Source: Octopus vulgaris (lineage: Eukaryota). From it: 64,000 bases of DNA. The DNA lies in assembly GCA_951406725.2 (NCBI GenBank), contig OX597814.1:64728001-64792000 (forward strand), in the 5' to 3' direction. The notes under the pieces are model-generated. The model saw only the letters and a program-made list of their open reading frames with translations. It was not told the origin of the DNA and made no database searches. The position numbers and the translations under genes were made by a program. Shown here one piece after another: positions 1 to 64,000 of this stretch (position 1 is its first letter; every line of letters begins with the position of its first letter).

Positions 1-490
1 AAAATGGTAAGGGAATCAAATTATTGGAGATGATGGAGGGTAAAGATAGGTAAGTCGATGAGAAACATATATAACTATATGATGATCTTGACGATAAAGA
101 CGACCATATCGATGTTGATGAAGATGATGATGAGTCTGATACACTAATGGTGCGATGATATATTGCAAAGTAAAGTAACCTAGTTACATTGTAGGGAGCA
201 TACAAGTGGTTACCCGACATGCGAAGAATAGAAGCCAAGTCATTCTTAAATCATGTTCACTATCTTATTATATATTGCATAACATAATCTGGGTACGAAT
301 TCAATTTCTTAATAAATAAATTAATTAATAGATAAATAAAAAATAAGATGATAAATGGCCATTGATCATGGTTCTGCGCAGGGTGAGCTAAGATGGTGTT
401 TAGCAACAACAACAACGACACATTATAAAGCTCAAATATTACTATTCATAAAACAACTATAACTCACACACACAGACACATACACACACA

Positions 491-569
<79 letters not shown>

Positions 570-570
570 A

Positions 571-629
<59 letters not shown>

Positions 630-633
630 TTAT
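491..633. repeat. (TATC)n tetranucleotide microsatellite
   Basis: Direct tandem TATC run; similar runs at 21805-21905, 31535-31625, 50057-50123 and 58590-58745 (GATA). Confidence 0.97.
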
Positions 634-936
634 CATTCTTTCAGTTTGGGTTTCAGGAGGACGCAGTTGTTTAACAGCGTCCAAAACTACCTCAGAGATA
701 TGCGAGATGTAGATGTAGAGACCTAAAAAAAAATGTGGTCAAATTTCCATCTGAAATCCCAGATGAACACACATCGCGGTAGGAGGCAAAAGGAAGAGCA
801 GCTTCATCTAACTTGCTTCTTCATAAAAACAGTATAGAAAGGTGACCCAAACACACTGTAAGGCGGTGCTGCAGCATAGTGCCAGCCTTTGGTTGAAACC
901 AGTAAGAGATGAAAGATTACACACACACACACGCAT

Positions 937-1041
<105 letters not shown>

Positions 1042-1089
1042 CATACATATAGATATACGTGCATACACACACATATATATATGTGTGTG

Positions 1090-1131
<42 letters not shown>

Positions 1132-1139
1132 TATATATA

Positions 1140-1430
1140 TTAGACGTTTCAGCCATGCGGCTGGGATCATACTGGAGTACAACCGTGGGCGTTCTGATTT
1201 CCTCAGCCTGGGGCGTTTCACTTCACCACTCCTGCATGTGCCTTTGTCCCAGCTGTTGGTCCATTTGGTGTATAAGGGAGTTTGAATCCACTGCCCTCGT
1301 CTGCACCTCATGTCGGGCTGTTGGTTCATCCGGTATTGTGGAGAGGAGGATGTCTAGTTCCTTTCTTAATTTTTGTAGCAGGGCATTGAAAACCTGTGGG
1401 CCTTTGGACCCTAGATTATTGCAGTACCTA
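1140..1430 (-). mobile_element. 3' end fragment of a CR1/L2-group LINE (ORF2 C-terminus plus 3' tail)
   Basis: Minus-strand translation [37 protein letters not shown]...DSNSLIHQ resembles the CR1/L2-group ORF2 C-terminus (GPxLFNxL...LDxxLxxIPDxP...SNSL). Ends in stem-loop cagcc-gcat-ggctgaaac next to (TA)n. Confidence 0.75.
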
Positions 1431-1980
1431 AAATGCTAAGAAAAAGTGTATTTTTCTACTCCGGGGTAAACGAGTTGGATGCACAAATACGTCTAAGGCT
1501 TCACCAAATGAAACATAAAAAATGTTTCTTTTTACATGAATAAAGTAATAAAAAAAAGCAAAAAATTCTAGGAGAGCGAAATTAATACCTTCGCTCCAAC
1601 AAAAGACATCTGCAACAATTAATATAATATATTTTCTGATTTAGTCACAAAGTAAGCAATTTCAATGGCGAAGATTAGCTGATTACACTTGATCACCAAC
1701 CACCACCATCACCACTTTATTTTATCGACTACAAGAGGATAAAAAGCCATGTTAACCTCTGTAGAATTTGACTTCGGAACATAAAAAGAAGGAGGAAAAG
1801 CACTGCAAGAGAATTTTGAAAGCACCCCTAACAATTCAGCCAAACCTCTACCCAAATTATGATAATTTTAATAACATATGTAATGGCGACACATTGGCAG
1901 AGTTATTATAGCGTCGGAGAGACATTTGTATCGACTTTCCGATGTCTAGTTTCAAATACTGCTACCGCACACTTTAAAAA

Positions 1981-2197
1981 GGAGGCAACGAGGTAGCAAA
2001 ATCGTTACCGCGCCGGGCAAATTGCTTAGTTGCATTTCGTTCGTTTTTACGTTCTGAGTTCAAATTCCACTAAGTTTGACTTTAACTTTCAACCTTCCGG
2101 GGTCAATAAAATAAATAACAGTGGAATACTGGGGTCAATGTAATCGACTTACACCTTCCCCCATATTTGCTGGCCTTGTGTCAACATTCGAAAAGAA
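1981..2197 (+). mobile_element. tRNA-derived SINE with Meta-like central domain (degraded copy)
   Basis: Matches the family aggcggcgagctggcagaa...gttcaaattcc...ctttcatcc..cggggtcgataaaataagtaccag seen many times in the window. Confidence 0.75.
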
Positions 2198-2376
2198 TAA
2201 CATATGTAGAGACAAGCACATTCAGAAAATATAATGCAAAAGACTACAATAAATTATCAATATGTCAAGAAATATGTTGATTGTTCTACAACTTAGTTTT
2301 CTATATTTTATGTATATTTCGATACTTCCGCACTTAATGTCAACTAGGAGCAAACTATTACCCCACCACCACCACC

Positions 2377-2408
<32 letters not shown>

Positions 2409-2659
2409 CTGAAGCGTTTGTAAATTAGACTGGTCAGACGTCCTCATGAAGTGTAACACTTATTGATAGAAAAAATATGACATGACGAAAAAATACGTAC
2501 CACTCGATGAAATAAACATTGAATTCAATATACTGAGGCAGTCCCCAGAAGACCACGCCTCACACAGTTTATTAAAACCCATAAAGGTATACGCATTGAT
2601 AGAGTCAATAATGCTTTCGAAATCAAACACTCCCATACAGTTGGCAGACCTCATTTTGC

Positions 2660-2712
<53 letters not shown>

Positions 2713-2714
<2 letters not shown>

Positions 2715-2917
2715 TTAGTCCAAACGGGAAAACAGAAAAAACAACAACACGTGGAACAATTACAGTATTATTATTATTAGGCGCTCAGGAAAATGGAAGA
2801 AGGAGGGTATGACGTTTCGAGCGGAGCTCTTCGTCGGAAACATAGGAGAAAGAAAGATCCCGAGACGGGAGGACAGAGGAAAAAAAATTGCAGGTAGTCT
2901 TCACGAGGTCACATACT
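2713..2917 (-). mobile_element. TA-inserted Penelope pseudo-LTR-like repeat with hammerhead-like motif
   Basis: Starts at a (TA)n tract. Minus strand reads CCGACGA-A-GAGC-tcc-GCTC-GAAA-CGT-C (2810-2838). Related copy at 37050-37285. Confidence 0.55.
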
Positions 2918-3172
2918 GGAAAGACGGAAGTGGTAAAAAAGGAGGAAAATGTTTTTTAAAAACAGGAGAGCTGAATCAAAGAGTATATATACACACACAC
3001 ACAAACTCACTGCAAATATGCCTTATATTCACATACGTATGTATGTGTGTGTGTATATATACACATACATATATACATATATATATATGTATATATATAT
3101 ATGTATTCATATATATATATGTGTATATTTCTATATACATACACATACGCACGCACACACACGCACACACGC

Positions 3173-3221
<49 letters not shown>

Positions 3222-3731
3222 ATTCTTCTGTCCATCTACAACTCTCTCTCCCCTCCTTAATTATTTTGTTCCTCTGCTTCTATTTTTCTCTCTCTTCTCT
3301 TCCCACGTGGCCGATCGGTCTACTGCTCGCTCTCTCTGGGTCTGACCGTCGTCCGTGCAACATCGATATTCTTCTCTGTGCCTGTAAAATTTTTGTATCT
3401 CTGCCGTGAGGCTTCATTTCCACACGCGTCAGCTTAATCTAATTCGTCCCCAGTCGAAAGACACCTGTTCTTATACCCTGTCACTATTTTTATTATTTTG
3501 ATTGTTTTTATATTTGCATTTATTTTATTTATACTTGTGTAACATTGTCTGTTTTTCCGTCCTTGTTTTTGTATATATTCGATGCTTTCTTCCAAGGAAT
3601 CTAATGCTCTTAGCTTAGTTTTTCCTTGGGGCTGGTCAGATTGGAGCAACTCAAGATTAATCAGCCGAAATTGCGAGGGTAATCCGGTTCTTGACTGAGG
3701 ATAGAAAGATTCGAATGACCTTGTTTTTTTG

Positions 3732-3775
<44 letters not shown>

Positions 3776-3782
3776 TATATAT

Positions 3783-4022
3783 ACTTTATTAAAAAGCAGC
3801 AAAAATATCACAAAAACTGTTACTCAGAGTTTCACGCTCCCGTTCGTTGGAGAAACTTGTATACTTTACTTTCTAATCAAAACTGTCCGACGAAGAGGAA
3901 CGTGAAACTCTGAGTAACAGTTTTTGTAATATTTTTGTTGCTTTTTAATAAAGCATATTACTCTATTTCTGGTATTCGAGTACTATTTTTTCCACCTCAC
4001 TTCGCATTTATGTGTTTACTCT
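3783..4022 (+). mobile_element. Fold-back (hairpin) element in (TA)n tract, Penelope pLTR-like, copy 1 of 3
   Basis: Inverted arms 3783-3850 and 3886-3955, plus a ~65-nt unpaired tail shared with copies at 22895-23040 and 37316-37465. Confidence 0.8.
3879..3924 (+). ncRNA. Minimal type I hammerhead ribozyme-like motif with CCGACGA core
   Basis: Stem I aaaactgt/acagtttt, core CCGACGA, short stem II (acg/cgt in the inverted arm copy), GAAA, near-palindromic stem III actctgagt, GUA cleavage triplet. Confidence 0.65.
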
Positions 4023-4057
4023 TGTATACATACATACATACATACGTACACACATAC

Positions 4058-4136
<79 letters not shown>

Positions 4137-4137
4137 G

Positions 4138-4190
<53 letters not shown>

Positions 4191-4192
<2 letters not shown>

Positions 4193-4583
4193 CGCAGGAA
4201 TGGCTGTGTGGTAAGTAGCTTGTTTACCAACCACATGGTTCCGGGTTCTGTCCCACTGCGTGGCACCTTGGGCAAGTGTCTTCTATTATAGCCTCGGGCC
4301 GACCAAAGCCCTGTGAGTGGATTTGGTAGACGGAAACTGAAAGAAACCCGTCGTATATATGTATATATATATATGAGTGTGTGTGTGTGTGTGTCTGTGT
4401 TTGTCCCCCTAGCATTGCTTGACAACCGATGCTGGTGTGTTTATATTCCCCGTTACTTAGCGGTTCGGCAAAAGAGACCGATAGAATAAGTACTGGGCTT
4501 ACAAAAGAATAAGTCCCGGGATCGAGTTGCTCGATTAAAGGCGGTGCTCCAGCATGGCCGCAGTCAAATGACTGAAACAAGTG
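4191..4583 (+). mobile_element. tRNA-derived CORE-type SINE (octopus OR-like) with LINE-derived tail
   Basis: A box tggctgtgtggtaag, B-box-like gggttctgtccc, CORE-like ccttgggcaagtgtcttct, internal (TA)/(TG) tract, tail ggtgctccagcatggccgcagtcaaatgactgaaac. Confidence 0.85.
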
Positions 4584-4608
4584 AAAAAAAAAAAAAAATA
4601 TATATATG

Positions 4609-4659
<51 letters not shown>

Positions 4660-5310
4660 CTGTGTGTATATGTAAATGAGTGGAAATTGAACCAGTGAGT
4701 GTGTTAAATAATAAGGCACTAAAAGAGAATGACTCTCCCTAAATACAATGAAACTATGAATTAAAATGCACCTGAAATGTGAATACGAACGAATAAAACA
4801 CGTTTGCGTAAATCGGACACCTGAGTATTGAGATATTAGGGGTTTTCGGGTTATAAATACCCAAAACAGTACATAATGGGAAAATTCTCCGAAAATAACT
4901 TAACGCTGAAAGGTAAGAAGCTCTTACCTTTCAATTAGACACAGTGGCTTGACAACGAAAAGATACGGTTTTTTTTTTACAGTAAATATTTCTAATTTCG
5001 CTTTTGTTAAACACAATATTTTAATCATTTAGAAATATTTTTAAGTGAATGTGATTTCAACAATGTAAGTTGTTTGTACACTAAGTATTTATACTTTAGC
5101 TTTCTTTAAACAGACAATATTTTAATGTTCTTTTAGATTATTTTGAAGTGAATACCATTACAAAAATTTATTTTGTAATATTTAAAAATAATTTGAAGTG
5201 AAAATGACTTTAAAAATACAGTAAATATTTCATAAAAGACCCGTTCGTAACCTTGGTGTGACATAAATTTTCCCGTAGGTTTTTTCGAGTGCATTCAACG
5301 TATCTCACCG

Positions 5311-5433
5311 CCAAAGATTTGACTGCTATTTCTAGGACGCCCTGCTACCACGTAACAGGTATTTCAGGTCCTTTATCGCAAATATCTGCTACGTGGTAGC
5401 AGGGCGTCCTAGAAATAGCAGCCAAATCTTTGG
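5311..5433. repeat. 54-bp inverted repeat (hairpin, ~15-nt loop)
   Basis: 5311-5364 is the reverse complement of 5380-5433 with 3 mismatches. Confidence 0.9.
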
Positions 5434-6144
5434 GCATGCAAGAGATAGCAGCCAAATCTTTCCTTTTCTGTGGAAGGGAGCCGTTTACGCGTGATTTTCT
5501 ATGAAAGGTTAAATCCTATATATGAGTATATTATGAAGAATAAATAGATATTTCATTGTCTTTTGTGTAATTTTTATGTTTAAATTATCCAGTGAGATCC
5601 TATGTTATTGAATATAATAATTCTTCAGTTATTATGAAATAAGTTTAATTACTATAGAAGGGTTTATTATATTAAATGAATAAATAAATACATAAGTAAT
5701 TAATTTACCCAAGTTTTTATTAAGCATCACATAGAATTATTATCAGTAGTTTTTATTCTTTAATTATCTATTAAGCATAACGTAGCATTTTTGTCTCCTT
5801 TTTTGTTCTTCAGATATTCAATGATGACATCAATTTTAGTAGATAAATATACTCGCTTTCTATGTTAGGTATTTTAATATTTTCCTTTTTATTTTTATGT
5901 AGATTTCAAATAGTAAAAAAATATGAAATTAATATGGTATTTTTAATATTTTATTTTTATAAACTAAACTAGTTATTCAATGACGTCCCTCTTGTTTGAA
6001 TGAATGAATGTCTAAAGTTAAATTTGGTTTGCGTTTTCGTTTTTCACAGGTAAAATCTTTTCAGATGTTCAGTTAAATTTTCACCAGAATTACCTCGATA
6101 ATTTTATGCTGACATAAATGTTCGTACATATAATTTTTAACAAC

Positions 6145-6193
<49 letters not shown>

Positions 6194-6333
6194 GTGCGTG
6201 TGTGTGTGGGTGTGTGTATGAATATATATATATATGTATGTATGTATGTATATGGTAATGTGATTGAAACAATTGTTGGATTTTTAAGGTGCTATCTAAA
6301 ATAAAAATATTTTATTAGTACATGTTACTGACT

Positions 6334-6376
<43 letters not shown>

Positions 6377-7253
6377 GCTCTCTCTCTCTTTCTCTCTGTG
6401 TCAAGCACACACTCACACACACACACACATATTTTATACATATATATATAATATGTGTGTGTGTGGGGGGGGGGGGGTGCTTGACACAGAGAGAAAGCGT
6501 GTGTGTCAGATAGAGAGTCTAGGTTATGAAAGTGGGTGAATGTGCATACATGGGAGAGAGAGATATAAAGAGAATGAGCGGTGTGGGAGAGTGATTAAAA
6601 AAGAAAGAAAAACGAGGAAAGTAGTTTAAACAATATTGTAACAGAAGGCCGTTTTTGAATAAAAAATTTTAATTAGTTGTTTTATAATGTTTATTATCCG
6701 TAAGTTTAAATAGCGTTTCGTTGTATTTTAGCTTTAAACAATAATTAATCAATAATGTTTTGACGTATATAAACCGCTTTCGAAGACAGAAACAAACACT
6801 ATTGACTTTTATCACACATCTGGCACCTCATGTGTTTTAAATGTATTATCTAACTATTCAAAGGTTTTTAATTTTCCTATTTTAATATTTTTTCAATGAA
6901 TGCAGTTGGATTAACAATATAATTTCAATGAAACTTTTTTAATGATAACTATATAGATTAACAAAGTCTGAAATAAAATTTTCAAATCAGTAACCAATAT
7001 ATGTAGTTCAGACTGTTATGATGTAACCCAGGACAACCAGTTTAGTGGCCAAATGATAGAAGAATAAAATAAGACCACTATTCACTTTACTATTAAATAT
7101 AGCACGTGTGCGAAGTTAGAAGACGGAAGAAGTCGTAGACACGCCAACAACCAGCCGTGTCTGAAGAGATAGCTCAAGTGATAATCAGGTTATCTGCCTG
7201 TTTCAAGTACACACACATAGCTTTGCCACCACTACTTCCTCTTTGTGCCACAG

Positions 7254-7340
<87 letters not shown>
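7254..7340. repeat. (CTA)n trinucleotide microsatellite
   Basis: Perfect tandem CTA run; a compound (CTA)n(CTT)n(CTA)n run lies at 47765-47917. Confidence 0.97.
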
Positions 7341-8122
7341 GCCACATAGTTGGTTAGCTACACGTAAACCACGTTTACCAGAAATAACCAGTATAGATTC
7401 ATCACTGCAGTTATTAGTCCGGTTTTACTACTACTGTTACCAGAATGCTCCTCCTGCAAAGACAGTCACTATGCTCTTACTACTATAGTATTCAGCATGG
7501 TGTCACCACGGTGATAACCAACATAGTTTCTGACCCCCATGGTTACTAGTACCCTCTCACTACTACGATTACCAATATGGTCTAATCAACGCGGTAATAA
7601 GTACGGTCTCATTCATAATCCGAGTTACTATTGTTATTTCACTACTATATTTGCCACAACAGTACGATTAACATAGTTAACAGTATAGTTTCATCATTAC
7701 AGCAACCAGAACGCTTTCACTTGCACGATCACCCCAGGGTTAGGAGTGCAAACACTACGAAGACAAATGGTACGGTCTAACCATCTTAATTAAATATACG
7801 GTCTCACCCACGGTTAATTTACCAACACTCTCAATTAATTGCAACAATATTCACGCCTCTCGTTTCTTATAAAGTACTTAATATAATTAGGAATTTGTGA
7901 CATACTGTATACACAATGTTCCATGTTTTGTGCAATAGAGATGATTGATTAAATCGATGCAAGGCATCGTTGATCATAGTGAAAATTGAATTCAGAAGAT
8001 AATTTTGATATTATTTGTTGGTACAAGGCATTTGGCGTGATATTTTTCCATTATGTATTCTACTGCCTTTTGTACAGCACAGAATCTCGTTGGACGGAAC
8101 AGACTATTAAATCCATCCGATT

Positions 8123-8454
8123 TTATTTTATCAACACACCAATGATTAAGTTTAAGATATATCTCAAAATCAACTCAAGGCTAAGATATATCTCAGTATC
8201 AACTCTGTATTCCATTGCACATGTAATGAGGTTCATTTTGCTGGTCTCTAGAAATGTGTTGACCTTCAGCGAATCTCTAAGAATATCGTTGTCTCCAGTA
8301 AAGTGATGTTTATGTTGTACTATATGATGTTGCTCTTCAAGTTTCTCGAAGCAAACGGAGGTTATGTCTTCTATCTGACAGATGTTTTCATGGCGAGAAT
8401 TAAGCGTATTTCTGGTACTTGGTTGTGCGGCTAGCTCAGAAATGCTTATGTCAC
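8123..8454 (-). CDS. Candidate terminal coding exon, unknown protein
   Basis: Acceptor tattcttttcAG followed by a 109-codon open frame (xDISISELAAQPSTRNTLNSRHENICQIEDITSVCFEKLEEQHH...LIIGVLIK*) in non-repetitive AT-rich DNA. No homology recognised. Confidence 0.3.
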
Positions 8455-9188
8455 CTGAAAAGAATACTAAATTTTAACAGAATCATATCCAATTTTGATC
8501 TTAAATGAGGGAGAGGTGGCTGTCATTCATACACCACTACTCTTGCTTGATAGACACAGATACTAGACTAGAGCAAAATGCTTTTAAATTGAAACAGACT
8601 TACTTTCTCATTTTCACACAATACGCTAAGTGGCAACATAAAGTCAAGACAACTAAGCTTTTATGAGAATATAGGAGATTGCCAAAGTAGCTGAAAGCAT
8701 TTCCAGGTTACGTAGTACTAGTTAACTTGGTGTGTGTCCAATCCTTGAAACATCATACCATATGCTTGCTCAGTATCATGGCTTTTAGCCCAGCATTACG
8801 TTATGATGCCACATGCACCAGTTGCTACTACTGGCCTGATACTGCCAACTTCAAAGCTGCAGCAATGAAACTTACTCATTTCTTCAACACTTCATTCGAA
8901 TGAGATGGAAACATGCTACTAAACCTATAGACCTATACCTAATATGTTTATGTATCATCCAATCTCTGAGTTATTTGCTCTTTGTCAAGGCTTTATTTTT
9001 CATCCCACAAAGTTTCAAATCAGGTCTCCATCTTCCTCGCTAAGCAAGTTCAGCGGTGTTGTCAATTTAATCGCAAACGACCTGACCATGCAATGGGCTT
9101 AACTGTTACATGCTACCAACAGCGCTCTCAAGCAACCTTACATTCACAAGAGCATACACACACACACACACACACTCTCTCTCTCTCG

Positions 9189-9225
<37 letters not shown>

Positions 9226-9689
9226 ATATATAGTGAACATTAAATCCGAGCAGGTTTAAAGATTCTAGTACAATCCGGGTTTCGGCTAAACACATCGAAT
9301 AAAAAAGAAATAACGGGAAATTCTTCAAGGTAAACAATCACGTGATATTTCATCCGAATGGTAAATCCTGAGTTAGCTTCGTTAGATTATAAACAGTTTA
9401 CAGACTGTATGTTCAAGACATTAAGATAAAAATGGAGAATTATGTATCTGTAATTTTTTATTACAGTCTCTTATACAGTGCATTCTCTTTAAACCTCTGT
9501 CCAACATATATTTCTGCTGCACGGATATCCTAGGAGGTGGTTCGATTTATTTGCTGTTGGTTCAGTTGCATTAACATTTCATCCAGGTTAAATGTATCCA
9601 TGCAGCTTTATTCAAGGTGTTCCAAGCTCTGAACATTTTCTTATTATATTAACATTTTTGTGTAAAATTCAATGCCAAAATTTGATACA

Positions 9690-9870
9690 CGCCCCGCGCC
9701 TCCCACCCTCACTGGATTTTCCATTGCTCAATTGCTACTTATTTTATTTATCCCGAAAGATTAAAAGGCAAAGTCAATCTTGGTGGAATTTGAACTCTAA
9801 AGGTAAGAACGGACAGAAAATCGCTGAGTAGTTTGTACAGCGTGCTAACGTTCCTGTACAGCTAACCGCT
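9690..9870 (-). mobile_element. Meta-like tRNA SINE, degraded
   Basis: Reverse complement of the family (ttatcccgaaagattaaaaggcaaagtcaatcttggtggaatttgaactc...cgtgctaacg). Confidence 0.65.
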
Positions 9871-12182
9871 CTTGACGTCATATCAATAATGATGATAATT
9901 GCTAATGATGACAATTGCTAAATACAAAGACATGCATATTTTGATGCAGAGGTCAGTTAAAAATAAAATCAATACCAGTACTTGTGTTGTAGTTATTTTT
10001 AATGATTCAGAAATATGAAACGGAAATTCGAATGTTGGTGGATTCGAACGCATATATAAAGAATCTGAACTAAGTATCTACTGCAAGGCATTTTGCCAAG
10101 TGTTCCGTCGATTCTTCTGACAATCCACATCGAATAATATTATTTTTATCATTATTATTATTAATAATAACAATAGCAAATATATAAATAAAGTAATAGC
10201 ATATCATGTCAGAAATGTGGTATTTAGCAATGAATATATAAAAAGGTAAATAAATAAAATTTATCTGTATCCATTGCTCTGCTTCCTTCTGAACGATCAG
10301 CTGGCCTGTTCATTGTTGAACGGCTGACTGTTCCGAGGTGAGTAAGGAGCAGGTGCGAGCAAGAACATAAAGAAATTAACAGAGAGGGATGGAGGGAGGG
10401 AAGGGAGGAGAAATTGAAAGCAGTTGTAGCAGTGGTGGTGTTGGTGGTACTGAAGGTTATGAGGGTGGGGCATAGACACAAGATAAAAGTGGAAGCAACT
10501 CTTTTAATTTCTTAGGAAGTTTCTTCGCCAGCAGTCGATTAAAGTTCGGCTCTCATCGTCAGCCTCCGGCAAATGAATCGTTACAGCACGTCAATTTTTT
10601 TCCCTATATTTCTTTTTATTTCACCGTTTAATGTTTTATTTTTTTTACATTTTATATATATTTTCCTGTCCTTCAACTCTAATCTTTACTTTCATTACAG
10701 TTGTCAGTTGTCGATTTTCTTATTTTAAATACTGCTTTGGTTATATTTTATTGAATTTATTTGTGTAATTTTCCATTTTGCTCTTGTGGATATATTACAT
10801 GTTTTTGCACTTCTTGCAGTATTAATGATTTTTTTCTTTATTTGTTTGTTTGCTTTCTCTCCGTTTTCTCTCGCCTGATATTGCTATCTTGGTATATACT
10901 ATCATTGTTATTGCTAATGAAAGTATTTTAACTATGCTCCCGAATGCATATGTTTACTTAAGGTTCCAAGAAGGTTGAGAGAGCTTTCAGATACATTAAC
11001 ATATCTTTCTAACTATGGCTATCTGCAGATACCAGTATAACACTACTGACCCATCTATACTTGCATATATGTACACACAAAAACACACACATAATATAGT
11101 AGCGCAATTTATTCCGAACTGCTGTGACATACATACATGTATTAATGAATGTATGTATGTATGTATGTGTGTGTGTGTGTGTGCGTGTGTGTGTGTGTAC
11201 ATATATGCCACAGAACCTCACAAAATTAAAAACCCTTGATTGAGTATATCCTAGCATATTAAGATTACCAATGAAGACAATCAAACAGTATCAATATATA
11301 TAATAATATAAACAATAAAATCACCATAAACCACGAACCCTTTGACATATTCAACTTTACTGGAATGAAAGCCACCCATTCTGCACATTGCTGCAAATTA
11401 AATTCAGTTTTAAATGATTTGAACTGCACATGAGTTTTTCTGAGCGAAGGTTGGTATGTGCACTCTCAGTAAGTCTTCGTTCCCAGATAAAAAAGCTTCA
11501 GAACGATACAGGATGAAGTGTCAGCACAGGATCTTGATTGGAATCTTATTTATCGATTTAAGAAAGGATATACACAAAACTATCAAAGTACAATTTGAGC
11601 AGTGAACGTTTCTGTTAGGACACTCTAAAACATACTGTAAAGCAGACACACACTTATAACACGGCTTAATATACATACATACACGCACAAACATAGACAT
11701 ATATCACAGCATACATTTCATGTCTTTGCTCCAGAGCGTAGAGTTTCTGTTCTATGACATTCTCCCAGTGGTTATTTTGTTACTTTGCGGCAATCTTATT
11801 CGTGTAAGATCATTGAGTCGCCTATCATCCTATCAACACTATTTGACAATCATCATTCAAAACAACCGAGGCAGATAAAAACAGATGCTCTTCAGATGAC
11901 CAACACAGATGCTGGTTCTCTTGCGCTGAATGATTTCAGAATACAGTCAGACAGTTACCTACTCGTTGTTGCCATCTTAGAAATTTGAACTTGGAGCGAT
12001 GAATAATTACGTCTACTAAATACCCAGTCATCATCTGACTGTGACTCTAGGATGGTAAGCATCCCCGGTTTTGTGTTTTCTGATTGTGATACGTTTGTTG
12101 GCTGATGAACTTAACTATCCATACGATATACATGTACATACAAACATACATACATGCATACATACGTACGTACATATATATA

Positions 12183-12604
12183 AGAGTGGCTGTGTGGTAA
12201 GAAGCTTGCTTCCCAACCACATGGTTTTGGGTTTAGTCCCTCTGCATGGCACCATGGCCGAGTGTCTTCTATTATAGACTCAGGCCGACCAAGGCCTTGG
12301 GAGTAGAATTGGTTGACGGAAACTAAAAGAAACCTGTCGTATATATATATATACACACACACACATAAATATATGTGTGTGTATGTGTTTGTATGTATTT
12401 ATTTGTGAGTCTGTGTTTGTTTTCCCCACCCATTGCTTGACAACAGATGTTGATGTGTTTACGTCTCTGTAACCTAGCGGCTCGGCAAAAAGTTCAATAG
12501 AATAGGTACTAGGCTTATAAAAATATAAGTCCTGAGGTCGATTTTTTCGACTAAAAGCGGTGCTCCAGCATGGCCATAGCCAAAATGATTGAAACAAGTA
12601 AAAG
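12183..12604 (+). mobile_element. tRNA-derived CORE-type SINE, same family as 4191-4583
   Basis: Colinear similarity over the whole length with 4191-4583, including tail gcggtgctccagcatggcc. Confidence 0.85.
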
Positions 12605-12819
12605 AATAAATGAATATATATAGTACGTCTCACAATTGCAGTTTGAGGATAGAAACCAGGTCTAAACACAATAGCTTATAGACATACTCTGAATGTAATT
12701 CTATATAAATCTTTAATAATTTCTTTTTAATACTTAAGACCATCAGAAATGTTAAGATATCAGCCTCTACCCACGTTGTCTTGCTTTGATTAAAAGGTTA
12801 CAGCATAGATTAGATTACT

Positions 12820-13230
12820 TAAATAAGTTACAGCCGAAGTTGACTCAGGCTATGTTTAATTCAATAGCATCATCTGGAAGAGATACACAGTCAGCTCTGG
12901 GGAACCGCAGCCCATTCAAGCAGAGGGTTATTGTTTTCAGAGACATATCTGGGTATGGGTGGTTTATCTGGTATTTGTTGGGGGTAATCATCTAGGGATC
13001 GTTTGAATGCCGTGAAGTCCCTTTCCTCCTTTATGTGTGTCTGGCACGATATTGAAGAGAGCAGTGCCAATTGGGGTGAAGTAGTTCTGTCATTGTGTTG
13101 TGATGCTACACAAACATTTCTGTACTGGACGGATGGCACGGTGACCATGACTCGGGCGAATTTTAAAAATGGGCAATGTTGATGGAATATTTTCCACATT
13201 AGCGGCGGTGGAGGGAGCAAAGCCTGAGCT
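12820..13230 (-). mobile_element. 3' end fragment of a CR1/L2-group LINE
   Basis: Translation ...DFTAFKRSLDDYPQQIPDKPPIPRYVSENNNPLLEW* matches the FKxxLDxxLxxIPDxPxxPGY C-terminal motif. Tail ttcggctgtaac. Confidence 0.72.
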
Positions 13231-13269
13231 TTTTGAGTCGATCCTAATAGTCAAGGCTTGTCATGTCAT

Positions 13270-13628
13270 CCTCCGCAGACCTCCGCAAAGCAGTTCATTT
13301 TAAGATAGATACGCGAGTAAAATTAATAATAGAGAAACGAAAATAAACTTTGGAAACAGCAACGCCCCCATAGGTTACGTGGAAACGTAACATTGTAATA
13401 CTTCATGTAAAGTAAATATCACAAATGAAAAATCCTTCAAAAATCCATAAAAATCCCGAGATCACTACCAAAATTTCATCATCTGTTCCTTATGTCATCA
13501 TTACCAAATTTTCCTGCGAGTTTCATCAAATTCCTTTCACAACTTTTTGAGTTATTTTGCACACAGACGGACAGACGGACAAACCAACGCCGATTAAAAC
13601 ATAACCTCCTTCCTTATCGGAGATAATA
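13270..13628 (+). mobile_element. Non-autonomous Helentron-like (HINE/DINE-1-type) element
   Basis: 5' gcagacctccgc, internal gatcactaccaaaatttcatcatctgttcct...tttcatcaaa...ttttgagttat, (GACA/GACG) microsatellite, 3' aaaacataacctcc...cggagataat end. Confidence 0.65.
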
Positions 13629-14049
13629 ATGTTGCCCTGAAAAGGACTTTAATGCGTTCCCTAAGTATATAGAACTAAACTGGTTTCTTACCCACATACT
13701 GTTGTATGCCTTTTCACAGCAAAAGTTGTTGATAATACTTGTTGATATACAAAGCTGATAAATATGCATAGGTGTTACAAATTAAGTTTAAGTACCAATA
13801 AACATCAGCTTGGATAACACTTTACTCAACCGATAGAGAAAGATGACAGATCAAGCTGATTATGTAAACAGAATTCTGATTATTCGCAAGCGTCTTGATG
13901 TGTCAAGTTCTGATTTTCCGCCTATTCTTGTCGGAACTTTTGATACGGAGTATCGAAATTTTAATCCCTTTCACACTAATAAAATGTCAAGCAAACTAAA
14001 AAATTTGTCATTACCGTTATTGTCAATATGGGCAGAATTTATTAATTGT

Positions 14050-14200
14050 TTACTGCAAAGAAGAAACTAAATATGTTGAATATGCATTCGTACGTGACAA
14101 TAGAGCCGCGGGAAGGCATTTTATTATTAATGAAGCCAATGTTCGAAATTGGCGTAAACAGTAAGACAAACTTAAACTGTGCTTAGTAATAAACAGACAA
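14050..14200 (+). pseudogene. pogo/Tigger-like transposase N-terminal (Brinker-type DNA-binding) fragment
   Basis: Translation YVEYAFVRDNRAAGRHFIINEANVRNWRKQ*DKL resembles the pogo HTH motif (xxAxxxGNRAAxRxFxxxExxVRxWRKQ). Confidence 0.55.
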
Positions 14201-14912
14201 AAATAAAACCATGCAATCAAGATCGTCCATACCATTACATTTTGTTCGGTCAGAAATATCCATATCACTATGTATGTCAATAGTGCTCCATTGCAATAAG
14301 TAGAAATTCCAATGAAACTTCAAACCCTATTGTAAAATATGGCCCGGACCGTGATTAACGGCATGAACGTTAGACTTCAAAAAGTAGTTAACCATTTAAT
14401 GGTTTTAGTAAATTTATACAGAAAAAGTAATCATTATACAGTCCAGTATAAAAAAAGTCAACTTCATTATATTTAAGTCCTTATGTTTCTCTAAAAGCTT
14501 ATTCTGACATTAAATGAATCAACTTCCGGTACCAATGTTTACGTTTTGTACGTCTTTTTCCAACAAAAAAAGATTTCTTGAAACGATTTACTCATATAAT
14601 TTACGCACCCTTAAAGTCAATTTTTATTTTTGCCGCACACGTATTTATACAACGTAACCACTGGCAAGCGGTCACTCTAATAATATTGCTTTTCTAATAA
14701 ATGGAGTGAGAAATGACCAGTAGGCAAACGAGAAAAATAAAGAAAAATGAATTGGCTATTTCCCCTTGGATGTTAAAGGAAAATAGATGGGTTATATCTT
14801 CTAGGGGCCCTAGCCGTCCATTTATAGTATTTTATTAAACTGCAATGAGCCTTGTAACAAACTGGATTTTGGTTTAACTTGTATAAAAAGTTTCATGACA
14901 CAGACAGACACC

Positions 14913-15000
<88 letters not shown>

Positions 15001-15079
15001 CACTCCGGTGATATTTTCGATCATATAGCACATGGCGTCAGCCGGACAAATGGATTAATCTGGTATATACGTGCATATA

Positions 15080-16659
15080 CAGTTGCGGCATTGCTTTCGT
15101 CAGAAAAGTAGGTATAAGTTTTTATCAAAGTTGTTTTATATTCTATAATTTTCACATACAATAAATACGATATTATTTGTTATTGTCTGAGATTTTGGTG
15201 TAATTTGAGACGATAATGAAAAAGTTATGGATGATTTAGTGATTTACTGCAAAACCCATGGCGGCCAAAATGATCAGAACGGTTGCTTTTACTCCATGTT
15301 TTAGTATATTTAACAGTCGAACTCTAATGTTTTGAATTTGTTTACGTGACAGTTTGTTTACTAAACATTGGTAAGAATGTTAATATAATGCCACTTACTC
15401 CGTTACCAATTCGTCAGCAGGTTATTAAGCTTCGAAAGAAGGATAATTTAAGTATTAGGTCTATTGCGAAGATTGTTAACAAGTCAAAAAGTGATGTTCA
15501 CGGTATTCTTAAGGTCTACGATGATTGTGGTTCGTGTGAAGCAAGAAAGTCTACAGGCAGGCCAAGAAAAACGACCAAGAGAGAAGATCGTGCTATGGTA
15601 AAGTTGGTTAAAAAGGACAGATTTAAAACTGCTGCTGCTGTTTTTCATGAAATGAGCATTGTACTGAAGAAAACTTTATCTCGAAGAACTGTCTTGTCGT
15701 TTAGTTGAACATGACCTACAAGCAAGAGCACCTGCAGTGAAGCCACTGATCAGTTCCAAGAATAAAAAGTGTCGTCTTACCTTTGCAACCGAACATGTGT
15801 TGTGCTCTCAAAAAAAATGGCAAACGTTGCATTTCAGTGATGAATCTAATTCTATGTTATTTGGTTCAGATGGGAAAAGGTACGTTCGTTGAAAAGCAGG
15901 TGAAAAATTGTCACCTAAATGCCTTAAGACGTGTTAAATTCGGTGGAGGAAGTGTCATGGTTTGGGGGATGATATCTGGAGATGTTGTGGGCCCTTTGCT
16001 GCGATTACATGGAAAGGTAAATGCAGGAGTTTATAAACAACTTGTAAAAGATCATGTCTTGCCTGTGCTGAGAAATTCAACTAAGCGACCACCCATATTC
16101 ATGCAGGACAATGCCCCATGTCACAAGGCTAAGGTGGTCAAGAACTTCCTCTAGGCTGAAAAGGTTATTGTTATGGATTGGCCTGCTCAAAGCCCAGACC
16201 TCAATCCTATTGAAAATGTGTGGAATATTCTAGGAGAACGTTTGAAAGCCAGAAATCCTAAAACAACTGAGCAATTATGGAATGCCCTTCAGGAAGAATG
16301 GAATAAGATCACCCAGCAAGAATTTGAAAATTTAATTTCCCCATGCAGTCAAAAATGTCAAACTTTGATTGAAGCTAAAGGGCTTCACACTAAATATGAA
16401 ATAATTCCAGCATTCTCTGTCACTTTTTGATTATTTTGTTATTTTTTCAACCGTTCTGATCATTTTGGCCACCAAGGGTTTTGCAGTAAATAACTATATC
16501 ATCCATAACTTTTGTATTATCCACTCAAATTACACCAAAATCTCAGAAAATACCAAGTAATATTGTATTTATTGTCTGTGAAAATTATAGAATATAAAAC
16601 AACTTATACCTACTTTTCTGACGAAAACAATGCCGTTCTGAACATTTTGGCTGCAAATC
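15080..16659 (+). mobile_element. Tc1-family DNA transposon (DD34E) with ~200-bp IR/DR terminal inverted repeats
   Basis: TIRs 15080-15284 and 16449-16659, flanked by TA. Internal direct repeat ggccaaaatg(a/t)tcagaacgg. Encloses a transposase pseudogene. Confidence 0.95.
15388..16430 (+). pseudogene. Tc1 transposase, frameshifted with an in-frame stop
   Basis: Paired-like HTH, GRPRKT, FSDES, FGGGSVMVWG, FMQDNAPCH, WPAQSPDLNPIENVW. 34 residues between the second D and E. Confidence 0.93.
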
Positions 16660-17089
16660 TATATGTATGTATACGAGTGTATATATAAGTGCTCGTATGT
16701 TGCATACACACACACGCACGCACACACACACACATACACACATATATGTATGTGCTTGTGTGTTTGTGTAATTATGTACTAAATTTGTTATATTTCTACC
16801 GATAAAGTGAAAGTATTTTTTTTCTAAGCCAGAAATCGCCGATCTGGGAGTAACTATTAATTTTTTGCTAATTTCTTTGTTCATTTATCTTTTCACCTGT
16901 GCTATATAAATACATGATGTGGCTTTAGAGTCAGTTTTGACTGTTATATCTAGCATGGTGGAACCTCTCCAGCTCCCTTAATTATAATAATATTTATATG
17001 ATTATATATCTATAGTATATATTAATAATATTAAAAAAAAAAAAATATATATATATATGCATTTATACATACGTATATGTACATACATC

Positions 17090-17149
<60 letters not shown>

Positions 17150-17169
17150 TATAAATATATGTATATGTG

Positions 17170-17480
17170 GGCACATGTACAACAAAAAAGTACGAAGCAC
17201 AAGTGCATGGAACATGAACTATACTTTCAAACAACGAAAGATACAATCTGAAAACAAACAAACAACATAAAGAACAACCCTTCAACAATTGTTGGCTGTT
17301 TTTCTAGTCTCGTATTTCGAGCATTTAACAATAATATACGATTTCGATAAAACAGTTTTGGGATTTTGCGGAGGGTCAAAATTGGTAACACAAACTGTAC
17401 AGTGAAAACAAACAGGAAGGGCTGCTAAGGCTAAACGAGGTTGTGGTGGCTAACGCATAAATCAAGCAGGACAGAGACAA
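17170..17480 (-). mobile_element. TA-inserted interspersed repeat, inverted relative of 21120-21395
   Basis: Reverse complement shares cagcc(c/t)t..ctgtttgttttcact, tccgcaaa(a)tcccaaa and tgctcgaaat...aaacagcc(g/a)acaa with 21120-21395. Confidence 0.65.
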
Positions 17481-17755
17481 TCAAAAACACGTCTTCCTTC
17501 TTTCAGCTACAACGGAGAGAAAGAAAGAAAGATGGCCGATAGTCCCGTGGGAGGCACGTGAGCAAGGGAGGAGGAGTGAGGGAGAGAGAGAGAGTGACAG
17601 AGTAATAGGACAAAATAGTGGGAAGAGAGGAGGTAAAAGAATAAGAGAGACAAAAAGAGAGAAAAACGAAAGAGAAAATGATCGAGTCAGAATTATTAAC
17701 ATAAATCTTACTTGGAAGAGGATGCGTCGCGTTCAATCATATAATAATATAAATA

Positions 17756-17792
<37 letters not shown>

Positions 17793-17908
17793 TATATGCA
17801 TTTGTATGTATGTATATACAGCAGTTGATAAGTGCTAATGCACAAAATTCTTGGACTGTGAGTAACTCTGTTGCTTGTGTTAAATAACACTATAAATATC
17901 ACTATGCA

Positions 17909-17989
<81 letters not shown>

Positions 17990-18134
17990 GTGTGTGTATG
18001 TGTGTGTGTATAACAAAGGCTAGGAGTCCTTCACTCCCAATGGTTTAACCGCGCGATCGGGTATTCAGTCCGATTGTTTCTATGTCCCCGCGCATGATAC
18101 AGCCTTAAGCCTTAAGAGAGAGAAAAAAAAACAT

Positions 18135-18457
18135 TTATTGGATGGCCGTTGACTCTCAAGAGTTCCTCCGCCCTTTGACGAGTTTTGTTTTTCCTCCCGC
18201 AGGGTGTCCAATAAACACCCTTCTCACCAAGCAACAGGTAACTGGGATAACTCCGACATAAAACCTGCCGCTCAGTGGTTACCGATGATTTTGACTTGCT
18301 CTTCTTTTCGGAATATGGTTGCTGTTGCTTAGTGAGTGGGAGTGACTCAGTGCACAGCCTTTCCTCACTTAAAAAATCTTCTTGCACAGGCATTGCACGA
18401 TAACAACATTGATTAAGCTTCGTGCAATGGCCATACTCGATAACGAGGGGGCAGCCA

Positions 18458-18460
<3 letters not shown>
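18135..18460 (+). mobile_element. Short RTE-derived non-autonomous element (bipartite 5'UTR plus 3' end)
   Basis: cacttaaaaaatcttcttgcacaggcat resembles the RTE 5'UTR motif; gccatactcgataacgagggggcagccacca followed by (TA)n resembles an RTE 3' end. Confidence 0.45.
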
Positions 18461-18510
<50 letters not shown>

Positions 18511-18513
<3 letters not shown>

Positions 18514-19298
18514 AAGAAACAAAAAAAGAAAGTGGAGATTGGGAAGTTAGTAAGTCTTTATCATTAACAGTAAATTGTTCATCATCCCTTACAGGTGGTT
18601 CAATCAATACTGAATAAATATTAAGTAAATATTAAATTTATATGATCTGAGCATAATATCGTCAGAGGGAAAAGAAACATACCCTTGGATGTTTTATGTG
18701 TTTATGGATTCATTACAGTAGACTGCTGTAATGAATCCATAAACACATAAAATATCCAGGGAATATTTTTCCCTCTGAAGATATTATGCTCAGGTTATAG
18801 AAATTTAATATTTACTAAATAATTACTGAGTAGTAATTGAAACAGCTGTAAAGGATGATGATTAATTTGCTGTTAATGATAAACAACTATTAACTTCTCA
18901 ACCTCTATTTTCTTTTACTTCTTTTATATGAATATAAACTATATGCTTTTTAAATATACACAAATTATTTCAAAGAAATTAATTCCCATAAAATACTATA
19001 CTAGGTATTGAACCAATATTTCCTTGGAAGAAAACATCCTTTCATGAGGTTAACATCACCTCTAATCGAATTTAATAATCATATATTTGTATGGAAGTAT
19101 GTATTTTCGTATATGAAATCCAAATAAGACAAAGAAAGAGTTTTGTGTATCATACAATTGTTTCTGGCTCACCCCGTTTTTAACTCGATTACACGTCCAT
19201 GATTTGTGAAAGTTAAGTAATATTTTCAATTTCATTAGAGTGGTACTTCATCAATGGTACGATGGAAATACTCTGATTCCTACTCGATCAGGAATTTA
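18511..19298 (+). mobile_element. Fold-back element between (TA)n tracts: ~210-bp palindrome plus unpaired tail
   Basis: 18511-18720 is the reverse complement of 18724-18928 (centre ~18722). The right arm continues to (TA)n at 19299. CTGANGA...GAAA motif at 18775-18803. Confidence 0.75.
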
Positions 19299-19543
19299 AT
19301 ATATATATATATATATACGTAAATCTATATATATATTTGAAAAGAAAACATACGTTTATAAATTATCGCAAATATGTGGTTTGAGGGCAATTTCTATCCT
19401 TTTTGTTGTATGTTTACTCCCTCACTGAAATCTTCGTTTTCGTCGTCAACGCAAATGTCGTTTGTGACCTGTAGAAAAATCTCCCACGCATTTAAATATA
19501 AATACTATTGCACTGAAAGAAAGGACATATGTTATTTGTTGTA

Positions 19544-19609
<66 letters not shown>

Positions 19610-19923
19610 GATGTTTCAGAATGAGCAACAGAGTTTAGTAACATTTTTAATTAGTAATTATTTAAAGATTTTTTTCCGAATCAGTCTACTCTAAACATCG
19701 GAGATCGTAAAACAGAAGGAAAGAGGTAAAAAAAAAGAATGGAAGAAGTGAAACTGAAAATGAAAATATTGTTATTTGTTAGTCCCCTCCCAGCTCCATG
19801 GTAAATTTTCATTTTGACATTTTCGGAAACTTATCTATGTGTACATAAATAAATGCACACAAGCACACATATATGCACACAAACGCTCACACACCCATAA
19901 ACAGACAGACAGACAGACAGACA

Positions 19924-19972
<49 letters not shown>

Positions 19973-19992
19973 ACAAACACACACATATATAT

Positions 19993-20305
19993 GACACTCC
20001 GTCGGTTACGTTGATGACGGTTGCAGTTGATCCAATCAACAGAACAAATTACTCATCAAATAAACATGGTTGAGCATTGCACATACACGCTTACCTTTGG
20101 CATAGTTCACAGGGAGATTCAGCGTGACACAGAATATGACAAAGTTAGCCCTTTGAAATACTGATGCATCTCATTTTTGTTAGTTGAGTGGACTGGACCA
20201 ATAAAATGAAAAAAATGTCTTGCCCAGGGACACAACACACAGGAATCGAACTGACGATATTAATTTGTGAACCAAATCTTCTAACAACTAAACCACGCAC
20301 CTTCA
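19993..20305 (-). mobile_element. tRNA-derived SINE with CORE-like body and RTE-type tail
   Basis: Minus-strand head gtgaaggtgcgtggtttagttgttag...gttcgattcc, then ccctgggcaagaca. Tail shared with 63257-63629. Confidence 0.75.
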
Positions 20306-20385
20306 CACACACACACATGTATGTATATGAAAGTATACATTTATGTACGTGTGTTTATGTGTGTATACATACATGCATATATATA

Positions 20386-21005
20386 CTAGCTGACATGCTC
20401 GGTAATCCCCGGGAAAGCGGGGCTTATCCCTTGGTTCTGTACTCATAATTGTTTCGCTAATCCAGTAACAACAATACAAAGTATGTAGCCCTTAAAACGG
20501 TTTTTGTGCATTTACTGAGAATACGGAACTATCTTACACAGGATCTTGTTTTTAGGAATTCCCAATAAGTTATATATACCCAAATTGTGAAGTCAGTTAT
20601 GTAATAACATGCAATTAATTACCCGATAGTAAGAACTTAAATAAAGTAGTCCCGAAAAGGGCTTTAATATGTTCCCAGAGTATATGAAACTGAGGAGGAA
20701 ATACTAATAATGTATATATACTAAAATCGTAAAGCATCTTACGTAATAATAGGCTAATCAGATATGATGTAATAACAATTAAAAGTAAATAACTCTGGTA
20801 AAAGCTATTGTGCGTTCGCAGAAAATATTACCGTCAGCGGCGCTAGTATTGTTATATTCGTGAATAAGTCACTAACCAAAATAAGTGGATCTATTGTTTA
20901 GGAATATACTATTTACTTGTTTAAGCGTTGTACTGGCGAAATTGCGAAAATAACTCAAATAGTTCAAATACTAAGAAATAAGCATACTCAATTTTATTTA
21001 TACGA
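20386..21005 (-). mobile_element. Non-autonomous Helitron-like element
   Basis: Minus strand begins TCGTATAAATAAAA and ends with a GC hairpin (cccggggattaccgag) then CTAG|T. Internal diverged subrepeats. Confidence 0.5.
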
Positions 21006-21119
21006 AATAATTTAGGAACGTGAATGGGTTATTTGCCTTGACTATATATAATGATCCCTTTCAGGAGCGAATGGGTTATTTCCCATGGATGTTTTAAAAT
21101 AATATATTAGTTATGGCTC

Positions 21120-21395
21120 AGCAGCCTTTTCTGTTTGTTTTCACTCTCCTGTTGTTTTTATCAACGTTGACTCTCCGCAAATCCCAAATTTTATTTTGCT
21201 TTGCAGGAGCAACTGTTTTCTGGAAGACACATCTTGTCGTAATTGCTCGAAATGTGGAGAAGATAAACAGCCGACAACTGATGGAGGATCATTCTTTATG
21301 TTACTTGTCTTGTTTTCCATTAGTTCCTTTCGTTGTTCGCAACAAAAGTTCGCATTCCATTCACGTTGTTCACGTTTTATGACGTCCTGTACCCA
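21120..21395 (+). mobile_element. TA-inserted interspersed repeat (same family as 17170-17480)
   Basis: Similarity to the reverse complement of 17170-17430; ends at a (TA)n tract. Confidence 0.65.
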
Positions 21396-21803
21396 TATAT
21401 ACATATGTATATACATGTATATGTATGTACATATATGTGTATGTATATATATATATATATATATATATGTATTATTTATGTATATACATACACATATACG
21501 GTCAATTGGCTGATTCGTTAGAGCGTGGAGCAGATTGATTTGCAGCAATATTTCCGGCTCTACGCTTTCTGAATTGAAATACTGTTGAGATCAACTTTGC
21601 GTTTTACCTTTCTAGAAAAGTGAAATACCAGTCTTGGTGTCCGTTTCTATCTTTCCCTACCCCCCTTTCTCTCGTAGAAAGAATAATGTGTTGTCAAAAT
21701 TGGAGATTCATGGAGAACCGCTTGCTTTAAAGTACTGGTAATATGTCGTATATAATAGCTGCGTTCAGGGCCGATTGTATGGTATCCTATGCCAAGTATA
21801 TGA

Positions 21804-21905
<102 letters not shown>

Positions 21906-22393
21906 AGAGACATAAATTCTATGTGCTATTCCTTGAAAGGGGTCTCTGTAGTGTGGATGAAAATTTAAGAACGTACCACTAGGGGTAAGCAGATAGAAAA
22001 AAGTGAATAGATATGTATGTTAGGAGGAGAATGGTTTTAGTCAAAAGGACTAGGGGAGGAAAGAAGAAAAAGGAAGAAAAAATTTTAAAAAGGAGTGCTT
22101 GATGGTGGTCAAGATATTATGAGGAGGATGCAAGAGGAGAGCTATCAAGATGAAAGGAATAGGGTAAGGATAGAATGAAGAGAAAAGAATGTAAGGAAGG
22201 AATATGTGTGAGAAGTGGGAGGTGGGGTGATATGTTTGAAAGGCACTAAGTTGAGGAGATAGGTAAAGAAAGTTGTAGGGGGTGTACTAAAGTGAGTAGT
22301 AAACCTCAAAAACGAAGGGAAGAATAATAAGATATAATGGTCAAGTTACTATTTACATTTGACGGATATTTGTCTTCATCTTGTTTGTTGTTG

Positions 22394-22433
22394 ACACAAC
22401 GTTTCGATTGATATACACTCCAGCTTTCATCAG
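22394..22433 (-). ncRNA. Minimal hammerhead ribozyme motif (inverted arm)
   Basis: Minus strand CTGATGA-aagctgg-agtgtata-tcaatc-GAAA-CGT-T-gtgt. Confidence 0.65.
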
Positions 22434-22546
22434 TGACCTGAATAACTACAACAACAATAACAATAACAACAACAACAACAACACCAACAACAATAACATC
22501 GAAAAATACCTTAGGAATGAGAGCCCAGGTTCGAAATTTCCCCAAG

Positions 22547-22590
22547 ACACCTGATAAAAGCTGGAGGGCATATCAGCCGAAACGTTGTGT
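22547..22590 (+). ncRNA. Minimal type I hammerhead ribozyme motif
   Basis: Stem I acac/gtgt, core CTGATAA (one mismatch to CUGANGA in this copy), stem II gctgg/tcagc, GAAA, palindromic aacgtt stem III. Confidence 0.68.
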
Positions 22591-22666
22591 TAACAACAAA
22601 CAAAATGAGGACAAATATCCGTCAAAGGTAAATAATGTAAATAATGTAAATAATTCCTCATCTCTT

Positions 22667-22702
<36 letters not shown>

Positions 22703-22832
22703 TGTACTATCAAAAGTGATAGTAGGTAATTACTGTATGAGCTATACACACGCGCACATATATACATATAGCTGTGTATATGCACTATTATATAGGCCCT
22801 CATACTTATGTACCTATACACATATGCATATC

Positions 22833-22894
<62 letters not shown>

Positions 22895-22897
<3 letters not shown>

Positions 22898-23040
22898 TTT
22901 ATTTAAAGCAGCAGAAAATTCAACAAAACCTGTTACAGGTTTTGTTGAATTTTCTACTGCTTTAAATAAAGCATATTACTCTACCACTGGTATTTGAGTA
23001 CTCTTTTTTCCACCTTGTTTCACATTTATGTGTTTACTCC
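22895..23040 (+). mobile_element. Fold-back element in (TA)n, copy 2 (1-nt loop)
   Basis: Near-perfect hairpin centred at 22934 plus the same tail as 3955-4022. Confidence 0.8.
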
Positions 23041-23091
<51 letters not shown>

Positions 23092-24183
23092 CGGGTCCAT
23101 GTAATACTGCATATACACATCTATATGTATATGTGTGAGCTTGTATACATCTATATAGACATCTTTCTTTCTCTCTCTGATTCATCAGCCCCCACTATCA
23201 CTTTAGCTAGTACAATAATTACCTACGTCTATTATTAGAAACTTGACCACTATATCTTATTATTTTCTCTTCCTTTTTGAGGTTTACTATTCAATTTAGA
23301 ATACTTTCTACCATTTTCTTTACCTATCTCTCCCCCTTAGCTCCTTTCAAGCATATCACCCCACCCCCACGTCTCCCACATATTTCTTCCTTACATTCTT
23401 TTCTCTTCTTTCTATCCCTCCCCTATTCCTTTCATCTTGATAGCTCTCCTCTCGCATCCCCCTCACAATATCTTGACTATCATCTAGCACTCTTTTTTCA
23501 ATTTTCCTCCTCTTTCTTTTTTCTTTCCTTCCCTATTCCTTTTGACTAGTGCCATTCTCATCCTAACATACATATCTATTCTCTTCTCTCTATCTACTTA
23601 ACCCTACCAATACATTCTTAACATTTCACTCACACCACAAGACTCCTTTGACTGAAAAGCACATAGAATTTGTGTCTCCACACTATCCACTTGAAATAAC
23701 AAAATATGAACTCCTATTGGAATCTACATACTATGAACAAGAAGTATTCCTACCCATTTTACATAGCACTTTCCTTGAATAATGGAACTGCAACTGTAAC
23801 ATCCTACATATATTCTCATTTTTATTCTCTTATTTCCTTTTATACTTCCTATATCTATCCTTTTCCAAAATAACTCCTTATATTGAACTCTACTATTTCC
23901 CTCTAGTTAGCTCTCTCATATAATCCCTAATATCCCAGAAACAGCTGTAAGAAACCTTTCTCTTTATAAGTATCCTATAAATTCAACAGATCATTGGCTT
24001 TGTTGTCTCATTTTATTTAACATATGCATGCTCATGCAGGACTCGCATTAGACTCCTCATTCATATCATTATCGAACCGAGAGTCTAACTACGGTCCTCC
24101 CGTAGCATTTACATAACCTTACTCTCCATCTTTGGTCTTCTGGATACCAGTACCTCTCATATATATATATATATATATATATG

Positions 24184-25405
24184 CATAATGTGTAAGGTAT
24201 TTGGGGAATACCCTTTTGGGGTCATTGCTGCATTTTTTGCTATCACTGTATAATATTTGTTTCAGAAAATAATAATGGCAGACCCTCAGCTTGCTCAAGA
24301 AATGAAGAGTCATGCTGTTATTGTGGTTATAAAGGCTGAGCGTAGCGATTTAGAAATATCTCGATGTTTAAAAGTTGCCAGATCTTTCGTCTACAAAGTT
24401 TGTAAGGAGCTAGAGACTGAAGATGGAAACGTATCACCAACATCAAAGTATAAAAAACATTGTAAACACCCTGAAATCATCAGAACAGCCAGAAAGTTGA
24501 TGAGGTCAGTTGCAAAAGATCTCCATGTATCAAAATGAACAGTCAGAAATTTTGTCCACGAAGACATCAGATATGAATCTTATATGTTGAGGAAAGGTGT
24601 ATATGTCAGAAAAAGCAAAAGAAAATCACTACATCAGATCTAAAAGGCTCTTAAACAAACTGAAAATACCAGCAGAAGATTTGATTTAGTTTTTCTCGAA
24701 CGAGAAAAATTTCGATCAAGATCAAAAAGTTAACACAAGAAATGACAGATGGTTTTGTGCAGACCCTTCTGAAGTTCCAACTGTTATGCATACAAAATGT
24801 CCTGCAACTGTCGTGGTTTTAGGAGTTGTCAGCAATGAAGGACATGTGATGCCTTCTTACTTGTTTCCACAAGGCCTTAGAGTTAACTCTGCCGCCTACA
24901 TTGAGGTCCTGAAAATAATTGTTAAGCCCCAGATAGACTGTGTATGCAATGGAAGGCCATATGTGTTTCAGTAAGACGCTGCACTATCACCCATGGCTCT
25001 AGTAACACAGGAATGGATGGTTGAAAATTTTCATGATCACATAACCCCTAACATTTAGCATCATAATTCCCCTGATCTCAATCCATTGGACTGTTACATG
25101 TGGAGCGATGTTGAGAGAGAGAGGTCAATGCACACGCCCATGACACCAAAGATTCTTTGAAAGCTGCCTTAGTCAAAGCAATGTCCAAAATGAACCAGGA
25201 CCACTTGATTCAAAGATGTAGATGATTTAGATCTCATATAGAAGCAGTTGTTGAAGCTGAAAGTGGCTTTATTGATAATATTACAGAAAAGAAGGTTTAT
25301 TTTCATCCTCATAGCATTTTTTGATAAATAAAGTTATTATCTGTTATTAGATATAGCTGGGGTTTTTTTTATAAACTAAAATCTGTCCTCAAATATCTTA
25401 CGCAC

Positions 25406-25409
<4 letters not shown>
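24184..25409 (+). mobile_element. DD37D (maT-type) Tc1/mariner transposon, decayed full-length copy
   Basis: Imperfect ~27-bp TIRs (cataatgtgtaaggtatttgggga / rc cagagtgcgtaagatatttgagga) in (TA)n. Transposase remnants FFSNEKNF, VVVLGVVSNEG, YVFQ*DAA...NSPDLNPLD with D-37-D spacing. Confidence 0.88.
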
Positions 25410-25442
<33 letters not shown>

Positions 25443-26168
25443 GTTTAAATATTTGTTGTGCAAGATTTTTTATGTGAAGTCGTGTGTTGAAACAGATATT
25501 GTTATATTTCGGAATGGTCATATTGCCAGTTTAGCAAATAAAAACACACGCACTATATATTTGGTGTTATTTTGCTTCAGTGATATTTATTTTTTACATT
25601 AATCTTAATCTTATTTCGGCCAAAGTTCTTTCGTCACACTCCTGTGACCGCATCAGTGGTCCTTTGTTTTCTTCTCACTTACTTGTGTCTCTCCTTACTA
25701 ACCGTCAGCCATTTTGTATTTCTATTGTATGTCTTCATTTGCGCATGCTTATATCTCTATGCGCGTCTATGTTTATTTAGTGTGTGTGTGAGGGGGATGC
25801 CTGTAATATTTGTATCTTCTGGTTATATACATTCTTGTAATTTGTATTTTGTTTTTGTTGTTGTTGCTTTTGTTCTAATTTTGTTCATGTGTTTACATCC
25901 ACCCATTATTATCATTACATATGCTTGTATGTATGTATAACAACAATATTAGTAATAATAATAATAAATCTAATATATATATATATATACACACACATAT
26001 ATATATATACATATATATATATATACATATATACACACACACATACACATATACATACACACATACATATATATAGTTATTCATTTCTATTTCTTTAATT
26101 ATCTGTGTATTTATTATGTTTGCAGGATCCACTATCGTCATATGTTGTGGTGTGCGCTATTGCTCCAA

Positions 26169-26840
26169 TTTGATAATATATTATGTAATGATAGGAATGG
26201 GATTTGCCCACTCTATAGGAACAAGTCATGGAACACTATAGAAAGGACAAAAAAGAAAATAGGGAAGGCCAACTCTTGGTATGATAGCCATAAATACCAG
26301 AGTGTCATGTTCGTTGACACCACCCCTGGAGGTGAACTGGCGTACCGCTTTAGAAGGACCCTAGATAAACTTAAACTAAGAATTAAGGTTGTTGAAAAGC
26401 CAGGCAACCCTATCAGATCTATAATTGGTAGAAGCTATCCTTTTAGTAGAACTCTCTGTACGGATAACTATTGCACTGTATGTAGATTTAGCCCACAAAC
26501 AAACTGTAAAGCCAGAAATGTGGTCTATAGTATAAGATGTATAGAGGGACGATGCAGTAACAAGACAGTAACATACGTAGGGGAAACAGCAAGAAGCATT
26601 GGTGAGCGGGTGAATGAACATTGGAGACAACTCAAGGAAGGTAAAAGCTCATCGATTCTGTACCAACACGCTGAACAAGAACACGGGGGATCAATCAATA
26701 ACATAGAGATTAAGATATTGTCCACACATAGAACAGATGCAACAATTAGACAAATTACAGAAGCTACACATATAATAGAAAATAAACCTAGCCTGAATAG
26801 AAAACTAGGATGGAGCAATAGCGCACACCACAACATATGA
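26169..26840 (+). CDS. C-terminal part of a Penelope-like ORF: Cys-rich linker plus GIY-YIG endonuclease (5'-truncated, frame intact)
   Basis: VMFVDTTPGGELA...CTDNYCTVC...NCKARNVVYSIRC..C...YVGETARSIGERVNEH...SSILYQH...RQITEATHI..NKPSLNRK..W. The ORF-track start (MLWCALLL) is an artefact of the inverted arm. Confidence 0.9.
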   Translation, partial: FDNILCNDRNGICPLYRNKSWNTIERTKKKIGKANSWYDSHKYQSVMFVDTTPGGELAYRFRRTLDKLKLRIKVVEKPGNPIRSIIGRSYPFSRTLCTDNYCTVCRFSPQTNCKARNVVYSIRCIEGRCSNKTVTYVGETARSIGERVNEHWRQLKEGKSSSILYQHAEQEHGGSINNIEIKILSTHRTDATIRQITEATHIIENKPSLNRKLGWSNSAHHNI

Positions 26841-26976
26841 CGATAGTGGATCCTGCAAACATAATAAATACACAGATAATTAAAGAAATAGAAATGAATA
26901 ACTATATATATGTATGTGTGTATGTATATGTGTATGTGTGTGTGTATATATGTATATATATATATATGTATATATA

Positions 26977-27027
<51 letters not shown>

Positions 27028-27343
27028 TTCAATTAGATTTATTATTATTATTACTAATATTGTTGTTATACATACATACAAGCATATGTAATGATAATAA
27101 TGGGTGGATGTAAACACATGAACAAAATTAGAACAAAAGCAACAACAACAAAAACAAAATACAAATTACAAGAATGTATATAACCAGAAGATACAAATAT
27201 TACAGGCATCCCCCTCACACACACACTAAATAAACATAGACGCACATAGAGATATAAGCATGCGCAAATGAAGACATACAATAGAAATACAAAATGGCTG
27301 ACGGTTAGTAAGGAGAGACACAAGTAAGTGAGAAGAAAACAAA

Positions 27344-27388
27344 GGACCACTGATGCGGTCACAGGAGTGTGACGAAAGAACTTTGGCC
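27344..27388 (+). ncRNA. Hammerhead-like motif in Penelope pLTR (CUGAUGC variant); mirror copy at ~25618-25662 on minus
   Basis: cca-CTGATGC-G-gtcac-aggagt-gtgac-GAAA-gaac-TT-tgg. Confidence 0.6.
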
Positions 27389-27952
27389 GAAATAAGATTA
27401 AGATTAATGTAAAAAATAAATATCACTGAAGCAAAATAACACCAAATATAAAGTGCGTGTGTTTTTATTGGCTAAACTGGCAATATGACCATTCCGAAAT
27501 ATAACAATATATATATATATATATATTACTTTCCAGTAAAATTTATCCCCATAAGGGTAAAATTATACTGGAAAGTAATACATTTGTATTGCATTATTAT
27601 TTTCATTGAAACTTCTTCACTGCTTTCGTTCTGTTAACGTTTTGGCGTTCAGACATGTGTACTGGTATTGATGTGGCAACATTTGAAATTTTGTCTAGGT
27701 AAATGCAGCTGATGTAGACTAATCAAATTTATGTTGTCAAACATATTTGAAGAGTTAGAAACCGGTCCTGCATTATCCGTATCTAGGTTGCCCATTTATC
27801 GAATGTTCTTCCTAGAGGTAAGACAATTTTTTTTCATGTTTGCTGCACACACGCGTCTTTGCTAGTATATACGCGGTGAAGCTATATAATAGCGTCGTAT
27901 TTATATCGATTGCTATTTTCCAGTAAATGTTTGTGCCTTGTTATACCATTTA

Positions 27953-27984
<32 letters not shown>

Positions 27985-28065
27985 TGCCACAGCACAGCGG
28001 TGGTGCCCCAACATGGTCGCAGCCTTCGGGCTGAAACATTTTTAAGGATTTAAGGATTTTAAGGA

Positions 28066-28154
<89 letters not shown>

Positions 28155-28230
28155 ATATATATATATGTATATATATGTATATATCTATATACATGCATAC
28201 ATACATACATATATATATATATTAATCATT

Positions 28231-28289
28231 TACTTGTTTCAGTCATTTGACTGCGGCCATACTGGGGAGCTTGCGCACACACCTACAAA

Positions 28290-28348
<59 letters not shown>

Positions 28349-28480
28349 CGTCTAGCAAATTCACTCCCAAGGCTTTGATCGGCCTGAGGCTATAGTAGAA
28401 GACGCCGAAGGAGTCACGTAGTGAGACTGAACTCAGAGCCTTGTGGTTGGGAAAAATAACTTCTTAGCACGCAGCCACAT
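28231..28480 (-). mobile_element. CORE-type SINE copy (internally deleted, with (GA)n)
   Basis: Reverse complement of the 4191 family head and tail (cttgtttcagtcatttgactgcggccat...gctatagtagaagac...gtggttggg). Confidence 0.75.
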
Positions 28481-28919
28481 TCATTGTATCTCATTAGATC
28501 ACTATAAAATCCTAAACTCTGGTAAAGTTATGAATCTCCTATTATTACTTTCCAATTGTGCAAGGTCATTTCAACCAAGACGAGGTCACCAGCACTTTAA
28601 TGCCAATGCCATGTTTGTTTTTCATAGAATTGTTGATTATTATAATGAAGACCTTGTCTTTTATGGTAATGATTAGAATGAGCATGAAGAAGATGACTGG
28701 GAAGATAATCACGATCATCAATGAAAATCATGTTTCATATGACATTGTTGACAATGAATTTGATACCGTTATTGCTGTTGTTGTTATTGTGTAACGCCAA
28801 GTAAGATCTGATCGATCTTGTCCGCGGAAACGTAACTGTTGCTGCATTATCCATATTCCTTATCTAAGACTTTGGGTGGTGAACTTCATCCAGCGAACGT
28901 AAGGAGACTATATTGGTAA

Positions 28920-29063
28920 TGAATTTCATGATATTTATGATGATAACGATGATGATGATGATGGTGGTGGTGGTGGTGGTGGTGGTGGTGGTGATGATGA
29001 TGATGATAATGATGATAACGACGTCGACGACGATGACGACGACGACTCCAACACCAACGATTG

Positions 29064-29095
<32 letters not shown>

Positions 29096-29170
29096 ATGAC
29101 GGTGATGATGATGTTGATGACGAAGGTGGCGAAGATGGTCGTGATGTTGATAGTGGTGATGATGACAATG
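28920..29170. repeat. Compound trinucleotide low-complexity tract (GAT/GGT/GAC/GCT)n
   Basis: Direct inspection; it generates spurious poly-H/poly-S/poly-M ORFs. Confidence 0.9.
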
Positions 29171-29464
29171 GGGGTCTATGTGTGAATGACAGAGGCCACC
29201 TATTCTCTCTGACAATGCCTTTACCAAACTTTAGAATCGTAAACATAGGTGGCCTCATTTTTGCCCGTGGGGTCGTCTAAGCTAAATAAATAAATAAATA
29301 AAGAAGTAAAGGAAAACACAATGGTGAAAAAAAATATAGGCAGAGTGTGAGAGATGAAGAGTAAGCTTCAGATTTAAGATTTAAAGAGGCAGCCCCCCCA
29401 CCAAAAAAATTAACGAAAGGAAAACGGCACTCAGGCATACACACTATAAGCTATACACACACAT

Positions 29465-29524
<60 letters not shown>

Positions 29525-30275
29525 CATACATACATACACGCATATATTTATGTGTGTCTATATGCAAGGGGAGTGAGTGGGAGAGAGCGAGAAAAAGGAA
29601 AAGAGAAAGAGAAAGTGAAAGACGGCGAAAATATAGAAAGGCGTGGGAAGGAAACGAAAGAGAAAAGCGAAGTCTGACGCAGTGAGAAGACAGTAGGTGT
29701 CTTTGACTTAAAGCCGACGGTTGTCTCCCTCACAGTGAGTGACTGACGAATACACAAAGCCATCGCCAATGGTTTGTAGGAGTTATATATTCATTTTTTT
29801 TTTTTTGTTTCTACTTTTCTATCTCATTCCTCCGCCCACTCTATTGGCAATGACTTAAACTATTAACTATTATTCTGTCAGAATAAAAAGAAACAATAAT
29901 GGAAGAAAGAAAATAAAGCTCAAATAAAAGCTGAATACGCTTAGCTTTGAATACATTTGGACCCTTTTCAAACTCCTTTTTTCTTTTATATATTTCTCAT
30001 TCAATTTTGTTTTATGGCCGATAAATATAGAAACACACTGGCAAAAATTAATAAAATATAGAAACAAACAACAAAAGCAAATAATATATAAGAACATAGT
30101 CGGAAAGTTGGGCGACCTTCATGTCGTCTAAACAAACAATCACGCATACATCTTGCAGCACAATTATAGTGACATATACATAGTATCCATGCACATTCTT
30201 CTTATCAGCGTGTGGGGTGCGACATTCTTCATACAGACTGAACACAGACACACGTACTTTATATATAAGTGCACG

Positions 30276-30354
<79 letters not shown>

Positions 30355-30418
30355 GTGTATGTATAAATACATACATATTTATACCCATCCGCACAAACAC
30401 ACACACACACACATAGAA

Positions 30419-30457
<39 letters not shown>

Positions 30458-31089
30458 ATACATACGTGTGTGTGCCTGTATGTATGTGTGTGTGAATGTT
30501 ATTATAAGGATAGACGACTATAATTAATTTTAATATACTTTATTAAAGTTTTCTTTTTCCGTGAGATTTCAATTTTGGTTTTAAATGTTTGGTCTGAAAC
30601 AACAATGCTTCTAAGTCTATTTGTCCATTAACGATTCAATAACTTGCTGGATTCATTATCAAAATAAAATGATGATAATTATTGCATGTTGTCAACGCGC
30701 TATGCCATATGTCACAATGGAAAATGGGAATACTGTTTTAACTTATAAAAGCGTTAATTCCCGATTGAAATATTATACGAAGATTAAGTCTTTGTAGATT
30801 TCTTGATTTATGTGTACTATATTTACATTGATTTGAAGTTTGTTATGTTTATAAGTATAGAATTCTGTTTGAAATTGTGATGGTGCCGTCTAATGTTTCT
30901 CTTTTTCTATATTTCATATACTGTATTATAACGATTTGCTATGGGTCATACTTGTAAATACATAGTCAACAACTTTTCGATATCTGAAGTACTTTCTGTG
31001 GTTTGCTATTTCGTGCTTTCGTTAAGTCCAGTAACGACTATTTTATTAATATTACCATGATTCTTTAGTGACGTAAGGCTACTGGCTCA

Positions 31090-31302
31090 TTACTAGACCA
31101 GACCAGCAATTTCGGGCTGGGGGTGAGTGGAGGTAAGTCGATTAGATTGACCCTAGTGCCCAACTGATAATTATTTCATCGACCCCGGAAGGATAGAAGG
31201 CAAAGTCGGCCTCGGTGAAATTTGAACTCAGTACGTAAAGATAGACAAAATGCCGCTAAGCAATTTTCCTGGCGTGCTAACGATTCTGTCTGTTCACCGC
31301 TT
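31090..31302 (-). mobile_element. Meta-like tRNA SINE
   Basis: Reverse complement of the family: atcgaccccggaaggatagaaggcaaagtcggcctcggtgaaatttgaactcag...gcgtgctaacgattctg. Confidence 0.8.
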
Positions 31303-31534
31303 TACAACATTCCATTATTAACATAACTGATGATGTGATCGGTGAAGTCGTGAAACTCTAAACAGGCGATGGATTTAGCAACAATATTAGTCCAAGCAAA
31401 ACGTAAAGGTTACATAAATAAAATTACCCCCTCCCGCCATTAAACTCCAATAAAATCTTGACTGATTGAAAGAAAAGCTGCCATATACACACATGCACGT
31501 TCATACGCATATATATTGATTATGTGTATGAGTA

Positions 31535-31622
<88 letters not shown>

Positions 31623-31751
31623 AATCTGTCTGTCTGTCTATGTGCATACGTATAAATGTATATATGTATATATGTATATATATACATATATGTATATAGC
31701 AGGCATTAAACACACACTATTAGCAGGCACTCATTCGCCAACCTTACTTAC

Positions 31752-31949
31752 TTCTGTCAACTTCCCAATCTGCAAGACGCCACCTTGTTCAGTCATGCAG
31801 TCCAAGAAATCCTCCCTTTCTATTGCATCTAGTGTCGCTGAAATGTCGATCTCACGTCTAACAACAACGTGCGAGCCACCTTCACCAATAGCAGCCCATT
31901 TTTTCTTTTCTTTTTTTTTTTGTAGACATATTGGACATTCAGTGTTTCT
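31752..31949 (-). CDS. Candidate exon ending in a consensus donor, unknown protein
   Basis: 66-codon open frame (RNTECPICLQKKKEKKKWAAIGEGGSHVVVRREIDISATLDAIEREDFLDCMTEQGGVLQIGKLTE) ending at GAA|GTAAGT. Unique-looking island between microsatellites. Confidence 0.3.
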
Positions 31950-32053
31950 TCAATCGCGGAATCTAAGCCTGAACGAGTTGCAGGATTCTTAAAGAAACTA
32001 AGTCGCATGGAGGTGAATCAAGCTGTTGGAAATAACACACACACACACACTCG

Positions 32054-32136
<83 letters not shown>

Positions 32137-32200
32137 GCACATAACGATAAATAGATAGACTGATAGATAGATAGATTGATAGATAGAACGAACATACAGA

Positions 32201-32252
<52 letters not shown>

Positions 32253-32865
32253 TGTATGTATGTATGTATGTATGCATGTATTTACATCGAAATATAGAAT
32301 ACTACAAATAATAGCATGTAAATATTTGGTTAGAAACCCGTGTAAGAAAAATCGAGTTCTTTAATTAAAAAAAAATATTTCACGTTCTCTCAAACTTTCT
32401 CAATTCTTATGATATTTGAGCGTGTGTGTGTGTATGTGTGCGTGCGTATGCGTCTGTATGTTTGTGTATATGTATATATACATGCATATATATATGTATA
32501 TATATAGATTTATGTACATACATATGCAAACACTCGCATACACACGCACACACACAGACACACACACATACACGGTCACACATACATAGCACAATACATC
32601 GTTTGTCTCTACGAAATTCCTCTGAAAATATTGATCAATCACCGAAACTACTGTATAAGACGCTTGCTCAAAGTGCAGTGCAGGGAGACGAAATTGTGGA
32701 ATCATCCATATTTATACATCATCAAATTTAAATATATGCATGCGTATTTTGATACACATGTCGTGTTTGCTTACCATTAAAACTGGTGCGTTGAGTAACG
32801 TTATTTCCTGTCAATATTGTAACAGCTTCTTTAGTCAAAATATGTGTGACAATATAAGCCATTTT

Positions 32866-33875
32866 AAGGCGGCAAGCTGGCAGAAACGTTAGCACGCCGG
32901 GCGAAATGCTTAGCCATATTTCGTTTGTCTTAACGCTCTGAGTTCAAATTCCGCCGAGGTCGACTTTGCCTTTCTTCCTTTCGGGGCCGATAAATTAAGT
33001 ACCAGTTGCGTACTGGGGTCGATCTAATTGACTGGTCACCTCCCCCAAAATTTCGGGCCTTCTGCCTAGAGTAGAAAATATTAGCTATTTTAAAACGGCG
33101 ATCTGGCAGAAACGTTAGCACGTCGGGTGAAATGCTTAGCAGTAATTCGTCTGCCGTTACGTTCATATTTCAAACTCCGTCGAGGTCGACATTGCCTTTC
33201 ATCCTTTCGAGATTGATTAAATAAGTACCAGTTACGCACTGGGGCCGATGTAATCGACTTAAACCCTTTGTCTGTTCTTGTTTGTCCCCTCTATGTTAAT
33301 CCCCCTATCGGCAATAAAGAAATAAATATTGTAACAGCTTCTTCAGTCAAAATATGTGTGACAGTACTAGTCATTTTAAGGTAGCGAGCTGGCAGAAACG
33401 TTAGCATGCCGGGCGTAATGCTTAGCGGCATTTCGTCTGTCTTTACGTTCTGAGTTCAAATTCCGTCGAGGTCGACTTTGCCTTTCATCCTTTCGAGGTT
33501 GATAAATTAAGTATCGGTTGCGTACTGGGGTCAATCTAATCGATTGCCACCCCGCCATCTCAAAAAATAATAATAATAATTATAAATAAATAAAATAAAA
33601 TAAAATAAAATATAAAATTTTGGAGCTTATGCCTAGAGCAGAAAAGAATATTCTAACAGCATAAAACGGCGAGCTGGCAGATTCGATAGAACGCAAGGCA
33701 AAATTCTTAACGCATTTCGTCTGTCTTTACGTTCTGGGATTAAATTCCGCCAAGGTTGACTTTGCCTTTCATCCTTCGGGATCGATAAAATAAGTACAGG
33801 TTGAACACTGGGTTTGATGTAATCAACTTAGTCCCTCTCCCAAACTTGCCGGTTTTGTACCAAAATTTAAATCAA
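32866..33875 (+). mobile_element. Tandem cluster of four Meta-like tRNA SINEs
   Basis: Heads at ~32866, 33092, 33378 and 33663, each with ctggcaga..cg.tag, g(a)gttcaaattccg and gcctttcatcctttcg..gtcgataaa..aagtaccag. An opposite-strand copy follows at 34005-34200. Confidence 0.9.
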
Positions 33876-34228
33876 TATTGTAACATAGCAATTCAATTTT
33901 CGGAGTCTATAAAATAGTTCCAGGTTTATGTAAGTACTTAGGTCAATATGACCAAGATTATTTGAAGTTTTATCTCAATACAATCAGAATAATTGTTTTG
34001 AACCTTGGCACGAGCCCAGTCATTTTAGAGTCAAGAGGCAGGTCGATGTAATCGATCCAAATACTCGACTGGCATTTATTTTATCGACTCCTAAAGCTGA
34101 AAAAGTAAAATCGACCTAGGCAGAATCTGAGCTCGGAATTCACGAATAAAGTTCTGGGAAGAAATGCCACTGTGCGACGTGCTAATGATCCTGACAGTGC
34201 ACAGTTTTAAAATCAGCAAAACAAAAAC

Positions 34229-34268
<40 letters not shown>

Positions 34269-36689
34269 TGCACACACAGACACATGAATATGCAGAATAG
34301 ATAGATAAACAGATATATAGATACATGCATACGTGCACACACGCATACATACATGCATACACACACATACATACGTACGTGTATGCATGCATGCATACAT
34401 ACATACATACATATATTGATACATACATATGTGCATACACAAGAACACATGTACACTGACTTACACACATGTACACAAACAGACAAAAATTGACGCAGCT
34501 CCAATAATGGACTGAGTCAACATCCATTGACAAGGTTGCAAAAGGCAACGAAAATTTTGGAAGAAAAATGTATAAATAATAATAAATGAGTGGAAATCGA
34601 CAATGATTCTCCCCAGACACAGTATAATTTGCTTCGACACACGAATTTACATAGAGAATCTTGCAAACCAGATACAAAAAGGAAGTAATATACTTTTTGT
34701 TTTTATCGTTTAATTGTTCGTCATGGGACTACAGTCAAGGCTCCATGATTAGTAAATCGGTAAGTTAGCCAAAGTGTCAAATACGAGCGAGTTGTATTGC
34801 TCGCAGTAGTAAATCTAATACTGATTTAAGAGACTAACAAAGGAGTTACTTGGTATCCCAGTGGTCACTTGGCAAGCTATAAATAGCAACCAAATGTTTC
34901 TTCACTCCAGTTATGCTCTCTCAAAAAAATGAGCTCTTGGATAATGAAATCATGGTGAGCTTTATTTGGATAAAAGATGTGATGGTAATGGTTGGCACAT
35001 TTTGACAAGATTTTCTTGAACCTGTTTTGGCACTGAGAATCAGCAACAGCTTAACGTTTATATGAGGATATTTAATAAACAGCTTTGAGAGAATAACTAA
35101 ATATATGTCCTCGGAAAACATTAACTGAAGACGTAAAATATGATGTAATAACAACGTGTGTGATAACATATTTAATGCAATGAGTTCCGATATTTTCATC
35201 AAATTATACCCATATTGAGGAGAGAAATATAATGTTAATGATTAAGCCTTAAAAAAGCTGGTACTAAAAGCAGAATTGGTATTTAAATGAAGATTATATA
35301 AGAAAAACAAAACAGAAAGCAATTGGGTATCAGTCCGGTCTGTCATGGTGCGGTGGCAACTCCCTGCATGTTTCGTCTTATTAAAATACATCAATGAATT
35401 ATCTACCAGATCTTAGAATGGCCACAGGGAATGTAATAGTTTAATAAATTAATGGCTTGCTAACTTACAACAATGGAGGTTAGAAATTGGTTTCAGAGAT
35501 TGTTATATGACGGTTAATTATTTGAAGAACTGCGGCAAATGAAGGACGATCTGGAAAATAAGATACAATTTTGAAACTTTGAATACTTAACATTAACACA
35601 GCGGATGATATTTCTCGCTTGAAAAAGTATTACCACGACCAACTGTTACAAATATTAAAGGAATATTATCAAATTGTGACTTAATTAAAATATTTGTGTG
35701 ATTACTAGTTGGCGGGCGAGCTAGCGGCATCTCAGCTTAACTTTGAACAATACTACGTGTTATACTTGGTTAAACATAATCACTTCAGATGTGGGTTTAT
35801 TCTGTATTTTGATGGACACGATCGGTTGAAAATACATAAAGGCTTTCGTGATAAAGGCTGTCGAATGAATCGTTCATCCGTAACGTTGCAACTGTGTGAA
35901 ATAGTTTCTATATGCAAAATCCCCACCTAGGGCTATAAACATCAGTAGCATATATGTTACAGCTCCGTACTCCCACTGTTTATATCTCGCTCAGAGATTT
36001 AATATAACATTTTCTCTCTTCTACGAGATCTGCGACAGTGGGTCGCAAGAAAAATATACAGTAATTTAGGAGTGGAATGAGCTTCCATCACTAGCTGGTG
36101 ATTAACAGACGCCTAGGACAGGTAACCACTAAGAAACTCGAGTCTGTGTGTATCACGTAAGGCTAGAGATGGGATCGATAACTTCCCCTCGCAAATACTA
36201 ATCGGACACAGAATGTGTGTCGTTAGCCAGCTGGAGGAGATGTCTTAAACATCAGCAGCACTATCCTATATAGGACGCCACACTTAGTTGGCATATATAT
36301 GTTACGGTATATATATATACACGTTCATATACACGCTATGCATAAATATACATATATGCATATACATACATATATACATATATATGAAATATATATATAT
36401 ATATTTAATTTATTATATATATATTGTTTAACGTACACAGTATATAATTATGTGCTACTAATAGTTTCATACATTGAAGAAATCATCTAGGCATGTTTAA
36501 AAAGACACCTAATGTCTCCAATAATCTTTAAGCGTTGACACATAGCCTATACAAGTTACAAATCAGGACGATAGAAGAAGAGAAATCATAAGAAAATTCG
36601 CAGTGAAGGTGGGTTCAAAAAGTGGAATAGTGAAATAGACAGGAAGAGAAAGGAAAAAATACGATAAGCCGAACGAGAAACTGTCCTAC

Positions 36690-37050
36690 TTACACAAACT
36701 GTCCTGCCATCGCCATCACAAGTGTGTAAAAGTCTGAGAGTTAACATTAGCAATAAGGGATCCTACTTCTCTTCTAAAGAATGTTTTGATAAACTAGCCC
36801 CCTATAACAATGCCTTAGCTAGCAGTGGTTTCAAATATAAGTTATAGTACAACTCTTCTAATAATAATACGGTTGATAACGATAAACTTTAGAATAGACC
36901 TAGGAAAGTAATTTGGTTGGCCTACTCCCATCTCCCTAAATGTTAAGACTAACGTAGATAAAAGATTCCTGTCTCAGGTAAATATCTCTCAGAAAATCAC
37001 AAATACAGGCAGATCTTTAACAGATACCGAATTGAATTATCATATAGCTA
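36690..37050 (+). pseudogene. Decayed Penelope-like ORF fragment (post-RT thumb/linker)
   Basis: Frames give YNNALASSGF, NRPRKVIW, SLNVKTNVDKRFL and ENHKYRQIFNRYRIELSYS, matching the PLE motif RxIIWFNPPxSxNVKTNxGKxFL...HKIFNRxxxKxSYS. Confidence 0.75.
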
Positions 37051-37280
37051 CGAAAAAACAAAAGACGAAGACAGATGGTGTACAAAACAAACAGATGTAT
37101 TAGTATAACGCTCAGGAATAGAAAAAGTATTTTACGTTTCGAGCCTACGCTCTTCTACAGAAGGGGATACAGAAAGAACAAGGAGAGAAAAAAATGTATG
37201 TAGTGCCTAACGATCTATCATGGCGACTGACGGACAGAAGGGTCACACACGAGTGTTTAGAAGTAGGGGAGATAATACAT

Positions 37281-37285
<5 letters not shown>
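37050..37285 (-). mobile_element. pLTR-like repeat with hammerhead-like motif (CUGUAGA variant)
   Basis: Minus strand CTGTAGA-A-GAGC-gtag-GCTC-GAAA-CGT-A (37133-37160). Related to 2713-2917. Confidence 0.55.
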
Positions 37286-37562
<277 letters not shown>

Positions 37563-37874
37563 TGTACGTATATAGGCTAGTGATGACAGTAACCACAAAA
37601 ATGACAATAACATTCTCTGAGCAATATTTGTTTATCTTTACGAGTGGTGTTATTAACATATTAACATTTTTCATTTCGTAAAGGAAGTGAAAAGCCAGTC
37701 GTTTGCCTGATTGTAATTTTATCTTGTATGTTAATTATGGATATTATCGTGAGCCTAGTTTCCTGACTGTAGAAATGACGCTCATGTTAACACTATTAAT
37801 GATTAACTAAGCGTTCATAAAGAAAATCATACATAAAGTATGTGTCTCTGTATGTATGTATATATGTACACACA

Positions 37875-37939
<65 letters not shown>

Positions 37940-38581
37940 GTGCGGTGCCTATAAAAAATAATAGGGCTCATTTCTGTCTCCTTTCAGTAATTTTTAATTT
38001 CTATTCTGCCACAAGCTGCTAATTCTTTTTTATTGATAATTCACGTCATGCATTAACCTCTTCTTGTGAAAAACTTTATTTTATTTCCGAGTTTGTAAGT
38101 AAAAGAATTTATGAAGTATTTGAATATTTCTTCTATCACTTCACTTACGATGGTCCGTTGAATATTTGAAATATCTACACTTCGCTTCTGTACTCATAGT
38201 TCTTCCGTTCACGTTTTTCTTTTATTGTCAAGAAACTCGTATATTCCATAAAATTTGTTTTGCTCTCTTTCCATGTATATTTATAATTCTGTCTTTTAAT
38301 AAATACTGCTCATCCATTTCTCACCGTTTTATAATCGCTTCCTTGCCTATTTGATATCTCTGCACTTATATCTCCTGTTATTTATGACATATTTCATCTC
38401 AGTTACGTTTGTATGATTAAACGAGTGTATCTGAGGCATGTTTACTTCATGGCACCACCATAATCGTTCGTGCATTTCTACTGCTTTTAGTTTTTCCTTC
38501 CTGTTTTTCAGCTACTATTTTCGGAAAGACGTTTTTGCTCTCTCTCCCTCCAATTTCTTCATTTTTCTCTTTTTTTCCGTA

Positions 38582-38712
38582 ACACTAACCCTAAAACTCC
38601 AACCCTAACCCCCAAACCCTAGCCCTAACCATAAAACCCTAACCCTAGCCCTAAACCCCTAACCCTAACCCTAAAATTCTAATCTTAACCCTAAAACCCT
38701 AAAGCTAAAACC
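38582..38712 (+). repeat. Degenerate telomere-like (CCCTAA)n tract within a probable non-autonomous DNA element (~38375-39005)
   Basis: About 20 variant CCCTAA/CCCTAAAA units, flanked by imperfect inverted motifs ttcgtgcatttctactg / cagtacaaacgcacgaa. Confidence 0.75.
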
Positions 38713-39513
38713 AGTACAAACGCACGAATGATGCCATAAATAACAGTGACAAACAAAATATACACCGCCAATAGCTATTGACAAACAACGGCAGTAATTT
38801 TATTCAGCTGAATACACGTCATTGATTGGTTGAAATTACCGAAATACGACAACTTTAACACGAAATAACTTAATATAAACTTTTCTCAACAATACTAAAA
38901 AGTAAAAGATGTTTTATATGACACATTCTACCAGTGTCCGAAGTTTGAAAGTGTTTAGCTACAAAAAATTAATTTCTCGATCTGCCGTTCAACGGGAAAA
39001 GATCCGACTTCTCCTTTCGAGCGAACCCCTGGTTTCGGGCTAGTTCTAAAATCTCCTTAAGAGACCAACGTTGTAGTTGTACTGACATATAATATTCGTA
39101 GCCACTTTAACATGGCTGTCCGAGCAAACGAACTCTACTGAGATTTTCTTGTTGCAAAATCAGCGACTGTGTTCGCTTGAGATATATATATTGCGAGCAG
39201 AAGCGAGCTACTACCATCTCTAGCAGACGAAGTGTCCAGTACTTAGGAGTGGCAGAAATAGACCGAAACCAGAACTGGTCTACTGGTCCCGTCGCTAGAA
39301 GGTGGTAGGGGTTCGCTCCCCAGCTTGCAACTTATCGGATGCAACTGTGCATCGTTAACCAGCTAGTGAAGATGTCCTCTTGGGGTTAAAAATTCGCAGT
39401 AGCGTCCGTTCGAACAAATATCCATGTTAAATTGGTTACGAACATTACTTGCCAGTACAACTACTGCATTGATCTCTTAAGATTTTAGAACTAGCATTTT
39501 GGCTGATATATAT

Positions 39514-39581
<68 letters not shown>

Positions 39582-39617
39582 AGAGAGAGAGACAGACAGA
39601 CAGATAGGCAGACATAT

Positions 39618-39668
<51 letters not shown>

Positions 39669-39682
39669 CACACACATATAAT

Positions 39683-39747
<65 letters not shown>

Positions 39748-41190
39748 CTCAGATAGACTGGTGTTACAAACGGCGACAAGCATAACCGGATATATAGATT
39801 CTAAGGCAGGCGTACATAAAAGTAACGCATGTCGAATTGGGTTTAGTATTTGACACGTGTGCGGTTCGTTAGGTTGGGATACGCACGTGTTTACAGTTTA
39901 GCATGAATAAGAATAAGTTGTCCCCGGAAATGCTACATACTACCCCTGCTTCTGAAGTTAACTAAAAGCCTTTGTGCGCACGGCGGCGGCGGCGAGGCGA
40001 CAGCGGTGGCGGCGGCGGCGGCGGCGGCGGTGGTGGTGATGTTAGTGGTGGTGCTGATGATGGTGGTGGCGATGGTGATGATTGTCAACGTTGTCGTCGC
40101 AATTATCATTACCATCGTTAGGTAGGATACAAGTCACGAGTTATGGGGCTGGAGTTTAGTTAATCACTTCAACTTCATTATTGACCCCACAAGAATAGAA
40201 GACAAAGTTTACCCCGCCAGGATTTGAGCCAGTATTTGTCATGACATAACCTCAGTGATTTGGCACAATCTCTCAACTGATACACTTGGCCTTTGATCTA
40301 TCTGAAATCATATCGCAACAATCAATGTGTTGCTTCTGTTTAATCCTTGATGATAAAAAGCATTCCAGCCATGACTCTCACGTCAGGTTTTCCTGCATGC
40401 AGGTGATTCAGGATAACCATATACAAAGTGTAACTTTCTAAGTCGGAAGAATTTGTTTTTGGGGGATATACCAAATCCTGCTGTGCCTACTAATCATCAT
40501 CGAATCGGTCGTTGTTAACCATTAGAAACATTAGAACCATGTATGGTAATGGACATGCTGAGAGCAAACGATACTTGATGAAGATGAAGATGATGATGTA
40601 TTACTCATATTTATCATTTTCTTGACTCTCCCTATTGATGCAGTGTAATTACCCTGGAAGGATCAAACTATTCTTACAGTTTATCTGGTTATGTTGTATT
40701 TCTCAGTAGTATATAGTTGACGTTGCTTTGGGCCGTGTATGTAGGCTGTTTTTCTTAATAGTAGTTCTTCCTAATTAATTTCCTTTGAGCGATCAAGTTT
40801 CCTTTCTCTTGCCATTGCATTCTGTTTCAGGCTGAAACTGATATTTACAACCTGTACTGCGTGCGGATGGTTTGAAAATGTCTGTTTAGAGCAACAAATT
40901 TTGTTACGTTTATAATTTTTGTTTCTACTGAGAGATGGGTTATACCAGAAGATGTTGCATTTTCTACATGCTCAGCTACACTCGTTTGTGTAAGAAACTT
41001 ATTTATCGAACAAAGCTACACTTACAAATATATTCCCAGCAAGAATATATTTACTTTTATATTTACTTTATGATGGCTGATTTTGGACTAAAAATTATAT
41101 CTTATGTTGATTATGTATAATGAAGCCCCTCTTTTAGTGTGCAAGGAAAGAGTTAAGCATGTGGTATTTAATATTTTGATCGCTATAAAG

Positions 41191-41357
41191 TTAGCACGCC
41201 GGGCAAAAGCGGCATTTCGTTACGTTCTAAGTTGAAATTCAGCCGAGGTAGGCTTCTTCCGGAGTCGATAAAATAAGTACCATTTGAACACTGGGGTCGA
41301 TGTATCGACTTAACCCTTCCACCGAAATTGATGGCCTTGTACAAATATTTGAAAACA
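41191..41357 (+). mobile_element. Meta-like SINE with internal deletions
   Basis: ttagcacgccgggcaaa...gtcgataaaataagtacc...ctggggtcgatgta. Confidence 0.75.
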
Positions 41358-42194
41358 ATATTTCTAGTCTATTTCATTAAGTTGATTGGAACATATTTTG
41401 TTTTCTTCAGAAATCTGAATTCAGCAGTGCGTACATACATACATGCAAACGCACACACACACATATATACACATACACACACACATACTCACGCACGCAC
41501 GCATGCACACACACACACAAACACACACACATGCATTCACCTTTATGCACTTGTGTGTGTGAAATTGCGTGTATGTATATATAAGGGTTATGTTGAGCTA
41601 TAAAACTATCAACAAATCTATATGAATCAATATCAAATAAACAGTCAGGTCCTGTATCTTCTTTTGCCCTTTTCCTCCTCTCCCTTACTCCCTTACTCTC
41701 TCCCTGTCCCTCTTCCACTCTCTGTGTGTCTGTCTGTCAGTCTCTCTCTTTCGCTCTCTCTCTCTCTCTTCATGTACGTACAATATCATACACACATCTA
41801 CATTAACACATATCAGTAAAAAAAAGCACTTGTCAACTACATCAATATTCTTAATTTTCACTTCTTACTGTCGTGTATCTATCATTTCTTTCTGACGCAT
41901 AATTAATGTTGAAAGCGTGGAAAATGAAAGCAGAAGCTTTATGCAGAAATATTTTTTCTGAAAAAGTAGCTTAAATTTAAAAAAAAATATATATTTCATG
42001 TAAAATATCCGCGAAAATAATTTAAAAGAAGTATATCTATAAACAATAAAAGCACCACAAAAATATATACGCAAAATATTCGATTCATAAACAAATCAAT
42101 ACTCACTACATTGTAAGTGCCAAATTTCTAAGTTTGCTTTACTTGAAAGTTGCCAGAATTTCCCTTTATACATACATACATATATATATATATA

Positions 42195-42250
<56 letters not shown>

Positions 42251-43148
42251 ACATATATGTAATACATCTATATATATTTATACACACACACGCGCACACA
42301 TGCACATACATACACGTATATATAGAAACATTTATATATATATATATATCCTTTTTCAGATATGTTTTGGATAATTTTCGCATTTTCCTTTTTTTTTTTT
42401 GTGTGAAACTTTAAATAATTTCGCTTCAGTATTTACAAGCACATACACAAATACACTTACACACATGCACATAAAAACGCGCGCGTGCCCATACACACAC
42501 ACGTACAGACGTGCATGCATACATATATATACTCGACAGTGTGTAAGGGAGTACATATACACATACACCCACGATGTAATGCTAATAAATACAAGGGTTT
42601 GGTTATGCATAGACATACTGAAACATCCGACACACTCACATGCATGTTTTCGTATTTATCAATAAATGTGTGTGTGCGTGTGTGTGTGTGTATTTGGGTG
42701 TGTGGGAGTGTATGTGCATATCCACACACGCACACGCGCGCGCACGTGTATGTGCATGCAAGCTATGTGTATATTGAACGTGTGTAAAAAATAATTCGAA
42801 CTCGCTATTTTTCTGCAGTGTCATAGAGATAATATTTTTTTTATTTACTACTTGTTTCATTTACTGTTTCAAGTCTTTTAATTTTTTTCATTAATTATGG
42901 TCTTTTCTGACTCATGACGTGTCGTGAAAATTTATACACCTGCCGGTGTTTGGTATTTGAGCATGCACATAAAATATCTCCACACAAAGGAGAAAAAAAC
43001 ACATACAAATGCAACTGCACACAATCTTCACATGCACTGAGAGAGGAAACACAGAAAAGGAACGTCTAGTCAAATCAGCAGCGTTGACGGACATATTACA
43101 CATATCATACACAGCACATGTACATACACGCACGGCTGCACACACACA

Positions 43149-43201
<53 letters not shown>

Positions 43202-43939
43202 GCTAATATTTAGGCTTGGGGTTAATGACTAATATCCGTCTTTGCCGGGTTATGAAAGACTTGGATTTATGCTTTCGTTGGCAGAGAAAAGGGTTATATT
43301 AACGTCTCTCTTCACCCGGACACCAATATAAACTATAAAGTGATATTTTCAGACCCTACTCTCGGGAGAGCTGATATGTTCTTGGAGACTGATAGACCGC
43401 AACATAAATATAAACGATAGAGCTTCTACCATCGGTATTACTCATTACTTCAATCTGAGTGTTTATCAATAGGTTTTGACTCCCATTTGTTACATATTGA
43501 TTAGTAAAAGATGCAGTGAGAAATGGACAGCATTATGAGTACTCAATGAAGTACAATTAACATGGAACATATAAAAAAGAAAAAAAATATCAAAAAGTTA
43601 AAAATATATTTTTACAAACAAAATGATAGTCCAATAAAATACTAAGGGATAGTGAAATATAACATGATTGAATCATGCGGAAGCAATGTTGTTATTCTTG
43701 GTAAGAACCGAAGACAACGGCAGCATGAAGCTTGAGAACATCGTAGAAAATTCCTATTGGATATTTCTTGTCCGGCTGTGGTTCCTTTCCAGAATGTATC
43801 AAGGACACTCTCGATGATCCACTTTCCAACGAGACTACATCAAAACTTACACTTTTATTAATTAATGAGTATCTACGATGTTATTTCTAAATATACATAT
43901 CCATAAAATTGGTTAGTTTCCTGGATGTGATGTTAAACT

Positions 43940-44470
43940 TAGGAAACCGAATGAGATGCCTTTGCATACACGCGTCATGAACATTAACTTATACACACCG
44001 TGCCAAGTTTGAAATTCGTTTTAGAACAGAAATCCAATACAGCATCTTTCAATATGTAATGATAATTTTGTGAGGATTCATTCAAATTCATTAAAATAAA
44101 CATAACAAAGAAACTATATCTAAACAAGAACAATGTTTTTATGACAATCAAGAAGTGAGCAGTATTCCTGAAATTTTTCAGAATCTTAGAGAATGAGAGA
44201 ATGAAGAAGGACGGAATTATCTTCATACTTGAGATATCATTCGAAAGCTTGCAACATACTGGATTGGGTTAAAAGTATCCAAGTGTCATTTGATGTTAAA
44301 AAAGGTGATGTCAACTAACTTTTCCAGGTGAACAAACACTTGGATAGCCTTCTATATAACTTATAACACCTAAATTTGACACGCAAGTCTTTGAGTGACT
44401 CGAGGTTATAGTAATAAACACGCTCCAGCATGCGGCGTAACAGGTTTGTTTATTGAAAAAGTTATCCCAC
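43940..44470 (+). pseudogene. Highly decayed Gypsy-like reverse transcriptase remnant
   Basis: Short frames VSSIPEIFQ and LQHTGLG/LKVSKCHLMLKKV resemble Gypsy RT motifs GxxSAPExFQ and LxxxGLxLxxxKCxF. Many stops. Confidence 0.4.
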
Positions 44471-45439
44471 AAATAAATATTCATCATTCTACAGAATGAT
44501 AGTTTGTTAGCGGGAGCCAGTATTTCATTAGAGGAATTGAATGTAGTGCTCTAACTAACAAATGAACATATTTCATTGTCTTGAAATCTATAATCAAAAT
44601 CTGAATAATTATCAATTTTCGCAAATTCTGTCTTATCATACTGTAATTTAAAGGTATAACAATGCTAAATGTAAAATATATTTGATTCTCTGTCGTCAAA
44701 AACACCAGTTTCACTTCGATCTAAGGTTTGCTTATTAAATTTATATTAGATCTTTCCTTGGATTCTTACTCGTACGTATTTCGACAAAATGTTTGCAAAA
44801 TATTGTAGAAAATAAATTCTAATGATTCTGAGATGTATTAGAATATACCCTCATGTTCTCAATTTAAATATTTCTGGACTGAAATTTCATGGACAGTCCT
44901 CAACGGAGTACTTTTTCTGCTTTCCTTCTGAAAGCTAACATTGAATGATATCGCGAATATACAGCAGAAGCTATCCTTTGTTTGGATTTTAACTGATGTA
45001 CCTTACACTCATAAAATCTTTCGCAATATTCAGTAGAATTTATAATCATAAGTATTTTTAAGACTGTCTTAAAATTTGATAAAGTAGCAAGTTTTCATTA
45101 TATTTATTATCTTTCTAAAGTTGACTTCCAGTCTACTTTATTTTTTACAGTTATTAGCATCTATATGTGCAATATAATTTATATAGGAAAATTATAATGT
45201 TTATTATATTTTATTTATAGCTGTTTTATTCTTTACGTATTGGCCAACCTATTGCTTTCCAATGCTTACTCACCATATTTAGTAAGCTGTTAGTTGGGAT
45301 TGCTGTGACGGAGGGTTACTGAGAAATAAACATCCATGTTGAAAGGATTATTTTTTCTAAGTATGCATGGGCTGAGATCTCTGAGTTTGTTGACTTTGGT
45401 GATGCTTTCAACACGTCATGGAAAAATTTGAAATAATGG

Positions 45440-46000
45440 CTTAAGAATATTAGACAGAAACGAGGCAGGAAGCAAAAATACCAACTCTATAGAATTCCGA
45501 AAAATGCTGATGGAGAATGATTATTCATACACTTTTACTAGACGCCAGGACATCACCAGAACACGTAGCACAACCCACACATCCAAGGATAGCATGCGTT
45601 TTCTGAAACTGCTACATTTTAAGGAAAGAAAAAACAACTGCAATTCATCGTAAGGAGAGATTGAGTATATGACTGACTCACTCTGAGCCTTCTCTGAGGA
45701 GCGACCGGACTAAAAACAAGCCAAGGCATAACAACACCTTATGTACATTGCCCTACTGCCCGAATAAAGGTGAAAGTGTCTGCGGCTCTATGCATTGTAT
45801 AAAATCATATGTAATAAATGTAAAGAATTCTTAATCGGAAGTATCATCAGAGAAGTTCACATACGGGCTAAAGAACATTTCTATGCAACTACATCTTCCG
45901 TCCAAAAACACCTACAGATATGCCGACTCATGACATCCAAGCTCTTTGAATTATCAATTAATAACAGAATGAAATTGCAAGTGCTGGTTAGATACTAAAG
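45440..46000 (+). pseudogene. Decayed Penelope-like linker plus GIY-YIG fragment
   Basis: LCTLPYCPNKGESVC then YKIICNKCKEFLIGSIIREVHIRAKEH...SSVQKHLQIC (xYxIxCxxCxxxYIGxTxRxxxxRxxEH pattern). Confidence 0.7.
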
Positions 46001-46888
46001 TAACACAAAACAACCCTTCATACACACACACTACAGAGCTAAGATACCAACTTTCAACACCCTTTCTCTCAAAATTTCCTAAAAAAGGGGCCCCAAGCTT
46101 GAAATATTGAAATATCAGGTGGTACTACTAACCATCGCCCTGTATCATTAATTTTAATTACTTACATTGTTTTGGCTTTAAAAAATATTTAATACACTTA
46201 CACACACAAATACAGTGCATAGTAAATGAGAGTCTTTGAGACTGTCACAACCCAGAAGACTAAAGAAGCTCTGAGATTCCTTGGTTTTCACAGAAAAAGT
46301 AAACTGATGAGATATATTTTTGCAATTAAAACATACAACCTTTTCAAAAGTAATGATTTCCCAGTTGAATAGAAAAATAAGACGACTTAATAATACTCTA
46401 AATCTCCAGATGACTCAGTTGTTCTTTACCATGGCTGGCGTTGCTACATTAATTTAACTAAGTACTGACTGAACTGTTGGATTTTGATAAGTCATTTGTT
46501 TTGTCTGTGACCAGTTTTTATGGTTGACAACATCTTTCACTGTTCTAATTTCTTTATGAATAATTCGTCCCAGTTTTTTTTTCTCGTTCAACTGACAAAT
46601 TTTTTAGCACTTTAATTACTGAGACAGTTTGAAGACATTGATTTCTTACCTATCATCAAACCAAAAATTTGGGAGGAGAGAACAGTCGTTTATATCGATT
46701 CCAGTATACGGATGGTACTTATTTTATCGAACATCACCTCTAAGAATAAAATACCAAATTGACCTCGGCGTCATTGATCATACCTGTCTGAACTCGTATT
46801 TGAAATACCACTTGCTCACCGAATGCTCTTATATAGATGCACGATGGTTGTCATATTTGCCTTTCATCTAGCTAATTCCTTCCTCAGA

Positions 46889-47120
46889 GTGAAGGCGCGT
46901 GGACTAGTGTTTAGAGTGTTGTACTTACGATCGCATGATCGTGGTTTCGATTCCTTGGGTTGGGTAGGTGTTGTGTTCTTGTTCAAAACGCTTCATTATT
47001 CATTGTTTCAGTCTCTTCAAATGAGTTCTGTCTCGTTGAGAGGGAATGTTGTGATCTCAGTCTCTTACTGCCATGGAAACCGAGTAACCGGTCCTATGAG
47101 TCCCAAAACTCGAGACAGTA
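46889..47120 (+). mobile_element. tRNA-derived SINE, degraded, with poly(A)
   Basis: Head gtgaaggcgcgtggactagtgtttag...ggtttcgattcc similar to the head of 19993-20305; A18 tail. Confidence 0.6.
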
Positions 47121-47763
47121 AAAAAAAAAAAAAAAAACTACTTTTCGTATTTTCATACGATCTTGGAGTCAGTGTTAGATGTTCTTTTTTCAGTTCACGA
47201 ATATGGTTAGGTAAATATATTAAACATTTCCTTGTCTTAAATTGTAGATATACAAGATCGTTATTGCACGGAAGTTTTTACTTTCTTCACACAAGTTTTG
47301 CCTGTCCCTTCGCAGCACTGTAAACTAATGGAGTGGTTACAATCATGACAGACTGATTAAGTATATATGTCTAACATTTTCTTGTTGCATAAAAACAATT
47401 ATCACTAAAGAAGAACAATATCGTACGACGGTTTTTATTTCTTACCAATGTTTTTATTTCACACTGTTCCTTAAAAACCTTGTTTAAAACTTCCATCTGA
47501 AATCTGATACCATATTTCTTCCGATAAGTTTCTTACTAACAATATATACCAGCAGAATTCCATGTTATTCTGTCTTTGTGTATTTTTCCATTACGCTCCT
47601 GTTTAAACATGACTGTTAAATGGCTATCACATACATACATAATCACATACATATATAATCACATGCATACATAATATTCCAAATACTGTTATTTTCCTCT
47701 TTAATTTTAAATACACCTTTAATTCCTTGTTTTCATTTATTTAGTGAGCTTGTATATTTCGTT

Positions 47764-47918
<155 letters not shown>

Positions 47919-49184
47919 ATATAGGAGTGTTAAATATCAGAAATAATACAGTGATGGACTAGCTACCTTTCAGTATTTATATTTAGTTATGCTTTAATGA
48001 GCAAGTCCTGCGATCAAAGATTCGATGTTTGTTGATTACCTTGATGAACTGCAGATCAGCGCTTATCGAAGAAACCGCTGGGTGAAAATATTCTAACCAT
48101 GACCACCAATTTGTTTGAAGCGTATCTAAGACGATATTATACATGTGCTTGACAGTTCATTGTATTTTGAGAGGAATTGACTATTACTTTCAGTAAGTCA
48201 AGCAACCATGTTGAGACTCTTCCGTTTGCTATTTTTTGTCGTTAAGTGCGAAGCAAAAGCATTATTCAGTTCTAAGTTCATAACCCACTGACACTGTTAT
48301 TGTTTTTTACCCCTTGGTGTCAATAAAATATATTCTATATCTCAGTGTTATGGTCGATTTCAATCCTTATATTAATCTTCCAAAATGTGTTGACTTGCAT
48401 GCTTATTTCTTTGGCAAACACTATTAAAAGGAAACTGAATAGCATTTATCTCAGAAACTTTTGCGAAGATCTTCTATCATTGTCCTCACAACTAGACTAT
48501 AAAATAATTCTAAAATCTATAGATTGGCCAAATTGATAGAGTAACAGACAAACTATCCCGCGGGATTCAGTTACTTCCCTTTACGTTTCCAAATTCAAAT
48601 ATCCACGGAGGTCAGTTTAACGTTTCGTCCTTCCAGTGCTGATGAAGTAAATACTAATCAAATATTTACAGAACCCTTCTACCAAAACCCCAGCCATGTG
48701 TCTACTTTAAAAATCAATATTCTTTGGCTTCTCATTTGTTTTCTTTTTACATTTACATAACTCTGCAACAGATGTTTTGATTTTGTATTTTACTCTATTC
48801 GTTGTTTCAGCTTGAATACTTAATTTTCACTTTGCAGATGTGGTTGTTCTTGTTTAATTCAAACCCAGGTTTTAATCAGTTAAAGAAATGATCAAAGGAA
48901 ATTCAGCTGTGACCATCCCGGCTTTTTAGGTGTATATAATTCATAATTATCTTCTTTGTACATTTCTGTTTTAAGACACGTACGCATAGAAAATGCTGCT
49001 ACATCTAACAGTGACCAGATATAGAAGCTCCCTGTTCTGCATTTTTTATAGTAATTGTAGTTGATGGTTGGCTTCAGACAAGATCTAAGCGAACAGATTC
49101 CAATCGAAATCAGTCATCTGAATCTAAGACCACATCACCCTTTGTGTTATTCTCTTTCTTTAATGAAAGAAGTGTGGGGTACAA

Positions 49185-49416
49185 AGGCGGTGAGCTGGCA
49201 GAAACGTTAGCGCGGGCGAAATGCTTAGCGGGATTTCGTCTGAGTTGCGTTACGTTCTAAGTTCAAATTCCGCCGAGGTAGACTTTGTCTTTCATCCTTT
49301 CGGAGGTGATAAATTAAGTACCAGTTACGCACTGGGGTTGATCTAATCGGCTCAATCCCTTTGTCTGTCCTTGTTTGTCACCTCTATGTTTAGCCCCATA
49401 TGGGCAATAAAGAAAT
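49185..49416 (+). mobile_element. Meta-like tRNA SINE with 18-bp target-site duplication
   Basis: Full copy flanked by aagaagtgtggggtacaa at 49167-49184 and 49417-49434. Confidence 0.92.
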
Positions 49417-50056
49417 AAGAAGTGTGGGGTACAAGGAAGATTTCTTATTCATTTCTAACAGATCGAGCGTCCTCGTTGAATGCCTTGGTTTGTAGATGTT
49501 GAATGTTGTTATAATGCTGTTTCGAATATCATATAAGTAAGTATAAAGGCTAAGAATAAAAGGACATTTTGAGTAGAAAGAGAAAATGTATAGAGAAAGG
49601 CTGGGAAAGGAGGAGTGGCGAGAATAGAAAGAGTAAAATATAAAGTATGAATTTATTAGTATAGGTTGAGAGAAATAAACAGAGGGCGCGCGCGAACGAG
49701 AGAGAGAAAATAAGTCAAAGTGTATGTTTGCGTGTGTATGAATGAGTACACGTTTGAACGTATGCCTATTGTGTGCTTATATGTGTCGATGTGAATGTTA
49801 TGCCAGTGAATATACGTATATATGTGAATGATAATTTGTGCGTAAATGTGTGTGCGTGTATGTGTGTGTGCGTATTTGCGTGTATGTGTGTGTGTGTGCG
49901 TGTATGAGTTTGTATATAGCGAATTTGGGAGTTCGTTCTGGACTACCGACCATGCATAACTCAACTTGTACATTTTCTTTTAACTTAGTATAAGAAGGCA
50001 CATCTGGTTGAGCCATACACGCACGCTTACACACACACACAGATACACACACATAC

Positions 50057-50123
<67 letters not shown>

Positions 50124-50162
50124 ACTAACTCTCTACCTTTCTTTCCCCCCCTCTCCCCCCCC

Positions 50163-50213
<51 letters not shown>

Positions 50214-50589
50214 TGAAAAAAAATACCTTCAAGTTTGTGCCTTGGTTTAATATTAACACTGCCGCTTTTGAACAAAGAGGAAATATTAGCTGAACAGTTT
50301 GATTCCGGGACCAGAAAGATTTGTAAGACTATGATGGCAGGTATTTGTTTGATCACGGATTGCTAGATGTCAAAAACGATAACAAATACAGTTTGAAGAT
50401 ATAGCGAGACCATTTCCAAAGAGACAACTGGATTAGATAAAAAAAATGGATCAATTTAACTTCATAAAAATGTCATATTCTGGAAATTTAAGAAGTTCCA
50501 GTCATTTCAAGAGCAACCTAGGTATCTCCACTAATTGAAACTAAATTCACACCGCTTATGATTAAACCGAAAATCTTTATATCTTAAAA

Positions 50590-50899
50590 CAAGGTTTCTC
50601 AACCAATTTTTCATCTATGGACCCCTTTCATTGCTTCTGTATGCTGGCGCATCTCCATAGTTATTCGTTGTTTAAAAATTAACTTTATAGAAACTTTTTT
50701 CCAAATTCCTATTTTGTTTCTCATACAAGTTGAACTAAGTAAAATACGAATAAATACCAATACATAAATCTATGGAAAATCTTGCCAGGGACCTTTAAAG
50801 TACTATAGTGGAGCCCCAATTTACTAATTTGTTGCGTGGACTTCAAAAAGTCTTGTATGGCTCCTCAGGTGTGATATGGACACCGGTTGAAAACCACTG
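50590..50899 (-). mobile_element. hAT (Charlie-like) MITE
   Basis: Ends caaggtttctcaacc...ggttgaaaaccactg; reverse-complement relative of 53786-54037. Confidence 0.65.
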
Positions 50900-51582
50900 C
50901 CTAAAAGTCACTTATCCAAAACTATCACCGGTTTAATATTCATATTTTAACACGTATGACCAAATCGATCTAGAAGCAAAGAATTGATGCTGCTCTTAAA
51001 TTAGATTATACAGTAGAAACCTTAACTCTATGGAAATTTGATTACACATCTAAAAATCATTCAATGTAAATTAACCAACCGCGTCATAGTAGAATTAAGC
51101 ATAATCTGTAGTAATATACTTTGTCCATTTATTCATAGGACTAGTAAAGTTGCACATCACCCTCTGCGGCATAATTGCTTCTTAGTAATATAATGATCTA
51201 GAAATATCCACAATTAATCAAATTGTTTGTTTACTTAGTTTGATATGGTGGATTTCTATCTTTCTATCACTAAGCCACCTCTTCTAAAAAATGCGTTTTT
51301 CATTAATACGATCTTATGCTTTCTTCCCTTGTGTTGTATGAGGTACGTTGCAAACTATACTGTTATGGATTGATAGAACCATTGTATATACAGTTAAAAT
51401 TATATGATACTTCCAGGCAATCTTTCTTTGTTTCATACTTTTAATTAACCTCTTCCTTTCTGTTTTAAGCACAGCAAAAACGGCACACATTGTTATATGT
51501 GTGTGCGTTTATCTAAAGGATATCCGTCAGTCAAGGACGAACATTTGTTTGCAACTAATCACGATTCAGCCAGCTTGCCGCC

Positions 51583-51622
<40 letters not shown>

Positions 51623-51623
<1 letters not shown>

Positions 51624-52550
51624 TGAGAAATCGCAATTGACATGAGAGTAGAGCAAGTCCAAAAACTATTCTGCTCTGGACAGCTAGGATTTTGAGATCG
51701 GTATTTGTATGTTGAATGTCTTTCACAATAATTAACAACAAATTATCAAAGCTTATAATGTACAGAAAGAAATTTTGTGAGGCCTCTGACAACAAGCTGC
51801 TGTCCGCTCTCATAGAATCAAACAAAGCCAACAAGATCGAGTGTTCTACCATACAGGTTTAACGCACCTCTGCAGAATATTTGGGAAGAGAGTCGAAAGC
51901 GTGATTCACATTGTCAGTGCTTTTGAAAGTCATGGGCAGAAAGAGTTCAAGCGTAGACACGTCAAGGTAGCCCAAAACCTCCACTGGCTACTATGCCGCA
52001 AGTAAGGATATGAGGTTAGGGGTGCTTGGTACCAACATACACCGGAAAAGGTAATGGACGAAAAGAGGAAGGCAAAAAACCTCTGGGACTTTGACTTCCA
52101 GAGTATTAGAGCCCTGAAAGCCGGATATTGTAACGTTTAGCGGGGACAAACAAGCGTGCCTAATAATTGATGTGGCAGTACCAGGGGATCAACATATCAT
52201 CATGAAAGAAAGAGAAAAAGTTGATAGATATGGAGATCTGAGAAGTGGGATCACTGAGATGTGGCAGCTACGAGAGTCAAATATAAAGGTTATCCCTATT
52301 GTTATCGGAGCATTGGGTTCAACACCACTCAATCTGAAAAAAAAACATCTGAAAATTTTAGAAATACCCTACAATCTAGGTGTATTGCAAAAGTCGGTAT
52401 TACTTGGAACTGCACGCATATTGCATAAAGTACTGTCTGTCTGAGGTCCTTGTTGTGACTTGACAAACAGTACAAAACCCTCGGTAGACAATATCTTCAA
52501 TCAACAACCTCATGATATTGTATATTGTGCGACGTCTACTATGATAATAA
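51623..52550 (+). mobile_element. R4/Dong-clade non-LTR retrotransposon 3' fragment(s) with restriction-like endonuclease, next to (TAA)n
   Basis: KRRHVKVAQNLHWLLC, WYQHTPEKV, LWDFDFQ, PDIV...CLIIDVAVPGD..KEREKVDRYGDL...VIPIVIGALG...LQKSVLLGTARIL. Preceded by a (TAA)n run at 51583-51622. Confidence 0.85.
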
Positions 52551-52554
52551 TTAT

Positions 52555-52760
52555 AACAAGAGCACTCAGAGAGCGCAAACCTCCGCCAAGGCAACACCAA
52601 CGCCCTCTCAACGATTAGCCGGAGATGATTTTTAAAATGAGAATATTTGAACGAGAATACTAAAAAGAACCTGACCGCTCTCAAAAATTAAGTAAAAAAC
52701 AGGAAAAATAATCTAGAATCCTTGTTCGGTACCAGATCGATTCTAAAATCCTAGTTAAGT
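52555..52760 (+). mobile_element. 5' part of a HINE/Helentron-like element
   Basis: Start aacaagagcactcagagagcgcaaacctccgccaagg, related to 13270-13628. Confidence 0.6.
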
Positions 52761-53785
52761 GAAATTTGGTAGAGTTTGTGCTGATGCCAATCGAATATAT
52801 ATCTTTGGAGTGATTCTTCGCAAGAGTATCATCCTTGCGGTATCATGCAAAATACCCCATACAAAAATACCTGGTGCAACTTTTCTCTGGAAGACATTCA
52901 GTTTACTTTGATTTTTGTTCTTCGCGGAGGTCGATAAAAATTGGATTTTAATAAATCAATATGACCGACTAAAACTCCTGAAGCATTAGCATCAACTTGG
53001 TTTCAGTCCAGTGAGTGAAGTTAGGAAAGTGATAAAAGAATACCATATATCATAAATTAGTATTTCTAGTATTCTATTATTCGATAGATCAATATGTGCA
53101 CGCTCGATTATATACAAACACACGCACATATACGTGTGTTAGGAGGTGTTTAAGAACAGTACATACAAAAGAAAAAATGAAAATGGCGATGAAAAAGAGA
53201 GAAAGAGTAAGGTTTTTAATGTTACCTAGACACTATTGTTATCTATTTCTCAGTCTTGATAATACATTTAGCTTGCAGGGATTATTCTGACGGCTTTGCA
53301 AGTTTAGCGAGATGTAATTAAAAATCTTCCCTACTGTTCATAAGATAAATTGTATGCAGCAGTTCTCCTCCAAATCTTTGTTATTATTGTGCTGTGTATA
53401 TCACACCTGTGTATTCCTCATCGATGTTATGTGATACCTTATTTTCTTCTGTATAGATTGAAGATCTCTGCGTTAGAATAATGAGTGTGGTTTTGCCTAA
53501 ACTATTGGACACCGGATGCTCACTGGCCCCCCCTATATATAACAACTAAATTTCTTCACATTTTCTATCGTTTTAACAAATCACTGACCCCATTGGATAA
53601 TTTAATCCTATATCGTGAAAGAACGGGATAATCACGAATAGAATTCTGTTGAACACGGTTTCGCTCGAATATAGCTGACCAGGCATTAAACAATCAGTTA
53701 AGATATAAGCGACCTTGTTACTGTATCTGCGTCGTGTATTTATTTAGAACATGACATTTACAACAACGAGATAATTTTCCTAGAC

Positions 53786-54037
53786 CAGTGGTTCTCAATT
53801 GGGGCGATATGGTCTTTGGCTGTCTTTATAGAATTTTGTAGTTAAAATTTATCGCCAGTAAATTGGTTATATTTCTACAATACACAAAATATTGTAATGA
53901 ATATTTTATGCAATCCCTAATGATATTTAATTATAAAAAAATAATAGAATATTTTAACATCGAATAGCTCAGAGGGTCCACCCGAGTAAAATAAGAATCA
54001 AAACGGTCCATAGGTAAAAAGTGATTGAGAAACTCTG
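53786..54037 (+). mobile_element. hAT (Charlie-like) MITE with 8-bp TSD
   Basis: TIR cagtggttctcaat / attgagaaactctg; TSD tcctagac (53778-53785) and tcctagat (54038-54045). Confidence 0.85.
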
Positions 54038-54310
54038 TCCTAGATATTTCGCCAATAAAGGCAACCAGCGGGAGTACTGTAAAACAGTATCATTCTTATA
54101 GTGATGAATTCAATTTTCTCTAGTGACCCAGAGAGAATAATATATTTCGCTGTTAAAGATGAAGTTAAACAGTTCTGTATTTAAGAGATGAGGACACAAC
54201 AACCTCCTAAGCAGACTGAGTTTAGATATGAGTAGCATCTGGGAACCGGCATTAAGGAAGGATAGGAAAATAGATTTATAAGCCCTAAAATTCACTCCAT
54301 AATTGCCCAC

Positions 54311-54550
54311 GAGCATATGGAGTAGTGGTTAAGAGCGAGGGCTACTAACCCCAAAATTCCAAGTTCGATTACAAGCAGTGACCTGAATAATAATAATAAC
54401 AATAGTAATAATAATATCGAAAAATACCTTAGGGATGAGAACCCAAGTTCGAAATTTCCCCAATCCACCTGATGAAGGCTGGAGGGTATATCAGCCGAAA
54501 AGTTGAGTTAACAACAAGATGCGGACAGATATCCGTCAAATGTAAATAAT
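54311..54550 (+). mobile_element. tRNA-headed SINE carrying a hammerhead ribozyme in its 3' part
   Basis: A box tggagtagtggttaagagc, B box gttcgatt, (AAT)n spacer, second gttcgaaa, then CTGATGA-A-ggctgg-agggtata-tcagcc-GAAA at 54469-54500. Confidence 0.78.
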
Positions 54551-54856
54551 GAAGATGAAGTTATATTTAACAGTCAATATATTGAGAATAAAAAGCTAAC
54601 TTGAAATAATTATGCCATAAGGTTAAATCTCAGATGATGTATGTATGATTTTAGTGAACGGACACTGTAGAATGTTATAACTTAAAACATTAATGGAAGA
54701 AAATAGCTCGTCAAAAGATTATAAAAGTTGTTAAACTACAGCTGGTTCGTCAGCTATTAGTGAGGGTCAATGCGACAAGTTTTGGCTTTTGTAAGACGCC
54801 TCATCGAAGATAAGAAGGAATATAATACGAATATTTCGTTGCAAAATCTGCGAGGA

Positions 54857-55720
54857 CGAGGGGGCACCCAAAAGTAACCGGAAACCTTCTCCGTGGAACA
54901 AACCCGTTGTTGTTCAGGATTCCGCCACTAGAAGCAACTTGATGCGATCCTCATGCATCAGCCTGCCGACTTTGGTTGTCGAGTTAAATCGTACTGCTAT
55001 GTGGTGCGGCTTTGTTTTGCAGTGCCTCTCCTCTCTTCGTCTATTTTTGCGATGGCTGAAACGAAGGAACAGCGTGCTTCCGTGAATGTCTGTATTCTGC
55101 TGGGGAAAATGGCGGCCGAAGGAGTTGTCATGCTTCAAACAGCTTACAAGGACGCTGCCATAAGTAAAACACAAGTTTACGTGTGGTTTTCACACTTTTG
55201 GAATAATCACTTGCCACTTGAAGACCAACCAGGACGACCGTCGAACTCCCGAACGAATGAAAATATCATGGAAATTCATGAACTGATCATGGCGAACCGT
55301 CACAGCAAATTGATGAAGTTGTTGATATGATTGCTGTGTCCTGAAGCTCCTGTCAACGAATTATGAGCGAGGAATTGCGAATGAAAACAGCTGCAGCAAA
55401 ATTTCTACCTTCTTTGATCACGGAAGATCAAAAGTAGTCACGACTGAATGCGCATCGTGAACTGAAAGAACAGTTTTAAGTTGATCCTGACCTTTTTTCG
55501 AAGGTCATCACTGGTAATGAAAGCTGGTGTTACGGAATTTGCAGATGTGGAAGAGGTGAATAAAAAAACGACAGAGGCTTTAAAAGGCGTCAATTCGCAA
55601 GAGTTCCAGCACTGCTTCGAACAGTGGAAAACGCGCTTGGACCGATACATTGCTTCAAATGGAGAATTCTTTGAAGATGATAAAAGCGTAAACATGTAAA
55701 ACTAAGTGAATAAAGTAATA
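54857..55720 (+). mobile_element. mariner element with internal deletion of the catalytic domain
   Basis: Left TIR cgagggggcacccaaaagtaaccggaa. MAETKEQRASV...LEDQPGRPS and VITGNESWCY are fused directly to FADVEEV...FQHCFEQWKTRLDRYIASNGEFFEDD. Confidence 0.88.
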
Positions 55721-56479
55721 CTGCAAAGCATATCTGCATACGTGTGTACTGTAAAGTGTATTAGTGCGATGACAGAAAAATGCACAGAGAGCTCAAATGT
55801 GCATTAAAGAGCTTAATGGTGTAATTACATCCAATGTTGAAACTGTGTCGTAATGGAAGCGTGGTTAAACTAATGTACTGTTTAATACACACATATGTAC
55901 ACACGTGCACATACATTAGGGGAAAGTTTACTCTCTAAAACTATTAAGCGTTTCACGGTAGTCACTACAGCGATGACTGCATCAAAAAAATGTATTTTCA
56001 GTAAATCTCTCAAACATTTATCTGTATAATAATCTAACATTTTATTTCCGGTAGAGAACATTCTATTTCCATTTAAAAAAAAATTATTTCGGGAAACTGA
56101 ATACAATTTTTATTAGCTATTTATTTATTTTTCGTTTTGTGAATAGTATAGTTTTTCTGCGGTTTCTGCAACTCACTTATTTCAGTAGTTTATTTTCTAT
56201 GAAAACAGCAGCGCAAACTAACGATTCTCTTCATAGTACCATGTGGCTGCTCTCAGTGTGTGATGATATTATCAAAGAAATGAATAAGTAGCATAAACTC
56301 CATTCAACGTATTCGATGCTATCCACCGGTTACACTGCGCTTTCAGGCATAACCCAGACACGAACTTGATCTAACCAACAATTAGGATGAAAGAAAAAAA
56401 TTGACAACACTTTCACATAAATACCCTTTTACAGTTTTAGCAGTAGCAACACCAGCATTAGCAACAATTAGTGGTTGTT

Positions 56480-56910
56480 ATTTATCTCTAAATCATTGAT
56501 CAAGCTGAAGTATGATCAAATCAAAAGACATTCCTGTTATGACCATCTCTTTTCTTCAAACATTGTATCTAAGAAAACAGTATTACCTATTGTAACCAAC
56601 ATTTAAAAAATACTGTTGTAACTGATTTAAGGATAATATGGCTAATATAGTCGACGATAGTATTGAGATTCTCACGTTGGCTCGGGCTAAGGAAGAGGAT
56701 CTTATGTAGTCGCTTTAACTGCTAGAAATAGCAATCAAATAATATTACTCAAAACTACGCTGTCTTAAATACTGATGAACAATTGAGCAATGTAACTCTA
56801 CATACAAGCTGAGTGGTCACAGCTGGCACGCCGTTGGTTTATTGGAGCAGAGATAAGGTTTATTGGAACAGAGCTAAACGCAGGCTAAACAGTTACTGCA
56901 GCAACAATAC
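56480..56910. repeat. Two divergently oriented copies of an old interspersed repeat (ctagaaatagcagccaaatc family)
   Basis: Motif variants also at ~200-420, 34860-35070, 47990-48230, 48840-49050 and 59260-59460. Confidence 0.45.
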
Positions 56911-57922
56911 ATACTATATCGAGAACGTGTTCGTATCGACTCATCTTGGATGAATTTTAGGATTCAATCTTGTGGCATCATTGCACTGTAATCTAGAGAA
57001 CGTTTACGAATTGCCGATCCATAATAATTTAAATCATAATTTACTTTAAATAAGCGTTTGCTTCCATCACAAGTCTGCCTGAATAATCACAATGTAACTA
57101 GTATCAGCTTGTTTGTAGAGTACATATTTGGAAAAATAGTTGTTTTGAACAACAACAAGCAGACCTCAATATGGCCTGCAACAAACTATGAATTAACTGT
57201 ATATCTGCCATGAGCCATTGAAGATTGCGTATTTTTGTATATGTTTCTGTGTGTATTTCGGGTTTTTAGCGCGTCGATTTGTATGTTTGTATTTGTGTAT
57301 ATATGCTAAGTATGTTTCCCATATTCTTACATGTGAAAATTTATTTCTATTTTTATTTCTCTTCTTTTGCTTAAGGGGTCCTTACTATGGAAGAACCAAC
57401 TCAGCAATTCTAGTTAAACTACCTCGATACATAGAGGGAATAAAATATTCTTTCTCCCATCTTTCTCCTTGCCTTCTCCTCCATTATTATTTCCTTTTCA
57501 CTTTCTTTTCTTTTCTTTATCCTCTTCCTTCCCTTTTTGTTGTTCTCGTTTACTGAAAATATTATTGAGAAGTAAAGAAAAGCACAAAAACAAAAGCAAA
57601 AACGAAAAAAAATTGAAAGGGCTGAATGGAATTATGGACGCCTTTAACAGAATATAGTCTTGGTCGATATAGTAAATTTCACATTCCTTTTTCTTTCTCT
57701 AATTATTATAGGAAGCAACAACAATGAGTGACTCCGCAATATGCCAGAAGCGTAAAGTGGCCTGGGGGCGATTGCAAAGAGAATAATTCACTATGAAAAA
57801 CATGAGAAGGCTATAAGTAACAAAAGCAAAGGAGGTTCCATTCAAATAAAGTAAACGAAAATGAGTGTTGAAGCTAGAAGCTGTTTAATTGAATGTACAT
57901 TGTGTATGTGTTAGGAAACACA

Positions 57923-57970
<48 letters not shown>

Positions 57971-58066
57971 CTATTTACACACACAATATGTGTGTGTGTA
58001 TGTCTCTGTACGTGAATATATATATGTACACTCATATATATATGCATATATGTATATATACATATG

Positions 58067-58152
<86 letters not shown>

Positions 58153-58348
58153 TGTATGTATATGGACACACGCACAGTCATACATGTACACATACATAAT
58201 ACACACAAATTTGCGTGCATATATATATATATGTATAGATATGTATTTAATATGTGAATAGATGTATAGCGATAAGCGTCGAGAGCATGTGTATGAAATT
58301 TAATATATTATACTGAATGTACACGCGTATCTGTCTATCTTTCTATAT

Positions 58349-58381
<33 letters not shown>

Positions 58382-58491
58382 GTGCATATACATACATTCA
58401 CACACACATACTTACATACTTTATTGCATATCCATTCATTCATACAAACACACGCATACACACAAACATATATACTTACACACACGCTCTC

Positions 58492-58553
<62 letters not shown>

Positions 58554-58587
58554 GTATGTATGTGTGTATACATATATATATATATAT

Positions 58588-58722
<135 letters not shown>

Positions 58723-59656
58723 CATAGATAGATACATAGATAGATATCCTCATAAATGTGCGTACGCGTGGGTATATGTGTGTGTTTGTGTGTTTACGCT
58801 GTCTATGATTATAAATATGCGTAACAAAACAAATTTCAACGCTTGTACATATCTGTATAACTTTGCGGACACCCATGTGTATAAGTGTGTATGTGTGTGT
58901 GCGTGTATTTATTATTGTACCACAATGATTTGCTTTAAGGCATGAGATGATGTCTCTTCGTTAAGGCAGTGTAAATTTCTTAAGTATTTACAATGGAATT
59001 GATACATGAGATTCTATATTAGTCTCAAGTGCCGTTTCTGTCTGGTGGTTTCTTTAATTGCTATTTATATTATACTACATGTATGCGGTCATAGCGCTCT
59101 TTTATTTTTACTCCCTTCTTTTGTGGTGCAGTGTAAGTATGATTGCATTTGGACAGGACGTTTTACTTGGAAACACTTTCTCGCTAATATGATTATCAAC
59201 GAACGTTTATCCGCTCAGGTAACGAATATCAGTAAATATATATATCAGCTGTTGTTGGTTAGCTCTAGCTCAAAATGGGGTTAAAAACACAACAGCTGAC
59301 ATTTGGCCGAATGAATTCTAGTTGTGATCATGCCGTCTTTATAGGCATAGTTAATTAAAATTATATTATTTGATATATCTTTCGGTTATAGAGAAAAACA
59401 CGGCATGGCGTAACATGAAAGAGATTTGGCTGCTGTTTCAAGCAAATTAAACAACATTGCTCGACTAATGTAAGTTAATGTTAGATGGAGATTGGAATTG
59501 TCCTTGTTGTTTCTGTCAAGTTTATTGGTTTGTCTGATTGAGTGGGCCTATGACCAAACTCACCTTTGTCATGTCGGGAACTACGTTGTCCTTCAGAAAT
59601 CTTAGTTTGAGATATGTTTATTCTGCGTGAGATTTAACTAATATTTCTGGCAGGGT

Positions 59657-59845
59657 AAGGCGGCGAGTTGGTAGAATCGTTACTGCACCAGAAAAAATGA
59701 TTAGCGGCATTTTGTCAGTCTTTACGTTCTGAATTCCAATGCTCGACTTCGAGTTTCCTTCCCTCGGGGTTGAGCAATGGCATCGATCTAATCGACTATC
59801 CCCCTCCCTGAACTTGATGCCGTGTGCCCAAATTCGAAATTAATA
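59657..59845 (+). mobile_element. Meta-like SINE, degraded
   Basis: aaggcggcgagttggtagaatcgtta...ttagcggcattttgtcagtctttacgttctga. Confidence 0.7.
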
Positions 59846-60153
59846 TTTCTTGCAAGTCAAGCGGTAGCGTTCACCTTGTCAGATCGTCGATTATAACGGT
59901 TGGCTGAGATACTTGACACTAATAACTTGCTGTGTCTTCCTCATATTCTGATATTAAATGATATTACTTCACCGTACTAGAGAGTATATCGACTTTAACC
60001 AGCTTTGTATAGTGTAAAGACCTCTGATTATAATATGTTAATGAAAATATGAAAGTAGTCCAGTAGATCTCTTCATTTCTCTGACATATAAAATGTGTTC
60101 TGTAATACAAATAATGCTGATATAAATATTTTAACTCACTATTATGCATTATA

Positions 60154-60860
60154 CAGGGTATTCGGGCTAAACTTGACGATTATTTTATGTCTCATTTTCC
60201 CAGGAAAAGCCTGATTCATTGGTGAACAGAGATTAAAGATGTGTTTGAGAAAACGTTAGTTGACATAGACGAATGGAAGCCATCTGAATATTAGAAAAGA
60301 GTGACCTGTATCGTAATGATTCGGATCAGACAGCGGCAGCGGAGACTACGAAGGCGTGGGGAGTAGGAAGGGACACAGCAGGCATTCTGACAGCATCCTT
60401 ATACCAGAATTCATTTTCACATCCTTGAACAGGGCTTTAGGCTAAATTCAGTGGGCTATGTCAAACTACTGGAGACTTTGGTCAGTCCCTGACATGAGGA
60501 GGTTGCTGTTGGAAGGTCATAAGTATAACAGCAAGATTTGGGTCCTTGTCATACCTTCATAAATAGTCAGAAATATTTGTCGGGTTATTTCTACGACTTT
60601 ACCAGCCCCAATTTCTGGCCTTCTAATTCACCCAATTGTAACCCCATGGATTACAATCTGTGGAGGAAAGGTCGGTTGAAAAAGACACCAACCACTCTGC
60701 CTGCAAAACCAAGGCCGAGCTGGCAGCCAAGATGAATTCTTCTCACAGACACAGTGAGGAAACCATGCTCCAGTCTCCGGAGCCGTCTAGAAGCAATAGT
60801 GGAAATTGGGGGAAACTACTTTAATTAAGCTGTTATCTCCCAGCCATAATCTAGTCGATA
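60154..60860 (+). mobile_element. Internally deleted DD37D (maT-type) transposon remnant
   Basis: ta|cagggt start; QQDLGPCHT...FWPSNSPNCNPMDYNLW with D-37-D spacing; C-terminal RSRLEAIVEIGGNYF. Confidence 0.78.
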
Positions 60861-61753
60861 TGTTTTGGAACATTCGTATATGCAAACCAATCTACTAGAT
60901 TTACTTTTGTTATAGCGCCGTTATAATATTTATTTCTGTGGACAGCTAAGGTGACTACTTTTTCTTCCACAAATTACATATAAATACAAAGTGTTTACAG
61001 GGATATTTTTATGGCTATCTAGCCTTGAAACGAAACACTTTTAACATATTGATTGATCCAGTTTTTGAAGTGGCAGTGTTCATATTCATCATAATTATCA
61101 GACACTCCAGTTTAATCGAAAGCTAATCCAAGGAACGACACACAGACTTTGGTAAATCCTAGTGGTGACAGGTGGGTTCACTGCCTAATGTTCTAGGGAT
61201 AGCTTTCTCTTATCTCCATTCTAGATACTGAAAGTAACCCTCGTGTAACCTTCTATCAGTAGCTATGTATTTGGATTAGTCTCTTCCTTCCATTTAAGGC
61301 CAAAAAATTTTAATTGACCTTCGGAACAGCGTCAAGCATTGCTTAGGATGGAATCCCTCTTTCAGTTCCACGTTGCAAGCCTAAACACGTGTCTTCGTTT
61401 ATATATGTTGCTCTTAACATCTCGTATTTTTTCAATATGATGCTGAGTACTTCGGTATTCAAGATGTTCGCTATCTTGACAATGCTGTCGTGTGCATATG
61501 GGACGTAGCCGTACATATATCCGTAGCTTAAGATCGAGAACGTTTGTGATAAATGAGATGGAACTAGCTATCAAGGAATGAGTGTGCCATGCGAAATGGC
61601 TCTAATAGCAATACTGTTGTATATGGAAGAAATCTAGCCTATAAAAATGTCAACTTCTTTGATACACATTATCGCTATATTCAGTGGCCCATTAAAAATT
61701 AATGAAAATGCTTTGACTATAGTACAGCAGAACTCAACACACTCGCGCGCTCG

Positions 61754-61836
<83 letters not shown>

Positions 61837-63116
61837 ACACACACACGCACACACACACACACAGAGTATTTATTGATATCTTATAAATAATACACTCAGT
61901 TCGAATTGAGTAGAATTTAATATCTATTTGCTATGTGTTTATCAGTGTGCAAGTTTAACGCAAGTGTATTCTTGAATCCTAGTTTATCGAACTGGAATTT
62001 TAGTTTACATATCAGGTGATGTGCAGAGTCGATTAAAATTCCAATCGAACGAAACAATATCTCGGAAATTTAATCTTGCTTATCTTATGCTCATACACAC
62101 ATGCATATATATTCTATTTACACTCTTTATGTATGTGTGTGTAAATGTGGAAATTTTCCCTCGAGTATGTATATCTTTCAGGTGTTCTTTTAAAACTTAT
62201 TAGGAAGATGGAGTCATTTGTTTCCTCGGTCCCGTTGATGCAGATATATTCACCATTAGCACTTGCATATTGACGTCTTCATCTAAAATGTTGACAAAAA
62301 CGAGTCTACCACCTTTATAGCTCTGTTCTATCCCATGCTTTCTAGTTATATGTTTATTAAGGCGTGATAATGTCTTAATAAACAAGACTTTATCAGTTTT
62401 ATAAGTATTTGCATTTATAAGACATTTTATCGATGTAATATTTTAAGCAATACTTCCTTAAATCGCTAATGGTTAAATTTTGAAAACGAATCGATACTAT
62501 TTATTCAGACCACGAACAATTGCATGATAAAGTGAATGAAAGAAGTGAAATGATAAAAAAAAAGATGAAAAAAAAAAACACGAGAAAAAAAGGATTAAAA
62601 AGAAACGATGACTAAACGAAAAATAAAGAAAAATAAAACGACAACCTGTAACTTGCTTTGAATATAGAGTTTAAATAGTAGAAACAACACTTTAGACGAT
62701 CATGCTTGCTAAGTAGAGAAACTCCGAATTAGAATAAGCTTCACATAAAACAACTTCATTGATCTACGTGCGTGTGCACGTACCGCTGGAGTCGTGAAAA
62801 TGTATTGTTATAAATTCTGGTTCGGTTTTTCGTTCTATAATGCTTCACAAATATCACCAGCATGCTGTTCCGTTTTGTTTGTCTTTGATTTGATTTAACA
62901 GTTATCAATTCATTAATGACTACTTATATGTGTAATTTATGGGCATACACACAATACATAAATACGTGCACTCATGCATTCATACACATACATACTTATA
63001 TTTGTACAAGTACACAGGCAAACATATGTACACGTATATTCATATATACATACATGCAAAGGTACATATATATATATATGTAGATATATATGTACATATA
63101 TGTATGTATGTGTATG

Positions 63117-63164
<48 letters not shown>

Positions 63165-63198
63165 GATATATATGTACGTATATGTATGTATGTGTATG

Positions 63199-63249
<51 letters not shown>

Positions 63250-63256
63250 GTGTGCG

Positions 63257-63629
63257 TGGCACTCCATCGGTTACGACGACGAGGGTTCCAGGTAATCTGA
63301 TCATCGGAACAGCCGGCTCTTGAAATTAACGTGCAAGTGGCTGAGCACTCCACAGACACGTGTACCCTTAACGTAGTTCTCGCGGAGATTTAGCGTGACA
63401 CAGTGTGACAAGGCTGGCCCTTTGAAATACAGGTGCAACGGAAATAGGAAGAAAGAGTGAGAGAAAGTTGTGGTGAAAAAATAGAGCAGGGTTCGCCACC
63501 ATACTTTGAGACTCGTGGAACTTTGTGTTTTCGCTCAATAAACACACACAACACCCGGTCTGGGAATCAAAACCGCGATCCAATGACCGCGAGTTCGCTG
63601 CCCTAACCACTGGGCCGTTGTGCCTCCAC
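63257..63629 (-). mobile_element. tRNA-derived SINE with bipartite RTE-type tail
   Basis: Head gtggaggcacaacggcccagtggttagggcagcg...cggttttgattccc; tail cagccacttgcacgttaatttc...ggaaccctcgtcgtcgtaaccgatggagtgcca. Confidence 0.82.
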
Positions 63630-63843
63630 TATATTTATAATACTCACACAGACACACAAGAAACATAAAGCATACATGCACACAGGCACGCACATACCTG
63701 TATGTATACGTTTATGACAGCCAACAATAAATCCTCTTAAATGGTAACTAGACTTGATAAAAATAGTACTGAATCTCCCTCAAACCGAACCAGCTTACAT
63801 ACACTGAACAAACTAGTCCATAACATTCAAACAAGATATGATA

Positions 63844-64000
63844 GCACGTCTACCAAAGATGATCTTCCCTGAGCTGGCTTCTGGAGCAAGAAACTCTGGA
63901 AGGCCACTGAGGCGATGCAAGGCCAGCCTGAAAACTTCCCTTGAGGGTTGCGGCATTTCACCTCGTGGATGGGAATCGCTTGCCTCTGACCGCGGCGCCT
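63844..64000 (+). pseudogene. RTE-clade LINE ORF C-terminal fragment (runs off the window)
   Basis: ARLPKMIFPELASGARNSGRPLRRCKASLKTSLEGCGISPRGWESLASDRGA matches RTE RLPKxxxxxELxxGxRxxGRPxxRxKDxLKxxLxxxxI...WExLAxDRxxW. Confidence 0.85.

Follow-up and report, generated by a model that had tools for sequence, protein, structure and literature searches.

Hairpin insertions of a Hydra-clade Penelope-like element at (TA)n repeats in Octopus vulgaris, whose arms mostly run past the predicted hammerhead cut

The three hairpins found in a 64,000-nucleotide stretch of the Octopus vulgaris genome (contig OX597814.1; the whole stretch is called the window below) are solo-pLTR insertions of a Penelope-like element (PLE) that its motifs place in the Hydra clade. 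As an object the hairpin family is ordinary, being a newly found member of a described clade (a PLE stub). Its value lies in the histogram of its arm ends, which provides genomic counts and in which the inserted cDNA nearly always passes the predicted cut of the hammerhead. The hairpins probably arose from two cDNAs, one primed on each strand of a (TA)n target that had been nicked; both would have been copied from uncut RNA as far as the likely start of its transcription and were likely joined by microhomology. This account is built on the layout of the parent open reading frame (ORF) and pLTR, two fixed 3' ends at (TA)n, the end histogram, the independent lengths of the arms and the short overlaps at the junctions, all of which were read directly.

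The original prediction ascribed one design to the three copies and the sequence bears this out: each consists of (TA)n, a short inverted arm starting from CTTTATT, a long arm with a tail of ~70 nt, and a TA-rich microsatellite (Table 1). The other ends of all three copies are also flanked by TA-rich repeats. No fourth hairpin copy was detected by blastn of the whole window. Positions in the family are expressed relative to the predicted cut, 0 being the first base after the GUA (window 3917 in copy 1). The cut is crossed by both arms of copy 1 (-31 for the short arm, -45 for the long one). The long arm of copy 2, which with its tail is 96% identical over 115 nt to the parent pLTR at locus L178, was expected to start exactly at the cut; a start at 22935 is possible, but the match of the short arm to the template continues for 3 nt beyond the cut and the arms overlap by AC (2 nt), which leaves the junction ambiguous. 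For copy 3, a long-arm start about 3 nt after the cut had been given, and the arm indeed starts between +2 and +5, but the short arm passes the cut by 12 nt into the GAAA. From the arm ends of copies 1 and 3, two of the three window copies therefore already carry cDNA across the cut.

Table 1. Positions in the window of the three hairpin copies and of the hammerhead motif of copy 1.
Feature	Position	Strand	Remarks
(TA)n target left of copy 1	3736..3783		Sequence
Copy 1, short inverted arm	3784..3851	-	Inner fixed site (AATAAAG end, +37) to -31; crosses the cut
Copy 1, junction filler	3852..3870		19 nt; contains TATACTTTA
Copy 1, long arm	3871..4022	+	From -46/-45, in the hot spot of the family, next to the Inr-like site; subfamily A
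Copy 1, type I minimal hammerhead motif	3879..3924	+	Stem I 3879-3886/3917-3924; predicted cut between 3916 and 3917
Copy 1, hammerhead parts	3887-3893; 3894-3903; 3904-3907; 3907-3915	+	CCGACGA; decayed stem II; GAAA; palindromic helix III
Copy 1, tail	3954..4022	+	Between two fixed ends (71 nt in the parent)
Copy 2, short arm	22897..22936	-	Maximal extent -3; AC overlap with the long arm
Copy 2, long arm and tail	22935..23042	+	From the predicted cut; subfamily B; junction type rare in the family
Copy 3, short arm	37318..37366	-	Runs to -12, across the cut
Copy 3, long arm and tail	37364..37465	+	From +2 to +5 via a short overlap; subfamily A

The TATACTTTA within the filler of copy 1 looks like a second, aborted start of the short arm. 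Tiny pieces of this kind, at junctions or before short arms, were seen at window 3852-3870 and at loci L033, L043 and L074, and are like aborted starts at the inner priming site. Directly after the (TA)n of copy 1, at window ~4191-4360, lies a dispersed repeat also present in the flanks of many loci, which we take to be an octopus SINE. Long inverted repeats occupy window 25496-27510 (589-nt arms, 94%) and 15128-16605 (158-nt arms, 92%), and are possibly palindromic insertions of other elements.

Copy 1 had been described as containing a full type I hammerhead fold. Stem I, CCGACGA, GAAA and the palindromic helix III are present, but stem II of the long arm is decayed, reading AGAGGAACGT with two substitutions relative to the ACGGGAACGT of the other copies, so that copy 1 as it stands lacks the full fold. 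Rfam scans detected no hammerhead in copy 1, in the young copy L178, or among the best 150 of 328 rows for the whole window. Across the family, the hammerhead positions C3, G5, A6, G8 and A9, the GAAA, the UH and the pairing of stem I are all found. The G10.1-C11.1 pair closing stem II is absent, 10.1 being A and 11.1 being A, G, T or C depending on the subfamily. In the youngest group, 29 of the 32 copies have the core CTGATGA (U4); in the next one, 15 of the 16 copies have CCGATGA or CCGACGA, and in subfamily A the core is mostly CCGA, with CpG decay. These counts identify C4 as the master state of older subfamilies; the anticipated replacement of U4 by C is thus not the mutation of one copy, but it does not extend to the most abundant young subfamily, which has U4. 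Dimer-cleaving variants of PLE hammerheads are reportedly the subject of a 2017 paper, and C4 in these elements may therefore have been published already.

The proposal that the hairpins derive from the pLTR of a PLE was confirmed by the recovery of its parent in the genome, with a frame of 727 codons of RT and GIY-YIG type. Walking upstream from long copies, we crossed a 3' UTR of ~1.07 kb and then entered the ORF. A protein search yielded 8,276 candidates, of which 150 were scored, and the 727-codon frame is intact in dozens of them with 98-99% identity. Near-identical intact frames (~99%) are found, for example, at L175, L178, L181, L183, L184 and L190 (G000). The parent is a very young PLE that was likely active recently. 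Its single ORF (711 aa from the Met) would encode an RT together with a GIY-YIG-type endonuclease (EN) at the C-terminus, an assignment based on motif comparison since Pfam and PDB sequence searches returned no match to the ORF. The motifs align by eye with the Hydra alignment in the supplement of PMC8557442. In the available text of that paper, the Hydra clade is defined by RWK, a change of DKG to DKT, the lack of CCHH, a CxCX5C linker, and C-terminal CxxC and CxH. In the octopus frames, RWK and DKT occur as RRLRWKAFF and NSDKTRN, the cysteine pair between VVY and YTG is absent in 20 out of 20, and the C-terminus carries CxxC and CxH (CRH). The linker reads CNCKNESSC in 13 of 29 frames, CNF in 15 and CNY in 1, its second cysteine being polymorphic. 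By its predicted motifs the parent belongs to the Hydra clade; the Neptune clade, our first guess, was dropped because the motifs fit Hydra.

At 6 of 20 ORF loci the pLTR stands directly upstream of the ORF, in sense, as a partial tandem comprising the hammerhead and the tail. At L178 the Inr-like A (838) is followed by the cut (885), the AATAAAG end (921), the tail end (992) and the ATG (1060). With an ORF of 2.1 kb, the 3' UTR and the pLTR, the parent is ~3.4 kb long. Insertion into (TA)n is seen on both sides: 46 of 57 short-arm starts read TATA/CTTT, and 77 of 115 long-arm ends run into TA. Long insertions (L151, L152, L155, L156) are kilobase palindromes with the same two outer ends. The parent ORF was found for subfamily B only, that of copy 2. 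Copies 1 and 3, of subfamily A, are tied to it by 80-83% identity in the pLTR, and subfamily A shares non-coding upstream sequence over ~800 nt, a stretch ending short of the ORF. Two further segments of the window, 36654-37048 and 51062-51289, have weak tblastn matches to the Hydra ORF (E ~1e-5, 32-34% identity) and are putative fragments of other PLE families.

In the 2.8-Gb genome, a 29-nt motif from the tail is matched exactly 5,206 times and its reversed control 0 times, which puts the family far above chance. Hairpins are also made by a sister family that shares helix III but has another stem II (seen, for example, at G000:C8:81055538 and to the right of L020, in its flank). The sample used for the end histogram was chosen by tail motifs only and comprised 35 of the 38 matches of one set and 99 of the first 100 listed among the 5,206 (the 100th being window copy 2); removal of two duplicates left 132 copies. 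Not counted were L077 (the locus of L031), L084 (a duplicate of L081), the three window copies, and L001-L030, for which the query used biases the 5' end. Among the 3 long arms assigned to the cut, L096 was kept although it looks like an alignment artefact. Short arms were scored in 67 hairpins of the sample, those of the long copies (extending beyond -61) not being among them.

The fold-back point had been predicted at the hammerhead cut; the histogram places the hot spot at -47 to -41 instead. Of the 132 long arms only 3, and of the 67 short arms only 1, have their end no more than 3 nt from the cut, for uniform expectations of 5.7 and 2.7, respectively; 37 of the long arms (p = 7e-17) and 35 of the short ones (p = 3e-22) end at -47 to -41. 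When both are pooled, 4 of the 164 arms reaching the cut stop there and 72 of the 104 reaching -41 stop by -47, with only 3 of 199 ends in the interval -54 to -48. Beyond -61 extend 23 of the 132 long arms, and at least one arm crosses the cut in 62 of the 67 hairpins. The hot spot is present in all four subfamily groups. It is also found in copies with no called short arm (11 of 35, p = 4e-5), so that it is not the product of the CTAG palindrome alone. Equal-width patterns run over the genome retrieved 79 hairpins whose fold lies at the cut or just 3' of it, 111 with the fold in the stem II window and 482 with the fold at the upstream site; the junction of copy 2 is therefore rare. Older subfamilies contribute 144 hairpins at the upstream site (A combined with C/D; type A accounts for about 8 of the first 50 listed), and 6 hairpins of subfamily A are folded at the cut. 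Inserted copies likely come from uncut RNA and stack at its likely start site.

Position -47 is the A of CC/ATTCT, a word similar to the initiator (Inr) consensus. We find it fairly probable that transcription starts there, because this Inr-like word is kept, as (C/T)ATT(C/T), while the sequence upstream differs among subfamilies, because the hot spot is common to all groups, and because the D. virilis Penelope has a TATA-less internal promoter in its pLTR (PMC2377424). Full-length L1 5' ends carry a cap-derived extra G, as stated in the available text of PMC11702581, and the octopus junctions hint at the same at -47. GA(A/T)TC occurs at 15 of the first 50 listed junctions of the hot spot against 1 of 50 for a perfect AATT; a cap-derived extra G would explain this excess, together with several G's absent from the template. 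The signature is mixed, however: at (TA)n junctions, the extra base is G in 7 and C in 5 cases at -47, with 0 cases at -46 and 2 + 2 at -45, and in older subfamilies no excess of G is clear. Less favourably, a DPE-like ACGTG departs by one base from the spacing of Drosophila, and the youngest subfamily lacks it. In File S2 of PMC8557442, TCAGT, TCATT or CCATT stands within 20 nt before stem I in 5 of the 26 Hydra rows, as counted by eye and without a chance test; starts a short way upstream of the hammerhead may be widespread among Hydra-clade elements.

It is rather unlikely that the -47 edge marks an RNA-processing site or a structural stop of the RT within a longer transcript. Ends do thicken from -38 towards -47, and stem I and an A-run lie just downstream of the edge, as such a stop would have it. 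Yet the 5' side of the edge is sharp, the initiator-like word is conserved while the sequence upstream varies between subfamilies, inspection by eye found there neither a conserved splice-acceptor AG nor a second hammerhead core, and a non-template G is present at some junctions (L202, L216, L219, L222).

In the favoured model, the (TA)n target would be nicked and one cDNA would be primed from each target strand, at two fixed sites of the RNA, +37 and +108. That each fixed end is a start site of the RT is quite likely, by analogy with the in vitro behaviour of PAc, the Poseidon element of Anolis. Both cDNAs would then copy uncut RNA to its 5' end, likely -47, and their far ends would be joined by microhomology. 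Where priming takes place in the downstream pLTR of a full-length transcript, the arms would run on into the 3' UTR and the ORF, yielding kilobase palindromes. It is about as likely as not that a single RNA gave rise to both cDNAs, with the tail-primed cDNA displacing the inner one or stalling at it. The inner ends of the arms are independent: of 67 hairpins, 27 have a short arm that extends more than 5 nt further 5' than the long one, 13 show the opposite, and in 27 the two ends lie within 5 nt of each other (sign test on their reach, p = 0.04). Where the short arm extends further and the tail is in the long arm only, neither arm can be a copy of the other. The junctions show an overlap of 1-6 nt in 30 of 67 hairpins and filler or unaligned bases in 31. 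Independent ends and joins by microhomology make the two-cDNA model the best one. The stops of several long arms, at +21 to +51, lie close to the inner start, which resembles L1 twin priming. The two start sites are also combined in other ways: at L091, L175, L202, L215, L224 and L225, one arm contains the tail in part only or begins past it, in sequence on the side of the ORF.

Haplotypes of the two arms were compared at 7 sites. Of 37 pairings, 26 are identical, 9 differ at 1-2 sites, 1 old copy differs at three, and one joined two separate insertions. The subfamily haplotype common to both arms in young copies fits one RNA or one source locus; an origin of the arms from RNAs of different source loci is unsupported, given the 26 identical hairpins. 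More tentatively, the hairpins, in their thousands, might be in vivo snapshots of one capped, uncut RNA primed twice, at fixed sites and from opposite target strands, with both cDNAs extended to the cap.

For rotifer PLE palindromes, self-priming on an antisense template was proposed (PMC3846280). The octopus data call for no such process, and that one octopus cDNA folds back and copies itself, or is self-primed in this manner, seems improbable to us. Such a process would account for the arms ending at most 5 nt apart in 27 of 67 hairpins and for their common haplotype in young copies, but symmetric ends are also expected if both cDNAs reach the same RNA end. Moreover, in the 27 hairpins with a further-reaching short arm, this arm has sequence missing from the long arm, which holds the tail, and the start of the short arm is a constant base abutting (TA)n. 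These 27 hairpins are also poorly explained by one RT that turns round at the cut, as first suggested.

The underlying idea that the ribozyme generates the template's 5' end, where the RT turns round, is refuted as a general rule and has very little left in its favour. Copy 2 fits it, helix III is able to pair between two RNAs (about -7.5 kcal/mol), and among the first 50 listed hairpins of the cut window 11 have the junction of copy 2 and 3 read CTG(A/T)CAG. Against it, 160 of the 164 arms reaching the cut run past it, so the arms, as a rule, are no genomic footprint of in vivo cleavage; the 79 hairpins of the cut window do not exceed those of the window beside it (111, of which about 9 of the first 50 listed resemble the sister family); the blunt join TGTACA expected from two cleaved templates occurs in 0 of the first 50 listed; and the junction of copy 2 can also be read as an imperfect GTTAC/GTAAC overlap (4 of 5) of two uncut ends. 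Because of the 11 hairpins sharing the junction of copy 2, a small fraction of the inserted copies may still come from cleaved RNA. A MITE or master hairpin moving as a unit is refuted as the origin of the family and has hardly any chance: the same CTAG junction does recur in 28 of the first 50 listed hot-spot hairpins, but arms are unequal rather than fixed symmetric terminal inverted repeats, junction types are many, and the copies are continuous with the 3' UTR and ORF of an RT-bearing PLE. A non-LTR retrozyme (head-to-tail tandem, no ORF) was excluded, the arms being head-to-head and continuous with an ORF-bearing parent.

As far as the available text of Craig et al. 2021 (PMC8557442) goes, the octopus family shares with Hydra-clade PLEs the C-terminal EN, RWK, DKT, the lack of CCHH and CxCX5C, as well as the (TA)n target and a hammerhead in the pLTR. 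The same source describes inverted 5'-truncated copies and a one-sided tail in PLEs, and in its File S2 the coral Hydra-2_aMil has the same ctgt / actc-N-gagt / a/acag layout as the octopus hammerhead. The family is distinct from Hydra-1_Obim, which has another hammerhead and protein. Relative to the Hydra-clade elements in these parts of the paper, the parent is longer than their tendency of <3 kb, its tail has 71 nt against 30-40, C4 cores contrast with ctga in all 26 rows of File S2, and thousands of solo-pLTR hairpins set it apart.

According to the available text of Frangieh et al. 2024 (PMC11167929), the PAc protein nicks and extends both target strands in vitro, starts reverse transcription at two sites bounding the tail, uses mainly uncut RNA and inserts without need of hammerhead cleavage. 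Two fixed ends bounding the tail and an AT-rich target are common to PAc and the octopus family; the PAc data are in vitro and from another clade, whereas the octopus family provides genomic 5' ends and the inverted arm. The minimal type I hammerheads of metazoan PLEs, as seen in the available part of Cervera and de la Pena 2014 (PMC4209133), occur in opposite-strand pairs 100-700 bp apart and have low activity. Their location in the pLTR and palindromic helix III are found again in octopus, where G10.1-C11.1 is lacking, stem II has 2-3 bp with a GNRA loop, and C4 occurs in older subfamilies. With L1 twin priming, in the sections available of PMC11702581, the hairpins would share a second cDNA primed internally off the other target strand and joining by microhomology, with a hint of the extra G found at full-length 5' ends; they would differ by a fixed second start and by the overlap of the two cDNAs into a palindrome. 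A natural U4C viroid hammerhead was much slower in vitro and tolerated in vivo (available text of Perreault et al. 2011, PMC3088659); in octopus the ribozyme is predicted, and C4 is fixed in high-copy retrotransposon subfamilies.

Our search of the open literature returned no earlier mapping of twin-primed or inverted Penelope tails, or of octopus Penelope-like palindromes at microsatellites. The origin of the inverted ends of PLEs and the role of their hammerhead are called open questions in the available texts of PMC8557442, PMC3846280 and PMC11167929. The genomic counts of arm ends agree with the in vitro result on PAc, and the family suggests a testable start site and a two-primer model. 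Its parent, which looks recently active, could serve for in vitro studies of Hydra-clade elements. If the hairpins are indeed snapshots of a capped RNA primed twice, they would explain the head-to-head palindrome and the one-sided PLE tail without an antisense template, and a transcription start would have been mapped from DNA alone. Cleaved RNA would then almost never be inserted, and weak C4 cores could therefore persist.
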